Virus record (IMG/VR): IMGVR_UViG_3300020452_000254
Coordinates: 1-64,000 of that record
Strand: one strand, 5' to 3'
Length of the DNA stretch: 64,000 bases
Origin: a virus
Positions 1 through 64,000 of the stretch are shown here, one piece after another (the stretch's first letter is position 1; the number at the start of each line of letters is the position of its first letter). Under the pieces are notes generated by a model. That model ran no database searches. It was not told the origin of the DNA and saw only the letters and a program-made list of their open reading frames with translations. Position numbers and translations under genes: made by a program.

Positions 1-70
1 GTAGACATTTTGAGATGTAAGTTTTTCCACTGCCAGGCAGTCCCATAATTAAAATTGTTTTTGTTTTCAT
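1..70 (-). CDS. P-loop kinase (adenylylsulfate-kinase-like), N-terminus only; runs off the window
   Basis: Manual translation from ATG at 70: MKTKTILIMGLPGSGKTYISKCL, a hydrophobic strand plus Walker A GLPGSGKT. Confidence 0.7.
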   Translation of the reverse strand, partial: MKTKTILIMGLPGSGKTYISKCL

Positions 71-78
71 ACTATTAT

Positions 79-894
79 TTATTGTTCATCCCAAAGAGAT
101 GTTTCATCACCACGAACCACCATACTAGTTCTAAAAGGAAATTTGTTTTCTTTTGTATACTCTGCACTAGGGCCTGGATGTCTATGAGTTATTGCACCAT
201 TCATAATAACTAATCTGTTTGGTTTATATTGAATCCTTCCTATTTCATAATCGTCAGCATCTTCTGGAATACCATGATATGCATGGTCATGATATTCACT
301 ATTGTACATAATTAAATCACCACCCCAATCATCATCCCATCTTTCTTGGTCATAATATAGGAATGTTAAATTAGTTAAACAACTTTCATCTAGTCCTGTA
401 TCTTCATGTACTGTTCCATCTTGTCCTATTGTTTGTCCATTGAATCCACAATACTGGAAATAATCCCAATTAAATCTAAAGTCTTGTCTTAATTTATGGA
501 TAAACCAATCGACCATAGGAACTCTGTATCCTACATCATTAGTTCTTAAAACATTCTCTTTCCATTTTGCTTGATTGTTCCATCTAGGACTATTTTGATT
601 AGAGTATTCATAGTGTCTATCATGTCTTTGAAGTTGCCATCCTCTTTCAGTTCTGTTATAATATATTGATTCACCCCAGTAAAGATGTTGCATTTCACCA
701 TCACGAATTACTCTATTACTTCTACCCCACTTTACAGAAGACTCTCTCCATTTTCTCCAACTATACCATATTGAAGGCGTAAGATAATTATCTATTACCC
801 AACATTTTTGAAATGGTAATTTGTCTATAGGTTGTGGTTTTTGCAGATAATCGATTTGTAAAGGATGCATTAACCATTCGTAATGGTTTGACAC
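79..894 (-). CDS. 2OG-Fe(II) oxygenase (prolyl-hydroxylase-like)
   Basis: HxD (VHED), WDDDWGGDL, distal His (ITHRH) and R-x-S (FRTS) motifs. Confidence 0.8.
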   Translation of the reverse strand: MSNHYEWLMHPLQIDYLQKPQPIDKLPFQKCWVIDNYLTPSIWYSWRKWRESSVKWGRSNRVIRDGEMQHLYWGESIYYNRTERGWQLQRHDRHYEYSNQNSPRWNNQAKWKENVLRTNDVGYRVPMVDWFIHKLRQDFRFNWDYFQYCGFNGQTIGQDGTVHEDTGLDESCLTNLTFLYYDQERWDDDWGGDLIMYNSEYHDHAYHGIPEDADDYEIGRIQYKPNRLVIMNGAITHRHPGPSAEYTKENKFPFRTSMVVRGDETSLWDEQ

Positions 895-1529
895 TAAACT
901 GCCCTCTTATCCTCACCTAAATCATCTTGTCCACCCACTATGTCTAGGGTGTCTGTTTTTTCAAACCTATCATCTGACCAATGTGTTTCTTGAAAAGTTT
1001 CTTCATGTGGAACTTCTGGTATAGTATCAGCATAATGTGAAAAGTCTTTTAAATCTTCATCTAATGTTGAATTAATTTCTTCACATATTCTATATGTAGT
1101 ACCTATAAGGAAGTCATACCAATCTAAAAATCTTCTTGCAATCTGTCTTCGTGGGTCATTTGAACCCTCTCTGCCTGCAATCATTATTTCAGTTACATTT
1201 TCAAATTCAAAAAATCCAAGTTGACTCATACATTGTTTTTGTTTTTCTCTAACATTTGTTTGTAAGTCTTCAATGTATTGTTTCGACATTGTAAGTTCAA
1301 GTGGTGGTTCACAAAGTTTGATATATTCTTCAATCTCTGCACATGCTTCTGGATTTAAAGGCTCACTTTCACCATTGAGTTCAAACTCATACATGTCATC
1401 TACTGGGACAAAGAAAAGGTGGTCGTAATCAAAACCAAATTGTGGTTTATCGGTTTTATCATAATTCCAACGAAGTCCTTTTTCGTTAGTTATATGTAAA
1501 ACATTGTCGTGGTCATAAACTAATAACAT
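894..1529 (-). CDS. hypothetical protein, possibly a tail-fibre assembly chaperone
   Basis: 211-aa acidic ORF directly after the fibre-tip gene; helical C-half (ARRFLDWYD) loosely resembles fibre-assembly proteins. Confidence 0.4.
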   Translation of the reverse strand: MLLVYDHDNVLHITNEKGLRWNYDKTDKPQFGFDYDHLFFVPVDDMYEFELNGESEPLNPEACAEIEEYIKLCEPPLELTMSKQYIEDLQTNVREKQKQCMSQLGFFEFENVTEIMIAGREGSNDPRRQIARRFLDWYDFLIGTTYRICEEINSTLDEDLKDFSHYADTIPEVPHEETFQETHWSDDRFEKTDTLDIVGGQDDLGEDKRAV

Positions 1530-1568
1530 AATAAAATCTCCATAATATAGTAGTATATAGGTCTGGTT

Positions 1569-3239
1569 TTAAGGCCAGGGTTTGTTCAAATCACCATCCC
1601 ATGTAGAGACTGGTCTAGTCGAAGGTCGAGTAGAAGGTCTAGTACTTGGTCTAGTTGATGGTCTCGTTGATGGACGAGTCAAAGTCACCTCATAAGAAGT
1701 AGGTCTAGATATAGTCTGTTCAAAGTTAGCAGGTCTATTAATAGTCACCTCATAAGAAGTTGGTCTAGGTATAGTTACCTCATATGTTGTAGGTCTATTA
1801 ATTGTCTGTTCAAAGTTAGCAGGTCTATTAATTGTCTGTTCAAAGTTAGCAGGTCTGTTAATAGTGACCTCATAACTTGTAGGTCTAGGTGTCTGATAAT
1901 TAGTTGGTCTAGGTATAGTTACCTCATAGTTAGCAGGTCTATTAATTGTCTGTTCATATGAACCAGGCCTTGGTATAGTCTGTTCATATGTTGGTGGTCT
2001 ATAGTTCTGAGTTTGATAATACTGAGGTCTATAACCAGTTGACTGTGTTTGATAATATTGTGGTCTATAACCTGTACCTTGTGTCTGGAAATATTGAGGT
2101 CTATATCCAGTAGTTTGATAATTAGTAGGTCTAGGTATACTCACCTCATAAGAAGTTGGTCTAGGTATAGTTACCTCGTATGTTGGTGGTCTATAGTTCT
2201 GAGTCTGGAAGTACTGTGGTCTATATCCAGTTGTTTGGAAATACTGTGGTCTACTTCCAGTTGTCTGATAATAATTAGGTAAATTACCCCATGGCCCATT
2301 TGGATTATAAATTGGGTTGAAACTAGTAGGTGTATTTGCTAACTGAGCAGATGGTACTTGAGAATACCCAGCACCATATCCAAACTTAGGATGTCCACCT
2401 TGATATGACTGTACTTGATATGCACCAGGCCTATAATTCTGTATCTGATATGTTGGTGGTCTATAGTTTTGTATCTGATATGAAGGTGGTCTATAGTTTT
2501 GTGTTTGATAATATTGTGGTCTAGGTATAGTTTGTTCATAACTAGCAGGTCTAGGTATAGTTTGTTCATAACTAGAGGGTCTAGAATTCTGTATCTGGTA
2601 TGAAGGTGGTCTATAATTCTGTATCTGATAATTATAACTTGGTGGTCTATAGTTTTGAGCTTGGAAATTATAACTTGGTGGTCTATAGTTCTGTGTTTGG
2701 AAATACTGTGGTCTACCTATAGTTACCTCATATGAAGTAGGTCTATTAATAGTCACCTCATAAGAAGTTGGTCTAGGTATAGTTTGTTCATAGTTAGCAG
2801 GTCTACTATTTTGCAACTGTGCTGGTCTTGGTATTGTTTGTTCATAAGTTGTAGGTCTAGGTATAGTTACCTCATATGTTGTAGGTCTAGGTATAGTTAC
2901 TTCATAACTAGAAGGTCTGTTAATTGTTTGTTCAAAGTTAGCAGGTCTATTAATTGTCTGTTCATATGAAGTAGGTCTAGGTATAGTTACTTCATAACTA
3001 GAAGGTCTGTTAATAGTAGACTCATATGGTTGCTGAAAAGGTTGTTGGAAAGGTTGCTGAAAAGGTTGTTGGAAACTTTGCTGAAAAGGTTGTTGAACCT
3101 GTATAGTCCCTGTTTGAAATTCCCATCCTGTAGGAGTTTTCCTTTTTACATCAACTACTTTTTTCCAGCCAGAAGGAGTCTTGACTCTCCATCCTGTAGT
3201 CTCTTTCCATCCGCCTGGAGTTTTTACTTTTGAACTCAT
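1569..3239 (-). CDS. mirror-repeat Pro/Arg/Tyr/Thr-rich fibre protein (putative fibre tip or adhesin)
   Basis: N-terminal 3x KTPxGW, (QQPF)6, 20 RP-ended repeats, 50-aa unique centre, 20 RP-ended repeats, (STRP)5. Confidence 0.75.
   Translation of the reverse strand: MSSKVKTPGGWKETTGWRVKTPSGWKKVVDVKRKTPTGWEFQTGTIQVQQPFQQSFQQPFQQPFQQPFQQPYESTINRPSSYEVTIPRPTSYEQTINRPANFEQTINRPSSYEVTIPRPTTYEVTIPRPTTYEQTIPRPAQLQNSRPANYEQTIPRPTSYEVTINRPTSYEVTIGRPQYFQTQNYRPPSYNFQAQNYRPPSYNYQIQNYRPPSYQIQNSRPSSYEQTIPRPASYEQTIPRPQYYQTQNYRPPSYQIQNYRPPTYQIQNYRPGAYQVQSYQGGHPKFGYGAGYSQVPSAQLANTPTSFNPIYNPNGPWGNLPNYYQTTGSRPQYFQTTGYRPQYFQTQNYRPPTYEVTIPRPTSYEVSIPRPTNYQTTGYRPQYFQTQGTGYRPQYYQTQSTGYRPQYYQTQNYRPPTYEQTIPRPGSYEQTINRPANYEVTIPRPTNYQTPRPTSYEVTINRPANFEQTINRPANFEQTINRPTTYEVTIPRPTSYEVTINRPANFEQTISRPTSYEVTLTRPSTRPSTRPSTRPSTRPSTRPVSTWDGDLNKPWP
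1610..3095 (-). repeat. coding tandem repeat arrays (30-bp units with 24- and 36-bp variants; 12-bp units at both ends)
   Basis: Recurrent ggtctaggtatagt / ggtctattaat units on the + strand; repeats evident in the translation. Confidence 0.9.
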
Positions 3240-3271
3240 TAATCAATTTCCTCATTCATTATATATGGTTA

Positions 3272-6200
3272 CTATGAGTATGTTATCCAGATATCACCTA
3301 CTGCTCCATCTGAACCACCTGGCCCTGCACTATGTATAAATGTATTTCTGAATGCTTTTGCACTAGCACCTATTGTTGTATAACTTGTTGTTGCAGCTCC
3401 TGTAACACCCAATGTTCCACCCACTGTTTGGTTACCACTAACTGCTAATCCTGTTAAAGTACCAACACTTGTAATTGCAGTCTGAGCTGCACCTGTTACT
3501 GTGGCTGCAGTTCCAGAAGTGTTTCCTGTGACATTACCTTGTAAGTTTGCAATTAAAGTACCTGTACTTATTGTTAAATTACCACTAGAGGCTCCAGTTG
3601 CACTTGTTGTTCCCATAACAAACTTATCTGCACTTTCATCCCAACCCATAAATGCATTTGAAGAACTTCCTCTTTCGATAATGATACCAGAATCACCAGA
3701 AGGTGAACCAGAATTACCTGTTCCAAGTTCTATAAGTTGGTCTTCAATTGTTGTGTTTGTTGAACTGTTTGTTACAGATGAACCATTAACTGTTAAATTA
3801 CCAGAAATTACAACATTACCACTTGCAGTAACATCTGTTGCAGCTATATCTGCAAAAGTTACATCTGAGGTTGTTGATACTGCCTGTCCAATACTAATTG
3901 CAGGCTCCCATCCTTCACCAGCACTACCACTTACAGTAACACCAGTTCCACCAGTAACATTGTCAACATAGTTTCCAGATGTTCCAGAACCTAATGCAAC
4001 TGTACCTACTGTTAGGTCAATTGTGTTGTCTGAATCTTGATATGTTACAGTGATACCACTTTCAGTGTTTGAACTGAACATTGCACCCACTTGGTCTGAT
4101 ACTGCTTCTGCAAAGTCTGATACTTGTGATGCAGGCATACTAATGTCTACACTAGATGCACTTGTTACTCTACCTTTTGCATCTACTGCTACTTGAGCAA
4201 CACTATTTGCATCACCATAAGTTGCAGCCGATACACCAGAGTTTGCAAGTGTAATTGGTAATGCAACATTACCTGTTCCATCAAATGATTGTGATGAGTC
4301 TGTAGTTGCATCTCCACTTACTGTAAAGTTTCTTGAAGTTGCAAGTGCAGTTGCAGTTGCAGAGTTTCCTGTTGAACTTCCAGCACTACCACTTACATTA
4401 CCTGTAATGTTTGCAACTAGATTTGCAACACCATATCCACTTCCAGAGGTGTTTACTGTTGTTGAAGGTTGTACTGTTGTATCTGTAAATAATCTAAATG
4501 TGTTATCTGTTGATGCATCAAAGAATATACCAGCATATTTTGTTGTTGATGATTCTACATACTTACCATAGAAACCAAAGTCTGTTGCATTTCCTGTATT
4601 TGCATTTGATAAACCTGTAAAGTTTGAATCTGAAACTGTAGCACCTGTTTGTGTTGTTGTACCAGAAACTACTAAGTTACCACTAACTGTTAAATCGTTT
4701 GATACTGTTACATCACTTGGTAATCCATATGTAATTGTTCCAGAACTTTCTGATACATCTACTTCGTTTGATGTTCCAGCAAAAGTTAAAGTACCACCTA
4801 GTGATACTGGACTTGTATTTGAACCATCTGAAACTGTTATACTTGAATTTGAAAGTTTTGCATTTGCAATTGAACCTGCTAACATACTGTTCTCTACAGA
4901 TGTTGCAGCTATTGTTGCAGTTAAGGTTGCACTTGCACCATTTGTTATTGTTGCACTACCAGATAAATCACCACCAAGAGTAATTGTATGGTCTGCAATA
5001 TCAAAGTCTAAAGTACCATCTGAATCGTCATAAGTAACTGCTATACCACTTTCTGTGTTAGATGTTACCATTGCACCAACTACATCTTCAACTGCTTCTG
5101 TGAAGTCTGATACTATTGTAGATGCACTACCACTTACTGTAAGGTCGATAGTTCCATCACCATCTTGATACGATGCACTGATTCCTGTTTCAGTATTACC
5201 ACTAAACATTGCACCAACTATGTCTTGTACATTTTCAGATATTAATGCAAGGTCGATTGCACCATCACCAGCATCATCATATGTTGCAGTTATACCAGTA
5301 TGTGAACCATTTGTTGCAAGTTGAGCTCCTGTTACATCTTGAACTCTTTCTGTTGTATGATATTGATTTGACCCTTCGGATAAGTCTCCTGTATCAAATG
5401 GTGAAAGACTTACTACAAGGTCTACTGTTCCATCTGCATCTTGATAAGTTGCAGTAATTCCTGTCTCAGTATTACCTGTAAACATTGCACCAGCAATGTC
5501 TTGTATATTTTCGTCTATTAATGCAAGGTCAATAGTTCCATCTGAATCTTGATATGTTGCAGTAATACCTGTTTCAGTATTACTTGAGAACATTGCACCA
5601 GCAAGGTCTTGTATTCTTTCTGCATTTACTGTAACATCACCACTTGAAACTGTAAAATCTGTTCCATCGAATGTTGCTACACCAGCATTTGTTTCTGTTG
5701 CAAGTTCAGCTGATAGAGTTGCAGTTGAACCTTCGCCTGGAGTATGAGATACATTTAATCCCTCTCCTACTGAAATGTCTGTTAAATAATTACCAGTTGT
5801 GTCTGTTCCTAATGCAACTGAGTCAGCTTGAATTGTTGTACTAAGTGATATGTTTCCAGTTCCATCAAAAGATGCAGAACCAACTACATCTCCAGCTACT
5901 GCAATAGTTCTTGCAGTTTGAAGTGCAGAAGCTGTAGATGCATTACCTACTAATGCACCTTGAACATTTGATATTAAGGTACTTGTTGCATGTCCTGTTC
6001 CACTAGTATTTACTGTGGTTGTAGGTTCTGACTGGTTACCATGAAACAATCTAAACTTATCTGATTCAGATGCATCCCATAATAGTCCTGCGTATTTTGT
6101 AGTTGAACCTTCAACATATTGACCATATAAACCAAAGTCGGTTGCATTTGCAGCGTTATCTTTTGATACTTTAACTGCACCATCTGTTACTTGTAAAGTA

Positions 6201-7333
6201 GAAGATGACACTGTAGTTGTACTTCCTTGTACTGTAAGGTTTCCAGATAGTGTTAAGTTAGTTGCACCAATATCTCCTGTGACTGTTAAGTCATCTCCTA
6301 TTGTTACATCATCTGGTAATGAAATTGTTACATCTGCTGTTTCTGAACCAGAACCAGAGACAGTAATCTCGTTTGCAGTTCCAGTTATTGATTGTACATA
6401 GTTCCCTGTTGTGTCTGTTCCTAATGCAACACTGTTAGCTGCAATTGTAGCTGCAATAGATGTGTTTCCTAGATTGGTCATCGTTGCAGAACCAGTTACA
6501 TCTCCAGTTAAAGAAATGGTAGGGTCATTCACATTGAAGTCTAGAGTACCATCTGAGTCCTCATAAGTGACTGCTATACCACTTTCTGTGTTAGATGATA
6601 CCATTGCACCAACTACATCTTGAACTCTCTCTGAGGTGTGATATAGGTTTGTTGAACCTTCTGCTAAATGGTCTGTACTTGGGTTTTCACCTATGTGAAC
6701 ATTTCCACCCATTCCACTGTGGTTTGCACAATAGTAGTAATGTGGATTCATTGCATCTTGTTCGAAACATACTTCTACATATGCACCAGCATTACCTGCT
6801 GTTCCTACTTTATTATAGATAGTTGTTCCAGCAGATATTTCTGAACCACCACCATGTGTACCATCGGATGTTGTTGAGAATCTTAAAGGATGTGATGAGT
6901 TACTACCAGCTGATTGGTCAAACCTATAAACAACATTGGGAGAAAGTTTTGCTGTTTGTTGTGAACCACCATCTAATAAGAACTTACCAGCACTTACTGT
7001 AACTACAACTTTATGGTAGTATGGTGCAGATGTGTTGTTAAGTTGTTGTTCTACTGCAAGGTCGATAGTTCCATCACCATCTTCGTAACCTACAGTTATG
7101 TTAGTTTCAGTGTTAGAACTAAACATAGCTCCCACTGTATCTTGTATAAATTCTGCTCCTACTGTTGCACTGAATGTACCACTTCCATCATTATATGAAA
7201 ATGATATACCTGTATGTGAACCAGCAGCGAACAGACTTGAAATCTGGTCTTGTATCGCTTCAATTGCACCAGTGGAATCTAGTTCTCCAGATGCATTTAA
7301 AAGGTCTGCAAGATATCTTGCTTTAGTTGGCAT
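3272..7333 (-). CDS. long tail fibre protein
   Basis: 1353 aa, G/S/T-rich; repeated ERxQDxVGAMFSSNTExGIxxTYxDxDGTIDL and SVALGTDTTGNY modules; ends GAVGDIWITYS. Confidence 0.8.
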   Translation of the reverse strand: MPTKARYLADLLNASGELDSTGAIEAIQDQISSLFAAGSHTGISFSYNDGSGTFSATVGAEFIQDTVGAMFSSNTETNITVGYEDGDGTIDLAVEQQLNNTSAPYYHKVVVTVSAGKFLLDGGSQQTAKLSPNVVYRFDQSAGSNSSHPLRFSTTSDGTHGGGSEISAGTTIYNKVGTAGNAGAYVEVCFEQDAMNPHYYYCANHSGMGGNVHIGENPSTDHLAEGSTNLYHTSERVQDVVGAMVSSNTESGIAVTYEDSDGTLDFNVNDPTISLTGDVTGSATMTNLGNTSIAATIAANSVALGTDTTGNYVQSITGTANEITVSGSGSETADVTISLPDDVTIGDDLTVTGDIGATNLTLSGNLTVQGSTTTVSSSTLQVTDGAVKVSKDNAANATDFGLYGQYVEGSTTKYAGLLWDASESDKFRLFHGNQSEPTTTVNTSGTGHATSTLISNVQGALVGNASTASALQTARTIAVAGDVVGSASFDGTGNISLSTTIQADSVALGTDTTGNYLTDISVGEGLNVSHTPGEGSTATLSAELATETNAGVATFDGTDFTVSSGDVTVNAERIQDLAGAMFSSNTETGITATYQDSDGTIDLALIDENIQDIAGAMFTGNTETGITATYQDADGTVDLVVSLSPFDTGDLSEGSNQYHTTERVQDVTGAQLATNGSHTGITATYDDAGDGAIDLALISENVQDIVGAMFSGNTETGISASYQDGDGTIDLTVSGSASTIVSDFTEAVEDVVGAMVTSNTESGIAVTYDDSDGTLDFDIADHTITLGGDLSGSATITNGASATLTATIAATSVENSMLAGSIANAKLSNSSITVSDGSNTSPVSLGGTLTFAGTSNEVDVSESSGTITYGLPSDVTVSNDLTVSGNLVVSGTTTQTGATVSDSNFTGLSNANTGNATDFGFYGKYVESSTTKYAGIFFDASTDNTFRLFTDTTVQPSTTVNTSGSGYGVANLVANITGNVSGSAGSSTGNSATATALATSRNFTVSGDATTDSSQSFDGTGNVALPITLANSGVSAATYGDANSVAQVAVDAKGRVTSASSVDISMPASQVSDFAEAVSDQVGAMFSSNTESGITVTYQDSDNTIDLTVGTVALGSGTSGNYVDNVTGGTGVTVSGSAGEGWEPAISIGQAVSTTSDVTFADIAATDVTASGNVVISGNLTVNGSSVTNSSTNTTIEDQLIELGTGNSGSPSGDSGIIIERGSSSNAFMGWDESADKFVMGTTSATGASSGNLTISTGTLIANLQGNVTGNTSGTAATVTGAAQTAITSVGTLTGLAVSGNQTVGGTLGVTGAATTSYTTIGASAKAFRNTFIHSAGPGGSDGAVGDIWITYS

Positions 7334-7367
7334 TTTATAGTTTCTCCCTAATTAAATCCTTTATAGT

Positions 7368-7375
7368 TATTTATA
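7368..7375 (-). promoter_or_regulatory. T4-type late promoter TATAAATA
   Basis: Exact match 35 bp upstream of the fibre gene start. Confidence 0.75.
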
Positions 7376-8677
7376 TTATTCATCTATTTCAATGAAGTTT
7401 TCACCAGTGATTTCTTGTAATTTACGAATCATCTTTTCCATATTGACTTTAAATCTTTTTCCTGTTATACTATTCTCAGAGTAGTATACCCATTCTCCTT
7501 CGGTGTTATGTGGAGAGATTTGGGTAACATTACCTGCTTCATCTCTCACAAACAACTCTGCACTACTTGATACATCCTTTGAATATATGGATGCACGATT
7601 AGTGACTCCAGATGGGTCGGATGCAAGTACTTCTAAATGCACTGGCCCATCTTGAACATCTACATAAGTAGATGGTTTTAGTGTGACTGAATCAGTCCCA
7701 CTTGAAATTATTTCTTTTCCATTAGTATCTAACTGACCACCTAAAAAAGGAACTGTGTCTAAAAACAAATTAACTTCTGGTGTTGGATAACCATAATCGA
7801 TTATATCAACAACATAGTTTGGGTCGTTAAGTGCTTCACTAAAAGTTATTGTAGTTCCACTTCCAGAAGACCATTGTCCTTTTTTTACTAAGACACCATT
7901 CACAAATACTTGTGTATACTTGGGAATGACACTTAATGTATTTCCATTTGCATCTGAACCAGTTAAATTTGAAACTGGAGATGATGTTACATCGAATTGA
8001 AATCTTGAAAATGGTGCAGTACCAGAATACGATTTTATAACGACTGTATCATTTACTTGTAGACCAGCATTAAATGTTATAGTAGAAGTGTTTGTTTCTA
8101 CATAATCTTTACCAGACCTATTGTCCATAAGAACACCATTTAGAAATACTAATACTTTACCAAGTGTATATGATAAAGTTACACTGTTTTCATCTGCACC
8201 ATTTAATACTGTTTGGTTTGCAGTTGCAGTGAATTCGTAATGTGTTATACCTGTAAATAAACCAGAAGTAACTTGAGTTTTCCATGCAATGACTTCAAGA
8301 TAATCGGATGACTTTGCACCATCATCTAGTACTATTGATGTTCCATTACTTGCAGTATAATCATCTGGGTCTAAAAATACCCCATTAAGAAATACAGCAA
8401 TACTTCCAGCAGTATACGATAAGGATTCAGAATTTGCATCTGTACCAGAAAATGTTGTTTGGTTTGCACTTGCATTAAATAAGTAATGCACCATATCAGA
8501 CATGTCTGAGGATACATCTGCACCCACTTCGACTACAGATTGTGTTCCACCTACACTTTTCTTTATGTATGCCTTACCATCATAGGTGTTGATTGCAAGT
8601 TCACCTAATTGTAAATCAGATGTACTTGGAATTGCACCAGCAGAAGCAGACCTTTTTAATTGGACTGTTTGTGTCAT
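7376..8677 (-). CDS. virion structural / fibre protein with Mtd-N-like N-terminal domain
   Basis: QLKRS...PSTSDLQLGELAINTYDGK start; three VFLNGV...DY repeats. Confidence 0.7.
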   Translation of the reverse strand: MTQTVQLKRSASAGAIPSTSDLQLGELAINTYDGKAYIKKSVGGTQSVVEVGADVSSDMSDMVHYLFNASANQTTFSGTDANSESLSYTAGSIAVFLNGVFLDPDDYTASNGTSIVLDDGAKSSDYLEVIAWKTQVTSGLFTGITHYEFTATANQTVLNGADENSVTLSYTLGKVLVFLNGVLMDNRSGKDYVETNTSTITFNAGLQVNDTVVIKSYSGTAPFSRFQFDVTSSPVSNLTGSDANGNTLSVIPKYTQVFVNGVLVKKGQWSSGSGTTITFSEALNDPNYVVDIIDYGYPTPEVNLFLDTVPFLGGQLDTNGKEIISSGTDSVTLKPSTYVDVQDGPVHLEVLASDPSGVTNRASIYSKDVSSSAELFVRDEAGNVTQISPHNTEGEWVYYSENSITGKRFKVNMEKMIRKLQEITGENFIEIDE

Positions 8678-8723
8678 ATGTCACTCACTATTTCATTAGG
8701 GTATATACCCTATATTTACTCTG

Positions 8724-9122
8724 TTATATAACAGATACTTTTTCTAAAACTGCACTCCATGTAGAAGTGTCTACAGTATATTTGATATTAATCTGGTCAT
8801 CTGCAAAACCAAGTCCCAAATAGTTTAAAACATCATTTGGAACATCTTTTATTGTTCTTTCAACTAAAGGAGATGTAGATTCCCACCATCCATTTGTTGG
8901 TGTAGAACCATCTACTTTAAATCCTAGTTGGATTTCTCTACCACCCTCAGAATTATCTAATTTGAGTTTAGCTTTAAAATTTCCACCATCACTAATAAAA
9001 ACCTTTGAATCAATAGGAATGTATAATGCATCCATAACCTCATTTGGGATTTGAATGTCTAACAACCTATCAATATGGGAAACTGATTTAGTATTTACTG
9101 TATTCCAGATTTTTCCATTCAT
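8724..9122 (-). CDS. hypothetical protein
   Basis: 132-aa ORF with a GAGG RBS, co-oriented in the structural operon. Confidence 0.6.
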   Translation of the reverse strand: MNGKIWNTVNTKSVSHIDRLLDIQIPNEVMDALYIPIDSKVFISDGGNFKAKLKLDNSEGGREIQLGFKVDGSTPTNGWWESTSPLVERTIKDVPNDVLNYLGLGFADDQINIKYTVDTSTWSAVLEKVSVI

Positions 9123-9138
9123 AATAAACTCCTAGTTA

Positions 9139-10590
9139 TTAATAACTACCACCATCTATTGCAGAGATTGAAACTGCACCAGATGAAACTGTGAAGTTTG
9201 AACTTGCAAAACTTGCTATACCTTTATTAGAGGTTGTTGCATCTTCACCAGAAAGAGTAATACTTCCATTTGCATTGGTGACATCCATACCTTCACCAGC
9301 AGTTAATGTTGCAAGAACCATGTCTCCATTTCCACCATGACCAATTAATAATTGACCAGCAGTTGGGGCAGAACCATCAACACTTGTGATTGAACCAGCA
9401 AGGTCTAATCCACCAATGTCAAGGTTACCCTTTGTTCCAGAAATAACACCAGAAGAATCTGTTGCATCTGGGATAAATGTAAATTTACCTGTACTATCAT
9501 CGAAACCAAAGAAACCTAATTTTGCAGCTGAACCATTATGCCATCTAAACTCCATACCTCTATCAAGGTTATCATCAGAGCCTGGGGCAGAGTCTCCACC
9601 AACTGTGAAGATTGGGTCATCAACTGTGACTGTTGTACTATTAACTTGTGTTTGTGTACCATTAACTGTTAAGTTACCTGTAACTGTAAGGTTGTTTCCT
9701 ACTGTTACATTATTTGGTAGTCCAACTGTAAGTGTTTGACCACTTGCAGAAGTCTCAATCTCATTTGCTGTACCAGCAATTGTAAATGATTGAGAATCTA
9801 AATCTGTTGCACCTGTTCCAGAGTCACCAGCAAAATCTAAATCTTGTGCTGTAACATTGGAATCTACATAGTCTTTAACTGCAGCTGATGTAGGTAATGT
9901 TGTATCGTTATCATTAGACCCAATCCCTTCGGATTCAGTTACTAACAATGCAGCTGCAAGTGAGACTGCACCACTGGATACACTAAAGTGTGAACTGTTA
10001 AATGATGCAACACCCTTATTGGATGTAGATGCATCTTCACCAGCAATCAATATTTGGTTATTAGATACTGTTGTATCAATACCCTCTCCACCAGCAAAAG
10101 TTAAAGTTTCACCAGTATTGAATGTATCATTAGAACCAGAATCTGCAGCTATTGATAATGAACTTGTGACTGTTCCAAAACTTAAAGCTCCAGAACCATC
10201 TGTTTTAAGGAATTGACCATTTGTACCATCTGCACTTGGAAGTGTATATGTTACATCTGATGCAATCGTGTTTGCAGCTTTAATAGCAGTAAAGTTTGTT
10301 CCATTATCGGAATCTTCATATAGTTTTAAACTACCACCAGTCGAGTTTCCATTCCCTACTTTGAAATCTGCTGGTGTTGGTGTTGAACCATCTAAGATAT
10401 CTGTATAATATTTACCACCTAATTTTTGTATTACTGCACTACCACCACTGTTCTGAGACTCTACATAAAGAATTGCACCAGCACCACTATTCGATGCATC
10501 CATTGAATAGGCTAGTTCTCCTTGTGCAAGTTCAGATGTAGTAGGGGCAGAAACACCTGTGCTTCTTTTAATCTGAATTACTGTTGACAT
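9139..10590 (-). CDS. tail fibre-like structural protein (Mtd-N-like N-terminus)
   Basis: IQIKRS...ELAQGELAY start; NKGVASF modules; ends IDGGSY. Confidence 0.75.
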
Positions 10591-10612
10591 TATTTTCTCC
10601 TAATATAATTCT

Positions 10613-10825
10613 TTAGTAAGTCCCACCATCTATAGTATTGGCAGCTTCAAACTTACTTGTACTTGCATCATATATAAGGGTAGTCCCACTTTGAAGTGTT
10701 ACAGTAGTTGTATCTACATTTGACAAATCGTTCATTTGTACAGTAGATGCATCCATCTTACCAACAGTTACCTGTTTAACTTGTTTGTTGGTAGGGTTAG
10801 CAACTTGAACTTTTATAGTTGACAT
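10613..10825 (-). CDS. small virion structural protein
   Basis: 70 aa; LIYDASTSKF and an IDGGTY end shared with the neighbouring fibre gene. Confidence 0.6.
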   Translation of the reverse strand: MSTIKVQVANPTNKQVKQVTVGKMDASTVQMNDLSNVDTTTVTLQSGTTLIYDASTSKFEAANTIDGGTY

Positions 10826-10827
10826 TA

Positions 10828-11163
10828 TTAACTCCTACTTACACTTGGGGTAACAATCAATTGTCCCTCTATCAATCTTGTTTTTAATCCATCACTAGCA
10901 GTCTGAATAATATCATAAACATATCTTCCAGATTCTAATGCAGCTGTTTGGACATCGGTGAGTTTTACTGTTAAGTTCCCACCAGTCCCATCATTGGTTG
11001 TTGTAAATGTAGCCTTAACTGTATTACTTCCATGAGATTTTCTTACTTGTCCCAAAAAAGATGCACTTGTTAAATTAAGTGCATTATCTACAGAATCAGT
11101 AAGGCTCAATGTGATTTCGAAGTCACTGCCTTGGTCTATATATAAGTTACTTACACTTGCCAT
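10828..11163 (-). CDS. virion structural protein (BppU-like)
   Basis: NLYIDQGSDF...GRYVYDI...RLIEGQLIVTP pattern typical of marine T4-like phages. Confidence 0.65.
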   Translation of the reverse strand: MASVSNLYIDQGSDFEITLSLTDSVDNALNLTSASFLGQVRKSHGSNTVKATFTTTNDGTGGNLTVKLTDVQTAALESGRYVYDIIQTASDGLKTRLIEGQLIVTPSVSRS

Positions 11164-11195
11164 AAAAAAACTACCTTTTGATGTTATCTAAGTAG

Positions 11196-11203
11196 TATTT
11201 ATA
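11196..11203 (-). promoter_or_regulatory. late promoter TATAAATA
   Basis: Exact match upstream of the start at 11163. Confidence 0.7.
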
Positions 11204-11207
11204 CGAT

Positions 11208-13676
11208 TTAAGACTTTAAACTTTCTATTTCTGATTTGAGTTCTTTGATTGCTTCGATAAGTAGAGGAACTACTTTATCATAGTGAACACTGTCGTATTG
11301 GTCTTCTATTGCATTTTCAACTACAACTTCTGGAAGAACTGACTTGATTTCTTGTGCAGAAATACCAACTTGCATCATGTCTTCATATTGTGGAGTAATT
11401 TCATTACCCTTTTCGTTTTGTTTAAAATAGAAACCATTTAATGAACATACTTTATCTAATGGATTTTTTATACTACCCAATCTAGTTTTTAATCTATCAT
11501 CTGAGTAGTATGCAGTAATATTACCAGATGACCTAACTTCACCAAATAGAACTGTAGAGTTAGTATTGGTTGCTTGGTTAGAAGTGTATGTTGTAGCACC
11601 AGCTGCAATACCATCTAGTTTATTCTTAAGTGTGGTAGTAAAATTCTTTTGTGTTAATCCACCATCACCTACAGCAATTGCAGATGTATAGTGTGGAGCT
11701 GCAGTATTAGTAGCACCAGCTGCAATACCATCTAGTTTATTTTTAAGAGTAGTTGTAAAGTTTTTCTGTGTCAGTCCACCATCACCTACAGCAATCGCAG
11801 ATGTATAGTGTGGAGCTGCAGTATTAGTAGCATTAGCTGCAATACCATCTAGTTTGGTTTTAAGAGTAGTTGTGAAGTTCTTTTGAGTTAGTCCACCATC
11901 ACCTACAGCAATTGCAGATGTATAATGTGGAGCTGTAGAATTAATTGTAACCACACCTGTTCCATCATTATAAGTTACAGATGTTCCACCACTACCAGAT
12001 AACATTCCACCAACAATATCTTCGATATGTTCGTGAACAATACTTACTACACCACTTGATACTGAGAAGTCTGTTGAATTAAATGATGCAACACCTTTAT
12101 TAGTTGTAGTTGCAAGTTCACCAGCTATTGTTAAAGTTGTTCCAGAGAATGATGTATCAATACCTTCTCCACCAATCCAGTTGATTGTTGTTCCTTCTGG
12201 AACTGTTCCAGCACCAGAATCACCACCAGCACTCCAACCAGAATATGTGTCTACTGTTACAGTACTAGCTGCAGTTAATCTTCCCTGTGCATCAACTGTA
12301 AATGTTGGAATTGCAGTTGTAGAACCATATGAACCTGCTGTTACAGAAGTGTTATCTAAACTTATACTATGTGCAATACCTTCACCAGAAGTTGCACCAC
12401 TTGATGTTAAAGCAGTTCCTGCTGTTAATGTACCAACATAGTTTCCTGTAGTATCTGTTCCAAGTGCAACTGAATTAGCTGCAACTGTAGTTGCAAAAGA
12501 TACATTACCTAAATTTGTAACTGTTCCTGTTCCTGTAACATCTCCTGTTAAAGTAATTGAGAAATCATCTACATCAACATCTAAAGTACCATCTGAGTCA
12601 TCATAAGTTACACTAAGACCATTCTCAGTGTTAGATGTAAACATTGTACCAACAATATCTTCGATTTCTTCTTGAGTTTTACCAGAAGAATTAATTGTAA
12701 GTGTACCAGCTGAATCATTATATGATAATGACATGTTTGTTCCAGCTTGTAATAATGCATTTACTCTGTCATCTACTCTTTCGTTTGTAAAGAATAAATT
12801 TGTATTTTCTGTTAAGTTTGAAGTATTAACAACTCCTGTGACATCTGCTGTTGTTAATGCAACTGCACCAGTTCTACCAAATACACTTGTTACTGGAGCT
12901 CCTGCTTGACTGAATGAAATTACACCAGTTGAATTATTATATGTGATATCTCCACTTGCACTAATTTTTCCTCTGACAGCTGCATCGAATCCAGATATTG
13001 CAGAAGAAGTAATTTGTGAACCATTTACTTTAATAGTTGCACCACTTGTTAAATTTAAATTACCATTTACAAATACTTCTTTTGAAGTTCCACCAGTATT
13101 TAAATAAATGTTTGAACCATCTGATTCTAATTGAATTCCATATCCAGAAGCTGGAGTTGTAACAACACCAGTATCATCTGAGTTAATAACTACACCAGCA
13201 GTAGTGTCATGGTTATATATTGAACCACCACCAGTTTTTGTCCATTGTGTTGTTGCAGCTTCAGTTGCACCAGCAGTTCCTTCATAAGAACCTGTAAAAG
13301 ATGTTATTCTTATAATATCAGAGTTTGCAGCTGAAGATGAAAGAGTAATACTTGTACCATTGGCTGCAGAGTAGTCTGTACCATTTCTAAGTAGTACTCC
13401 ATTCTTAAATACTAGTAATCTATTTACTGAATAGTTTAATGTTTTACTAAAGTTATCTGAACCACTAAATGTTCTATTTGAACTTGAACCATCTGAACCA
13501 TCGTATTCGAAATCTTGAAAAAAGAAATACTGGTCTATGATACTATTGACTGCATCTACAACTGAACCTTTTTGACTTGTTCTAAGTGAACCTATTCCAC
13601 CAACCTCATCTACAAGGTCGTTGTATGCTAGTCTAAATTCTTCTAGGGTTTGATTGTTATTAATACTATTTGACAT
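11208..13676 (-). CDS. tail fibre with C-terminal intramolecular chaperone (peptidase S74-like)
   Basis: YYSDDRLK cleavage motif, GISAQEI and VPLLIEAIKEL coiled-coil end. Confidence 0.8.
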   Translation of the reverse strand: MSNSINNNQTLEEFRLAYNDLVDEVGGIGSLRTSQKGSVVDAVNSIIDQYFFFQDFEYDGSDGSSSNRTFSGSDNFSKTLNYSVNRLLVFKNGVLLRNGTDYSAANGTSITLSSSAANSDIIRITSFTGSYEGTAGATEAATTQWTKTGGGSIYNHDTTAGVVINSDDTGVVTTPASGYGIQLESDGSNIYLNTGGTSKEVFVNGNLNLTSGATIKVNGSQITSSAISGFDAAVRGKISASGDITYNNSTGVISFSQAGAPVTSVFGRTGAVALTTADVTGVVNTSNLTENTNLFFTNERVDDRVNALLQAGTNMSLSYNDSAGTLTINSSGKTQEEIEDIVGTMFTSNTENGLSVTYDDSDGTLDVDVDDFSITLTGDVTGTGTVTNLGNVSFATTVAANSVALGTDTTGNYVGTLTAGTALTSSGATSGEGIAHSISLDNTSVTAGSYGSTTAIPTFTVDAQGRLTAASTVTVDTYSGWSAGGDSGAGTVPEGTTINWIGGEGIDTSFSGTTLTIAGELATTTNKGVASFNSTDFSVSSGVVSIVHEHIEDIVGGMLSGSGGTSVTYNDGTGVVTINSTAPHYTSAIAVGDGGLTQKNFTTTLKTKLDGIAANATNTAAPHYTSAIAVGDGGLTQKNFTTTLKNKLDGIAAGATNTAAPHYTSAIAVGDGGLTQKNFTTTLKNKLDGIAAGATTYTSNQATNTNSTVLFGEVRSSGNITAYYSDDRLKTRLGSIKNPLDKVCSLNGFYFKQNEKGNEITPQYEDMMQVGISAQEIKSVLPEVVVENAIEDQYDSVHYDKVVPLLIEAIKELKSEIESLKS
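11590..11935 (-). repeat. 3 x 117-bp (39-aa) tandem repeat in the fibre gene
   Basis: APHYTSAIAVGDGGLTQKNFTTTLKxKLDGIAAxAT x3. Confidence 0.9.
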
Positions 13677-13875
13677 TACACTGTTCCAAAACTTTTGACA
13701 TCATCATTTTTAATTCTGTGACCTCTGATTTTAATTCCTGTATTTCATTATTCTTTACTTGCATTATAGTTCTTCTTTTTTTATATAAAGCATAACCATT
13801 ACTATCAGTATTTATAACAGCTTTACTAAACTCATCTTTAACAAGATGATTATGTCCTTCTACTTTCTTACGCAA
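13666..13875 (-). CDS. conserved small coiled-coil hypothetical protein
   Basis: KVEGHNHLVKD...AVINTD pattern; overlaps both neighbours. Confidence 0.65.
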   Translation of the reverse strand: MRKKVEGHNHLVKDEFSKAVINTDSNGYALYKKRRTIMQVKNNEIQELKSEVTELKMMMSKVLEQCNVK

Positions 13876-16800
13876 GTGCTAATCCTCTAAATGCTCTTAT
13901 GGCACAAGGCATTGTTGTGTCTTTACTTTTCATTACAATCTTAATTGCAAATCCTACAAACTCATCTAAGTTCTCTGCATCATATTCATATGACCTAAAC
14001 TTACTTGAGTCTGCATCTGGAACATTAGTTGTTCCAAATTCTACCCAACCTAATTCTTCTACTGGAAGTGTACTATCTGCTGTAAGTAGTTTGTAATATG
14101 TTTTGATTTCACCATCAGCAGTTCCTGCTGGTTTGTATCCATCAAATATAACTTTTAATTGTGATGCTGGATTTTCTAATTGTATTAGTCTTGTACAATA
14201 TATTGATGCATTGTTATCACCTTCTGGTTCTGTTCCTTCAACAAATCCAGAAGAACCATTTGCAATATCAGTAAGACTACTTACATGGTTAATCCTATTC
14301 ATAATAGTGTTTGCACCAATAGCACCAACATCTACTACTGGTGATACTTTATCAGATGCAGATGTTAAAGAAAGTTCTAATTTAAATGATTTTTTACCAG
14401 ACATCTCACCTGTTTCATTAACTGGAGATGCAACAATACCAGAAGTGGTCATAAAGTTATTATCATTTAAAACGATTGATTGTGATGTACTATTTAATGA
14501 ATAACTATTTGCAGTTGATGTTGCATTTACACCACCAGTACTTGTTTTAAACATGTTTGCAGTTATTAAAGTTTTTGGATATATTACATTTGGTACTAAT
14601 GTGTGAAGTACATCAAAGTACATATTTTCTGATGCAAGAACTGATGTTCCACCAGCCCTAGTACTTTCTGTCGTACCTTTATGCATTGAACCACTTGAAG
14701 AACCTAAATCTAAATTAAATTCATACGAATCCATATCTCTTGTTGGAGACTTACCTGTCCAGTCATGTGTTGCATTAATTTTACTAATTGGTATTCCACC
14801 TAAAGTGTCTTCAATAGATGCAACTGTTATTACACAAAATGTTGTTCCAGCAGAACCACCAACTTGGTCTTGGTCGATTGTAATTGTATCACCAACTCCG
14901 AAATTATTGCCTGGATTATTAATTGTTATGTTTGATATAGTAGTATTATTACTTAATGTGATATCAAATGTTGCACCAACTCCATCGTTATTTGTAGCTC
15001 CAACTTTTCCTGTGTAAGGTGTTCCACTATTATGAACTCCTGTTCCAGTTGGACTTGCAACTGTTACTGATAAAATACCATTTGTTTTATCACCCTCAAC
15101 ACCAGATATGATTACATTAGAATCATCATCATACATACCATGTGATAAATGATGTACTTTAATTCTATCTCTATCTCCAGAGAATACTTCTATTGGATTG
15201 GTTTTTAATTTTTTACTTGGAATTGCTTTATTCTCTAATACAATTGTACCAGTTGATGAGAACTTAGAACGATTGATTTTAAATTTCAAATCTTGCATTT
15301 GTTCTGGAGTCCAAGTAGAACTATTTTGTGATTTAAATAACACACCAGCATATGGTTGTTTATCAATAGGTTCTTTTGTTAATACATCAAAGTCACCCAT
15401 TTGACCTACCCAAGCTAAATATGCATTTGAGTTTGATTCAAGTACAAAACAGTATTCTGTATTTGGGTTTAAATAAACTGGTGATGGGAATGTAAACTTA
15501 GTAGCAACAGATGCATTTGCACTTGTTGTAATCTGACTTGGATACAATGTCTTTTCTGCAAATGGCATAATTTTTTGTGTAGGTGAACCATTTAACATTT
15601 GTCTAATTGAACATGTTACTGGTAATCCACCACCATCTTTTGCACTAAAGAATACTTCTATTGAATTTACAAACACACCTTCTTCATCTTCAACTAAGAA
15701 TGATTGTGCAAGTGGGTCGACCCATCTTGTAGTTGTATTTGTAGTTACTAATTGTCCTGCCCTACTTTCACTTTGGTTTTCTTCAACAAGTCTACCATTT
15801 CTAGTATTTGTAATTTCTGTTTCTTGAGATGTTAATGAACCATCTGCAAAGAAGTTTGTAAATGCAGAAGTAGTTGATAATGCACTATCGACTGTTGCAG
15901 TATCAGTAACTTTTAATGTTCTAATACCAGTTTCAAATCTTAATGTATCGTTATTAGGTATACTAAATGTTGCACTTAATTTACCTTGATTATCTGAAAC
16001 TAATTGTGTTCCTTTTGCAGTTGCACCACCTACACCATATGAAGAAGATGCTGGAGTACAATGTGCATTTACTTTTATATTATCAAAGAATACATTTAAT
16101 GCAGTATTTGGTTTTAATAATTCACCTGTTATTGTTATATCAATTTCTCTCATGAAATTAATTACAGATATACCAACAATCCTGTCATTTCGTGTTGTTG
16201 TAATGTCTTCTACAACATTAGTTATAACACCTGTTCTTGTTTCTCTTGTAGGAATTGTTCTAGTGATTGTAGTATTAACACCTCTTCTAGCTCTTCCAAC
16301 TCCAAACTCATCTCTAATTCTGTTTCTGAAACCTCTTCCCATGAAACCACCCAAGTCAAAATCTTCTCTACCTAAGTCGTTTCCTTGCATTACTCCATCT
16401 AAAAATTCATCTGTATCTGTTACTACAATAGGTTCTCCAACCCATGTTGTTTGCCAATCATTCCAAACTGTTCCTACTTCAACACCAGCAAGTATTGCAT
16501 CAAAGTTTCCTTCTGCTGAAGTTGTTATACTTGGAAGTTGTTCTAAGTCATGCCAAACATCCTTGTCTGGACTTAGTTCTAGTCTACCTACAAAGTTTGC
16601 AACATCGTATGGATTAACATTTAATTGTTGTGATGCTTTATTAGCATTTATATATTCTACTTCTGTAAATGGTAATGTAATTAGGTCACCACTTTTAGTA
16701 ACTAATGATGATGCACCACTATTATATTCCATATCAAAATAATTAGTTCTATGTGATGGTCTTGCAATACCTTGTTTTTTATCTATTGCAACACCATAGT

Positions 16801-19800
16801 CTGGATGGAATACATCTCCTACTCCATGACCTTTAAATGGGTCGACAACAAAACCAGATTTAAATCTATCAAATCCTTCGTCATCTAAAACCTGTAATGT
16901 TTGTGTCTTTTCTTCTAACATAGTAAGTGAAACTGCTGTTTCTAATTGTGATAATCTTTTTTGAATACCATCAATATCCCTCATGGTATATCTTCTATGT
17001 TGTACTAATTTTGATTTTATATCACCTACATTTGGTGTAAATGCTGGTACTTGTATTTCTGCAATTTCTATTGCATTATCAAGTCTAGGCCCTTTCTTTG
17101 GATTTTCAGATGGGTCTCCACTAACCACTACAAAATCACCTTGTGATGTTAAAAATACTCTGTCAACTCTTGGTAAGTAATGTTCGTAATCTACTTGCAT
17201 GTTACTACCGATTTTTGCAAGGTCTACAGTTGAACCACCATATGTTGTTGATGAAACTCCTTCGAATGTAGTATGTCCATAGTTAAATGGATTTGCACTA
17301 ATACTAGAAACATCTTGTGGAGAACTAACATCGTTATCTGGTGTAGTTGAAAGTAATCTAGATGCAACTGGTCTGTAGTCTATAGAATCTGCAAGTGGGA
17401 AATCACCATCTACATCAAACGATGCACTTGGGTCAAACCTATCTGCAACATAATTTGGTACTTGGTCGATATCTAAATCACTATATGATGCTTGTGTAAA
17501 TGTGTTTCCAGAACCATGTGTAAAATAATCAAACACAATCATAATAGGTGCATTTGGTGCTGGTGCATTTTTCTTTCTAGTTATTTTTGATATACCATAA
17601 TATCCATCTCTTTGACCATCATCAAATAAATAGTTATTTGTAATATCTTTTGAACCTACTGTTAAACCAGCAAGTGTTCCAGACTTTTCAGTTCCATCAT
17701 TAAATGTAATTTCTTCATTGTTTTGGAATTTTACAGAGTTCTTTTTATAATAGAAATAACATATACCACCATCGTTCTCTATAAGAACACCTCTTGCATT
17801 TGAAACACTACCTACAACTTCTGTTCCTTTATCAGACAATGCATTCTGAACAGTTGGTGAAGATGCAGTATATACAAATGATGGTGGGTTAGGTGTAGTT
17901 ACAAAAGTCGCTCCATCACCACTTGGGTTTAATGCATTACCACCCTCAAAAACTCCTCTTATTTTAAGTACATCTGGGACACCTAGTGTTACATCTTGGT
18001 GTGTATATGAATCACCATATAAAGAAGTGTTATTTGCATCTGTAACTGTAACAACAGAACCTTTCTGTAAGGTTTTAGACTTTGCAGTTTGACCTGTTCT
18101 GTCTATTGTTGCAATAATTTTACATGCAGTAGTCGCTGCACCCACATTAATGTTTAATGTAGAAGTTCCAGCACCACTAACTAAACCTGTCCCAGAACCA
18201 GAATTTTTTAATGTAAGTAAAGTACCACCAACTTCAGCAGAAAATCTATCTTCATCATAAGAAGAGAATGTTCCATCGGATATACTTATTTGACAAACAT
18301 TACTTCCAGTAGAGGTTGCTATAAATTGTCTTTTAACTTGTTCACTGTCTTGAGTTATTGTCTTAATACCTGTATTAGGTAATCCAGAAATTGCAACTGT
18401 TTGGTTTGGTTTATAAAATTTTGCTCTTTGTCTTACTATCTGACCATTGAAAGTTGCATTTAAATCATCTACTTCTATAGTATCATTATCTGTTACAACA
18501 TCTACAATTCTTGTATTACCATCTGGTAAAAGAATTTGGTCTCCTTGAATTAGTTCACTGGTAAATTTAGATTGAACACCTGTAATTTCATCATCAGCAC
18601 CATCTGAATTTCCATCACCACCAAATCCAGTACCACTTAATAAGAAGTTGTCATCTAATATAATATCAGCACCAAAGTTTGGTGATAAACCACTACCCCT
18701 TAATTGTGAGGTTCTTTTTATTGCACTTACATCATATGTTCTTATTGCTGATATAGTTTGAGCACCAGTTGCAGTATTATGTTTTCTTAAACTTTCATTA
18801 CTCTGAAATGTTCCTACAATACTATGTACTAAAACAGTTGTTCCAGATGATACTGCAGCTGCAACAATACCTGTTGCACCAGAAGTTGCACCTAATACTT
18901 TTTGACCTTTTGCTAAACTGATTGCAGAACCAACAGTAATTTTTGTAAACATTTGTACATCAAATAAATACAGTTCACTATTTGTTGAATCTGAATCACC
19001 TTCAAATGCTCTTGCTCTTGCATATCCTATATGTTGTCCACTACCAGCAGATGCAGAAGATGAACCTACTGATTTATCATAAAGATTTATTGGGTTGTGT
19101 GGTAGTAGGTTTCCATTAGAACCTATATCTGGTAAACCATATACATTATTAACTTTTAAAAAGTTTCCAATTCTAAATGGAGATTGAACATTTGTTTTTG
19201 ATAATGTTGTTCGTGCTTTATTTAACTCTAAGAATGTAGGTGTTTGTTTATCTACTTCAAATCCTTTAACATATGCTTTACCAGCAGATAATACAGTAAT
19301 GAATTTACTTATGTCTCCTTTAGGAGAATCACTTAGTGTGTATACACCATTGTTTGATAAGTTATTTAAATGTTCTCTAAAACCTAAAGTAAAAGGTTGT
19401 AATGTGTAATCACCAGACTCATCGAATGTTCTTCTTGCAAGAGTTTCTTGTAATCTGTTGTACTCTGTAATTTCTTGTTTCTTTGTAACCTCTCCACCAG
19501 ATAATCTCATTAACTCTATAAAATCTGTTGAGTCTGTTGCAGTTAATGATTTCTTTGCAAGAGTTAATTGTACTTTTAATCTATCAGCACCTGGCGCATT
19601 CTCGTTTGTTGACCCCTGTGCATTGTCTAGTAATGATGTATCTTCTACAGAAGATGTTAATGTTTCTGCAATATCTACACCAACCTTGTAGGATGGTGTG
19701 TTAGAATATTTTTCTAAAATAATTGTCTGTGCAGGCACCTTGACAAACATACCTCTGGTGTATATAATACCTTCGGATATACTTGCAGACGAACCAACCA

Positions 19801-20365
19801 TTGACCCTATATCTGTAGAACCACTTATTGTAATAACTTTAAATTGATTGTTTGAAGCTGTAGAAGTATATCCACCAAGACCATTTGCATCTTGAGATAC
19901 TTCATTTAATGTTTCACCATCTTGGAATTCAGTGTAAAATACAGAACCAACATTACCAGTTCTTTGATATTTAACATGTAATGTTATATTATCAGTTGTT
20001 GTTTTTTGACTTGAATTTACAACCTTACCTACAACACCAGAAGTTAATCCTTGATAAAACTTACCTACAGATGCAGTACGAAAAGATTCTGCCGATGTAA
20101 CACCACTTCCATTTGGATTATTGTCTTCAACTCTTACTCCAAAATATTGGTTATCATAATTGGTTCTTGCACCAAGAATGATTGCACCTTCTTTAAAGAT
20201 GTGTGAACCAAATCTTTCAATTTGATTTTGAAGTATTGTTTGTAATTGTGTTAGTTCCCTAGCCTGTATCGCAGCAGATGGTTTAAACAGAACTCGATGA
20301 AAATTCTTCGAGTCTGCATAATCATCATAATAAGGACTAACATTAAGGTCTGTTTTTTGAGCCAC
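13868..20365 (-). CDS. large virion structural protein (VrlC / DUF4815-like)
   Basis: LNVSPYYDDY...FHRVLFKP...QARELTQLQ start; DRFKSGFVVDPF; DPLAQSF. Confidence 0.85.
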   Translation of the reverse strand: MAQKTDLNVSPYYDDYADSKNFHRVLFKPSAAIQARELTQLQTILQNQIERFGSHIFKEGAIILGARTNYDNQYFGVRVEDNNPNGSGVTSAESFRTASVGKFYQGLTSGVVGKVVNSSQKTTTDNITLHVKYQRTGNVGSVFYTEFQDGETLNEVSQDANGLGGYTSTASNNQFKVITISGSTDIGSMVGSSASISEGIIYTRGMFVKVPAQTIILEKYSNTPSYKVGVDIAETLTSSVEDTSLLDNAQGSTNENAPGADRLKVQLTLAKKSLTATDSTDFIELMRLSGGEVTKKQEITEYNRLQETLARRTFDESGDYTLQPFTLGFREHLNNLSNNGVYTLSDSPKGDISKFITVLSAGKAYVKGFEVDKQTPTFLELNKARTTLSKTNVQSPFRIGNFLKVNNVYGLPDIGSNGNLLPHNPINLYDKSVGSSSASAGSGQHIGYARARAFEGDSDSTNSELYLFDVQMFTKITVGSAISLAKGQKVLGATSGATGIVAAAVSSGTTVLVHSIVGTFQSNESLRKHNTATGAQTISAIRTYDVSAIKRTSQLRGSGLSPNFGADIILDDNFLLSGTGFGGDGNSDGADDEITGVQSKFTSELIQGDQILLPDGNTRIVDVVTDNDTIEVDDLNATFNGQIVRQRAKFYKPNQTVAISGLPNTGIKTITQDSEQVKRQFIATSTGSNVCQISISDGTFSSYDEDRFSAEVGGTLLTLKNSGSGTGLVSGAGTSTLNINVGAATTACKIIATIDRTGQTAKSKTLQKGSVVTVTDANNTSLYGDSYTHQDVTLGVPDVLKIRGVFEGGNALNPSGDGATFVTTPNPPSFVYTASSPTVQNALSDKGTEVVGSVSNARGVLIENDGGICYFYYKKNSVKFQNNEEITFNDGTEKSGTLAGLTVGSKDITNNYLFDDGQRDGYYGISKITRKKNAPAPNAPIMIVFDYFTHGSGNTFTQASYSDLDIDQVPNYVADRFDPSASFDVDGDFPLADSIDYRPVASRLLSTTPDNDVSSPQDVSSISANPFNYGHTTFEGVSSTTYGGSTVDLAKIGSNMQVDYEHYLPRVDRVFLTSQGDFVVVSGDPSENPKKGPRLDNAIEIAEIQVPAFTPNVGDIKSKLVQHRRYTMRDIDGIQKRLSQLETAVSLTMLEEKTQTLQVLDDEGFDRFKSGFVVDPFKGHGVGDVFHPDYGVAIDKKQGIARPSHRTNYFDMEYNSGASSLVTKSGDLITLPFTEVEYINANKASQQLNVNPYDVANFVGRLELSPDKDVWHDLEQLPSITTSAEGNFDAILAGVEVGTVWNDWQTTWVGEPIVVTDTDEFLDGVMQGNDLGREDFDLGGFMGRGFRNRIRDEFGVGRARRGVNTTITRTIPTRETRTGVITNVVEDITTTRNDRIVGISVINFMREIDITITGELLKPNTALNVFFDNIKVNAHCTPASSSYGVGGATAKGTQLVSDNQGKLSATFSIPNNDTLRFETGIRTLKVTDTATVDSALSTTSAFTNFFADGSLTSQETEITNTRNGRLVEENQSESRAGQLVTTNTTTRWVDPLAQSFLVEDEEGVFVNSIEVFFSAKDGGGLPVTCSIRQMLNGSPTQKIMPFAEKTLYPSQITTSANASVATKFTFPSPVYLNPNTEYCFVLESNSNAYLAWVGQMGDFDVLTKEPIDKQPYAGVLFKSQNSSTWTPEQMQDLKFKINRSKFSSTGTIVLENKAIPSKKLKTNPIEVFSGDRDRIKVHHLSHGMYDDDSNVIISGVEGDKTNGILSVTVASPTGTGVHNSGTPYTGKVGATNNDGVGATFDITLSNNTTISNITINNPGNNFGVGDTITIDQDQVGGSAGTTFCVITVASIEDTLGGIPISKINATHDWTGKSPTRDMDSYEFNLDLGSSSGSMHKGTTESTRAGGTSVLASENMYFDVLHTLVPNVIYPKTLITANMFKTSTGGVNATSTANSYSLNSTSQSIVLNDNNFMTTSGIVASPVNETGEMSGKKSFKLELSLTSASDKVSPVVDVGAIGANTIMNRINHVSSLTDIANGSSGFVEGTEPEGDNNASIYCTRLIQLENPASQLKVIFDGYKPAGTADGEIKTYYKLLTADSTLPVEELGWVEFGTTNVPDADSSKFRSYEYDAENLDEFVGFAIKIVMKSKDTTMPCAIRAFRGLALA

Positions 20366-20376
20366 TGTTAGTTATC

Positions 20377-21822
20377 CTACATTTCAATTATTAGTTTAAT
20401 GTCCTCAATCTGGTCAGCAGCCCTTGCTACTGCACCTCTGTTTTCTAAGTACACTATATCACCAGAGTTTCTTTGTATTTCTGGATATGCAGTACTTACA
20501 GCACTGATTGTTCCTTTACTTGCAAGTGAACCAGTTGAACTTCCAGCATGTACAGTATTTGAACTTGCAAATGCATTAAAGTTTCCAACTGAATCTACTG
20601 CTGGTAAATAATAAATATGTCTATTTGTTGAGTCTACAGATATCACTCTACCAACTGCTGTTCCAGCTGCAATCGTTCCAGCATTTGCAATATAATCATC
20701 AACTGTTGGCATTGTTGCACCAGAATTAAATGTAAATCTGTTTAAAGCACTCAATGTTGAGGCAGTCGATAATACATGACCACCTTTGTTTGTTGGTTTT
20801 GCAACTAGACCAATTTGTCTAAAGTCGTTATCTGTTGGGAAGTCACCAGCACCCTCTGCATATTCTAAACGAGAGTTTACGATAACATAGTTTCCACCTA
20901 ATTCTTCTACTGGGTCTGCACCATGTCCATTTTTAGGACTGATTATAATATCAAATACTGCACCAGAACCACTTGAACTTGTTGCAGTTCTAAGTAATGC
21001 ATTGTCTATACTTGCAACTGAATAACCAGAACCACCATTGTTTACTGTTACTGATGTTATAACTCCAGATGCTACTGTTACTGTAAGTGAACCAGTTGCA
21101 CCATCTCCACTAATTGCAACATTAGATGTTCCATTAGCACCATAGTTAGAACCACCTGTTGTGACTCTTGCATGTTCTATTTTACCATCTGTTGCACCCT
21201 TCTCTACATCCCATTGTGTAGATAAATCATCAGTAGCTTCAGCATTTAGTCCACCAACATCACCTGCTACAGCAAGTTTAGCACCAATTGTTTTAACTGG
21301 TATGAAATCTGATGTTACAAATTTAATAACATCGGATGCAGATATACTATACATATATTTCCATTTGTATCCATCACCTGTTGTTATAATTGCTGTACCT
21401 GTACCTGTTGGCATTGCAGTTGATTGTGCATTACCATTATTTGAGATTACCTTGTACACATTGTAATCACTGGTCACAACATAAAATGTTGATGCCCATA
21501 GTGTTGTAGCACCACTGTTTGCAGTGTTGCTTGAAGTATAATTATGACGATACTCGTCATAAATTGTTCCTGTTGTCCAGTCTCTTCGGATAATGGCATG
21601 ACTTACATCAGTTGATGCAACCTCTTTCAAAGCAGTCATATTTGCATATGCATCATACTCATCATTTAGAGAGTCTACTGGAGTAGGCGGGTTATTATCA
21701 TCTGTCCAACTTAAAGGTCTTCCAATAAACATGTACATCTGATTTGTTCCATCAGATTGAGCACTTGCTCTAAATTCCTTTGCATTGTGGAGACGAAATT
21801 TTTCTGTAATTATCGCTGCCAT
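20377..21822 (-). CDS. gp8: baseplate wedge subunit gp8
   Basis: MAAIITEKFR start; YNVYKVI, DGYKWKYMY, FRQIGL; EDIKLIIEM end. Confidence 0.85.
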   Translation of the reverse strand: MAAIITEKFRLHNAKEFRASAQSDGTNQMYMFIGRPLSWTDDNNPPTPVDSLNDEYDAYANMTALKEVASTDVSHAIIRRDWTTGTIYDEYRHNYTSSNTANSGATTLWASTFYVVTSDYNVYKVISNNGNAQSTAMPTGTGTAIITTGDGYKWKYMYSISASDVIKFVTSDFIPVKTIGAKLAVAGDVGGLNAEATDDLSTQWDVEKGATDGKIEHARVTTGGSNYGANGTSNVAISGDGATGSLTVTVASGVITSVTVNNGGSGYSVASIDNALLRTATSSSGSGAVFDIIISPKNGHGADPVEELGGNYVIVNSRLEYAEGAGDFPTDNDFRQIGLVAKPTNKGGHVLSTASTLSALNRFTFNSGATMPTVDDYIANAGTIAAGTAVGRVISVDSTNRHIYYLPAVDSVGNFNAFASSNTVHAGSSTGSLASKGTISAVSTAYPEIQRNSGDIVYLENRGAVARAADQIEDIKLIIEM

Positions 21823-21870
21823 TTGTTCCTTTCCTCTATCTAACTAAGTTAAAAAATTATTTCTATTAAG

Positions 21871-21878
21871 TATTTATA
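21871..21878 (-). promoter_or_regulatory. late promoter TATAAATA
   Basis: Exact match in the intergenic gap upstream of gp8. Confidence 0.7.
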
Positions 21879-21915
21879 TGTATTTAGTCATCAGATTTGA
21901 CATAAGTTTAAAACT

Positions 21916-24900
21916 TTATGTACCTGTTGCCATTCCTAATGCAGTCCCAGTGTCTATCTGTACACTTGCTGGATGATTCAATATCATACTTCTACCTTTG
22001 TGTTCCTGTAAATCAGAAACACTTCTATTTGGATATAAGGTACTTATATCACTAAATTTAACACCTTCATATGGAGCTTCTATAAGTATTTTACCACCCT
22101 CATTTTCCATGAGTATATCATCTCCACCTTCTTGTATTATGTTCTCTTCTTTTATAAGGGTTTGAGAGAACCCTATTTTTGCAAGGTCACCTAGTGTTGG
22201 GCCAATTCTTTCGACTGGTTCACCAAATGATATTGCATTTTCTTGGATTATTCTAGTACCATCCTCGTATACCATTGTATCTTGGTCTTCGGTTTTAGTA
22301 AAATATGAACCCAAGTTAAATGACCTTTCAGTCACAAATCTTTCATGTTCTTCTATATCTGTTGCAATTTCTAATGCAAGTCTACCACCAGTTTCTAGCA
22401 TCAATTCTTCTGTTGGGTCTATTGCTCTTTTCTTACCAAAGTATTGATGAGTACCAACAATAACTGAATTGTAATTTTCTGGTTCTGGTTCAAACATCAA
22501 GAATCCATTATCTATTTCTTCTATTAGATATGAACCATCTTCTGTTATAATAAACTCTTCATCAACATTTGCAACTGAGTTAATTCTTTTTGCATCGGAT
22601 GGAACATTGTGATTACTATTTCCTGTTGCAAGATTATTAATTATAGAATCTCTACTTGCACTCTTAATTGTTTCACCCCAATCTAATCCACCTGTATATG
22701 CAATAGTAGTTGCATTTGCACTACCTCTTAGACCATGTTGATTTACAACTTCATTAATATCTGGAACAACTGTTAATGTTTTACCAGACCTTGCAGTTGC
22801 AGTTGCAAAGGTTTGTAGTATTGTAATGTTCTTTCTTTGTTGTCTGTTTGCACCTATATAAAATTCATTTTTAGTAGCTGCATAAACACCACTTGGTCTA
22901 GATGGAACTGATACTGGAGAGTTGTGTCCTAAGTCAACTTCTACTATTCCATTAACTGGATTATGTAACTCTACAGATGTTGCAGTAAAGTGTGTTGTAT
23001 TTCCTGCTTCGTTTGTAACTACACTTGTAGTAAAGTTTCCTACATTCGAACCAAATAAATCTGAACCTGTCCAGACAATAATAAATTTATTAACTGTATC
23101 GTGTTCCATAACACGACCTAATACATTATTATTTTTAATTGTTTGACCTATTGTAATTGCATTATTAAGTGTGGTATAATATATTCGATGATGTACATAA
23201 TGTGGTAGTATCTCTAATTCTTTTACAACTTCACTACCATGTGCTTGTACATTTGCACGAATAATTCTATCATACAATCCAACATCAGATTCGGTAATAT
23301 CAGAACCAACTATAAACCCTTGACCAGAGCCTTGGTCTGTTTTAACATTATTATTTTCTACATTAGAAACATGTGCTTTCTTACTAGAAGTCTCACCAAC
23401 TAAACCATGTACAAATGTTATACCTGTATCTGACTGGTCTGATTTCCATTCTGTTCCTGTAATTAGAAATAAACCATCTGCATGACTATTACCTTCTACT
23501 ATAAACCTTTTCATTGCAACATGGTCTGGTTGTATTTGGTCTACAAGAATAAATGATGGGTCTGCAATTAGATTACCACTTCCATCTCTTTCTCTATCTA
23601 CTACTCTACCTGTAATTGTTCCTATATCTCCAGATGCAGTTTTAAATAATTGTTGTGATACTCTTTCACCTATAGTAAAGTCTCTTGCACCAGCTGGTGA
23701 CATACTTCCTGTAGAAAGAGTTATTTTTAATCTATCATCTGCAAGGAATCTTTCTGTAACCATTACACCAGAAGTATCTTCTAATATTATGTTTTCTTCG
23801 TTACCATAGAATACATCTTCATCTCCAGATGCAGTTGTTCCATCTTCTAGAACAACTTTTGCTGGGTCAATTTTTGAACCAATATAAAGTGTTGGTATAA
23901 ATGACCTTGTAACTCTATCCCCATCAAATCCTTCTGTATTAGAACCACTTCTATATGTTTCTGCACTACCATCAATTAGGTTTGTAATTGCAACTTCACC
24001 AAAGAAGATTGTACCTGCTGGATTCAATAATTGTTTTACTACTGAACGATAATCATTAATTGTTCTTCCAACCTTAATAACATATGAATGTGTTTGATAG
24101 AATTTAGAGTCTTGTATTCTTTGTCCTGTTACTGATGGGAAACCTACATCACTTGAATAGTTTCCATCTAATTTTGCAATAGAAGAATTCTTTGCAGCTG
24201 CAGTTGCTGGATTACCTTCCAGTAAATCAAATGTTACATTATCAGATGCAGTTATAGTTTCACCTTTTACAAACATACCAGTTGTTAAATCCATAGACAC
24301 AATTTGTTTATCACTATCTACTTTTCTAATTGTACCTGTTGCACCACTAGCACCACCTGTAACTGTTGTGTTTATTACTGGAGTTCCAGATGCTCTACCA
24401 TAAATAAAATGGTTTTGATAATTTGGAATACCAGAAGATTTATCAAAATGATTTCCTTCTTCTATAACTCTAAGTTTTCCAATCTTTCCAATTGAATCAC
24501 CATAAGGTAAAAGTTTTGCACCCTTACCTATTGTAAAACTATTTTGAACTACTGTACAAGTTGGATTTCCACCTTCTGGTAAAGTGGTCGACCCTGTTAT
24601 TGTATCACCTACACTAAATGTTGTAGTATCGGTTGTAGTGTGTAGTTTACCTATGACAAGTTTTTTTACTTCTGTATCATGTTCAACCAGAATACCAGTC
24701 GTACTTCCAGATGTGACTGTTTCTCCTATTGTAAAATTAGGAGTTACTTTTTCAGAATAAAATACTTCACCGCCTGGATATGCTCTTGGGAGTGATGTAA
24801 ATCCTACTCCACTTGTTGTAATTCTAATTCTTTCTATTGCACCTGTTGGGTTTGCACCAGACTGGTCAAATAATAATTTGTTTTCTCCAGTTGATTGTAA

Positions 24901-26769
24901 TCCATCTTCTAAAATTAAAGTTGTTTCTTCTGGTTGTGCAAACACTTCGATGATAGTACCAGCATTACCAACATAGTTTGCATGTCCATTTTGTGCATAA
25001 GTTCCTGTAAACACAATAGACAATCCATTAAGACCTACATTTGCAGTACCTCTAACTTCTTCAAAAACTGAGAAGTTAATATTACCACCTTGAGCAACTA
25101 TGTTTTGAGATGCATTTGCCCTTTTAACTCTGACCATCACTTTCTCTGGGTCATAAACTAATGGATTTCCATATCTGTCATTTCCAGAAAATGTAGTTTG
25201 TCCAGCAGTTGAAACAAATTCAAGTGAACCAAATGTAGTTCCACTTTCTAAAAGTATGTCTCCAGATGTAGAAGTTATAACACCTTGTGCAAGTGTACCA
25301 CCACTACCTCTATTATCAAATACTACTAAATCCCCATTACTATATCCACTACCTTTTTGTGATGGGTCTATTAAAACCTTTTCTATTTTAGCATCAGTTA
25401 CTTCACCAACTAATGTTTTTGCTGATAGACCTACTCCAAGTTCTGATTGAGGTAAATCAACTGTAACACCATCTGAAACTGTATATAACGAACCTTGAGA
25501 TATTAGTTCACCTTTTACAGAACCACCAATTGCAGCTTCTGTGTTTATGGTATTTACTGTTTCTCTAACTAAGATTGGTGTCTTACCATGAACTTCGTTT
25601 GCACTGTTGTCTGATTGTGTTCCTGCTTCTAATAGTAATATATCTCCAACAGTTTCGTTTTCTAATTCAAATCCTTCTGTATCATCTGATTCTGTTGAAG
25701 CAAACCCTGTCCCATTCTCAAGACTGATAAGCATGTTACTATCGGTATTATCAAGGTCTGATACTATACCTCTAATTGTTGCAATGTGAAATTTTAAACT
25801 GTCTTCTCTTGATTGTAATTCTACAGAGTCACCAATATTTAAAGAACCAAGATAAGGCTCCATGATTGTAACTCTATAAACATTTTCTCCTTCTCCAGAA
25901 CTTACTCTAACAATATTGTCTGCTTGTATTTCGGTGACTATGTTTTGTTCGTTATCTCGTTTAACTATTTTTCCTTTTTCGTATTCTAATAAGTTCTTTG
26001 TTGAATGTAAATGTAAAACTGTATACTCTAACCATTTAGATTGAGATGGTGCAATCATATTATCTTTTGGATATGCAATATCTATATCTTCACCATAAAG
26101 AATTCTAAAAAGAAAATCATATGATGCCATACTACCTTTTGCAAGGTAAATATTATTAATGTGTTTTGCAAGTAATCTTTTATCTGCAAGTATATTTGCA
26201 TCAATCGTAGGCATGAAGTCTCTTCGGAAGTATTCCAAAAAGTCTCCTGTTGTCTTATCTACATCTGCATAGTCTAACAGATTGTTTGCAGCGAACAATG
26301 CACCACCCTCAAAGGAACTAACCTTTGCAGTGTAATTACTGTTCTGACCAACGATTGTTTCATCTGGTAAAAATTGTGATTCGGTAAATACTTCGATGTA
26401 TAATTTATTGGATGTATTTCCAATAACATCAATTCTTGCAGTTGCACCAGATGTTGAACCAACTACATATTCACCTATTTCCCAAGACCCTGTTTGGGTT
26501 TGGTCTGTGACTAAATTTGTTTCATATAAAAACTTTGCACTATCTAAAGGAGATGGAGAGAAGGTAGCAGTCTCTTGTAAAACTGAACCTTCTCCATCCT
26601 CTAAACCTATAGTGTCTAGGTCTATACCTTCTTTATGAATAAGAATACCTTTCTCAAGAAAGTCGAAGTATGCAGACAAGAACTTTTTGAGTCCTTGTCC
26701 TTCCTCGTTGATATACTCTGGTAAGAGTTCGTCAATTTGGTCTACTATTCTGTCATTGAGAATCGGCAT
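21916..26769 (-). CDS. gp7: baseplate wedge initiator, gp7-like
   Basis: YLAKGS...FLFRILYGE; IQDSKFYQTHSYVIK...PAGTIFFGE; lies between gp6 and gp8. Confidence 0.7.
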   Translation of the reverse strand: MPILNDRIVDQIDELLPEYINEEGQGLKKFLSAYFDFLEKGILIHKEGIDLDTIGLEDGEGSVLQETATFSPSPLDSAKFLYETNLVTDQTQTGSWEIGEYVVGSTSGATARIDVIGNTSNKLYIEVFTESQFLPDETIVGQNSNYTAKVSSFEGGALFAANNLLDYADVDKTTGDFLEYFRRDFMPTIDANILADKRLLAKHINNIYLAKGSMASYDFLFRILYGEDIDIAYPKDNMIAPSQSKWLEYTVLHLHSTKNLLEYEKGKIVKRDNEQNIVTEIQADNIVRVSSGEGENVYRVTIMEPYLGSLNIGDSVELQSREDSLKFHIATIRGIVSDLDNTDSNMLISLENGTGFASTESDDTEGFELENETVGDILLLEAGTQSDNSANEVHGKTPILVRETVNTINTEAAIGGSVKGELISQGSLYTVSDGVTVDLPQSELGVGLSAKTLVGEVTDAKIEKVLIDPSQKGSGYSNGDLVVFDNRGSGGTLAQGVITSTSGDILLESGTTFGSLEFVSTAGQTTFSGNDRYGNPLVYDPEKVMVRVKRANASQNIVAQGGNINFSVFEEVRGTANVGLNGLSIVFTGTYAQNGHANYVGNAGTIIEVFAQPEETTLILEDGLQSTGENKLLFDQSGANPTGAIERIRITTSGVGFTSLPRAYPGGEVFYSEKVTPNFTIGETVTSGSTTGILVEHDTEVKKLVIGKLHTTTDTTTFSVGDTITGSTTLPEGGNPTCTVVQNSFTIGKGAKLLPYGDSIGKIGKLRVIEEGNHFDKSSGIPNYQNHFIYGRASGTPVINTTVTGGASGATGTIRKVDSDKQIVSMDLTTGMFVKGETITASDNVTFDLLEGNPATAAAKNSSIAKLDGNYSSDVGFPSVTGQRIQDSKFYQTHSYVIKVGRTINDYRSVVKQLLNPAGTIFFGEVAITNLIDGSAETYRSGSNTEGFDGDRVTRSFIPTLYIGSKIDPAKVVLEDGTTASGDEDVFYGNEENIILEDTSGVMVTERFLADDRLKITLSTGSMSPAGARDFTIGERVSQQLFKTASGDIGTITGRVVDRERDGSGNLIADPSFILVDQIQPDHVAMKRFIVEGNSHADGLFLITGTEWKSDQSDTGITFVHGLVGETSSKKAHVSNVENNNVKTDQGSGQGFIVGSDITESDVGLYDRIIRANVQAHGSEVVKELEILPHYVHHRIYYTTLNNAITIGQTIKNNNVLGRVMEHDTVNKFIIVWTGSDLFGSNVGNFTTSVVTNEAGNTTHFTATSVELHNPVNGIVEVDLGHNSPVSVPSRPSGVYAATKNEFYIGANRQQRKNITILQTFATATARSGKTLTVVPDINEVVNQHGLRGSANATTIAYTGGLDWGETIKSASRDSIINNLATGNSNHNVPSDAKRINSVANVDEEFIITEDGSYLIEEIDNGFLMFEPEPENYNSVIVGTHQYFGKKRAIDPTEELMLETGGRLALEIATDIEEHERFVTERSFNLGSYFTKTEDQDTMVYEDGTRIIQENAISFGEPVERIGPTLGDLAKIGFSQTLIKEENIIQEGGDDILMENEGGKILIEAPYEGVKFSDISTLYPNRSVSDLQEHKGRSMILNHPASVQIDTGTALGMATGT

Positions 26770-26779
26770 TTAATTATCC

Positions 26780-27241
26780 TTAAGATACAGTGTACCCATT
26801 ACCACCTATAACTGCCCATGCTGAACCAGTGTATAATAATACAACTGAATCGCCTTGGTCGTCTAGTCTGGCTTTAGTACCACTACCAAGTAATGAACTT
26901 GGAGTAATATCTGCATTACCACCACTATCTGTTGCACAAACAAATATTTTAATTTGTCCTGTTGTACCAGCAGCAAGTGTCACACTAGTGTTTCCACTTG
27001 AGTGAGTAGTTAAGATGGTTGCCCATTTATCTACTGCAGCTGCATGTGCAGAAGCAGTTAAACTAACTGTCTCCGCAGCTTGTCCAAACGCAACAAAGTC
27101 TGGAAGTGATTTTAAAACATTACTGACTGAAACCTTTTTGTTTACTGGAGTTCCAGAAGGGTCGTCAATAACATGAAGCAAGTCTTCACCTGCGATGCCT
27201 GTCCCTAAGTCGGACAATGCTGTTACTTTTTTATCTGCCAT
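26780..27241 (-). CDS. hypothetical structural protein
   Basis: [10 protein letters not shown]... 153 aa, GAGG RBS. Confidence 0.6.
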
Positions 27242-27324
27242 TTTAAGTTTCCTCTCTAATTTAGCATTAATTTAAACCCACAACTTGTGGGAATTCTACT
27301 TCATGCATACACATGAATCATAGT

Positions 27325-29196
27325 TTAGGAGTAACTAGTTGAGGAAGTATATCCCACTCCAGCACTCGTATCACCAGAGGCAATGGTGTCTGTTGCACCA
27401 GTTACCTTTATCAATGATGTATTGATGTCTAGGAGATTTGACCTAAACCCAACAACATCATATGAACTTGGAATCAAAGTAAAATGTATTGTCCCATCTG
27501 TGTTAGATGTTTCTAATATAGTAATACCATTGATTGTAATTTTTCCATTTGCATAGTCAACTGTTCCTGCTTGACTATCTGCATATACTCTTTCTGAACC
27601 AGCAAAAGAATATCTTCGTACATTTCCTTTACCATCATCATCAAAGTAATATGTATCTGTATAACCAGATACTTTAAAACCTGTTGTACTTATAACTCCA
27701 CCAGCCATTGCATTATGTCCTTCATGTGGATTATATAAACTATTACCACTACCAACTTCTACAGTATATCCTAATGACTGATTTAATGTTGGTGTGATTG
27801 TCTTTCTAAGTTTAACAGTTGTTATATTCGAAAGAATCGAAGATTCTGCACTGTCTATATCTGATGTTAGAACTGAGTGCCTAAAAATACTGTCAAACCC
27901 ACTAAGGTAAGTGTTATCATGTGTAATGATAGCAGCTCTTACTAGTGTTTCTAATTCAGACACAGTTTTAGTTGTTGTACGAGGATTAAACTTAAAGTTT
28001 GATTCTACTATGACATCAATAATTGATGCATCAATTAATTCTGGTCTGACTGTTAACATATTTAATGTTTTTAATTTATCCTTCAACAAAATCTTTTCAG
28101 AGGTCGTTAGTTTATTTACATTCTGAGAAGGTTTAATTGAAATAAATATTTTTCCATATTGTGGTGGGTTGTTATCTTCTCCACCCCAGACTGCAATTGA
28201 ATCTGCGCCTGGATATAAAGTTTGTAGTTTAGATTTATAATCTTCTACTGTAACTAATCTGTTTTGTGATGTATAGAATTTAGAAGCTGCAAATCTGATT
28301 GACTCAATACCTTCTTTGTCTTTACCACCAGAAGAATTATTTTTTGTTGTAATAGTAACATTAGTATTACCACCAATAGAATCAGTTAAACTAAATATTT
28401 TTGCATCCTCTGTATGTAATGGATTAGTTACTAAGTATGAGATTGTAATTGTATCTCCATCCAAAGGTTCTGCACTAATAATACCATCACCAAAATAAAC
28501 TTCAAATTGTCCTAAATCATTTTCTTGTACATACCAAACTTTACTATCTTTATTTACTGCACTAATATCTTTTGCTTGTGTCCATGCAGAACTTGAACCA
28601 CCAGTAGATTGTATTGTAACTGTAATGGTTGAAGTGTCAACTAATTCTTCTGTTAATGCAAATCTTTGATTTTGTATTTGACCATTGTATGCAAATATAT
28701 CAGAGTTCATTGTTCCTTGATATATTTCTAAATCTTCAAATTTAAATACACTTAATACTGGTGTTATTGTTTTTGTTTCTAATAACACATAGTTATAAAT
28801 TGCACCATCATAATTTGTTTTAAATTTATGTCCTCTATTAAGAGTTAATGATGTTGGTGTGCTTCCACCAATCAAAGGATTGTTTACTTGTAAATCTATT
28901 TTTGCCATTGAAGCAGTTGCACTAGTAGGAGTATATCCAATTTCTTTTGCACGAGAAACTATATTCTTTCTTATTTGTGCAGTATCTAAGAATAACTCAG
29001 ATGCAACCATGTTTGCATTAAATGCTGATACATGTGAACTGTATGCAAGTAGGTCTATTAATATATTAATATTACTACCTTCAAAGTTATAGTCTTTGAG
29101 AGTCGATTGACCCTTAAGATATTCTTTTAGATTATTTCCAATTTTGTCAAAATCTAAATCTGTAATATTTACCTGTGAACTTTTTACTGTTGCCAT
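27325..29196 (-). CDS. gp6: baseplate wedge subunit gp6
   Basis: LDFDKI...DYNFEGS...LAY; QNRLVTVEDY; WGGEDN.PPQYGKIFISIKP. Confidence 0.9.
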   Translation of the reverse strand: MATVKSSQVNITDLDFDKIGNNLKEYLKGQSTLKDYNFEGSNINILIDLLAYSSHVSAFNANMVASELFLDTAQIRKNIVSRAKEIGYTPTSATASMAKIDLQVNNPLIGGSTPTSLTLNRGHKFKTNYDGAIYNYVLLETKTITPVLSVFKFEDLEIYQGTMNSDIFAYNGQIQNQRFALTEELVDTSTITVTIQSTGGSSSAWTQAKDISAVNKDSKVWYVQENDLGQFEVYFGDGIISAEPLDGDTITISYLVTNPLHTEDAKIFSLTDSIGGNTNVTITTKNNSSGGKDKEGIESIRFAASKFYTSQNRLVTVEDYKSKLQTLYPGADSIAVWGGEDNNPPQYGKIFISIKPSQNVNKLTTSEKILLKDKLKTLNMLTVRPELIDASIIDVIVESNFKFNPRTTTKTVSELETLVRAAIITHDNTYLSGFDSIFRHSVLTSDIDSAESSILSNITTVKLRKTITPTLNQSLGYTVEVGSGNSLYNPHEGHNAMAGGVISTTGFKVSGYTDTYYFDDDGKGNVRRYSFAGSERVYADSQAGTVDYANGKITINGITILETSNTDGTIHFTLIPSSYDVVGFRSNLLDINTSLIKVTGATDTIASGDTSAGVGYTSSTSYS

Positions 29197-29606
29197 TATC
29201 TTATTCTCTCCAATATGACTTCTAACTCTTGTGGTTCTGCAATACCAACTACACCATAATGAACATTAACATGTAAAGCATTATGTCCTGTGGATGTTAA
29301 ATAAATGTTTTCTACTGAAACTCTTGGTTCTAACATTTGTAAAGAATCTACTATCTGTCTTCTGATTTGTGTTTTTGTCATGTCATCTGCAAGTTCAAAT
29401 AGGAGTCCCCTTAAATTAGCACCAAAGTTTGGTTTAAAAGGTCTCTCATAATTATTAGTTAACATTATATTTCTTACAGACCTTTTAACTGCTTCTTTAT
29501 CAGTTTTTAAAATCAAATCACCAGAAGATGGATGAGGTGTAAGATTGAAGTCTACATCTGTATACCACTTTCTTGCAGTTAGTTTATTTTGATTTTGCAT
29601 ACTCAT
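29196..29606 (-). CDS. gp25: baseplate wedge subunit gp25
   Basis: AVKRSVRNIMLTNNYERPFKPNFG...EPRV. Confidence 0.9.
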   Translation of the reverse strand: MSMQNQNKLTARKWYTDVDFNLTPHPSSGDLILKTDKEAVKRSVRNIMLTNNYERPFKPNFGANLRGLLFELADDMTKTQIRRQIVDSLQMLEPRVSVENIYLTSTGHNALHVNVHYGVVGIAEPQELEVILERIR

Positions 29607-29614
29607 AATAGTAT

Positions 29615-30805
29615 TTATGCATCAACTGTTAGTGCATTTGCAATATTAATTTCTTTTGGTACACCTATTGCTTCTAGGAACATACAAAAGTCAAATGGAA
29701 TAGATATCGGAAGTTTGAAACCAATCTGTTCAAAGAACTCAGTAACTTTTTCCATCCACTCTTCAATTAACTTTTGTGGGAAGTCTCTAAAGTATGCTCT
29801 AATTTTATTAATTATTTTTTGAGTATCCCAATTAGGAAAATCTATTTTTTTATCTTCACTATCTAAATTAATTAAATCACCAACTGTAAGTCCTATTAAA
29901 GGTAATTGAATATTTAATAAATAATCTTTAAATGATATACCTGTCTCTTCTTTTATTTCTTTCCATTTGTCTTTAATTGATTGCATAAAACCATCTACAT
30001 CAAATGTTAATATATCTATTACTAAAGATGGAATAAAATCTAAACCTAATGCATCCCATATTTCTTTAAATACTTTTATTAATTTTTCAAACCCATAATA
30101 AATAGAATTGGTCAACATATTTTTTATTTCACCAATCATTTCTTTAAACATTTGAGTCATGGTTAAATCTGGTGAATCAACACCATCTGTTCCATCAAAG
30201 TTTTCTTTAGATAAATCTGGTAAGAAATCTTTTAATTCTTCAAACCTATCTTGCATTTGTTTTATAAGTTCACCTTTATATTCTGGTTCTTTTACTAGTC
30301 TTACTACATCAACTTTAATACCAAATATTGGGTCGGTAAACTCTAAGTCAAATGGAATTAATTCTGAAAGTGCTTCTGCAATCTTAACTGCTGGAAATAA
30401 TTTAAATTCTTCTATGAGTGCTTCTATTCTTCCTTCCCACTCTATTTCTTTTATATCTAAATCTGGATTCCATGTAAAGGATAAAGGGAATGCACCTAAT
30501 ACATCTTCTATTTGTTGTAATTCTTCCCAACCATATCTATTTCCTATTGCAAGAAATATTTGTTTTAAATCGTCTGCTGTTGGTACTACTACTTCTGGAC
30601 AAGGAACTTTTGCTTTTGCAGTGACAACAACTTCTTCTATCATACCACCTTGTCCATCTGGCACCATTTTTATTTTATAATTATCAGCAAGAACATTACC
30701 TGCGTCATCGGTTAATGTCACAACTAAGGTATGTTGAGTATGTGGTTTTGGTACTGCAAAACCTACACCTTCTGGATACTCTGGGAGTTTACTTAAATCG
30801 GTCAT
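29615..30805 (-). CDS. hypothetical protein (helical, acidic) between gp5 and gp25
   Basis: 396-aa ORF with no recognisable motif. Confidence 0.6.
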   Translation of the reverse strand: MTDLSKLPEYPEGVGFAVPKPHTQHTLVVTLTDDAGNVLADNYKIKMVPDGQGGMIEEVVVTAKAKVPCPEVVVPTADDLKQIFLAIGNRYGWEELQQIEDVLGAFPLSFTWNPDLDIKEIEWEGRIEALIEEFKLFPAVKIAEALSELIPFDLEFTDPIFGIKVDVVRLVKEPEYKGELIKQMQDRFEELKDFLPDLSKENFDGTDGVDSPDLTMTQMFKEMIGEIKNMLTNSIYYGFEKLIKVFKEIWDALGLDFIPSLVIDILTFDVDGFMQSIKDKWKEIKEETGISFKDYLLNIQLPLIGLTVGDLINLDSEDKKIDFPNWDTQKIINKIRAYFRDFPQKLIEEWMEKVTEFFEQIGFKLPISIPFDFCMFLEAIGVPKEINIANALTVDA

Positions 30806-30807
30806 AA

Positions 30808-31941
30808 TTAATCGTATGCACTTCCATTAAGAGATATTTTCCCTTTTATTATAATTGCTTTATCTGGGTCTGTTGTAGTTATATTAATATCTCCACCATG
30901 TGCAGTGAAATTAATATTACCACCATTATCTGCACTACCTTTATAAGAATTAATATTATAATTACCATTAGAAAGTTCTATATCGGCACTACCAGCAATT
31001 AATACTTTTTTATCTTTTAATATTATTTCGTAATTATTATTTGCAACTTTCATGGTCATATCACCATCTCGAAGAAATTCTATTCTACTACCACTTCGGT
31101 GATATAAATGCAACCTTTCTGCATTAGGAGTGTCATCCATTTCTAATATATGTCCAGATTCAGATTCAATCATATGATTAAAAGGATACTGAGGAGAAAT
31201 ACTTTCACGAGTCGGTTCTTTAACAGATGTACCTTCATGTTTTTGTATAACATCATTTGGATAGGTTAAACTAGACCCAGTGATTGCATTTTCATTTATA
31301 TCGGATTTAGGGTTACCCAAGTCCTCTGTTATTGGACTACCATAATCATCTTCTGTAGTTTTAATACCACCCATATAAGATTCTCTTGGGTAGGTTTCAC
31401 CTTCTATATTATTGGTAAGAGTCGTCCCATTTCCATCCATATATGCAGTAAGAAAAGGTCGTCCCAGAGGTGAGGTTTCTAGAGACCCTCTAAGAGTGAA
31501 ATTACGACCAGTCTTAGGTTTGTCTACACTATCTGCATAATCACCTACTGTAGGTCTTCTAGGGTCGTTAAAACCATGTTCTGGTGACCTATCTTCTGCA
31601 TTATCTGGATTATTCTGAACAATTTTCCATTTTCTAGTCGGTCTTCCAAATAATGACCCAATAACCACAAAATCTTGCATATCTTCCTCATCTCGGAAGA
31701 ATCCCATGACTGTAGAACCTTCTACGAGTCCATGAGGTGATAATCCAAGTCCAGAAAGACTCGGAGCAGTGGTCGGCATAAGGACATCACTCCAAGGCAA
31801 GTCTGGAGATGCAATCATAGTTTTATCATCAGTATGAAGTCCATAGATACGAACTCTCACACGACCCAAATATAATGGGTCATTTCGGTCTTCGATTACT
31901 CCTGTGAAGAAGTTATTTTTTAATCCTGTGAATGTAGGCAT
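30808..31941 (-). CDS. gp5: baseplate hub/spike gp5-like (OB-fold; no lysozyme domain seen)
   Basis: FFTGVIEDRNDPLYLGRVRVRIYGLH...LPW; YPFNH...ESGHILEMDDTP; start moved to MPTF at 31941. Confidence 0.85.
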   Translation of the reverse strand: MPTFTGLKNNFFTGVIEDRNDPLYLGRVRVRIYGLHTDDKTMIASPDLPWSDVLMPTTAPSLSGLGLSPHGLVEGSTVMGFFRDEEDMQDFVVIGSLFGRPTRKWKIVQNNPDNAEDRSPEHGFNDPRRPTVGDYADSVDKPKTGRNFTLRGSLETSPLGRPFLTAYMDGNGTTLTNNIEGETYPRESYMGGIKTTEDDYGSPITEDLGNPKSDINENAITGSSLTYPNDVIQKHEGTSVKEPTRESISPQYPFNHMIESESGHILEMDDTPNAERLHLYHRSGSRIEFLRDGDMTMKVANNNYEIILKDKKVLIAGSADIELSNGNYNINSYKGSADNGGNINFTAHGGDINITTTDPDKAIIIKGKISLNGSAYD

Positions 31942-32032
31942 CTCTTTTTCCTTTATTATAACCATCTTTCCATATAAAGTACACCATAGGTACTAAAATC
32001 AACATATGAAAGATTAATACTGTATATTCCAT
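31913..32032 (-). CDS. small membrane protein (39 aa)
   Basis: MEYTVLIFHMLILVPMVYFIWKDGYNKGKRDAYIHRIKK; TGATG coupling with the panD stop. Confidence 0.5.
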   Translation of the reverse strand: MEYTVLIFHMLILVPMVYFIWKDGYNKGKRDAYIHRIKK

Positions 32033-32418
32033 CAACTCAACCCCAAAAGTTCTCTATAAATTCGGTCTTTGGGGTCTATTATCTTAACTGTAGGAGTATG
32101 ATGCAGTTTACCTGCTTGTAGTGTCTCCATGTTGTCATCAAGTTGTATATAAGAACAAATAATGAGTTCATCACCTACATTGGTCAAATGAGCACCAGCA
32201 CCATTGACACTGACCTCATTTGAACCTCTAGGTAATGGTAGGACATATGTAGTATGTCGGTTACCATTTGTTTTATTATATACATCGACCTGTTCATGAA
32301 TAAGGAGTCCCACCTCATCAATCCAGTCTTCATCTATGAGAATACTACCCTCATAGTCTAAATCTACATCGGTGCAGATACAACCATGTATTTTACTATT
32401 TAAAAATGTTCTAATCAT
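32032..32418 (-). CDS. panD: aspartate 1-decarboxylase proenzyme
   Basis: MIRTFLNSKIH, YEG|SI self-cleavage site, NGNRHTTY (Arg54/Tyr58), NGAGAH, GDELII. Confidence 0.9.
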   Translation of the reverse strand: MIRTFLNSKIHGCICTDVDLDYEGSILIDEDWIDEVGLLIHEQVDVYNKTNGNRHTTYVLPLPRGSNEVSVNGAGAHLTNVGDELIICSYIQLDDNMETLQAGKLHHTPTVKIIDPKDRIYRELLGLS

Positions 32419-32419
32419 A

Positions 32420-32584
32420 TTATTGTATCCAACACACTGGGTAAACACACCAATAAGGATTAAATATCCCCATCATCCATAATATTAGGAGTCCCAGTGG
32501 TATTTTAACCCAAAGTTTATCTTTAGACCACTCTCTAAACCTTAGAGCATGTGGTACTAGTTTATTATATAACCAATTTGTCAT
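32420..32584 (-). CDS. small membrane protein (54 aa)
   Basis: MTNWLYNKLVPHALRFREWSKDKLWVKIPLGLLILWMMGIFNPYWCVYPVCWIQ; abuts both neighbours. Confidence 0.5.
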   Translation of the reverse strand: MTNWLYNKLVPHALRFREWSKDKLWVKIPLGLLILWMMGIFNPYWCVYPVCWIQ

Positions 32585-32585
32585 A

Positions 32586-32726
32586 TTAAAATATCCATAC
32601 TAAAATAGATGTAAATATTACACCTTTCATAAAACAAAACCATGCTAAACCATATTCATCCATATCACACACATCCATGAAGTTCATCATCATTTCTTTG
32701 TGAATATCTAAAATATTTTTTATCAT
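32586..32726 (-). CDS. small membrane protein (46 aa)
   Basis: MIKNILDIHKEMMMNFMDVCDMDEYGLAWFCFMKGVIFTSILVWIF with a GGAG RBS. Confidence 0.6.
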   Translation of the reverse strand: MIKNILDIHKEMMMNFMDVCDMDEYGLAWFCFMKGVIFTSILVWIF

Positions 32727-32913
32727 ATATTCTCCATTCTTATTTAATATTTAGGAGTCCCAAAAAAGTCTTAGGAGTCCCATAACATAATATAATAGCT
32801 TACTATTTCTAGTAAAAAACTTCCCAGAATAAAATAGGGGGTGTCAAAGGCCCAATAAAAAAAATCTAGGAGTCCCAAGCCACTGTGGCCTCAGAGATTC
32901 TCAGAGACTACTC

Positions 32914-34482
32914 TTAGACATCCTCTCTTTCTGGTTGCTCGAAAGTATCTGGTATAATATTAAAGCCATCTGAGGTACAACTGAGTTGCATCTCTAGTCC
33001 ATGTGCAATACTACCTGTCCAAGTGATACCTTCTATCAACAAACTACCATTATGTGTCAACTCATCACCTGTCTTACCTATAGATGTTTGTGTTATGTTA
33101 ACATCAATCATCATACCACATGATAGGTCTGTTCGTCCAGCAATCTGCATATTAATTCTATTAGTTGCAAAGAGTGCTTCAACTCTTTCTCTATTTAACT
33201 TGACATTGACTGCACCATTTGATATACTGGCATCAGATATACTCTCATCTGCTACAACAGTGTCACTCATCTTGTGAGGAGAGTCATAGTCAAAGTCTAC
33301 TGCACTACCATATCTCTTGGTGATAGGGTCACTCTTGAAACCCACTGGGGCAGTCTCTGCGACCTCACCATGAATAAACCCACCATCATTAGGTATTCGT
33401 ATACTCTCTGCACCAAGTCTAAAAGGGGCTCCAACACTTATCTGAGCATCTGTATATTTACCTGTCTCTGACTCATCCATCTTAAATTGTTGAGTAAATT
33501 CGTTATCTATTGTTGTCAACTGCTTGGTAACTGTGTTATAATTGTTCACAGATGCACTATAGAGTCCTCTCTTGTGGTTTTTAAGTGTATTATACATGTT
33601 TATCTTGTTGTAGTCTAGTATATCCCACTTCATACTCTGTTTATTCTCACGATTTAACATAATATTGGGTGAACTATCTCTTATTTCGAACTTATAACCA
33701 CCATCAAGGTACTTTAGAGTCTTCATAGAGGTAATATTATGGTATCTGAACCCCTTAGTACATGTCTGATAGAGGTAATAAGAGTCACCATAGGGCATAG
33801 ACTCCTCTGTTGGGTCTGAGGTGTGGTCTCTCAAGTATCTCAGAGTCTTATTCACAGTCCAATTAGGACATAGGAATGCATGGGTCTCTCCTACAGTACC
33901 ACTCATCACACTGAAATAAGTACCGAGTTCCTTCCCCCCCTTCACGAGGGGTTTCAAAGAGTTTTCATCAGTATTATTTAATTGTTTTTGTTCTGTTTCT
34001 GAGGGAAAAAATAAATGGTCTTTGAATATTTGATTGATTATTTGTCCATTAGTCCCAGAGAAATGCTGAGATATTCTCTTAGTTTGTGCTTCATACATCA
34101 GAGGACTACAAAATCTGAGTCCATATACAGTCTTATTTAAGTCACCTTGATTGTCTCTTAGATAGGATGCAAGTTCATATACACGAAATACTTGATTAAT
34201 ATGGTCTAATTCTTCCTCTTCCTCATCATTCCCTACCATACCACAGAAATGTATTCGAATATATTCTTGTCCAGTAAACATTATTCTATTAAATATATTC
34301 ACATTATCTGCAAGTGTTATAGACCCCTGTAGGAATATATCGTATATACTCTCAGATATCTCAAAAGAGTCTACTAAATCAGTAACATCATACTGTTGAC
34401 CCTCATTATTACTGATAACTACATTAATTAATCTATATGCACTTGGATTGTTATATCCTAAAACATTCTGTTGTTGACTCAT
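32914..34482 (-). CDS. baseplate hub protein (gp27-like)
   Basis: FEISESIY...GSITLADNVN...FTGQEYIRI; lies between gp53 and gp5. Confidence 0.65.
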   Translation of the reverse strand: MSQQQNVLGYNNPSAYRLINVVISNNEGQQYDVTDLVDSFEISESIYDIFLQGSITLADNVNIFNRIMFTGQEYIRIHFCGMVGNDEEEEELDHINQVFRVYELASYLRDNQGDLNKTVYGLRFCSPLMYEAQTKRISQHFSGTNGQIINQIFKDHLFFPSETEQKQLNNTDENSLKPLVKGGKELGTYFSVMSGTVGETHAFLCPNWTVNKTLRYLRDHTSDPTEESMPYGDSYYLYQTCTKGFRYHNITSMKTLKYLDGGYKFEIRDSSPNIMLNRENKQSMKWDILDYNKINMYNTLKNHKRGLYSASVNNYNTVTKQLTTIDNEFTQQFKMDESETGKYTDAQISVGAPFRLGAESIRIPNDGGFIHGEVAETAPVGFKSDPITKRYGSAVDFDYDSPHKMSDTVVADESISDASISNGAVNVKLNRERVEALFATNRINMQIAGRTDLSCGMMIDVNITQTSIGKTGDELTHNGSLLIEGITWTGSIAHGLEMQLSCTSDGFNIIPDTFEQPEREDV

Positions 34483-34486
34483 AGTA

Positions 34487-35242
34487 TTATACTCTTATGA
34501 AACTTTTGAATTCTCTTAGTATCTCTTCGACAAACTCTAGTTTAATGTATCTGATACTTCTCTTATCGTCATTAAACTTTTGCTCATATACCTTGTTAGA
34601 TACTGGTGTATTACCTGTACTTATAGTCGTTTTAATACCCTCTGAGGTCTCGTAATGGTGAGGAGAGTCTTCGAAATTCCGAACCGAACTGAGAGTAAAA
34701 CTCTTGGACGACTTCGACCCTGTGACTGTTTCATTGTTGATGAATGTTCCCTGTATATCGTTTAATACTAGTTGATTATTGGTAGGGTCTATCTTGATGA
34801 CAAATCCAAATGCCGAACTGGTAGAACCTACTACCTTTTCCCCCATCGTGAATGTATGAGGTATTGGTTGATTATTTTCATCTGTATCTGGGTTCTTTGT
34901 GATATCTGTTTGAAATTCAGATACTAATGCTTTACCAGAATACTTTCTTTTTGTATATTTTTCTAGTATTCTTTGTGACATAGGCCAGTCATTATAGGTT
35001 GCAAGGTGGTCGTTTACCATCCAAAACAACCAGTATAGTGTAGGGTCTGCATATAATTTGGTTGCAAGTACATCTGGTCTATCCTGTTCTCCGATATAAT
35101 AATATTCATGACCAGTAATACCTTCTAATGCATTACCTTGTATACGAATATTTCTAAATATATCCTTTGCTTTGATTAAATTACCATCATTCTTAAGGTC
35201 GAAATTAATGGTTGGAAAGTGTTTAAAGTAATTTTGTGGCAT
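34487..35242 (-). CDS. gp53: baseplate wedge subunit gp53
   Basis: YFKHFP; DRPDVLATKLY...YWLFWMVN...DWP; NDDKRSIRYIK. Confidence 0.85.
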   Translation of the reverse strand: MPQNYFKHFPTINFDLKNDGNLIKAKDIFRNIRIQGNALEGITGHEYYYIGEQDRPDVLATKLYADPTLYWLFWMVNDHLATYNDWPMSQRILEKYTKRKYSGKALVSEFQTDITKNPDTDENNQPIPHTFTMGEKVVGSTSSAFGFVIKIDPTNNQLVLNDIQGTFINNETVTGSKSSKSFTLSSVRNFEDSPHHYETSEGIKTTISTGNTPVSNKVYEQKFNDDKRSIRYIKLEFVEEILREFKSFIRV

Positions 35243-36765
35243 TATTGACCCTCTCTAAGTTTAATAACATAATTGTTTACTTTGCTGAATTGGGCCCCTG
35301 TTGTCTGTTTCAATACAATTTCATATTTGTGATGGTCTTTCATTTGAACTAATGCTTCTTTGGCTTTAGCTTCAGTAGAATGCACCTGCCCAACCTTTCT
35401 ATAGGATTGAAATTCATTAAATTCAATATCACTTCCATCTCCTATACTAATCTCTTCATTTGTTTTATTGAATCCCTCATCGTCAGCTCTTCCAGCTTCA
35501 ATATTAATCATATCTTCTATTGTATCTAACTGAGCAGCACCCATTGCATCTGGAGCAACTCTTGCATTGTATCTATGTCTGTCAAGTTGTAATATCTCTT
35601 TAAATGTAAGTGTTAATGTAATACCATTTGGATAATGAGTAATATTACCTGCTTTGTCTGCATTCCCCAAATTAGGGTCATTAGGTTGTGGAACATTTAT
35701 ATCTTCAATAAATGACATATCTTTACCACCAGAATAGTCTACATCTACAGTTGAAAGGAAACAAGTTTGTGGATGTTCTATGTTTCCTAATATAGGCCCT
35801 TTAAAATTAATTTCAAATTCAGCTGGTAATATTTTTAATCTTGGATTAAATGCAGATGAAGTTGGTAATGATAACATTTTAAGTGTTTGAACGATTTTAG
35901 TTATTTCTTGTGCATCTTCTATATTATATGGATTTAAATTAAATGTATAAGTATGGTCTCTTAAAGATACTCCTTGAAATAAATTAAATTTGGGCATATT
36001 ACCCACAACACCTTCTTGTAATGGTCTAAATGATATCATATTATTCGCTGCATTTTTCCATGCTTCTTTAAATCCATCTCCCATTGCATGAAGTGAATTT
36101 ACCGCGATCGATTCATCAAACCTACCTTTACCAAATAAAGAGTTTATTATAGTATCTCCAATACCAACTTCTTTTGTTTCATATTCTACACTAATAACAT
36201 CTTTAACACTATTAGGGAAATATAATGCAATAGTATAACCTTCATTCCATCTATGACCAGAATATGCTTCAAAAGTTTTTTTAGCATTTCTTTGGGCTAC
36301 CATATCATTAGGTTTTACAAATCCTGCTGATGCCATTCTAGCATTGATTGCAGCTGCACCATCTTTTTCTCCATCTTTTACTGTCCCTGTAATATGTTGT
36401 GCATCAATTCTTCTATCAAGAGTTCTGAATACAATCCAGTTGTCAACAAATCTTTGGTCATCTGTAGGGAATCTTAGAGTTTGTTCACTACGAGGTGGTG
36501 AATACATTGAACTTCCAGTATCAGCTTCTCCACCCTCTTGAGCTTCTTTGGCCATCTTTTTTCTAAACTCTGCAGCTTGTGTTGCTTCTTCTGTAATTTT
36601 TGTTGGAATATTTGATATTTGTATACCAGTTTTCATTGCAATTAAATCATCTAATGCACCAGATATTTTTGAGTTAAACAATTGCTGTTTTCCACCTAAT
36701 GCAGAATTAAGGTCTTCTTTGACTGACCCTAATATGTTTGATTTAAGTTTGTTAAAAAATCCCAT
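35242..36765 (-). CDS. gp48: baseplate tail-tube cap gp48-like
   Basis: LRFP, IALYFP, FQGVSLRDHTYTFNL, CFLSTVDVDY, LTLTFKEI. Confidence 0.75.
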   Translation of the reverse strand: MGFFNKLKSNILGSVKEDLNSALGGKQQLFNSKISGALDDLIAMKTGIQISNIPTKITEEATQAAEFRKKMAKEAQEGGEADTGSSMYSPPRSEQTLRFPTDDQRFVDNWIVFRTLDRRIDAQHITGTVKDGEKDGAAAINARMASAGFVKPNDMVAQRNAKKTFEAYSGHRWNEGYTIALYFPNSVKDVISVEYETKEVGIGDTIINSLFGKGRFDESIAVNSLHAMGDGFKEAWKNAANNMISFRPLQEGVVGNMPKFNLFQGVSLRDHTYTFNLNPYNIEDAQEITKIVQTLKMLSLPTSSAFNPRLKILPAEFEINFKGPILGNIEHPQTCFLSTVDVDYSGGKDMSFIEDINVPQPNDPNLGNADKAGNITHYPNGITLTLTFKEILQLDRHRYNARVAPDAMGAAQLDTIEDMINIEAGRADDEGFNKTNEEISIGDGSDIEFNEFQSYRKVGQVHSTEAKAKEALVQMKDHHKYEIVLKQTTGAQFSKVNNYVIKLREGQ

Positions 36766-36809
36766 ATAAATACTCCTAAGTATATTTAGTTATGTATAAG
36801 GTATTTATA
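36765..36809. promoter_or_regulatory. divergent pair of late promoters
   Basis: TATAAATA on + at 36765-36772 (gp4) and on - at 36802-36809 (gp48). Confidence 0.7.
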
Positions 36810-37240
36810 TGAGTTACAAGGGAAGATTTAAACCAAAACAATATAAAAAGTATAAAGGTGACCCTACGAAGATTGTTTATCGTTCTATGTGGGAGTTAAG
36901 GTTTATGAAATATTGTGATAAGACTCCTAGCATATTAGAATGGTCTAGTGAAGAGATTGTAATACCCTATCGTGGATTAGATAAAAAGATTCATCGTTAT
37001 TTCCCAGACTTCTGGATAAAATATAAAAATGCTCAAGGTAATATTCTATGTGAAGTTATAGAAGTAAAACCTAAAAGACAAACACAAAGACCTATCAAGA
37101 AAAATAAACCTTATGGTAAATACTTAAAAGAATCAAGAACTTATGGTATTAATCAATTAAAGTGGGAAGCTGCAAGAGAATATTGCAAAGATAGAAACTA
37201 CAAATTTAGAATACTAACAGAAGACCATCTTGTTAAATAA
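36809..37240 (+). CDS. gp4: head completion nuclease gp4
   Basis: YKGRFKP...KYKGDP...YRSMWE...WSSEE...HRYFPDF...IEVKP...KWEAA. Confidence 0.9.
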   Translation: MSYKGRFKPKQYKKYKGDPTKIVYRSMWELRFMKYCDKTPSILEWSSEEIVIPYRGLDKKIHRYFPDFWIKYKNAQGNILCEVIEVKPKRQTQRPIKKNKPYGKYLKESRTYGINQLKWEAAREYCKDRNYKFRILTEDHLVK

Positions 37241-37376
37241 ACGAAACCCCAAGTCCTTCTAACTCTTCAGCAGGTAACTTGGGGTCTCTGGGTTAGGTCT
37301 GTTATCTCACAATCGTTATTTGTTTTTGACTCCATTTTTCAGGCAAGGGAACGACACCTCGACTTTCCTAACTTAC
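37241..37376 (-). ncRNA. candidate small structured RNA (~135 nt)
   Basis: Own consensus sigma70 promoter, GTTAGG/CCTAAC pairing, terminal ACCCCAAGT/ACTTGGGGT stem with U-rich tail; no convincing ORF. Confidence 0.5.
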
Positions 37377-37382
37377 AAATGT

Positions 37383-37412
37383 ATTATAACAAATTATGTA
37401 CCTACCTGTCAA
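37383..37412 (-). promoter_or_regulatory. sigma70-type promoter TTGACA-18-TATAAT with TAGGTACA box
   Basis: TTGACAggTAGGTACAtaattTGtTATAAT. Confidence 0.75.
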
Positions 37413-37417
37413 TGTGG

Positions 37418-37425
37418 TATAAATA
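37418..37425 (+). promoter_or_regulatory. late promoter TATAAATA
   Basis: Exact match 5 bp before the gp2 ATG at 37431. Confidence 0.7.
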
Positions 37426-37430
37426 CATGT

Positions 37431-38015
37431 ATGGCAGGTAAACTATTTGATAAATTAGAAAGAGAAGCATTTCGTGGTGGTATCCAAGCTAGAACTAAGG
37501 AGTCCATGAGATGGTTTCGTACTCGTGTAGCTCAAATAAAAGGTGTAAGTAGACAAGAACTGTTAAGAGATGCAAAGACTAGAAAGAGACAAATCTTTGG
37601 TGACATGTATATGTACATGTATGACCCAAAACATAAAAAAACCTTACCTTACTATGATAGGTTTCCATTGTGTATACCAGTAGAACCTGCTAAAGGTGGA
37701 TTTTATGGATTGAATCTGCATTATCTACCACATACATTACGAGCACAGTTTTTAGATGCATTGTATAATACAACAAATAACGATAAATATGATGCAACAA
37801 CAAGATTTAAATTAACATATCAATTGTTAAAAGGTATCAGTGGTAAACCTTATTATAAAGCATGTTATAAACATTACCTCTCATCTAATGTAAGAAGTGC
37901 ATTTGCAAAAGTAGATAGTGCAGACTGGGAAATTGCAATCTTCTTACCAATAGAATCATTTAAAAAGGCAAGTGTTGGAACAGTCTGGAAAGAAAGTAGG
38001 AAAAAAGTCGTATGA
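37431..38015 (+). CDS. gp2: DNA end protector gp2
   Basis: YMYDPKHKKTLPYYDRFPL...GLNLHYLP...KHYL; start set at MAGKLF. Confidence 0.9.
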   Translation: MAGKLFDKLEREAFRGGIQARTKESMRWFRTRVAQIKGVSRQELLRDAKTRKRQIFGDMYMYMYDPKHKKTLPYYDRFPLCIPVEPAKGGFYGLNLHYLPHTLRAQFLDALYNTTNNDKYDATTRFKLTYQLLKGISGKPYYKACYKHYLSSNVRSAFAKVDSADWEIAIFLPIESFKKASVGTVWKESRKKVV

Positions 38016-38641
38016 AAATAGACAGATTTAGAAGTAAAATTGATAACTTATCAAGAGCAAATAGATACAATGTATCTTTCTTTGGAACTGGTGGAAAAAC
38101 CACTGGTCTCTCAATTAGAGGTACAAGGTGTGAGTCTGCAACATTACCTGGCCGAGGGTTCTTTGCAGTAGAAGATTCAGAATATGGGCCTAAAAGAGCA
38201 ATACCACATAAACCACAATATGATGCATTTGATTGTACATTCTATATGACAAATGACATGGAAGATAGAGAGTTAATTGAAATTTGGATGAATCAAATAA
38301 ATGGATTTGATGGTGGAAACTTTCATAGTAAATTTCATGACGATTACAGAGGTATCATATATGTTGAAGCACTTAACATGCATGGAAGACCTAATTATCG
38401 TTGTATGATGGCAGATGCATTTCCGATGCAGTTGGGTGTAATTAATTTAGGTTATGCAAACACAGACATTCTTAAATTTAATGCACAATTTAGGTATAGA
38501 CACTGGGTTGGTGAATTTATGAACTCAAAACAAAAAGGTTTAATTACTGGGTTCATGGGTAAACACCTAAATAAATTAGATAGAAAGATTAGAAACAAAA
38601 TTGAAGAAGACATGTTTGGAGACTTGGATTCTTTTTATTAA
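38012..38641 (+). CDS. tail tube-like protein (gp19/gp54 family)
   Basis: LSRANRY...CESATLPGR...AFP...FRYRHW. Confidence 0.75.
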   Translation: MKIDRFRSKIDNLSRANRYNVSFFGTGGKTTGLSIRGTRCESATLPGRGFFAVEDSEYGPKRAIPHKPQYDAFDCTFYMTNDMEDRELIEIWMNQINGFDGGNFHSKFHDDYRGIIYVEALNMHGRPNYRCMMADAFPMQLGVINLGYANTDILKFNAQFRYRHWVGEFMNSKQKGLITGFMGKHLNKLDRKIRNKIEEDMFGDLDSFY

Positions 38642-38665
38642 GGTAAATAATGATAGGAGTATATT

Positions 38666-39400
38666 ATGGGATTACCAAGACTTAACACTGTTGAGTATTT
38701 TGAGACATTACCTGTTTCAAAGATAGAAGTAAAGTACAGACCTTTTAATGTAGGTGAACAAAAAGTACTATTACAAGCAATAGAAGAGGGTGAACAAAAA
38801 GCCATCTCTAATGCATTAATATCTTTGTTGAGGGTATGTTCAGATTTACAAGATAGTCGTTTGAAAATAGAACAACTAAGTAATACAGATTTAGAATGGT
38901 TGTTTGTTAAAATAAGAGCTAAATCTGTAGGTGAAAACACCAAGATATTGTTAGGATGTATTGACCAACCTACTTGTGATGGACAATCAGAAATAGATGT
39001 TAACTTTAATGACCTTGAAATTGAAGGAGAAGTTAAAGATGGTAAAATACAACTAACAGACAATATTGGTGTAGTTATAAGAGTACCTAGTTACAATGAT
39101 GTAGATAGAGTTCTCGATATAGGTATTGCTGATGGAGAAATGTCTACATCAATTGTATATAAATTGTTAAATAAATGTATTCTACAAGTTTTTGATGCAG
39201 ATAATGTTTATGATACAAAAGAATTTACTGAACAAGAAATAGATGATTTTATTAATGAATTATCTGTTAATCAGTTTAATGTAATCATGGAATGGTTCAG
39301 TTCAGTTCCTAAATTAGTTTATAATGCAGAGTTTTCATGTAGTAAGTGTGGGAAAGAACAAACCCAACAACTTACTGGGTTACAGAATTTTTTCGTATAG
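38666..39400 (+). CDS. gp26: baseplate hub assembly protein gp26
   Basis: MGLP...YRPFNVGEQKVLL...DLEWLFVKIRAKSVGE...CSKC...GLQNFF. Confidence 0.9.
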   Translation: MGLPRLNTVEYFETLPVSKIEVKYRPFNVGEQKVLLQAIEEGEQKAISNALISLLRVCSDLQDSRLKIEQLSNTDLEWLFVKIRAKSVGENTKILLGCIDQPTCDGQSEIDVNFNDLEIEGEVKDGKIQLTDNIGVVIRVPSYNDVDRVLDIGIADGEMSTSIVYKLLNKCILQVFDADNVYDTKEFTEQEIDDFINELSVNQFNVIMEWFSSVPKLVYNAEFSCSKCGKEQTQQLTGLQNFFV

Positions 39401-39582
39401 CCCTTTCTCATGATACTCTTGCAAATTACATTCAGACTAATTTTGGGTTAATCCAACATCACAGTTGGTCATTAACAGAACTGGACTCAATGTTGCCATG
39501 GGAAAGGGAGATATATGTATCTCTCTTAGTACAATTCCTTGAAGATGAGGAGTTGAAGATGAAACAATCACAAAATAAATAA
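39388..39582 (+). CDS. gp51: gp51-like baseplate hub assembly chaperone, probably reached by -1 frameshift from gp26
   Basis: NYIQTNFGLIQHHSWSLTELDSMLPWEREIYVSLL; no ATG before the conserved part; T TTT TTC at 39388-39394. Confidence 0.7.
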   Translation, partial: FFRIALSHDTLANYIQTNFGLIQHHSWSLTELDSMLPWEREIYVSLLVQFLEDEELKMKQSQNK

Positions 39583-39594
39583 TAGGAGAGTATT

Positions 39595-39975
39595 ATGGGT
39601 GACGATAGAGAAAGGTTTGGTGGTGATATGTCACGAAACGAAGTGGAGATGGACTTAAGCAAGTTCATGGAGATGATTCAAGAGAATGGTGCTTTAAAGG
39701 ATGAGATAAGAGACCTTAAAGCGAACGACACAGTAAATCCATGGCAGAAGTGGGTTCACCTTGCAAGAACAGTTGATGCATGGAGAATTTGGCCTCGTGC
39801 ATTTTTAAGTGTTTACATATTCTTAGTGTATTACGCTGCAATATGGTTTATGGACTTACCAGAACCATCGATGGAACAATCTGGTCTTATCAGTATATTG
39901 GTAGGTGCTGGAGCTGCATGGTTTGGACTATATGTCAATTCCGCTGCAAAAGAACACGATACAAACAACAAATAG
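39595..39975 (+). CDS. small two-TM membrane protein (holin-like candidate)
   Basis: DAWRIWPR followed by two hydrophobic helices; AGGAG RBS. Confidence 0.55.
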   Translation: MGDDRERFGGDMSRNEVEMDLSKFMEMIQENGALKDEIRDLKANDTVNPWQKWVHLARTVDAWRIWPRAFLSVYIFLVYYAAIWFMDLPEPSMEQSGLISILVGAGAAWFGLYVNSAAKEHDTNNK

Positions 39976-39988
39976 GTAGTAAAGACTC

Positions 39989-42040
39989 ATGGCAGACGAA
40001 AAGAAAACAGCAAAACAAATACAGGAAGAAGCTGAAGCAAAAAAAGAGATGGAAGCAGTCCGAAAATCCAATAAAGGGATAATGGATGAAATTAAAGACC
40101 AAAACAAAGCTCTTAGAGAATCAACTAAAACCCAAAACCAATTAGTTAAGGTTATGGAAAGTGACTCTCAAAGAGAAGGTAAGTTACTTAAAGAAGTTTT
40201 AGATAGTAAAATTGGTTTTGGAAAAAATGCTGGAAATGATAGGTTTTCTGATGAACAAAAGAAAAACTTACAATCTCAATTTGGTCTTGGTCAACTTGGT
40301 GTAAGTAGTGCTGATGCTGCCAATAGAGTCGCTGCAAACAATCAATTAGAACAACTGAATAAAGAAAAAGAAAGACTAGAGGGAATTCAAAAAGAATTTG
40401 GTCTTAGTAAGTTTGATACTACTGAATTAGATGCACTTGAAAGTGATATAAAATCTTTAGAAGAAATTCAAAAATTTGGTAGAACATTATCAAACTTTGA
40501 AAAAGGTTTTCAAATGTTTGCTGGTGGAACAATGGATGAACTAATTCAATCCACAAAAGGACAAGGTGCATTAACTGCTCAAGGTATTGTTAAAGGACTT
40601 GGTAATGACCTTAAAGGAGATTTTGATAAAATTCTTAGTTTCCTTGGGCCTGCAGCTGGTATCTTACAACAAATACCATTTCTTGGAACTATAGCAAATC
40701 TTGCACAAACTGGATTTAAAAAACTTTTTGTACAAATGTTCCTTACTAGGAAAGCATCTGCACAAAACAGTAGAAAAGAAATATTATCTCAAGAAAAAAC
40801 TTCAAAGATTCTTCATCAAGATATGTCATTAGAGGCTCAACAGAGACGAAGAGAAGCCAGAGACAAAATGAAAGAAAAACTTAGTAAGGGTAAAGGTGGT
40901 AAAGATGGTAGTGGTGATACCACCAATGTTCAAGAAGGTGATTCTAATTTAGGTGGTGGTCTTCTTGGTGCTTCTTTTGCATTAAGGAATCTTGCAAATG
41001 CAAAAGTTGGTGCTGGTGTTGCAGCCCTTGGTACTGGATTGGCTAGTCTTGCAGCGTTACCTGTAGTTATTGGTGCAGCGAAACTTTCAGCTGCAATCGT
41101 ACTATTGGGTGGTGCAGTTGCATTATCAATTGCCGCTGTTATTAGTAGTATTGCACTTGGATTTAAGCCATGGGATAGATTTAATACTGCTGAAACACTA
41201 AAAGATTTAAGTTCTGATGAAATTAAGCCAGGAAAAATAACTGCATTAATTGCTGGTATGGGTGCAGCTTCAGTATTAACTGCAATAGGTGGTCTTGCAC
41301 AAACAATTACAACTCTTGGTGGTACATTTACACCAATGACTGATTTAGCAAAAGACTTGGGTGGATTTGCAAAAAATGTAAAACCTTTTATTGCTTTAGA
41401 TATGTTGGGAGTTGCATCTAATTATCGTGTATTGAATGAACAAGTAATGGATAAAACTGGTGGTTTATTTGAAAACTTTACAATGTGGACTGGTAATGAT
41501 AACTTTAAAAACTTTGGTACTGACTTAGGTGAGTTTGCAACTGCAATCTCACCATTCATTCAAATGAATATGACTGCATTTACTAACAACATAGAATTAT
41601 TACAAAATGCAATAGATAATTTAGAATTTGATGGACTTGATAGAAAACAAAAGAATGCATTAACATCACTTAAGGCTCTTGGTCAAATTCGTTTATCACA
41701 AAATAATTTAGGTGAACAAGTTGTTTTATTAGGTAAAGGTGTTGAAATACTCTCTACAAGTCTTGATACATTAAGTACAACGAAAGTAGACATGCTTGGT
41801 AAACTTGGTAAAGAACTAAGTAATAGTTTTAGTGAATTAAATATAAACTTAAATGCTAATCCAACAGTTGCTGGTGTTAATTCAAATTTACTTTCTAGTA
41901 ATATGGGTAATGGAAATTTACCTGTTGTAGCAATGTCACCAGTTGTTAATACTCAAACTAATAACATGCCTGTTTCAAGAAATTATGGTAGTTCTGGAGT
42001 TTCTATGAATAGTAACTTCAATGATGGTTTACTTGCTTAA
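39989..42040 (+). CDS. tape-measure / baseplate hub gp29-like protein
   Basis: 683 aa; coiled coils, a long A/G/L hydrophobic stretch and an N/V-rich tail; downstream of gp26/gp51. Confidence 0.6.
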   Translation: MADEKKTAKQIQEEAEAKKEMEAVRKSNKGIMDEIKDQNKALRESTKTQNQLVKVMESDSQREGKLLKEVLDSKIGFGKNAGNDRFSDEQKKNLQSQFGLGQLGVSSADAANRVAANNQLEQLNKEKERLEGIQKEFGLSKFDTTELDALESDIKSLEEIQKFGRTLSNFEKGFQMFAGGTMDELIQSTKGQGALTAQGIVKGLGNDLKGDFDKILSFLGPAAGILQQIPFLGTIANLAQTGFKKLFVQMFLTRKASAQNSRKEILSQEKTSKILHQDMSLEAQQRRREARDKMKEKLSKGKGGKDGSGDTTNVQEGDSNLGGGLLGASFALRNLANAKVGAGVAALGTGLASLAALPVVIGAAKLSAAIVLLGGAVALSIAAVISSIALGFKPWDRFNTAETLKDLSSDEIKPGKITALIAGMGAASVLTAIGGLAQTITTLGGTFTPMTDLAKDLGGFAKNVKPFIALDMLGVASNYRVLNEQVMDKTGGLFENFTMWTGNDNFKNFGTDLGEFATAISPFIQMNMTAFTNNIELLQNAIDNLEFDGLDRKQKNALTSLKALGQIRLSQNNLGEQVVLLGKGVEILSTSLDTLSTTKVDMLGKLGKELSNSFSELNINLNANPTVAGVNSNLLSSNMGNGNLPVVAMSPVVNTQTNNMPVSRNYGSSGVSMNSNFNDGLLA

Positions 42041-42234
42041 CTAGGATACTTATCCTTTCTATTGTATTTTGTTTTGTCCTTGTGGACTTGTGATACACCA
42101 TGTTTAGGTGTTTTCTTGCGTGACTTAACCTCTGGTTCTTTCTTACCAAAAACCCTTTCCCAATTGTCTTGATATGTTGTTGGTGTTTTAGAAGGTCTCT
42201 GTTTCGAACCTTTCCCACCATGCCACTTGGTCAT
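42037..42234 (-). CDS. small basic hypothetical protein
   Basis: WHGGKGSKQRP...YQDNWERVF; GGAG RBS. Confidence 0.65.
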   Translation of the reverse strand: MTKWHGGKGSKQRPSKTPTTYQDNWERVFGKKEPEVKSRKKTPKHGVSQVHKDKTKYNRKDKYPS

Positions 42235-42244
42235 TACAGAACTC

Positions 42245-42440
42245 CATTATATAAGGTGTTAAATTGGCCCCTCGTCTATTGTGACAATATTGTCTATATA
42301 CCCGCCATCTAACCGATATCTCTCTGCCGCATTTGATATCTTTCCACGATTGTATACCCAAACCTCAACCATCCTACTTGGTATAACTCTCCGAGTCTCA
42401 TTTAATACTCAGTCCCCAATGGTCAATCCTATATTAGTGC
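42245..42440 (-). ncRNA. candidate structured late RNA or leader (~190 nt)
   Basis: ORF-free G-rich stretch behind a late promoter, with several hairpins (CTGAGT/ACTCGG, TATACC/GGTATA, GATATC/GATATC, GACAATATTGTC). Confidence 0.45.
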
Positions 42441-42446
42441 ATAATA

Positions 42447-42454
42447 TATTTATA
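42447..42454 (-). promoter_or_regulatory. late promoter TATAAATA
   Basis: Exact match just downstream of gp32. Confidence 0.65.
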
Positions 42455-42481
42455 ATTCAAAATATTTAGGATTGACAATCC

Positions 42482-43375
42482 TTACACATCATTTGCAAGT
42501 TTTTGGAAGTATGACATAGTGTCATCTTCTTCTACATCTGTTGAAGCAGTTGTAGGTTGTGCAATTGTTGGTTCTGGACTTGGATATGCAACATCATCCA
42601 TATCACTTGCAACTGAAGCTGCAGTAGCAGTTGATGCTGTCATTCCTAAAACTCTATCGAGTTTTTGTTTGAGTTCATCATAAGATTTGAACTCACTTGG
42701 TGCAATCACATCTTTTAATGAATGTTGACTATTCCAGATTGCTTCCATCTTTGCATCATCATCTGATAATGGTGATGGTGTTGCAAACTCTGACTTATCA
42801 TAGTTCCAGTAACCATCTACTTTACGAACTTTGATTTTAAAGTTTGCACCTTCCCATAAATCAAATGGATTTACTGGAGTTTCATCTTGAAACTGTGGTT
42901 GCATTTTGTCTTTCAACATTTCAAAGATTTTCTTTCCATATCTGAAAAGCATAACCTTTCCTTCATTTTCTGGATGTGTAGGGTCAGAAACGATTAGAAC
43001 ATTTGACACATAGTGTAATCTTCTTTTCTGTTTCCTTGCTATATCCTTGTTGGACTCAATACCAGAGTTCCACAATTCAGTATTGTGTTCTGACACTGGG
43101 TCTTTATCATTAAGAGTCGTTAACGACTTCTCAATATACCATCCACCTGGCCCTTGGAAGCCATGGTCAAAATATTGAATCCACGGCATGTCCTCGTTTT
43201 GAGGTGCTGGTAGAAATCTTACAACTGCATAACCATTACCAGTCTTATCTAAGTCGATTTTCCAGTATCGTTCATCGTTGTATGATTTAGTTTCACCACC
43301 ACTAGAAGTTTTTTCTAATGATGCTTGTAAGGTGTCGAATCCACCTCTAGATTTTTTTAAGTCTTGAAATGACAT
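42482..43375 (-). CDS. gp32: single-stranded DNA-binding protein gp32
   Basis: GNGYAVVRFLP, HGFQGPGGWYIE, FDLWEGANFKIK, acidic tail SYFQKLA. Confidence 0.95.
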   Translation of the reverse strand: MSFQDLKKSRGGFDTLQASLEKTSSGGETKSYNDERYWKIDLDKTGNGYAVVRFLPAPQNEDMPWIQYFDHGFQGPGGWYIEKSLTTLNDKDPVSEHNTELWNSGIESNKDIARKQKRRLHYVSNVLIVSDPTHPENEGKVMLFRYGKKIFEMLKDKMQPQFQDETPVNPFDLWEGANFKIKVRKVDGYWNYDKSEFATPSPLSDDDAKMEAIWNSQHSLKDVIAPSEFKSYDELKQKLDRVLGMTASTATAASVASDMDDVAYPSPEPTIAQPTTASTDVEEDDTMSYFQKLANDV

Positions 43376-43423
43376 AATTATATCCTCGTATTAGCATTGT
43401 ATTGCATTTTATTATTATTGTAT

Positions 43424-44230
43424 TTAAACTAAGTATTCTTCTAATGGAGAAACACTTAATTCATCCTTCATTATATAATAGTCTATGTTTTGGAATCTGT
43501 CAAGTAAAATCTTGAGTTGTTCTGTCTGAGATATCCAACCCTGTTCACCAGTCTCAACGAGTCTGTTGTTTTCTGGGTCTTGGTCTGTTCCATAACATTC
43601 AGTTCCAGCATAGATGTTATTATATTTAGTCGAATTGTAATTCCAAATAGAATCAAATCCAACAAAAACTACATTATTGTAGTCGTGGTTCATTGATGCC
43701 ATTGCAGCTGCAGTAGTACCAGCAAACCAATTCTCAAATAGATGGTAGTCATCATCTGGCCCACCAACACTTGAAATCTTATAGTCATCCTCTATTCCTA
43801 TTGCTTGCATTTCTAGGATACCAATGTTTCCATTACCTTTTCCATGCATAGTCACTTTAGAATGACTTGGGTCTATCCACTCTTTTACTGGGACACCCAT
43901 TGTTCCTTTAATCATGTTATACTCTTCATGTCCTAATGGGTCATCCCATTCACCAGAGAAGTAACATTTGTTATATTTTGGATACTTAGATTCACAACAC
44001 TCACCCATGATACTAACATCTACAATAGTGAGATAGTCTGGAGTATAGTCTCTAAAGAGTGCATTACACCCCCATATGTCCCCATTAAGCAACTCTAAGT
44101 CTAATCCTATCCTTGACTGACCATTACCAATAATGTATGCAGTAGAGTCTGTTTCTAGACTTAAATAGGAATACATTGTAGGTGTTAATTCCTCTGCAAT
44201 CTCTGGGTCTAATGTTATATCAAGATTCAT
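43424..44230 (-). CDS. hypothetical protein, glycosyltransferase/Maf(DUF115)-like Rossmann fold
   Basis: IIGNGQSR, IWGCNAL and VFVGFD motifs. Confidence 0.45.
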   Translation of the reverse strand: MNLDITLDPEIAEELTPTMYSYLSLETDSTAYIIGNGQSRIGLDLELLNGDIWGCNALFRDYTPDYLTIVDVSIMGECCESKYPKYNKCYFSGEWDDPLGHEEYNMIKGTMGVPVKEWIDPSHSKVTMHGKGNGNIGILEMQAIGIEDDYKISSVGGPDDDYHLFENWFAGTTAAAMASMNHDYNNVVFVGFDSIWNYNSTKYNNIYAGTECYGTDQDPENNRLVETGEQGWISQTEQLKILLDRFQNIDYYIMKDELSVSPLEEYLV

Positions 44231-44810
44231 ATATTTCTAATACTTTTTGTTTTAATTTGTCTTGGTTGTATCCAACAAATCCTTGAGTCTTTTGTAATCT
44301 TTGTTTAACTTCTGGCCAAACATATTGTTCTGATATGTTTAAGCGGGAACTCCATCCAATAAGGGATTCCAATAATACTCCTGTTCCAAATGATATGGAC
44401 TTGGATAAAAGACACTGAACAATGATAGGATGACTAGAATCGTTAGTATCAAATAGATTGTCCAGTTTCCCTTCAAGTGTGTTAAGATATCTGATATCTT
44501 TCTCGAAAGAGTAAAGAAGAGATTGGTTGTATTTCTTCCACTCTGTATAGTTTTGTTTTGCTTCTTCACCAAATAAATCTCCTACCCAAAAATCCTTGTA
44601 CATGAAGTTTGCAATATAGAAATCCTTAAGTTGTCCATTGTGTTGTTTCCTAAGTTTTGCAAACTGGAACTTATCATTCCTTTTGAGATAACTCTCAAAC
44701 GATGCAGAGACTTTACCATTGTACTTGTTGAAATCATAATCTGAATTATAATGTAGTTTAATTCCTAAGTATAATTTATATGACTCATATCCAAATCTTG
44801 CATCCACCAA
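44220..44810 (-). CDS. gp59: helicase loader gp59
   Basis: YKLYLGIKLHY...YDFNKYNGK...KRNDKFQFAKL. Confidence 0.85.
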   Translation of the reverse strand: MVDARFGYESYKLYLGIKLHYNSDYDFNKYNGKVSASFESYLKRNDKFQFAKLRKQHNGQLKDFYIANFMYKDFWVGDLFGEEAKQNYTEWKKYNQSLLYSFEKDIRYLNTLEGKLDNLFDTNDSSHPIIVQCLLSKSISFGTGVLLESLIGWSSRLNISEQYVWPEVKQRLQKTQGFVGYNQDKLKQKVLEIYES

Positions 44811-45086
44811 CTAATTCCTATGAGTTCTTTTGTAATGTTCAAGTGCAGCTTCTTCTCTCCACTTATCAATCTTGATTCGTCTTTTCCAATCATTGATTCT
44901 TTTCTGTCTTTTTGCAGATGGTTTTTCATAGTATTGTCTTTTACGAACCTCTGCAACAATTCCATCCCTTTCTGCTTTCTTTTTGAATCGTCTAAACAAT
45001 ACATCAAAAGGTGGTGGCCCAAAAGGTTTCTTTGGTTTTCTATCCCATTCTTTTTGTCTTTGTGGTGTACGATTAAATTTTTTCAT
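44811..45086 (-). CDS. rpsU: phage-encoded ribosomal protein bS21
   Basis: FRRFKKKAERDGIVAEVRKRQYYEKPSAKR. Confidence 0.85.
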   Translation of the reverse strand: MKKFNRTPQRQKEWDRKPKKPFGPPPFDVLFRRFKKKAERDGIVAEVRKRQYYEKPSAKRQKRINDWKRRIKIDKWREEAALEHYKRTHRN

Positions 45087-45313
45087 ATTGGTAATTTGCC
45101 TTTTCCTTTCTTAGCATTTGGTTTTAATAAGTTGTAAGATAATGCATCACTCTCAATCTTTTCTTTTAAAGGTGGAGTAATTAAGTTTTTAACTGATTCT
45201 GGGTCAAGGTGTTGTTGTTCACAATAGTATACAATTGCATCAATATAGTTTAATCTTTTAGTTAAAACAATATTCTCTATTGCTTCTGCAAACCTTTTTT
45301 TGGTTAGAATCAT
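45083..45313 (-). CDS. gp33: late transcription coactivator gp33
   Basis: FAEAIE...YIDAIVYYCE...LKEKIESDA...KLPI. Confidence 0.85.
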   Translation of the reverse strand: MILTKKRFAEAIENIVLTKRLNYIDAIVYYCEQQHLDPESVKNLITPPLKEKIESDALSYNLLKPNAKKGKGKLPI

Positions 45314-45342
45314 ATAATCACTTTTATTTTCATTACTATACT

Positions 45343-45370
45343 AGTATACTACAGAATGGGTATCTGTCAA
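45343..45370 (-). promoter_or_regulatory. sigma70-type promoter TTGACA-16-TATACT
   Basis: Upstream of gp33-rpsU-gp59. Confidence 0.6.
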
Positions 45371-45912
45371 GTTATTTTGTTTGATAAAAGAGACTTTTCT
45401 TTTTCACTAAAATCAATAACTAAATCTTTATCATATGATTTTGCATACACATGAAATTCATAATCTTCAAGACCAAGAACTCTATCTTTTTGTAACCCAT
45501 AATATTCAAAATTTGTAGCTGCATATATTGTCCCTTGATGCATTCTGTCATCTGCAACTGATACTACACATTTTGCATCAATCATTTTTAAGGTTCTAGA
45601 TAAGAACCAAGATGTTATGTTATGTTCGTCTAATGATGCAACAGCAAGTCTAGCTATCTCCCAGAACCCTTTACAATCTTCTGTGTAACATCCAAAATGT
45701 CTTTCATGAAAAATAGGATTATCTATTGAACCAAAATCATATGAACAATATTGAACAGCACCAACTAACTTATCTTTGTAGAAAAGACCATAACATTTAT
45801 GTCCAGTCCATGGCAATGTTTTTCCATGTACTCCTTCGAGATAATGTTCTTGTTGAATTAGGGACTCAGCATCCTCAAGTGAGATTTCACTTACTTCATA
45901 ATCTTCTTTCAT
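45367..45912 (-). CDS. Mom-like GNAT-fold DNA-modification protein
   Basis: EHYL, YGLF, EIARL, SWFLSRTLK, VSVAD, HQGTIYAATNF. Confidence 0.65.
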   Translation of the reverse strand: MKEDYEVSEISLEDAESLIQQEHYLEGVHGKTLPWTGHKCYGLFYKDKLVGAVQYCSYDFGSIDNPIFHERHFGCYTEDCKGFWEIARLAVASLDEHNITSWFLSRTLKMIDAKCVVSVADDRMHQGTIYAATNFEYYGLQKDRVLGLEDYEFHVYAKSYDKDLVIDFSEKEKSLLSNKIT

Positions 45913-45919
45913 CTAATCT

Positions 45920-46342
45920 TTAACTTGGTGGGTTGTTGTGTTTTCTGTAAGAGGTTTTTTCTTCCCAGTTCTCGATTGCTTTTTTGATTCCTTCTTCTGC
46001 AAGGACTGAACAGTGGAGTTTAATTGGAGGCAATTCAAGAGCATCTGCAATCTCTTTATCTTTAATGAGTTTTGCTTGTTCAATAGTTTTACCTTTGAGC
46101 ATTTCCACAAACATCGTAGATGACGCAATTGCACTTCCACATCCATAGGTTTTGAATTTGACATCTTCTATAGTGTCTCCATTCATTTTTAAATCAAGTT
46201 TCATGACATCACCACAAGCAGGAGCTCCAACCATTCCTGTTGCAACATTAGGGTCTTTAGGGTCAAACCTTCCGACAGAATGTTTTTCTGGATTCATTAA
46301 CACATCGTTAAATCTATCTACTACCTTTTGTGAATATGCCAT
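45920..46342 (-). CDS. iscU: Fe-S cluster scaffold IscU
   Basis: GAPACGDVMKL, FKTYGCGSAIAS, LPPIKLHCS. Confidence 0.95.
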   Translation of the reverse strand: MAYSQKVVDRFNDVLMNPEKHSVGRFDPKDPNVATGMVGAPACGDVMKLDLKMNGDTIEDVKFKTYGCGSAIASSTMFVEMLKGKTIEQAKLIKDKEIADALELPPIKLHCSVLAEEGIKKAIENWEEKTSYRKHNNPPS

Positions 46343-46380
46343 TTGTTTTTCTCTTTTGTTCTAACCGAGTTATTAAGTCT

Positions 46381-46451
46381 TATAAATATAGGTGATAATT
46401 ATTCATAACCTGTTATATTTTATCGAATTTACTAACCTACTATTATTTATA
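46381..46451. promoter_or_regulatory. divergent pair of late promoters
   Basis: TATAAATA on + at 46381-46388 and on - at 46444-46451. Confidence 0.6.
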
Positions 46452-46468
46452 AGGAGTCCGAACCTAAA

Positions 46469-46612
46469 ATGAGTCGTGCTATTAACTACATCTATGAACA
46501 TCGATGCGAAATCTGTAAAACTATAAGGGAATTTACTGAATTTTCCTTTTATATGTTAGCACCAATTGCTTTACCATTTGCAATAATGTGGATGGCAATG
46601 AATAACTACTAG
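46469..46612 (+). CDS. small membrane protein with CxxC (47 aa)
   Basis: MSRAINYIYEHRCEICKTIREFTEFSFYMLAPIALPFAIMWMAMNNY; AAGGAG RBS and late promoter. Confidence 0.6.
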   Translation: MSRAINYIYEHRCEICKTIREFTEFSFYMLAPIALPFAIMWMAMNNY

Positions 46613-47289
46613 AGACCATACTCAGTTCTATACTGACCACGAAGTTCATGTAACTTCTCAACATACTTTTCACTTGGTTTTTCAATAAACAACTGACTAG
46701 AACCATCACTCACTGCAATCATTGTGATTAGTGAATGGACTTCTTTACCTGTTAGTTCTTCAAACATTTTTGCATATGCAGTTTCCTGTATAAAATAATT
46801 CTGTATCCATTTTCTTTCTTTTGGTTTTCTACTGGTCTTGAAATCTATGATTGAAATCTTGTCATCAAAGTACTCTGCAATACAATCCACTCTACCAGCA
46901 AGTTGTAGTTTATGAGAATAAAGTGGTGCTTCAAGTGCATGAACAGTTCCTATTTGGTTTAGTTCTTTTTCTAGTGAGATGAATGCTTGTTGTGTTGTTG
47001 GCATTGCACCTTTAAACTTTTCTTCAAAGTTATCATTCTTAATGTAATCTTCGAATAGTTGATGTGCAGATGTTCCATGTCTTGCAGCTTGAGTTGATAT
47101 CTTATTAGCAGTTTCTGCACCAACTCTCTTTCTCCATTTCTTAATACCATCCCTACTCAAAAGTCCAGTAACCGATGTCACTGATGGATACTTCTCACCT
47201 GTTGGTGTTACATAGTATCTTTTACCATCTACATTTTCTGTAGGTAAGGATTCAAATCCATAATCTAAAATATTAAATGTTTTCATCAC
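46609..47289 (-). CDS. PD-(D/E)XK exonuclease
   Basis: YPSVTSV, GTSAH, AGRVDCIA, IIDFKTS, YFIQETAY. Confidence 0.85.
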   Translation of the reverse strand: MMKTFNILDYGFESLPTENVDGKRYYVTPTGEKYPSVTSVTGLLSRDGIKKWRKRVGAETANKISTQAARHGTSAHQLFEDYIKNDNFEEKFKGAMPTTQQAFISLEKELNQIGTVHALEAPLYSHKLQLAGRVDCIAEYFDDKISIIDFKTSRKPKERKWIQNYFIQETAYAKMFEELTGKEVHSLITMIAVSDGSSQLFIEKPSEKYVEKLHELRGQYRTEYGL

Positions 47290-47467
47290 ACATCTTATCT
47301 AATTCATCAAAATCATGTTTACCATGAATAGTAACACTGTAATGATTATGATGATTCCATTCTACTTCAAAGGGTACATCATATCCCTTTCCAGATAATA
47401 TTGCAACTCTATCGTTGAACTCTCTGTACTCGTCTTCTGTTAATGTTCTAGTTATTCGTTTTGACAT
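47273..47467 (-). CDS. hypothetical protein
   Basis: 64-aa ORF in the co-oriented cluster. Confidence 0.55.
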   Translation of the reverse strand: MSKRITRTLTEDEYREFNDRVAILSGKGYDVPFEVEWNHHNHYSVTIHGKHDFDELDKMCDENI

Positions 47468-47468
47468 A

Positions 47469-47813
47469 TTACCCCTTGTTTAATGGTTTCCCTTGTTTCT
47501 TTTGTGCAGTTTGCATCTTGACATGTTTCTCAATAATTGAATCAGTCTTGACTTCTGATGCACTTCTTCTTTTAGTTGCTTTTGCAAGTTCACTTCTTGG
47601 ATGTGCATCTGCAACCTTAGATAACATTTCATTGAAACCACCACTGTTACCTAGTCCACTTCTATTACCAATACCAGAGACAATTCCTGGCGTACCTGTA
47701 ATAACTTGTTTCAGATGTGGATTACCTTTCTTGTATTCTTGTAAATCATTCCACGACATTAACACATCGTGTTGTTCACCTGTCTCTTTGTCTTCTAAAG
47801 TATATGTTGGCAT
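47469..47813 (-). CDS. hypothetical protein (FmdB-like N-terminus)
   Basis: MPTY...TGE...NPHLKQ...GFNEMLSKVADAHP. Confidence 0.6.
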   Translation of the reverse strand: MPTYTLEDKETGEQHDVLMSWNDLQEYKKGNPHLKQVITGTPGIVSGIGNRSGLGNSGGFNEMLSKVADAHPRSELAKATKRRSASEVKTDSIIEKHVKMQTAQKKQGKPLNKG

Positions 47814-47908
47814 TATAGTATCTTCTCAAGTATAAAAACTAATGGAATGAATATGTATAATCCTATTAATAGTTTTTCTACTCTATCAAATTGTTCATCT
47901 GTTGGCAT
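47813..47908 (-). CDS. small membrane protein (31 aa)
   Basis: MPTDEQFDRVEKLLIGLYIFIPLVFILEKIL; TAATG coupling at both ends. Confidence 0.55.
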   Translation of the reverse strand: MPTDEQFDRVEKLLIGLYIFIPLVFILEKIL

Positions 47909-48033
47909 TATCTATCCATCCAATCTGTTATCTTGTTATAAATGAATACTGCAAGAATCCACCAAATCCCAATATTAAATCCTATTAAGAATAGATATTG
48001 TGGTATTTGGAATATGTTAATAAATGTATCCAT
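47908..48033 (-). CDS. small membrane protein (41 aa)
   Basis: MDTFINIFQIPQYLFLIGFNIGIWWILAVFIYNKITDWMDR; TAATG coupling. Confidence 0.55.
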   Translation of the reverse strand: MDTFINIFQIPQYLFLIGFNIGIWWILAVFIYNKITDWMDR

Positions 48034-48572
48034 TATGCTTCCATGAATTTTGGAGTGACTTGGTTAGTCCATTTTGCAAAACTTTTCTTGTATTTTATGT
48101 AGTAGTCTTGATATGCATCAACGACATTTTCTTGTTTAACATCATCTGGCATTGCAAGATAAGGGTCAACAAAAGGTTCTACTGGTATTTGCATTGGTGG
48201 ATTTTTAAGCATTCCACGAAGTTTAAAATCTGTTAAATGAACTCTTTCATATCTATGTGTATATTCATAACATAGTTGTTCCCACATTTTGTATAACCAA
48301 TTGTAATGGTTTTGTGAATCTCTTACCCACTTACCACTTGGATGATTTACATGTGATGCTTTGTATAATAGTCTTTCATGATTCTTGAGAGGATGTTTCC
48401 ATCGTTGTATCCTTCTACCATTTGCAGTTCTATCTGTATATGGGTCACCATCTAAAACACGATGTGCAGTTGACATCAACTGAGCATACTCAATAATCAT
48501 TTTACATACATGTTTATCACAATGCATTCTTGCACATGTCTGTGGGTCTTTATCTAAATAAAATATATTCAC
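48033..48572 (-). CDS. pyrimidine-dimer DNA glycosylase-like (DenV-related) protein
   Basis: MNIFYLD...HCDKHVCKMIIEYAQLMSTAH...HVNHP...EYTHRY. Confidence 0.7.
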   Translation of the reverse strand: MNIFYLDKDPQTCARMHCDKHVCKMIIEYAQLMSTAHRVLDGDPYTDRTANGRRIQRWKHPLKNHERLLYKASHVNHPSGKWVRDSQNHYNWLYKMWEQLCYEYTHRYERVHLTDFKLRGMLKNPPMQIPVEPFVDPYLAMPDDVKQENVVDAYQDYYIKYKKSFAKWTNQVTPKFMEA

Positions 48573-48886
48573 TTATCACCTTCCTGTTCTTTTCTAATCT
48601 TTTTTAACCATTGAGCTCCATCCCTTTCTGCATCTAGGAATACTGCATTAGTAAAGAACATTGGAATCAATACTCCAACATGAACTATAATACTAGTAAC
48701 AACATTATATCCTAACCAACCCAAATAATAGGTTGCAACAAATCCAAAATATACTGACCACATAGTAAACAATACTAAGGTGAAATACATTTGCAGACTT
48801 GGGTCTGCTATAAATCTCAGTGGGTTATATCTATTGTCCATAACTACTTTCCAGCAATCATAGACCCATGTTAATAATTTCATCAT
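48569..48886 (-). CDS. hypothetical membrane protein
   Basis: WKVVMDNRYNPL plus two TM segments. Confidence 0.65.
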   Translation of the reverse strand: MMKLLTWVYDCWKVVMDNRYNPLRFIADPSLQMYFTLVLFTMWSVYFGFVATYYLGWLGYNVVTSIIVHVGVLIPMFFTNAVFLDAERDGAQWLKKIRKEQEGDK

Positions 48887-48893
48887 ACTTCTA

Positions 48894-49433
48894 TTATACC
48901 TTGTTAAACATATATGTCAACCCCATTCTACCTTCTTGTGCATATGAACTGACAAATCCTGCTTTGTGGTCTATTTGACCATCAAAGATTACTACATTAC
49001 CACCTATTGGTAATACACATGTACATTTTGGTTTATCACCATCATAAAACATAGTTTCACCACCTAAATTATAATTCCAATTTGGGTTCATATAACATAT
49101 TGCAGTATAATCTGCCCAATCACGATGTATCTGAGAATTGTCTCCATGTTGAAATAGATTAATATATGCAATTTCTGGGTCTTTGACATGTCCTGTAAAT
49201 GCTTCTATCTGAGGTTTGATGATTTCCCATAGTGGTTTCCAACCTTCTTCTATGTTTTCTTTTGGTTTAATACCATGAGGTGCAAACAATAAAGGTTTAC
49301 CCCATGTTCTAATTTCACTGTCATCATCACTATTTCCTTGCATCTTTCTAACGAATTCATAGTTCTCTATGAAATCTTCATAGAATGGTGCTGGGTCAAA
49401 TGCTTGTTCAATAATTTCAATCATCTTTATCAA
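48894..49433 (-). CDS. 2OG-Fe(II) oxygenase
   Basis: IHRD, WNYNLGGET, IFDGQIDH, R-x-L. Confidence 0.8.
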   Translation of the reverse strand: MIKMIEIIEQAFDPAPFYEDFIENYEFVRKMQGNSDDDSEIRTWGKPLLFAPHGIKPKENIEEGWKPLWEIIKPQIEAFTGHVKDPEIAYINLFQHGDNSQIHRDWADYTAICYMNPNWNYNLGGETMFYDGDKPKCTCVLPIGGNVVIFDGQIDHKAGFVSSYAQEGRMGLTYMFNKV

Positions 49434-50193
49434 AAAAATATGTTGCAGCGTATCTAGGTGTTCGAGCTTCCCAACTTACTGATGCAACTTTGTGAAATAT
49501 ATCTCCACGAAATACAACTGCACTACCACCTTTTGGTGCTGTAGTAGCACGAACAAAATCTACATCGTCATTAAAGAATAGAGTTTCTCCACCCCACTTT
49601 CTTAAATCCCAGAACTCTGGTAAATTAAAATAAACAATTGCACTGTAGTCCATGTAGTCTTGATGAGCCCAAGTACTATCTCCATGTTGAAATGCATGAA
49701 TATAACAATTGTTATATGGTTTTAACTTGACACCTAATGTTTCTTCGAAGTGTGGATGAAACTTATCCCATGCATCATCTACAAGTGAATGTATCTTTGG
49801 ATGGTGAGAAAAGTATTCTGATTGTATTTCCATATGTTCACCATACTTCTCCATAGTTTCTTTATCATAGTCACCTTCTTTATATGCTCTTTTAGCTGCA
49901 TTTGAAAAATCTTCTGCACTTCTTGATACATTCATATACCACGAACTCTTTTCATATGTTCCAGTTATGAATGGACTAAATCCACCACTTTCTCTTAATT
50001 GTTTTTGAAACTCTGGGTCTCCACTTCTATCCATTACTATTGATGGTGGATTACCACCATATGCTAAGAACCCTTGAATAAATGAACCATGATTGATTAC
50101 ATCAAACATCCAATTCTGAACTATGTTGTCTGGGACAACATCATCTATCAAATAGATTTCATCACCCATTATATCAATATGTTTACTTTTCAT
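49417..50193 (-). CDS. 2OG-Fe(II) oxygenase
   Basis: AHQD, WGGET, FRGDIFH, PRYA. Confidence 0.8.
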   Translation of the reverse strand: MKSKHIDIMGDEIYLIDDVVPDNIVQNWMFDVINHGSFIQGFLAYGGNPPSIVMDRSGDPEFQKQLRESGGFSPFITGTYEKSSWYMNVSRSAEDFSNAAKRAYKEGDYDKETMEKYGEHMEIQSEYFSHHPKIHSLVDDAWDKFHPHFEETLGVKLKPYNNCYIHAFQHGDSTWAHQDYMDYSAIVYFNLPEFWDLRKWGGETLFFNDDVDFVRATTAPKGGSAVVFRGDIFHKVASVSWEARTPRYAATYFFDKDD

Positions 50194-50326
50194 TTTTTAA
50201 TTTTGTTAATTCACTATTAGCTACTAGGGTCATTATTCTTATGTATGCATCATGTAACTGTTTTTCTAAATCATTTACATTCTGTCTAAGAACTTTGTTT
50301 TCTTCTTTCAATTCTTTTTCTGTCAT
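50183..50326 (-). CDS. small coiled-coil protein (47 aa)
   Basis: MTEKELKEENKVLRQNVNDLEKQLHDAYIRI... Confidence 0.45.
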   Translation of the reverse strand: MTEKELKEENKVLRQNVNDLEKQLHDAYIRIMTLVANSELTKLKNEK

Positions 50327-50627
50327 TGTCTCTCTTTCTTAACTGTGCTCGAACAATTACTTTTTCTTTTTCACTCAAACATGAGGTGTCTTGAGGCCCC
50401 CATAAAGTTCCAATCCTAGTAAGTTTATCAGATGCAGATAACATATGATTCCATACATCATCCTCTGGATTACCTTTCCTATCTTTTTCAAAGATTTTTC
50501 TACTGAATCGTAGTGATGTTGTTTTATTGTTTTCTGCATATGCAGAAATTTCACGCCCTAACTCTGCATAGAATAATTCTTGCGGAGTTATATCATAGGG
50601 ACTTGGTTTTTTACCATGCTGGTTCAT
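50286..50627 (-). CDS. hypothetical protein
   Basis: 113 aa; AAGGA RBS; promoter upstream. Confidence 0.65.
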   Translation of the reverse strand: MNQHGKKPSPYDITPQELFYAELGREISAYAENNKTTSLRFSRKIFEKDRKGNPEDDVWNHMLSASDKLTRIGTLWGPQDTSCLSEKEKVIVRAQLRKRDNDRKRIERRKQSS

Positions 50628-50662
50628 TATATATCCTTATCATATTATAAAATATTAAACAC

Positions 50663-50692
50663 ATTATACCAAAATATGTACTTATGAATCAA
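50663..50692 (-). promoter_or_regulatory. sigma70-type promoter TTGATT-18-TATAAT with TAAGTACA box
   Basis: TTGATTcaTAAGTACAtattttggTATAAT. Confidence 0.6.
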
Positions 50693-51110
50693 GTGTTTTG
50701 TTTGGAAAAAGTGGGATTACATTTCCCATAGATTTCTGCTTTTCTTCCTTATCATTTTCAAATTCTTCTACTTCTTTTTGAAGTTCTGGTGGTGTGGAAT
50801 ACCCTAAGTCTGTTAAGTAATCTTTTAACACATAAGGGTCTAACATATCTGCATTCCATTCTTGTTCTGATATAATATCTTGACCATCTTCTTGAATTAA
50901 GTTTTGTCTACTTCTTAAATATGTATCACATATCATAGACAAGTGTGTTGTTGCTTTATATAATGATAACCAATCTGAATTGATTTGAACTGGGTTATCA
51001 TGGTCATCTGCAAATGCAATTGCCATTTTGGAATACCACCCATCATCATTGTTAATGATAAGAGCAATATCTCCTCTCTGGAGTTTTAGGATATGTTCCT
51101 TGTCTGACAT
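50682..51110 (-). CDS. hypothetical protein
   Basis: 142 aa; ends NVIPLFP. Confidence 0.6.
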   Translation of the reverse strand: MSDKEHILKLQRGDIALIINNDDGWYSKMAIAFADDHDNPVQINSDWLSLYKATTHLSMICDTYLRSRQNLIQEDGQDIISEQEWNADMLDPYVLKDYLTDLGYSTPPELQKEVEEFENDKEEKQKSMGNVIPLFPNKTLDS

Positions 51111-52228
51111 TAACCTTGCAACTTGAGTTGTTTATTTGTCGCCACCATTTGTACACCATCTGTTTTCACATCATCTTTTGAAAAATATGGTGGATTATCT
51201 ACTTCTGCTGGTGTATCATTGTAATGGTCTATTGAATAATCTATTTCACCCTGTTTCCAATCATTATTTTCTATGAATGGATGTCCTGTTGGTAATCCGA
51301 ATACACCACTATCGATGTCTTGAAGAGTCGTTGCAACCCTTGAACCACCTGTAAAATTGTAACAGTCTTTAAATAGTCTTGGACTTCCTATGACTTTAGC
51401 AGTATGAGTAACCCATGTTCCTTGTTTAGATACTCTTCCATAACCATTTGTAACCAACCATTTTTCTGATGATACTACATCTGCATTTGATGAACCTTTT
51501 AAAAATTCTGTTTTATATTTCATTCCAGCACCAGATACAACATAGTCATTTGCATGGATGTGTACCATAGGAAAGGTTTCACCTCTTGCACCACATCTTA
51601 AAACTATTTCATGTTCGTCTGGTGATACTTGGTCTGATTCTGAATTAACCTCATGAGCCATATATAAAGACTGTCTTCTTGATGTAGTTGCATCTGGGTT
51701 GTATTCATTAGTAAATGATTTTTTGTAATCAGATGCATTCTTCCATGAAGTAGTTTTTTCTACTGTATCAAAATCATCTGTGGATGAAACAACTGTACTT
51801 CCATTTTTAAATACAAAAGGATGAGAGTAAACATCTAAACCAGAGTTTCCTATCCAACAAACACCATCCCAATCTATATTAACTGAATCAGAGGTGTCTT
51901 TACCCTTTGTGACTGGATATACAACCATCAATCCACCATCAACATTTGTCTCACCTGTAACATTTATTCCAGATGGAATATTTGATTCACCATGATGACC
52001 TCGTTGATTATCAATCAAATACATGGTATCCATGTGAGTGTTATCTTGTATCTTACCACTTCTAACTACAACATTATCATACAATCCTTTCCAGAATGTT
52101 TTAAATTGTGTTGAAGAGCATGGTGAAGGATGACCACTGTTGATTGTATAAGTTACTTTTGATTGAACTTCAAAAGAGTCGTCTGCTACCCAAGATGGAA
52201 TAGTTTGTGATTGTGCATCGTTTGCCAT
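51110..52228 (-). CDS. hypothetical protein
   Basis: 372-aa beta-rich ORF, GAGG RBS. Confidence 0.6.
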   Translation of the reverse strand: MANDAQSQTIPSWVADDSFEVQSKVTYTINSGHPSPCSSTQFKTFWKGLYDNVVVRSGKIQDNTHMDTMYLIDNQRGHHGESNIPSGINVTGETNVDGGLMVVYPVTKGKDTSDSVNIDWDGVCWIGNSGLDVYSHPFVFKNGSTVVSSTDDFDTVEKTTSWKNASDYKKSFTNEYNPDATTSRRQSLYMAHEVNSESDQVSPDEHEIVLRCGARGETFPMVHIHANDYVVSGAGMKYKTEFLKGSSNADVVSSEKWLVTNGYGRVSKQGTWVTHTAKVIGSPRLFKDCYNFTGGSRVATTLQDIDSGVFGLPTGHPFIENNDWKQGEIDYSIDHYNDTPAEVDNPPYFSKDDVKTDGVQMVATNKQLKLQG

Positions 52229-52229
52229 G

Positions 52230-52646
52230 TTATCCTCTTGTTACTTTTTTAACCCTTTCAATTTGTTGAGTAATAATTGCTTTTCTGTTAGGCCAGTAAA
52301 TATACTCTTTGTCCTCATTTTCCATGAGTTTATGCAAAAGTGGTAATATGAGTTCTTCTGCATCTGCAAGATTTGATTTCAATTTTGATACTGCAACATC
52401 TGTAGAACTACCCATAGATGTTTTTGCTTCATCCAACTCATCCAATGCACTAGATACCAATTTAGTAAGTACATCTACTTTACTATCTAGATTATCTATT
52501 TGTTTTGAATTTACTGCACCCTTAGATGACTCTGCAACTTTCTTAAGGTCTTCTGCAATCTTCTCATTAAGAGCTGCAGATTCTCCAGTTTTAGTTGTGA
52601 GTTCATCTTGGTCTACAGCTGTGAAACCAAAATCGAAATTACTCAT
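52230..52646 (-). CDS. conserved hypothetical coiled-coil protein
   Basis: FDFGFTAVD...ILPLL...KEYIYWPNR. Confidence 0.65.
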   Translation of the reverse strand: MSNFDFGFTAVDQDELTTKTGESAALNEKIAEDLKKVAESSKGAVNSKQIDNLDSKVDVLTKLVSSALDELDEAKTSMGSSTDVAVSKLKSNLADAEELILPLLHKLMENEDKEYIYWPNRKAIITQQIERVKKVTRG

Positions 52647-52960
52647 TACTTCTTACCTTTACTTCTTTTAAGTTTTTCTCTTGCATCAACAACTGGTTCA
52701 ACAGTTTCGTTACTTTCTGTTTTACCACCATCAAGAGTCATTTCTTCTTGAACTGGTTGTTGTGCAGCCTGTTGTCTGAGTTGTGCTTGTGTTTGACTTT
52801 CTGCAATTATGATTTCTCTTAATCTTCCGATTGTTGAGAACTCCTCTGCTTTAAAAGTTCCACGACTTGCAGCTGTATCAATAACTGCAACCATTTGTGC
52901 CAACTCTTTCAAACCCAAAATTTGAGTTTGCATCAAATCAACTGATTCTACATTTTCCAT
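52646..52960 (-). CDS. hypothetical protein
   Basis: IDTAASRGTFKAEE; GGAG RBS. Confidence 0.65.
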   Translation of the reverse strand: MENVESVDLMQTQILGLKELAQMVAVIDTAASRGTFKAEEFSTIGRLREIIIAESQTQAQLRQQAAQQPVQEEMTLDGGKTESNETVEPVVDAREKLKRSKGKK

Positions 52961-52985
52961 AATATCTCCATAATATTTTGTCCAA

Positions 52986-53297
52986 CTAATCTAAAGGATT
53001 AGATGGAAATCTTTTTACTGTTGTTGGAATAGAACCACTCCATCCATCAACCTGTTTTACTACTGGTTCTTCTGAGTTCCAAGTACAAACAATATCTGTA
53101 CCTGGCTTGAACCATTTGTTAAAATCATGATTGTAAATCATTTCATGAATGTCTCCACTCATAGGGTCTATAATTTTTAACAATCCCATTACTGGGTCAT
53201 AATGACGAACTTCTGCAATTCTACTTACACCATTATCAGTATAAGTTATTGCTCTTTCTTCATCAGTTAATCCCAATTTGTTTATTGACTTTTCCAT
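52986..53297 (-). CDS. hypothetical protein
   Basis: 103 aa; late promoter TATAAATA at 53303-53310. Confidence 0.6.
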   Translation of the reverse strand: MEKSINKLGLTDEERAITYTDNGVSRIAEVRHYDPVMGLLKIIDPMSGDIHEMIYNHDFNKWFKPGTDIVCTWNSEEPVVKQVDGWSGSIPTTVKRFPSNPLD

Positions 53298-53317
53298 AGT
53301 AGTATTTATATCAATAC

Positions 53318-53980
53318 TTACTTTGGAGTGAGGTCAAAACCTGCTAATTCTGCAATTTCTTTTGTCACTGATTTGAATGGCATAGTCTTATCTTTAATTG
53401 CAAGTAAGAACTCTGCTTCAGATTTTTCTAGTGACCTTAAAGTGTTTAAGAATATCTCTTCTTGTTTTGATGATTTACTTGTACTATTTGCAAGTCCACC
53501 TTTAACCCAATACTGCATTCTTTTAAATACACGAATGAATCTTTCTGGTGCCATATCCATTGCACCTTCTGGGGTGTCTGGGTCTCCAATAACAACATTA
53601 GAAGGTAATCCTTCTGGTAAAGTAAACTGAACTCTTTCGTCAAATGCAGCTTTCATTGCATATTTAACATCGTTCCTACCAACATATTCTTTTAGAATAT
53701 CAACCTTTGCTTGTTTACCTTTAGTTTCTTCTACTAATGCAAGTATTTCTACAACACTTGGATTTCTTGGAAGTTTTCTTGGTGTCCACTTAGGTTTTTC
53801 TTCAACAGGCCCTTTCAGAACTGTTTTCTGTGTTTCACCTAGAGATTCAATTACTGGTGAACCATTTGCATCAACACCAATATCTTCTTCTTTGATTCCA
53901 TTAGAACTTGTGTCTAATGTCTCTAGAGTTTTCTTATTGAGAGAACCTTTAGGTCTCCCTCTTCCTCTTTTTTCTGCCAT
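53318..53980 (-). CDS. conserved T4-like hypothetical protein with N-terminal AT-hook
   Basis: KRGRGRPK; LPEG; EIFLNTLRSL..SEAEFLLAIKDK. Confidence 0.65.
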   Translation of the reverse strand: MAEKRGRGRPKGSLNKKTLETLDTSSNGIKEEDIGVDANGSPVIESLGETQKTVLKGPVEEKPKWTPRKLPRNPSVVEILALVEETKGKQAKVDILKEYVGRNDVKYAMKAAFDERVQFTLPEGLPSNVVIGDPDTPEGAMDMAPERFIRVFKRMQYWVKGGLANSTSKSSKQEEIFLNTLRSLEKSEAEFLLAIKDKTMPFKSVTKEIAELAGFDLTPK

Positions 53981-53982
53981 AA

Positions 53983-54828
53983 TTAAAAGTCTCCGATACT
54001 TTCTTCTAAATCCATCAATCTGTTTTTAATAAAGTAGTTAAGTAATCCACCTCTGGATGCAACTTTTACATTATCAAATTCATGAAGGATTTGATTTTTA
54101 TACTCATTAGGTATATAGGTCAAGTCAATAAGACTCCTATTCCTTTGTAAGTTTCTATCTATCTCATCATCATTTGCAACTAATGGGTCTTTGATAATCT
54201 CCCTTTTCTTTTTAGATAGGGGTCTTTGTCTAATACCCTCGACAAAACAATCGTCTTGAGATAGAACATTAGGAATACCATCACCAGTATCACCACTTAT
54301 AATGTGGTCAACAAGATACTCTTCTGATTGTTCCTGTGTTAGTTTTATGTTCTTCTTAGTTATAGGTGAGTATTGTTTTACTTTACTATATCTTTGAAGT
54401 TGTTGAAAGTCTTTATCTCCACTAACAATCATGATGTTTTCAGTATTACCATATTTCTCACATAGAGTTCCTATGATATCATCTGCTTCACATCTTGATA
54501 TGTTTATATATTTATAAGGGAAATTTTCTTTTAATTCTTGTCTAATGACACTTATGCAATCGAATATGAGACCCCAGTCTTTTGAGTCTGAGTCTCTTCC
54601 TTTCTTACGATTTGCTTTGTAGTATGGATATATGTCTTTTCTCCAAACATGCATAGAGTCATCTGCAAGGACTAACTCTCCATAAGTCTTGTTATACTTC
54701 TTACGATACATTGCAAGGGACTTCAATGCAATATGTCTTACTAGGGGTTCATCAATGGGTTCACTTCCACCTCTGGTCTGTGCCATGAGAGATGCAATTA
54801 GAACCTGTGTTAGGTCAATTAAAATCAT
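53983..54828 (-). CDS. rnh: T4-type RNase H (5'-3' exonuclease)
   Basis: MILID, WRKDIYPYYKANR, EADDII, SGDKDFQQL, GDTGDGIPN. Confidence 0.92.
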   Translation of the reverse strand: MILIDLTQVLIASLMAQTRGGSEPIDEPLVRHIALKSLAMYRKKYNKTYGELVLADDSMHVWRKDIYPYYKANRKKGRDSDSKDWGLIFDCISVIRQELKENFPYKYINISRCEADDIIGTLCEKYGNTENIMIVSGDKDFQQLQRYSKVKQYSPITKKNIKLTQEQSEEYLVDHIISGDTGDGIPNVLSQDDCFVEGIRQRPLSKKKREIIKDPLVANDDEIDRNLQRNRSLIDLTYIPNEYKNQILHEFDNVKVASRGGLLNYFIKNRLMDLEESIGDF

Positions 54829-55931
54829 TCAGTTCTCAATAATATAGTGTGTTCGTTTATTCTTCCTGTAGGTTTAGATGATTTTGTATTTACTTCATCT
54901 AATACTTTACTTAATACTATTTTACCACCTTCTTGGATTCTGTCAAGGAAATGTTCTGTTTTATTTCCTATTTTTTTCATAGAAGATAGTTTGTTAAACT
55001 TTTGGATAGTTGTTCCTTTTACTGCAAGACCCATTCTATCCTCTGCAACGAATTGAGTAATCTCTTTGGTCTTAGTATTGAATGTCCATAGTTGCATTGC
55101 ACCCACGATGTTCTCTGGGTTAAGTGATGTAATGTGATACTCTGTATCTGTTATCTTGTAGTTTAGGTTCTTTGTTTGTTCTGTTGCAGAATAAACTTTT
55201 TTCCTTCTTTTCTTTCTCTGTTTCTTTTGACCTTCTGCATACTTATCACAATTATTAATGATATCACTTACAAACTTATGAAAGTCTTTTAGTCCCTTCT
55301 TATTAAGATATGAGTATGCTTCTTTAAGTTGTGGACAATCACCTGTTAATGCTTCCTCTAATTCCTTTTGCATTAAATGGAATTGATTACCAACTTGAAT
55401 TGCAACTGGGCCAGAGACTTGTTCTTCTGTTAGATATGCAAAGGTATCAAACTTATGTTTAGGATTATCTATCCACTCATCTAATTGTCCTTCTATCTCT
55501 CCAGCATAGTCCCAAGACTTTTCTAAAATTCTTTGTTGAATAGATTTTGTTGGGTTCTTTTTCTTTTCTTCTGCTTTGAGTTCTTTGAGTGAGTCAATGT
55601 CCTTACAACATTTGTCTACATGTTCTTTTATAAATGCAGTTGATTTTGGGTCTAGAAGATTGTCTTCAAAAACACAAGGTACACTTCTACTTTGCATTCT
55701 TGCAAGTGCAGCTGCAGTTCTAGGAACATAGGAAAGTCTTTTGATACCTTTCCAGTATTTCTCTTCGTACCCTTGTTCTGACATCCATAATGACAACCAT
55801 TCACCACATGACTTATTATCACTCATGTAGTTATACCAATTGAGACATCTAGATTTGTCTCTGGTATCCTCTTTATGAGGTTCACTACCATAATAGATTT
55901 CATCAAGAGATTTTTGTTTTCTCTTACCCAT
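54825..55931 (-). CDS. conserved T4-like hypothetical protein
   Basis: LNWYNY...IVGAMQLWTFNTK...VKGTTI...TGRINEHTILLR. Confidence 0.7.
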   Translation of the reverse strand: MGKRKQKSLDEIYYGSEPHKEDTRDKSRCLNWYNYMSDNKSCGEWLSLWMSEQGYEEKYWKGIKRLSYVPRTAAALARMQSRSVPCVFEDNLLDPKSTAFIKEHVDKCCKDIDSLKELKAEEKKKNPTKSIQQRILEKSWDYAGEIEGQLDEWIDNPKHKFDTFAYLTEEQVSGPVAIQVGNQFHLMQKELEEALTGDCPQLKEAYSYLNKKGLKDFHKFVSDIINNCDKYAEGQKKQRKKRRKKVYSATEQTKNLNYKITDTEYHITSLNPENIVGAMQLWTFNTKTKEITQFVAEDRMGLAVKGTTIQKFNKLSSMKKIGNKTEHFLDRIQEGGKIVLSKVLDEVNTKSSKPTGRINEHTILLRTE

Positions 55932-55957
55932 GTTAATTACTTATAATAATTTGGTTT

Positions 55958-56098
55958 TTAAGTGTTATCTTTGTCACTATATTTAACATCATATTTATCA
56001 TATGGTCGTCTTTTCTTCTGTTCAGATACTATTACACTTGACATATATGCAAAGACACCTGCGATGATAGTAATGACGACAGCAAAGATAGTGTTCAT
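55958..56098 (-). CDS. small membrane-anchored protein (46 aa)
   Basis: MNTIFAVVITIIAGVFAYMSSVIVSEQKKRR...; TAATG coupling. Confidence 0.55.
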   Translation of the reverse strand: MNTIFAVVITIIAGVFAYMSSVIVSEQKKRRPYDKYDVKYSDKDNT

Positions 56099-56421
56099 TA
56101 TTTCCCAATCCATTCTACTTCCTTTCTTGGTATTACTTGATATGCACCCTTGTTATATGCTGGTGCAACTGTGAACTTCTTAGACTCTTCCTGTTTCCAA
56201 GATACATCTTTTTGAGGTGTATAGTCTACTTTTGATTTATAAGAAGGATACTTCTTCCTATGTTCTTCTATTTCTTTTATTCTGTTACTTTGAGTACTAT
56301 TAGTTTTCAAAGGTTCGTATGACATAGTATGACACTTTTTCTTTGTTTTTAAACTCTTAGTCTTTCTTTTACGACCTGTCATGTCATACCTAAGACTGTT
56401 ACCTAAATTTATTGTACCCAT
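56098..56421 (-). CDS. conserved basic hypothetical protein
   Basis: APAYNKGAYQVI motif. Confidence 0.65.
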   Translation of the reverse strand: MGTINLGNSLRYDMTGRKRKTKSLKTKKKCHTMSYEPLKTNSTQSNRIKEIEEHRKKYPSYKSKVDYTPQKDVSWKQEESKKFTVAPAYNKGAYQVIPRKEVEWIGK

Positions 56422-56759
56422 AATTCTAATAAATTCCTTACTAAAAATAAAAGACCAGCACCATTCAAAAGAATCAATGCCCTATCTCTCCAAATAACTG
56501 ATACCCACAACCATAAAGATACTCCAATAATTGAAAATATCAAATCTGTTTCTTGATACTCTGGAATACCTCGTAATGACATTGCACCCAATACAAATGA
56601 GGATGCAATCCACTTAACATACCAGTCAATGGTATACTTTGGTGTTGCAGATTTAGAAATCCTTGTGGAGTTTTCTAATTCATGTTTAGTAAAACTACTA
56701 GACTGTTTCTTTGCTTTTTCTTTGAGACTCAGCAACTTGTCTTTTAAGTTCTTTTTCAA
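56409..56759 (-). CDS. hypothetical membrane protein (start uncertain)
   Basis: DWYVKWIAS...WRDRALILLN; three TM segments. Confidence 0.6.
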   Translation of the reverse strand: MKKNLKDKLLSLKEKAKKQSSSFTKHELENSTRISKSATPKYTIDWYVKWIASSFVLGAMSLRGIPEYQETDLIFSIIGVSLWLWVSVIWRDRALILLNGAGLLFLVRNLLELWVQ

Positions 56760-56819
56760 ATTTTTTCCACTCCTTATTATCTTTTACGAATCTTGTTCTT
56801 TGTTGTTGTTGGGGTTGAC

Positions 56820-56972
56820 TCATCTTCCTTGTCCCTTATATTTTTTATGAGACCTCTTTTTTGATTTGTTCATTGTAGACATAGATATTTTTGTTCTTCT
56901 ACCTCTACCACCATGTCCAATACTACTAGACTTTCTACTTGGGGCTATTGTTGTTTTTCTTAAACTTCTCAT
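56820..56972 (-). CDS. small basic protein (50 aa)
   Basis: MRSLRKTTIAPSRKSSSIGHGGRGRRTKISMSTMNKSKKRSHKKYKGQGR; AAGGA RBS. Confidence 0.65.
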   Translation of the reverse strand: MRSLRKTTIAPSRKSSSIGHGGRGRRTKISMSTMNKSKKRSHKKYKGQGR

Positions 56973-56994
56973 TTTCCTTGTTGTTATTCTCTCG

Positions 56995-57102
56995 TTAAAA
57001 AGGTGAAGAGACTACGATGATGGGGAAGGAGAGAGCAAACCCTAATCATCAGCACCTTTTGGAATAATCCAATATACAACTGCTATGTTGTAGTCTCTTC
57101 GT
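56995..57102 (-). ncRNA. candidate multi-stem structured RNA
   Basis: 11-bp closing stem GAAGAGACTAC/GTAGTCTCTTC enclosing internal hairpins, followed by a U-tract. Confidence 0.5.
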
Positions 57103-57107
57103 AACTG

Positions 57108-57287
57108 TTAATTCTTGAAGTCTTGTAGAAACTCTTTATAAGTTTCTGCATTACTGTCGTAAATTGACATGACTTCATCAAAGCATGGATGTGAATCATC
57201 ACACTTGTAACCCATTGCATTGATTTCTTTTATTCTGGTATCTTTCCACTCTTGTGTTTTGAAACCATTTGTAATATTATTTGTCAT
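57108..57287 (-). CDS. small hypothetical protein (59 aa), probably leaderless
   Basis: MTNNITNGFKTQEWKDTRIKEINAMGYKC...; ATG 6 nt after the -10 box. Confidence 0.6.
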   Translation of the reverse strand: MTNNITNGFKTQEWKDTRIKEINAMGYKCDDSHPCFDEVMSIYDSNAETYKEFLQDFKN

Positions 57288-57293
57288 AATTGT

Positions 57294-57323
57294 ATTCTAC
57301 TATAACTTGTACCTATCTGTCAA
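57294..57323 (-). promoter_or_regulatory. sigma70-type promoter TTGACA-18-TAGAAT with TAGGTACA box
   Basis: TTGACAgaTAGGTACAagttatagTAGAAT. Confidence 0.7.
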
Positions 57324-57507
57324 GTTTTATAAATCTCCTTCTTGATTTAGAAAACAACTTAGAAGGTTTCTTGTAAAAGATTTCTTCCTTTGTTCCTGTT
57401 TTAATGTAACCTACATTCAGATTCTTTTCATTGAATATGTAAGTATGATTTGGGACATTGCAACTGCAATCACTCCAGTCTGTTATTTCTTTTAAATATG
57501 TGTACAT
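57313..57507 (-). CDS. hypothetical protein
   Basis: LKEITDW...PNHTY...FSKSRRRF. Confidence 0.65.
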   Translation of the reverse strand: MYTYLKEITDWSDCSCNVPNHTYIFNEKNLNVGYIKTGTKEEIFYKKPSKLFSKSRRRFIKLDR

Positions 57508-57851
57508 ATTTTACTTACCTTTTCGTGTAATTGTTTTTCAAATGCTTTTGCTTCTCGTTCATATGGATATTCACCATTGAGGAATTGTTTAACATGAATC
57601 ATTTCATGTGCAAGAGTTTGATATATATCTTCTTGGTCTCTTGTTAGTTCAATTACAATTCCATCATCTAGGTTTCCATAACAACATCCTAACCAATCAT
57701 GATAATCTTTTGGAAAATTATTATAGACTACAACATCAATCTCTGCATTTGTAATCTCTAATACTTGACATGCAACATCAACATAATTTATAATTTGTTC
57801 TTCGTCTTTGAGTTGACCACCACGAGGGCCTTCACAATAAATCACTACCAC
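57492..57851 (-). CDS. putative zincin metallopeptidase
   Basis: TLAHEMIHVKQ (HExxH) followed by PYEREA. Confidence 0.65.
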   Translation of the reverse strand: MVVIYCEGPRGGQLKDEEQIINYVDVACQVLEITNAEIDVVVYNNFPKDYHDWLGCCYGNLDDGIVIELTRDQEDIYQTLAHEMIHVKQFLNGEYPYEREAKAFEKQLHEKVSKICTHI

Positions 57852-58240
57852 TAAGAATAATCCCTTTCACCATTCCAATTTTCACCATTCTGATTGTAGT
57901 TATCAACAATCATGTCAATAACATCAGTAGCATTATAAGAAGTACCACCAATATTCCATGAACAATCTTCTGTAGGAATTCTTCCATACTTCCATGCATA
58001 GATGGTGACTGTTTCATATTCCCAATCATCCCTATCTATCTCATTGATATCATTTGCATCGTACCATTTTGCATCAATAACCCACTCACATGAAACTTTT
58101 TCATTTGGGTCTGCATTCATAAATGTTGGTGGCCCCAACACTTCACACAACCTTGAATAGGTTGTAGTTTTATATCCCTTAAGGGAAGTTCCACCAGACA
58201 CCATGTCTGGAGAACAAACTTCATAATCTTTAATTATCAT
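57851..58240 (-). CDS. hypothetical protein
   Basis: GTSLKGY...LGPP...TIYAWK...WNIGG. Confidence 0.65.
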   Translation of the reverse strand: MIIKDYEVCSPDMVSGGTSLKGYKTTTYSRLCEVLGPPTFMNADPNEKVSCEWVIDAKWYDANDINEIDRDDWEYETVTIYAWKYGRIPTEDCSWNIGGTSYNATDVIDMIVDNYNQNGENWNGERDYS

Positions 58241-58440
58241 GCTACTACTCCAGTTGATTTACACATTAAATAAATTAGAGTGTCGATGTGGTCATCATCA
58301 TCTTTTGAATACAGAACCTTGTCTGCACCAAACAAATCAGTTATCGTTTTAATAACTGCCCATACACCACCATTATCATAGATGGCAAAAACATCATCTG
58401 CAATCATATTTTTTGCAGTGTCGTTTACTAAATTACTCAT
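58237..58440 (-). CDS. hypothetical early protein
   Basis: 67 aa; AAGGAG RBS; first gene after the promoter. Confidence 0.65.
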   Translation of the reverse strand: MSNLVNDTAKNMIADDVFAIYDNGGVWAVIKTITDLFGADKVLYSKDDDDHIDTLIYLMCKSTGVVA

Positions 58441-58467
58441 ATTTTACTCCTTTTTTCTTACTATACT

Positions 58468-58497
58468 AGTATATCAAAAGGTGTACCTATGTGTCAA
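58468..58497 (-). promoter_or_regulatory. sigma70-type promoter TTGACA-18-TATACT with TAGGTACA box
   Basis: TTGACAcaTAGGTACAcctttTGaTATACT. Confidence 0.75.
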
Positions 58498-58499
58498 AT

Positions 58500-58832
58500 T
58501 TAATTTTTATGGAGTTTCATGAAATACTCTGCATCTAGAACGACCAGAGGTTTTTGTCTATTTCTTTTAATGACTACAAGGGGTTCGTAGTTTCCAGAAT
58601 TAGATTCTGCTTGGTCATATGCTGACCAAATGTTTAGTTTTTCTTGGTTTTTACACTCGATTGAGTATGGGAATTTTTCTCGTGCAGCTCTTGCCATGAT
58701 GACATCTTCACCACCAGCACCCATTGAAGTAGACTTGATGTCTTCTGGATGAATATCCAATTCTTCTATGAGTCTCTCACGAGTCCACTTTTGTAAGTTT
58801 CTACCTTTTGCTTTTGCACTTTGTGGTTTCAT
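58500..58832 (-). CDS. PD-(D/E)XK endonuclease (Holliday-junction-resolvase-like)
   Basis: SAKAKGR, GED, SIECKN, PLVVIKRN. Confidence 0.7.
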   Translation of the reverse strand: MKPQSAKAKGRNLQKWTRERLIEELDIHPEDIKSTSMGAGGEDVIMARAAREKFPYSIECKNQEKLNIWSAYDQAESNSGNYEPLVVIKRNRQKPLVVLDAEYFMKLHKN

Positions 58833-58847
58833 AATATAATAAATTGT

Positions 58848-59018
58848 TTAGTCGAAGTCTAATTCTTCATTTATGTCAAATTCGTCTTCTAGTTTTAGTT
58901 CTGAACCACAAAATGGACAAAATTTAACTTCGTATCCATCTCCCATTTCGTGTTCAATGTCACCTTCTCCACCACATTCCATGCAGTAAAAACTCTGCAC
59001 AAATTCTGGGTCTTGCAT
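58848..59018 (-). CDS. small zinc-ribbon protein (56 aa)
   Basis: CMEC...CPFCG with an acidic tail; AAGGAG RBS. Confidence 0.7.
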   Translation of the reverse strand: MQDPEFVQSFYCMECGGEGDIEHEMGDGYEVKFCPFCGSELKLEDEFDINEELDFD

Positions 59019-59031
59019 GACTGCTTCTCCT

Positions 59032-59268
59032 TTATTTATTGTTCCAATCTGTATTATGCCATTTATCTAGTTGGTCATATCCACCAATTGACTCTCCATC
59101 AATTTTTATTTGTGGAAATGTTCTTGCAGTTGGAAATATTTCAAAGAGTTCTTCTCTAGTAAAATCTTCGTCCAACATATAATACTTATACTCATATCCT
59201 TGTTGTTCACATAAGTTTTTTGCTTTTACACAATAAGGACATGATGGTTTTGAATATATTTCTATCAT
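59032..59268 (-). CDS. nrdC: glutaredoxin
   Basis: CPYC, TFPQI, IGGY. Confidence 0.9.
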   Translation of the reverse strand: MIEIYSKPSCPYCVKAKNLCEQQGYEYKYYMLDEDFTREELFEIFPTARTFPQIKIDGESIGGYDQLDKWHNTDWNNK

Positions 59269-59708
59269 TTTAGTTCTACCTCAATAAATTTACCCAACAT
59301 ATTTATATCTGCATCAGATAACATACCTGCTTGGGCCCACATGGTGGAACTCATCCCACCTACTGTTTCTCTGTTCTTATATGCATTGAGTCTATCTACA
59401 ATATAGTCTTGAGATTGACCAGCAAGTTTAGGGAAGACTGCCATACCTTGACCTTCTGCACCATGACAAGCTGCACAACCACTCCATAGACTTCTGATAT
59501 CACTGAATTCATCTGCATTTGCAAGTTCTTGTTTTGCTTTAAGTATCTCTACAGTTGTTCCATTGACTCTAACATACTCTTCATAACATTCACCTGTACA
59601 TGAATGACCACCACCAACTCCAGAGTATTCTAGATTGGGATATATTTTTAGTGTAAAGAATGCAAAGATTACAAATACACCTATCATTGTCATACCTAAT
59701 TCGTTCAC
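59265..59708 (-). CDS. membrane-anchored class I cytochrome c (c553/c4-like)
   Basis: N-terminal TM segment; CAACHG haem motif; PKLAGQ...Y; distal Met; LSDADI. Confidence 0.85.
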   Translation of the reverse strand: MNELGMTMIGVFVIFAFFTLKIYPNLEYSGVGGGHSCTGECYEEYVRVNGTTVEILKAKQELANADEFSDIRSLWSGCAACHGAEGQGMAVFPKLAGQSQDYIVDRLNAYKNRETVGGMSSTMWAQAGMLSDADINMLGKFIEVELK

Positions 59709-60805
59709 AGTTCAAATCCCTTGAAAGTATCTTCTTTAATATCTTGTTTAATACCACCAATGACATAAGACTCTATTTCTGTCTCCTGTGGTGCATTCTG
59801 TTGTCCTCTAGAGGTCAACCAGTGTTGAGTCCATGGCAATGGGTTAGTTCTACTAGAAATGTCGTAGATTGGATTTAAACCAATTGCACGAAGTCTTCTG
59901 TTTGCAATGTATTCAACATAATGACTTAATAATGTTGTAGATAAACCTAGCATACTACCATGCATGAATAAGTATTCTGCCCAGTCTTTTTCTTCTGCAA
60001 CAGCTTCTTCATACATTTGATAAACATCTGGTTCACAATCTTTCATTACCTTAGTCATAACTTTATCTTTCTCTTGATTCTGATAACATTTAAGGATGTG
60101 TTGAGTGATTGCAAGATGTTGTGCTTCGTCTCTTGCAATCAAACTGATAATCTTTGCAGAACCTTCCATCTTTTTCATTTCACCAAATGCAAAAGTACAT
60201 GCAAATGATACAAAGAAACGAAGACCTTCAAGTATGTTGATACTTATAAGTGCAAGATATAATCTTTTCTTGAGTTCGTATTCATCTTTTTCGTAACCTA
60301 AACTATATCTTTGTGCATAGTCAATGAATTCATCATATCTTTTTGTAACTGATTCTGCTCTTGCAATAATCTTTTCATCATCAAGAATTGTATCAAATAC
60401 TTTTGTTGGGTCTGGATATAGATTCTTTATCATATAAGTGTATGAACGACTATGGATAGTTTCCATAAAGTCCCATGTGATAATACATCCTTCTAACTCT
60501 GGAAGAGTACAAAATGGTAGTAGTGCAGTTGCAGGCCCTCTACCTTGAACTGAATCTAAAAGTGTTTGATACTTTAGATTACTAGTAAAGATATGTTTGT
60601 GTGCTTTACTTAGTTCATTGTAATCGTTCCTATCTTTTTGAAGAGAAACTTCTTCTGGTCTCCAGAAGTAACCCAATTGTCTTTGTGTGAGTTTGTCGAA
60701 AATCGGATATTTAAAATCGTCATATCGTTGGGTATTAAGTTCCTCTCCAAAGAAGATTGGATTCTTTAAAAAATTTACTTTGTTTCTATTAAATACTTTA
60801 CTCAT
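59705..60805 (-). CDS. nrdB: ribonucleotide reductase class Ia beta subunit
   Basis: FWRPEEV, LDSVQGR, ETIHSRSY, EGLRF, DEAQH, PQETEIESY; start set at MSKVF. Confidence 0.95.
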   Translation of the reverse strand: MSKVFNRNKVNFLKNPIFFGEELNTQRYDDFKYPIFDKLTQRQLGYFWRPEEVSLQKDRNDYNELSKAHKHIFTSNLKYQTLLDSVQGRGPATALLPFCTLPELEGCIITWDFMETIHSRSYTYMIKNLYPDPTKVFDTILDDEKIIARAESVTKRYDEFIDYAQRYSLGYEKDEYELKKRLYLALISINILEGLRFFVSFACTFAFGEMKKMEGSAKIISLIARDEAQHLAITQHILKCYQNQEKDKVMTKVMKDCEPDVYQMYEEAVAEEKDWAEYLFMHGSMLGLSTTLLSHYVEYIANRRLRAIGLNPIYDISSRTNPLPWTQHWLTSRGQQNAPQETEIESYVIGGIKQDIKEDTFKGFEL

Positions 60806-61811
60806 GTTTCTCGTGTCCTTTTGCACATACTTTACCTGTAATAGGGTCTGTCAATGCAGAATTCCCATATCTCCAATAATTCTTTTTACCTTGTATAAAT
60901 GAATTTGCATCTTCCCATGCTCTTCCTGTTTTACTTCCTACTCCATGATATATTGATGGTCTACCATCATATGCAAGTTGAGGGAAATCTCTATAGATAG
61001 GCCCATCTTTATGAAGATAGTGTATAAAGATTTGTCTTGCAGATTCACCAGCAAGTCTTTCTCTCCAGTGAATTACATTACTACCTTGATAAAACATTGC
61101 ATCACCAGGCTCTAGTTTTACTGGAATACAATTTTCTCTTTCATCAAAAGGACTCCCCATTGATAATTCCCATGATTCATCATTTGCCATAGAACAATAA
61201 TTCATATCATTTCTGACCCAAATAGTCCATGGCTTCTTATCATCAGTATTATATGAGATAGGGAAAGTTGCACTAAATTCACATGATGGTCTATCAGTGT
61301 GACTTAGTAGTCTAGAATGTCTATCGTAAGTTCTTCCATATGAGTATGTTGGAACTAATCTGATACCAAACAAATCTTCTATCTTTTGTTGATACATTAG
61401 GAGAATAGTTTCTCCATAGTTAGGAAATGGCATTCCTTTACTAACCCAAGTATCTAATCCTTTACCTTTATCGTCAAAGTTATCACCTATGATATGTTCT
61501 TCTCTATAGTATTGTTTCCTTCTTTCTTGAAACTTAAACATATGAGAAGTCCATTCAATATGGTCTTTATTAAAAAAGTTTCTTGCAATATAAAATCTAT
61601 TCTTTGCAAATTGATACCCTTCTTTGGTTATCTCTGGTGCATCCTCTGGATGGTCTGTATCTGGATTAAAGATTTCAATTCTTGCATCTGAATTGTAGTC
61701 TATGTAACTATCTTTAATCTTTTGTTTATATTTATCGTAAAACTTAGACTTATCTACTTTTCTTTTTTGATTTTCTTCTTTACTTCTTCTTGCAAATTTT
61801 AAATGGCGCAT
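60798..61811 (-). CDS. 2OG-Fe(II) oxygenase between nrdA and nrdB
   Basis: PTYSYGRTY, HTDRPSCE, LEPGDA, HWRE, QIFIHY. Confidence 0.8.
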   Translation of the reverse strand: MRHLKFARRSKEENQKRKVDKSKFYDKYKQKIKDSYIDYNSDARIEIFNPDTDHPEDAPEITKEGYQFAKNRFYIARNFFNKDHIEWTSHMFKFQERRKQYYREEHIIGDNFDDKGKGLDTWVSKGMPFPNYGETILLMYQQKIEDLFGIRLVPTYSYGRTYDRHSRLLSHTDRPSCEFSATFPISYNTDDKKPWTIWVRNDMNYCSMANDESWELSMGSPFDERENCIPVKLEPGDAMFYQGSNVIHWRERLAGESARQIFIHYLHKDGPIYRDFPQLAYDGRPSIYHGVGSKTGRAWEDANSFIQGKKNYWRYGNSALTDPITGKVCAKGHEKHE

Positions 61812-64000
61812 GCCTCACAATCCTCATCTTCTATATCTTCCCCTTGAGGAAGTGGTTCATCTTTTAATTCGACAACCTCATCTGTTTTCATATCATATGT
61901 ATTTTGGTAATATGATGTCTTCCACCCATATTTATAAGTCTTCAAAAGGTCTCCTGCCATAACTGACAAGGGAACTTCATTGTTTTCATAATTTTCTGGA
62001 TTGTAAGACCAATTACCACTTATGCCTTGGTCAAAAAACTTTTGCATTACAGATACTACTTTTATATATCCATCGTTGTCTTTCATATCCCACAAAAGTG
62101 TATAAAAGTTTTGTAACATTTGATATGATGGAACTATCTGTTTTAATGGGCCTTTCTTTGATTTCTTAATAGAAAGATAATCTCTTGGTGGTTCTATTCC
62201 ATTTGTTTCATTAGAAACCACTGAGGAACTTTCTGATGGCATTTGTGCAGATAGTGTTGAATGTCTTAGTCCATGTACTTTAATTACTGTTCTTAACTTT
62301 TCCCATTCTTCTGTTAATTTATGTGGAGTAATTTCATCAACCTCTTTTTTATAAGTATCAATAGGTAATAATCCTTTGGAATACTTTGTTCTGTCATACC
62401 ATTCACATGCACCTTTCTCTGATGCAAGTTGTGTTGATGCTCTTAGTAAATGATATTGAAACTTTTCTGTAAGTTCATGAACCAACTCATATGCTTTTTC
62501 TTCACCATATTTAACTTTGTTCTTTGCAAGATAATGTGCAAGACCAATGTATCCTATTCCTAAACTTCTTCTTGCTTTGGTTGATATCTCTGCAGCCTTA
62601 ACTGGATATTTTTGATAATCAATTAATTCATCTAATCCACGAACTGATAATTCACAAAGTTCTGAAAGTTCTTCTAACTTAATTGAACCTACATTAATTG
62701 CAGATAAAATACAAAGTGCAATTTCTCCATCTTCATCGTCTGGATGACTAATGGGTTTTGTAGGTAATGTAATCTCTTGACATAGGTTTGACATACTTAC
62801 CTTATCTAAGAAGGAACTATGACTATTACTATGGTCAATGTTTTGTATATAAATTCTTCCTGTTTCTGCTCTTTCTTTGAGTAAGTCCATAAACAGTGTT
62901 CTAGCACTTATTTTCTTTTTAGGGATTGAATATGCTCTCTCGTACTTTTCGTATAGTTCATCAAACTCTGCTTTTCCAAATGCATCGTAGAGGTCAGGCA
63001 CATCGTGAGGAGAGAACAAACTAATATCTTCGTCTTTGATAAATCGTTCATAAAATAATTTAGATAATTGAATAGAATAATCTAACTTTCTGACTCTATT
63101 ATCTTCTGTCCCTTTATTGTTTTTGAGGACAATAATGTCTTCAATCTCTTGGTGCCAGATTGGAAAATGGACAGTAGCTGACCCACCCCTAACACCATTT
63201 TGTGTACAACATCTGACTGTGGATTCAAATTTCTTGAGAAAAGGGATAACTCCAGTGTGCTGGACTTCTCCGCCCCTAATCTTAGAATTAATTCCACGAA
63301 TTCTACCAGCATTAATACCAATTCCAGCCCTCTGTGCAACATACCTACCAATAGCCATGTCACTAGAGAAAATACTTGGAAGAGAGTCATCAGTATCAAC
63401 CAAAACACAACTAGCAAATTGTCTAAGAGGTGTCCTAACCCCTGCCATAATTGGTGTAGGGATGGAAATCTTAAATTGTGAAATTGCATCATAATATTTT
63501 TTAACATATTCTAACCTCGTTTCTTCTGGATAGTCCTTAAACAGAACTGCACTTATTAACATATACATAAATTGTGGTGTTTCATATAACTTTCCAGAAG
63601 ACCTATCTTGCACTAGATATTTGTCCACCACTTGTCTGAGACCTGCGTAAGCAAACAACATGTCTCGATTATGATTAAGATATGAGTTTAGTTTATCCCA
63701 TTCTTTATCATCATAATAACCTTTTAATTTTTCATCATAAACACCATGTTTGATATTTCTATCTACTATATCTTTTAATGGTGGATATATTTTACTGTCT
63801 TTCCACTTAGTATTAAATACATCTTTACGAATTGCAAACAATAATAATCTTGATGCAACATATTGATAGTTTGGTGCTTCCAAAGATATCAAATCAGATG
63901 ATGTTTTTACTAATGTGTCTTGTATTTCTTGAGTAGACATCCCATCATAAAATGATAGATTTGAACTCATTTCTACTTGTGATGCTGAAACTCCATTGAT
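61799..64000 (-). CDS. nrdA: ribonucleotide reductase class Ia alpha subunit (5' end outside the window)
   Basis: PTPIM, SCVL, SNLCQE, LCILSA, MPSESSS, KTSYY, terminal CEAC; frame open to the window edge. Confidence 0.97.
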   Translation of the reverse strand: MNGVSASQVEMSSNLSFYDGMSTQEIQDTLVKTSSDLISLEAPNYQYVASRLLLFAIRKDVFNTKWKDSKIYPPLKDIVDRNIKHGVYDEKLKGYYDDKEWDKLNSYLNHNRDMLFAYAGLRQVVDKYLVQDRSSGKLYETPQFMYMLISAVLFKDYPEETRLEYVKKYYDAISQFKISIPTPIMAGVRTPLRQFASCVLVDTDDSLPSIFSSDMAIGRYVAQRAGIGINAGRIRGINSKIRGGEVQHTGVIPFLKKFESTVRCCTQNGVRGGSATVHFPIWHQEIEDIIVLKNNKGTEDNRVRKLDYSIQLSKLFYERFIKDEDISLFSPHDVPDLYDAFGKAEFDELYEKYERAYSIPKKKISARTLFMDLLKERAETGRIYIQNIDHSNSHSSFLDKVSMSNLCQEITLPTKPISHPDDEDGEIALCILSAINVGSIKLEELSELCELSVRGLDELIDYQKYPVKAAEISTKARRSLGIGYIGLAHYLAKNKVKYGEEKAYELVHELTEKFQYHLLRASTQLASEKGACEWYDRTKYSKGLLPIDTYKKEVDEITPHKLTEEWEKLRTVIKVHGLRHSTLSAQMPSESSSVVSNETNGIEPPRDYLSIKKSKKGPLKQIVPSYQMLQNFYTLLWDMKDNDGYIKVVSVMQKFFDQGISGNWSYNPENYENNEVPLSVMAGDLLKTYKYGWKTSYYQNTYDMKTDEVVELKDEPLPQGEDIEDEDCEACAI

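Follow-up and report, generated by a model that had tools for sequence, protein, structure and literature searches.

The window analysed here comprises 64,000 nucleotides of the genome of an uncultured marine T4-like myophage (IMG/VR record IMGVR_UViG_3300020452_000254). An open reading frame (ORF) of 556 residues that a first-pass annotation had placed at 1569 to 3239, without naming a strand, proved to be real and lies on the minus strand (Table 1). It is located within the baseplate and tail-fibre module, downstream of gp5, gp6, gp8-like baseplate and fibre genes. The gene order (433 aa, 1353 aa, the 556-aa ORF, 211 aa, 271 aa) is kept where the flanks reach: the 1353-aa gene is syntenic in all loci with an upstream flank, the 211-aa gene is found in nearly all loci with a downstream flank and the 271-aa gene in all loci whose downstream flank is long enough. 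The tail-fibre/baseplate location and the conserved synteny expected of a virion fibre are thus both present, as known here from the genes. The 211-aa product might conceivably act as an assembly chaperone. Near-identical DNA was detected in 20 sequencing runs from 10 studies, and the carriers are a widespread group of uncultured marine myophages. RNA libraries contain the sequence as well, which speaks for its presence in them and not for transcription.

Table 1. Features of the locus (window coordinates; aa, residues of the 556-aa protein)
Feature	Coordinates	Strand	Remarks
ORF of the putative mirror-repeat fold-back fibre protein, 556 aa + stop codon (1569-1571)	1569..3239	-	
N-terminal domain, aa 1-46, three KTPxGW units	3102..3239	-	92% mean identity, 33 proteins
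Gln/Pro-rich tetrapeptide run (QQPF-like), aa 47-69, precedes N arm	3033..3101	-	84% identity
N arm, aa 70-271, 202 aa, 20 RP-terminated repeats	2427..3032	-	
Unique centre, aa 272-321, 50 aa, G/P/N/Y-rich	2277..2426	-	conserved PK(F/Y)G, GPW motifs
C arm, aa 322-523, 202 aa, 20 repeats, N-arm order mirrored, unit types complementary	1671..2276	-	
(STRP)5, aa 524-543, faces QQPF run	1611..1670	-	90% identity
C-terminal tail VSTWDGDLNKPWP, aa 544-556, nearly invariant	1572..1610	-	97% identity
Upstream neighbour, 1353-aa fibre-like structural protein	3272..7333	-	PHROG tail fibre and structural protein hits
Downstream neighbour, 211-aa acidic protein without known family	894..1529	-	
Second downstream neighbour, 271-aa 2OG-Fe(II) oxygenase-like protein	79..894	-	PF13640 E=9e-5, under curated cut-off

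Splitting the protein after every RP recovered the architecture described in the first-pass annotation, two arms of 20 RP-terminated repeats and 202 residues each around a 50-residue centre. The N arm consists of 17 ten-mers, one 8-mer and two 12-mers, and counting outward from the centre, both arms have their 12-mers at places 7 and 8 and their 8-mer at place 13. The composition of the facing units also agrees with the earlier description: EV stands opposite EQ in 11/11 pairs, with one further ES/EV pair, QIQN opposite QTTG in 3/3 and QTQN opposite QTQN in 2/2, and the arms are flanked by six QQxF units (aa 49-72) on one side and by (STRP)5 (aa 524-543) on the other. In a permutation test, none of 200,000 shuffles matched the class mirror at all 20 positions, and the V/Q complementarity of this single protein had a p of about 0.001. 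When the two arms were read in parallel, only 6/20 classes matched. The ORF contains no DNA palindrome, its sole inverted repeat being 23 nt long and 83% identical; the mirror is therefore confined to the protein level, and a DNA-level palindrome is ruled out as its origin.

Database searches placed the protein in no described family. Neither Pfam, PHROGs nor NCBIfam yielded a tail-fibre family on the 556-aa ORF, a profile of the family matched none of the PDB sequences at E up to 1, and no family model or solved structure of the protein family was found. Two Pfam matches are spurious and due to low complexity: Keratin_B2 (PF01500) scored 41.7 bits against a cut-off of 28.7, although no single stretch passes alone and the query has no Cys, and Extensin_1 (PF02095) reached 26 bits against a cut-off of 105. 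A word-indexed protein search returned one chimera-like 374-aa match covering 9% of the query, and an exhaustive HMMER search returned fragments of the family, the rest being unrelated low-complexity repeat proteins of eukaryotes. Among cultured phages there was no DNA match, no match with the N-terminal domain as query, and for the whole protein a sole low-complexity match at 33% in Lactobacillus phage SAC12B; judged by sequence, cultured phages are without a homologue. The ESM Atlas yielded only unnamed viral clusters, probably of the same family, and searches of the full-text literature found no description of the protein.

We collected 43 distinct full-length homologues. A protein identical to that of the window is also encoded in an independent Tara assembly (L019). 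In 33 of the 43, the series of unit lengths in the N arm is exactly the reversed series of the C arm, and these proteins realise 20 distinct length patterns. The patterns are connected by a minimum spanning tree with a total edit distance of 60, and by this reckoning at least about 60 unit-length changes have taken place, each of them matched at the mirror position. When the N series of one protein was instead compared with the reversed C series of another, agreement dropped to 42/1056. Arm length is kept at 198-206 aa. The remaining 10 homologues are shortened or unbalanced. Seven of these were compared directly, and each corresponds to a balanced form plus or minus whole repeats, with the insertion or deletion lying inside or next to a stretch of identical repeats in five of the seven. 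Because five unbalanced homologues have one C arm in common with the balanced homologue L039, and because Logan contigs from four sequencing runs are broken in the outer arms (deletion joints were not seen in them, a result that, given the breaks, weighs neither for nor against repeat-number variants), the unbalanced sequences look like repeat collapse or slippage of balanced forms.

The facing units follow a heterotypic rule across the family. Counted over distinct pairs, 167 unit pairs are EQ/EV, 23 are EQ/EQ and three are EV/EV; the QxQN type of 8-mer stands opposite the N(Y/F)QT type in 42/42 cases, and the YNxQ type of 12-mer opposite the other type in 78/78. Both orientations of the pair types occur, and in homologue L005 the 12-mer types are exchanged between the arms. 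At offset 0, unit lengths match in 100% of cases and V/Q complementarity reaches 90%, as opposed to 52-60% and 45-60%, respectively, when the arms are slid by 1-4 units, and 49% and 53% when they are read in parallel. Balanced arms and non-random V/Q pairing in homologues, on which the first-pass annotation had staked its proposal, were accordingly found, and a parallel correspondence of the kind left by duplication is ruled out by the family control together with the 6/20 matches in the window protein. The opposition of Asn2 and Pro8, which had been noticed in the one protein, holds family-wide: P8 mostly faces AN or AS, and N8 never faces AN. A second rule emerged here. The two residues that follow RP at a junction are never both Thr, with 0 of 523 junctions being T:T where 82 would be expected, and 64-100 such junctions appearing at slid registers.

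Cross-arm covariation is strongest at positions (5,5) of facing repeats (Z=67), followed by (1,8)/(8,1) (Z about 23) and (2,8)/(8,2) (Z about 10). Since (1,8) and (2,8) covary while (8,8) and (1,1) show no signal, the arms are antiparallel, in the register i+j = 592, and the signal is specific to the true partner repeat. MI(5,5) amounts to 0.57 with the mirror partner, which lies about 100-450 residues away in the chain, versus 0.04 between consecutive repeats. A beta-solenoid or beta-roll, in which successive repeats of one arm would touch each other, is contradicted by this combination of covariation with a distant partner and its near absence between neighbours. A disordered low-complexity spacer, whose mirror would be a by-product of repeat expansion, might be suggested by Pfam matches that are just spurious low complexity and by the mean pLDDT of 45.6 in the full-length AlphaFold2 (AF2) model, but there is no DNA palindrome able to create a mirror, tandem duplication yields the parallel order that the arms do not follow, and the roughly 60 compensated changes, the two heterotypic rules and the slid controls require contact between the arms. 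Family mirror, code and junction rule effectively refute this reading, which we regard as having a negligible chance of being right.

Structure prediction was informative for the inner part of the protein. With a 33-row alignment, AF2 modelled aa 200-393 at a mean pLDDT of 80.5 (89-93 in both arms, 54-65 in the centre), each repeat forming a 7-residue strand followed by a 3-residue break, so that the hairpin put forward in the first-pass annotation reappears here, for its inner portion, with high local confidence. The pTM of 0.30 is expected of an elongated shape. The full-length model is poor, with outer arms below 50, is usable within aa 250-340 at most, and shows the N-terminal domain as four short strands of low confidence. 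Foldseek found no match with E below 0.68 for the full-length model and none at E 0.001 or better for the fragment, for which all E values were at least 0.03. VIA gave a best Z of 2.6 for the fragment against 48,161 chains and of 2.4 on Foldseek's list. The weak neighbours of the fragment are long beta-hairpin stems, namely those of lysenin, aerolysin and the CDTb and anthrax PA pores, and the arms of IHF/HU. The aligned model ranges (34..160, 40..153, 38..156 and 19..175) have sums of about 194 and therefore reproduce the register given by covariation. As the scores are weak, the likeness is one of model shape, and homology is not established by it.

These models also bear on a compact two-layer cross-beta body, in which each arm would be a meander sheet with one strand per repeat and turns at R-P-x, and the two sheets would pack face to face with strand k over strand k. 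The V/Q and T/A rules would then express size complementarity in a core, as in a steric zipper. The alternation of 7-residue strand and 3-residue break suits a meander equally well, the rarity of V:V (3/193) beside a tolerated Q:Q (23) resembles a core-volume rule, and the inner repeats are rich in Q, N and Y like zipper-forming peptides. A compact sandwich of 194 residues, however, normally attains a high pTM, whereas the fragment has 0.30 at a pLDDT of about 90, and the nearest shapes are not sandwiches but single long hairpin stems, with both arms on one hairpin. A running register needs unit lengths that match strictly, while a stacked sandwich would accept overhangs; covariation occurs in both side-chain parities, (5,5) and (2,8), as for lateral neighbours; and P-R-P makes a poor tight turn. 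We consider a two-layer body improbable. In an isolated beta ribbon, Val:Val cross-strand pairs are normally favourable, and their avoidance here therefore points to extra packing constraints that a ribbon model leaves unexplained.

Conservation along the chain is symmetric, with nearly invariant ends and a variable centre: identity is 0.92-0.97 in the termini, 0.60/0.61 in the outer arms, 0.48/0.48 in the inner arms and 0.49 in the centre. The N-terminal 46 codons, with 386 synonymous versus 124 non-synonymous differences, are under purifying selection, and the codons of the C-terminal tail differ at 99 synonymous versus 11 non-synonymous places. The centre varies between 29 and 61 aa and is reduced to just a short PKFG turn in homologues L006 and L037.

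This layout helps to weigh a pairing between chains, by which two (or 2n) chains would lie head to tail, the N arm of each against the C arm of another and the centres paired with themselves. The product would be a bipolar rod of about double the length, or a domain-swapped assembly. Such an arrangement satisfies all the covariation equally, as covariation is blind to whether partners belong to the same chain or to different ones. The single-chain AF2 fragment, with a pLDDT of 89-93 in both arms, is nevertheless possible in that model only if the pairing is intramolecular; the G/P/N-rich centre of 29-61 aa, with its short PKFG turn in two homologues, is loop-like; the near-invariant termini and the symmetric conservation gradient fit one common base; and it is hard to see where a tail would accommodate a bipolar fibre whose ends are identical. 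We therefore judge pairing between chains unlikely. When aa 168-271 and aa 322-425 were submitted as separate chains, the complex prediction scored 0.16 (mark 0.32), a value that speaks neither for nor against contact between the arms.

Taken with the genomic location, these observations argue for a structural fibre component whose chain folds back on itself, a reading to which we assign a probability of roughly 0.7. According to the proposed model, the N arm would extend outward from the base, the variable centre would form the turn and the distal tip, and the C arm would return antiparallel, with repeat k against repeat k at i + j = 592. Each repeat would contribute a beta segment of roughly seven residues (positions 2-8) followed by the invariant R-P-x break, giving a two-stranded ribbon made of segments. 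Every repeat would contain two local dyads, and at each of them the arms would have to differ in residue: Val versus Gln at the mid-repeat dyad, and Thr versus Ala, Ser or Gly, or Pro versus Gln, at the junction dyad. The 8-mers and 12-mers would be allowed just opposite a complementary unit of the same length, so that the register holds. At the base, the near-invariant N-terminal domain, a putative docking module, would join the C-terminal tail beside it and attach the fibre to the virion, and the variable tip would be the likely contact with the host surface. The arms zipped into an antiparallel ribbon, as envisaged in the first-pass annotation, gain support from the mirrored homologues, the antiparallel covariation and the AF2 inner hairpin, but the length of 65-75 nm given there holds as an upper bound and not as an estimate, because every repeat contains a non-beta R-P-x break. 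One face of the ribbon (Y3, V/Q5, I7) is hydrophobic, from which we infer that several hairpins pack together, likely as a trimer by analogy with phage fibres. It is an even bet, in our view, that such proteins constitute a new class of protein rod, in which about 200 residues zip against about 200 of the same chain, a residue-level pairing code sets the register, the hairpins are packed into a fibre tens of nm long, and the arm length stays constant (198-206), as that of a ruler would, despite the turnover of unit types.

Phage fibres are known as parallel trimers built of coiled coils, triple beta-helices or beta-spirals, and collagen-like stretches, the only exception to our knowledge being the short needle of T4 gp37. 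A statement that no fibre folds back would thus be too strong, the gp37 needle being a six-stranded antiparallel up-and-back structure. As summarised in passages of PMC7291167 and PMC9659904 that cite Bartual et al. (2010), its chains run to the tip and back in a six-stranded antiparallel trimer whose receptor-binding part is distal and whose chains both start and finish at the base. The window protein would resemble this needle, and its lambda Stf-like relatives, in sending the chain out to the tip and back in antiparallel fashion, a likeness of topology only and not of membership, and its gene likewise lies in the tail-fibre module of a T4-like phage. It differs in that it resembles the gp37/Stf tip domains neither in sequence nor by profile (PDB profile, Pfam, PHROGs, NCBIfam). 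Whereas the gp37 needle is short and has no repeat code, the arms here are about 200 residues and 20 units each and obey two heterotypic rules, V:Q and T:A, with swaps of units that are compensated. The stems of pore-forming toxins (lysenin, aerolysin, anthrax PA, CDTb) and the arms of IHF/HU, the only solved shapes that resemble the AF2 fragment (Z 2.0-2.6, Foldseek E at least 0.03), share with that model one long two-stranded antiparallel hairpin, but they have 20-50 residues per strand, lack repeats or a code, and form barrels or clasp DNA. In principle only, the closest parallels are coiled coils and RNA hairpins, where complementary residues that recur periodically at fixed positions likewise determine register and partner, and where compensatory two-sided changes, flipped pairs included, keep the pairing in homologues; in place of helices or nucleotides, the units here are beta segments broken by R-P.

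Searches of the full-text literature found no described beta-structure protein with such a heterospecific pairing rule, and the chain very probably folds back and pairs with itself in a fibre type that is new to description. It would add a long rod made from one chain that pairs with itself by an explicit complementarity rule. The rule is legible from the sequence, dozens of compensated swaps serve as its evolutionary test, and the family offers a rare natural case of contacts within a protein that can be deduced with the clarity usual for RNA helices. If true, the reading describes a natural beta-ribbon that can evolve and be programmed, the equivalent among proteins of a hairpin in nucleic acids. 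Programmable beta-ribbon materials and length rulers might then be designed on the same principle, and the protein becomes a candidate for a host-recognition fibre whose tip is hypervariable. The gp37 needle is held by His-coordinated iron. HxH motifs are absent from the window protein, and homologues L003, L004 and L011 carry one His per 12-mer, in both arms.

The 556-aa fibre ORF lies on the minus strand without a rival long reading frame, and splitting its product after each Arg-Pro recovers the repeat layout of the first-pass annotation. Counted outwards from the centre, the unit classes of the two arms agree at all 20 positions, confirming the mirror order claimed there; a parallel reading matches at six of 20, and a complete class mirror was reached in none of 200,000 shuffles (permutation test). 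The proposed complementarity of EV and EQ repeats, types named by their mid-repeat residues, likewise holds in 11 of 11 pairs. A DNA palindrome was considered as the source of the mirror. Just one imperfect 23-nt inverted repeat is present in the DNA; the mirror thus exists at the protein level only and is unexplained by simple duplication or inversion.

Layout of the fibre protein and its gene neighbourhood (aa positions refer to the fibre protein, all others to the window)
Feature	Position	Strand	Size	Remarks
Fibre ORF	1569-3239	-	556 aa	
N-terminal domain			46 aa	three KTPxGW units
Tetrapeptide run				QQPF-like units, after N-terminal domain
N arm	aa 70-271		202 aa	20 repeats
Centre	aa 272-321		50 aa	unique sequence
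C arm	aa 322-523		202 aa	20 repeats
STRP units				five, after C arm
C-terminal tail			13 aa	
gp5-like hub gene, gp6-like and gp8-like wedge genes, tube-cap gene		-		upstream of fibre ORF
Several fibre-like genes		-		upstream; include an 822-aa protein with long-tail-fibre distal-subunit matches
Fibre-like protein	3272-7333	-	1353 aa	immediately precedes fibre ORF
Acidic ORF	894-1529	-	211 aa	directly downstream of fibre gene
2OG-Fe(II) oxygenase-like ORF	79-894	-	271 aa	two genes downstream of fibre gene

Searching viral contigs in two scans and metagenome contigs in a third returned 59 homologous loci with 54 full ORFs, encoding 43 distinct proteins at 54–69% identity. The arm balance first seen in the window extends to 33 of the 43, in which the order of 8-, 10- and 12-mers is the same whether read N-to-C or C-to-N. 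These 33 proteins represent 20 different unit-length series. The edit distances in a minimum spanning tree of these series sum to 60, implying that each of about 60 unit-length changes in one arm had its counterpart at the mirror position of the other. As a control, N and reversed C series taken from different proteins were compared, and they agreed in only 42 of 1,056 comparisons. Balanced proteins carry one to seven 8-mers and zero to five 12-mers, extra 8-mers being present in forms with 21 units; despite this varying unit mix, arm length is 198–206 residues in all 33 and 200 or 202 in 30, and is thus under stabilising selection. Conservation is symmetric as well: measured against the window protein, the N-terminal domain has an identity of 0.92 and the C-terminal tail 0.97, the outer arms have 0.60 and 0.61, the inner arms 0.48 each and the centre 0.49. 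The centre spans 29 to 61 residues among the homologues, keeps PK(F/Y)G and, except in the two 29-residue forms, carries a GPW-like motif.

The ten unbalanced or short forms do not appear to be unbalanced designs in their own right. Direct comparison with a balanced relative covered the seven other than loci L009, L033 and L057. In four of them (L012, L044, L046 and L053), the C arm is identical to that of balanced L039, and in all of these except L012 the centre is too; they differ from L039 by units gained or lost and nothing else, mostly inside an N-arm run of near-identical TSYEVTIPRP units. L047 is L041 less two units, and L036 and L026 are related likewise to L001-like and L002-like forms. 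In L009 and L033, one 11-mer stands opposite a 10-mer. L057 (64-744) holds a complete 226-aa ORF with conserved N- and C-termini and 11 repeats but without a centre; either the assembly has collapsed across the arms, or the deletion is natural and stems from recombination between direct repeats. In four runs, the breaks in the Logan contigs fall exactly in the outer arms, indicating that the repeats are hard to assemble. We tentatively read the exceptions as assembly collapse or slippage variants.

The pairing code was counted over 407 distinct repeat pairs. E-type repeats stand opposite E-type and Q-type opposite Q-type with two exceptions, and the E-type ten-mer pairs comprise 167 EQ/EV, 23 EQ/EQ and three EV/EV. 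QI(QN) repeats face QT(TG or QG) in 57 pairs. Among the 8-mers, QxQN is always matched with N(Y/F)QT (42/42), and among the 12-mers YNxQ always with the other type (78/78). Both orientations of the pair types occur: the window's N-arm 12-mers stand in the C arm of locus L005, a protein analogue of flipping a base pair. V/Q pairing among the homologues proved non-random, complementarity being 90% in register and 45–60% when the arms are slid by one to four units; unit lengths match at 100% and 52–60%, respectively, and a parallel reading gives 49% for length and 53% for V/Q. Cross-arm covariation within E-type pairs is specific to the true partner and strongest between positions 5 and 5 (Z=67), followed by 1 with 8 (Z~23) and 2 with 8 (Z~10); as these pairs give no 8-8 or 1-1 signal, the arrangement is antiparallel with i+j ~10 inside a pair. 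The facing of Asn and Pro reported earlier reappears as Pro at position 8 mostly opposite Ala-Asn or Ala-Ser, and Ala-Asn never stands opposite Asn at position 8. Absent from the first-pass annotation was a junction rule: the first residues after Arg-Pro in the two arms are heterotypic at every junction (T:A 301, T:S 81, T:G 42, P:Q 68), T:T occurring at 0 of 523, with 82 expected and 64–100 at slid registers. Mid-repeat and junction rules thus define two local dyads per 10-residue unit, at mid-repeat and at the P10:P10 junction, and the arms must differ at both.

The full-length AF2 model was poor (pLDDT 45.6). A fragment of aa 200-393, comprising seven units per arm and the centre and modelled with a 33-row alignment, reached a mean pLDDT of 80.5 (both arms 89–93, centre 54–65), each unit being predicted as a 7-residue strand and then a 3-residue break. 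The pTM of the fragment, 0.30, is as expected for an elongated object rather than a compact domain. The model's shape was read through fold searches (Foldseek, VIA), in which all matches were weak (Foldseek E ≥0.03, VIA Z ≤2.6) and fell consistently on the PDB's longest beta-hairpins: the pore stems of lysenin, aerolysin, CDTb and anthrax PA, phi29-like tail hairpins and the IHF/HU arms. The aligned model ranges (34..160, 40..153, 38..156, 19..175) have sums of ~194, which is the mirror register and corresponds to i+j=592 in protein numbering (e.g. aa 226 with aa 366), in agreement with the register deduced independently from covariation. This supports a two-stranded fold-back ribbon in the model, the fold matches being no evidence of homology.

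Our preferred reading, with a probability of about 0.7, is an intramolecular fold-back in which both conserved termini would meet at the base of an antiparallel, segmented ribbon with a variable distal tip. That the same arm contacts are made between chains seems unlikely. A compact two-layer meander sandwich appears slightly less probable still, given the low pTM, hairpin-like structural neighbours, strictly matched unit lengths and covariation on both side-chain parities. That the chain is a disordered spacer we consider highly improbable. In the fold-back ribbon, the odd positions Y3, V/Q5 and I7 form a hydrophobic face, and Val:Val is avoided across the arms, as the rarity of EV/EV pairs shows; since Val:Val should pose no problem to a ribbon on its own, the two features together suggest that several hairpins pack together. 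Every unit contains an R-P-x break, which makes the 65–75 nm put forward as the ribbon's extended length an upper bound.

A trimer of hairpins, if formed, would be akin to the six-stranded needle of T4 gp37 (PMC7291167; PMC9659904), the closest known structure by principle, which has the up-and-back topology in common but shares neither sequence, scale, repeats nor code. In one lineage (L003:6001-7689, L004:584-2275, L011:255-1949 and relatives), the four or five 12-mer pairs adjacent to the tip carry one His per arm (..QIQNHRP opposite ..QTxGHxTRP), where the window protein has Tyr. Three such hairpins would gather six His per layer, recalling the metal-binding His of the gp37 needle.

None of the families in Pfam, PHROG, NCBIfam or the PDB fits the window protein, whose keratin and extensin matches are compositional; cultured phages lack a homologue, and full-text literature searches, repeat motifs included, returned no description of it. 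A 374-aa ENA protein with peptidase M16 Pfam domains (P0001), from a 1.7-kb contig, shares a stretch of about 50 residues, ~9% of the fibre protein, at 98% identity and is probably chimeric.

The parent IMG/VR record is 75.6 kb long, with an estimated completeness of 41%. Its gp6 homologue is ~42% identical to gp6 of Methylophilales phage Melnitz and pelagimyophages, which identifies the carrier as an uncultured marine T4-like myophage. The fibre ORF is a genuine gene and belongs to a fibre module. Compared with 32 homologues, the codons of the N-terminal domain show 386 synonymous and 124 non-synonymous differences and those of the C-terminal tail 99 and 11, and an identical protein is found in an independent Tara assembly (L019). 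Near-identical DNA of the gene was also sequenced in 10 marine studies (2014–2024), in a total of 20 public runs, indicating a widespread and persistent phage population; seven of these runs are RNA libraries, where presence is no proof of transcription.

The preceding 1353-aa protein contains many copies of a ~40-aa unit, (M/L)(F/V)(S/T)(S/G)NTE(T/S)GI(x)(V/A)(T/S)Y(x)D(x)DGT(I/L)D(L/F), and has just partial matches to several PHROG structural and tail-fibre families. The 211-aa ORF, found at almost all loci whose downstream flank was available (54–81% identity), matches no Pfam, PHROGs or NCBIfam family and may encode a fibre chaperone. The synteny of the 271-aa ORF is conserved in L001-L053 wherever the flank is long enough; it matches PF13640 (prolyl-4-hydroxylase type) weakly (E=9e-5) and has HED and a distal His. 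As the fibre protein contains >45 invariant Pro and many Asn, hydroxylation of its repeats by this neighbour is a testable idea.
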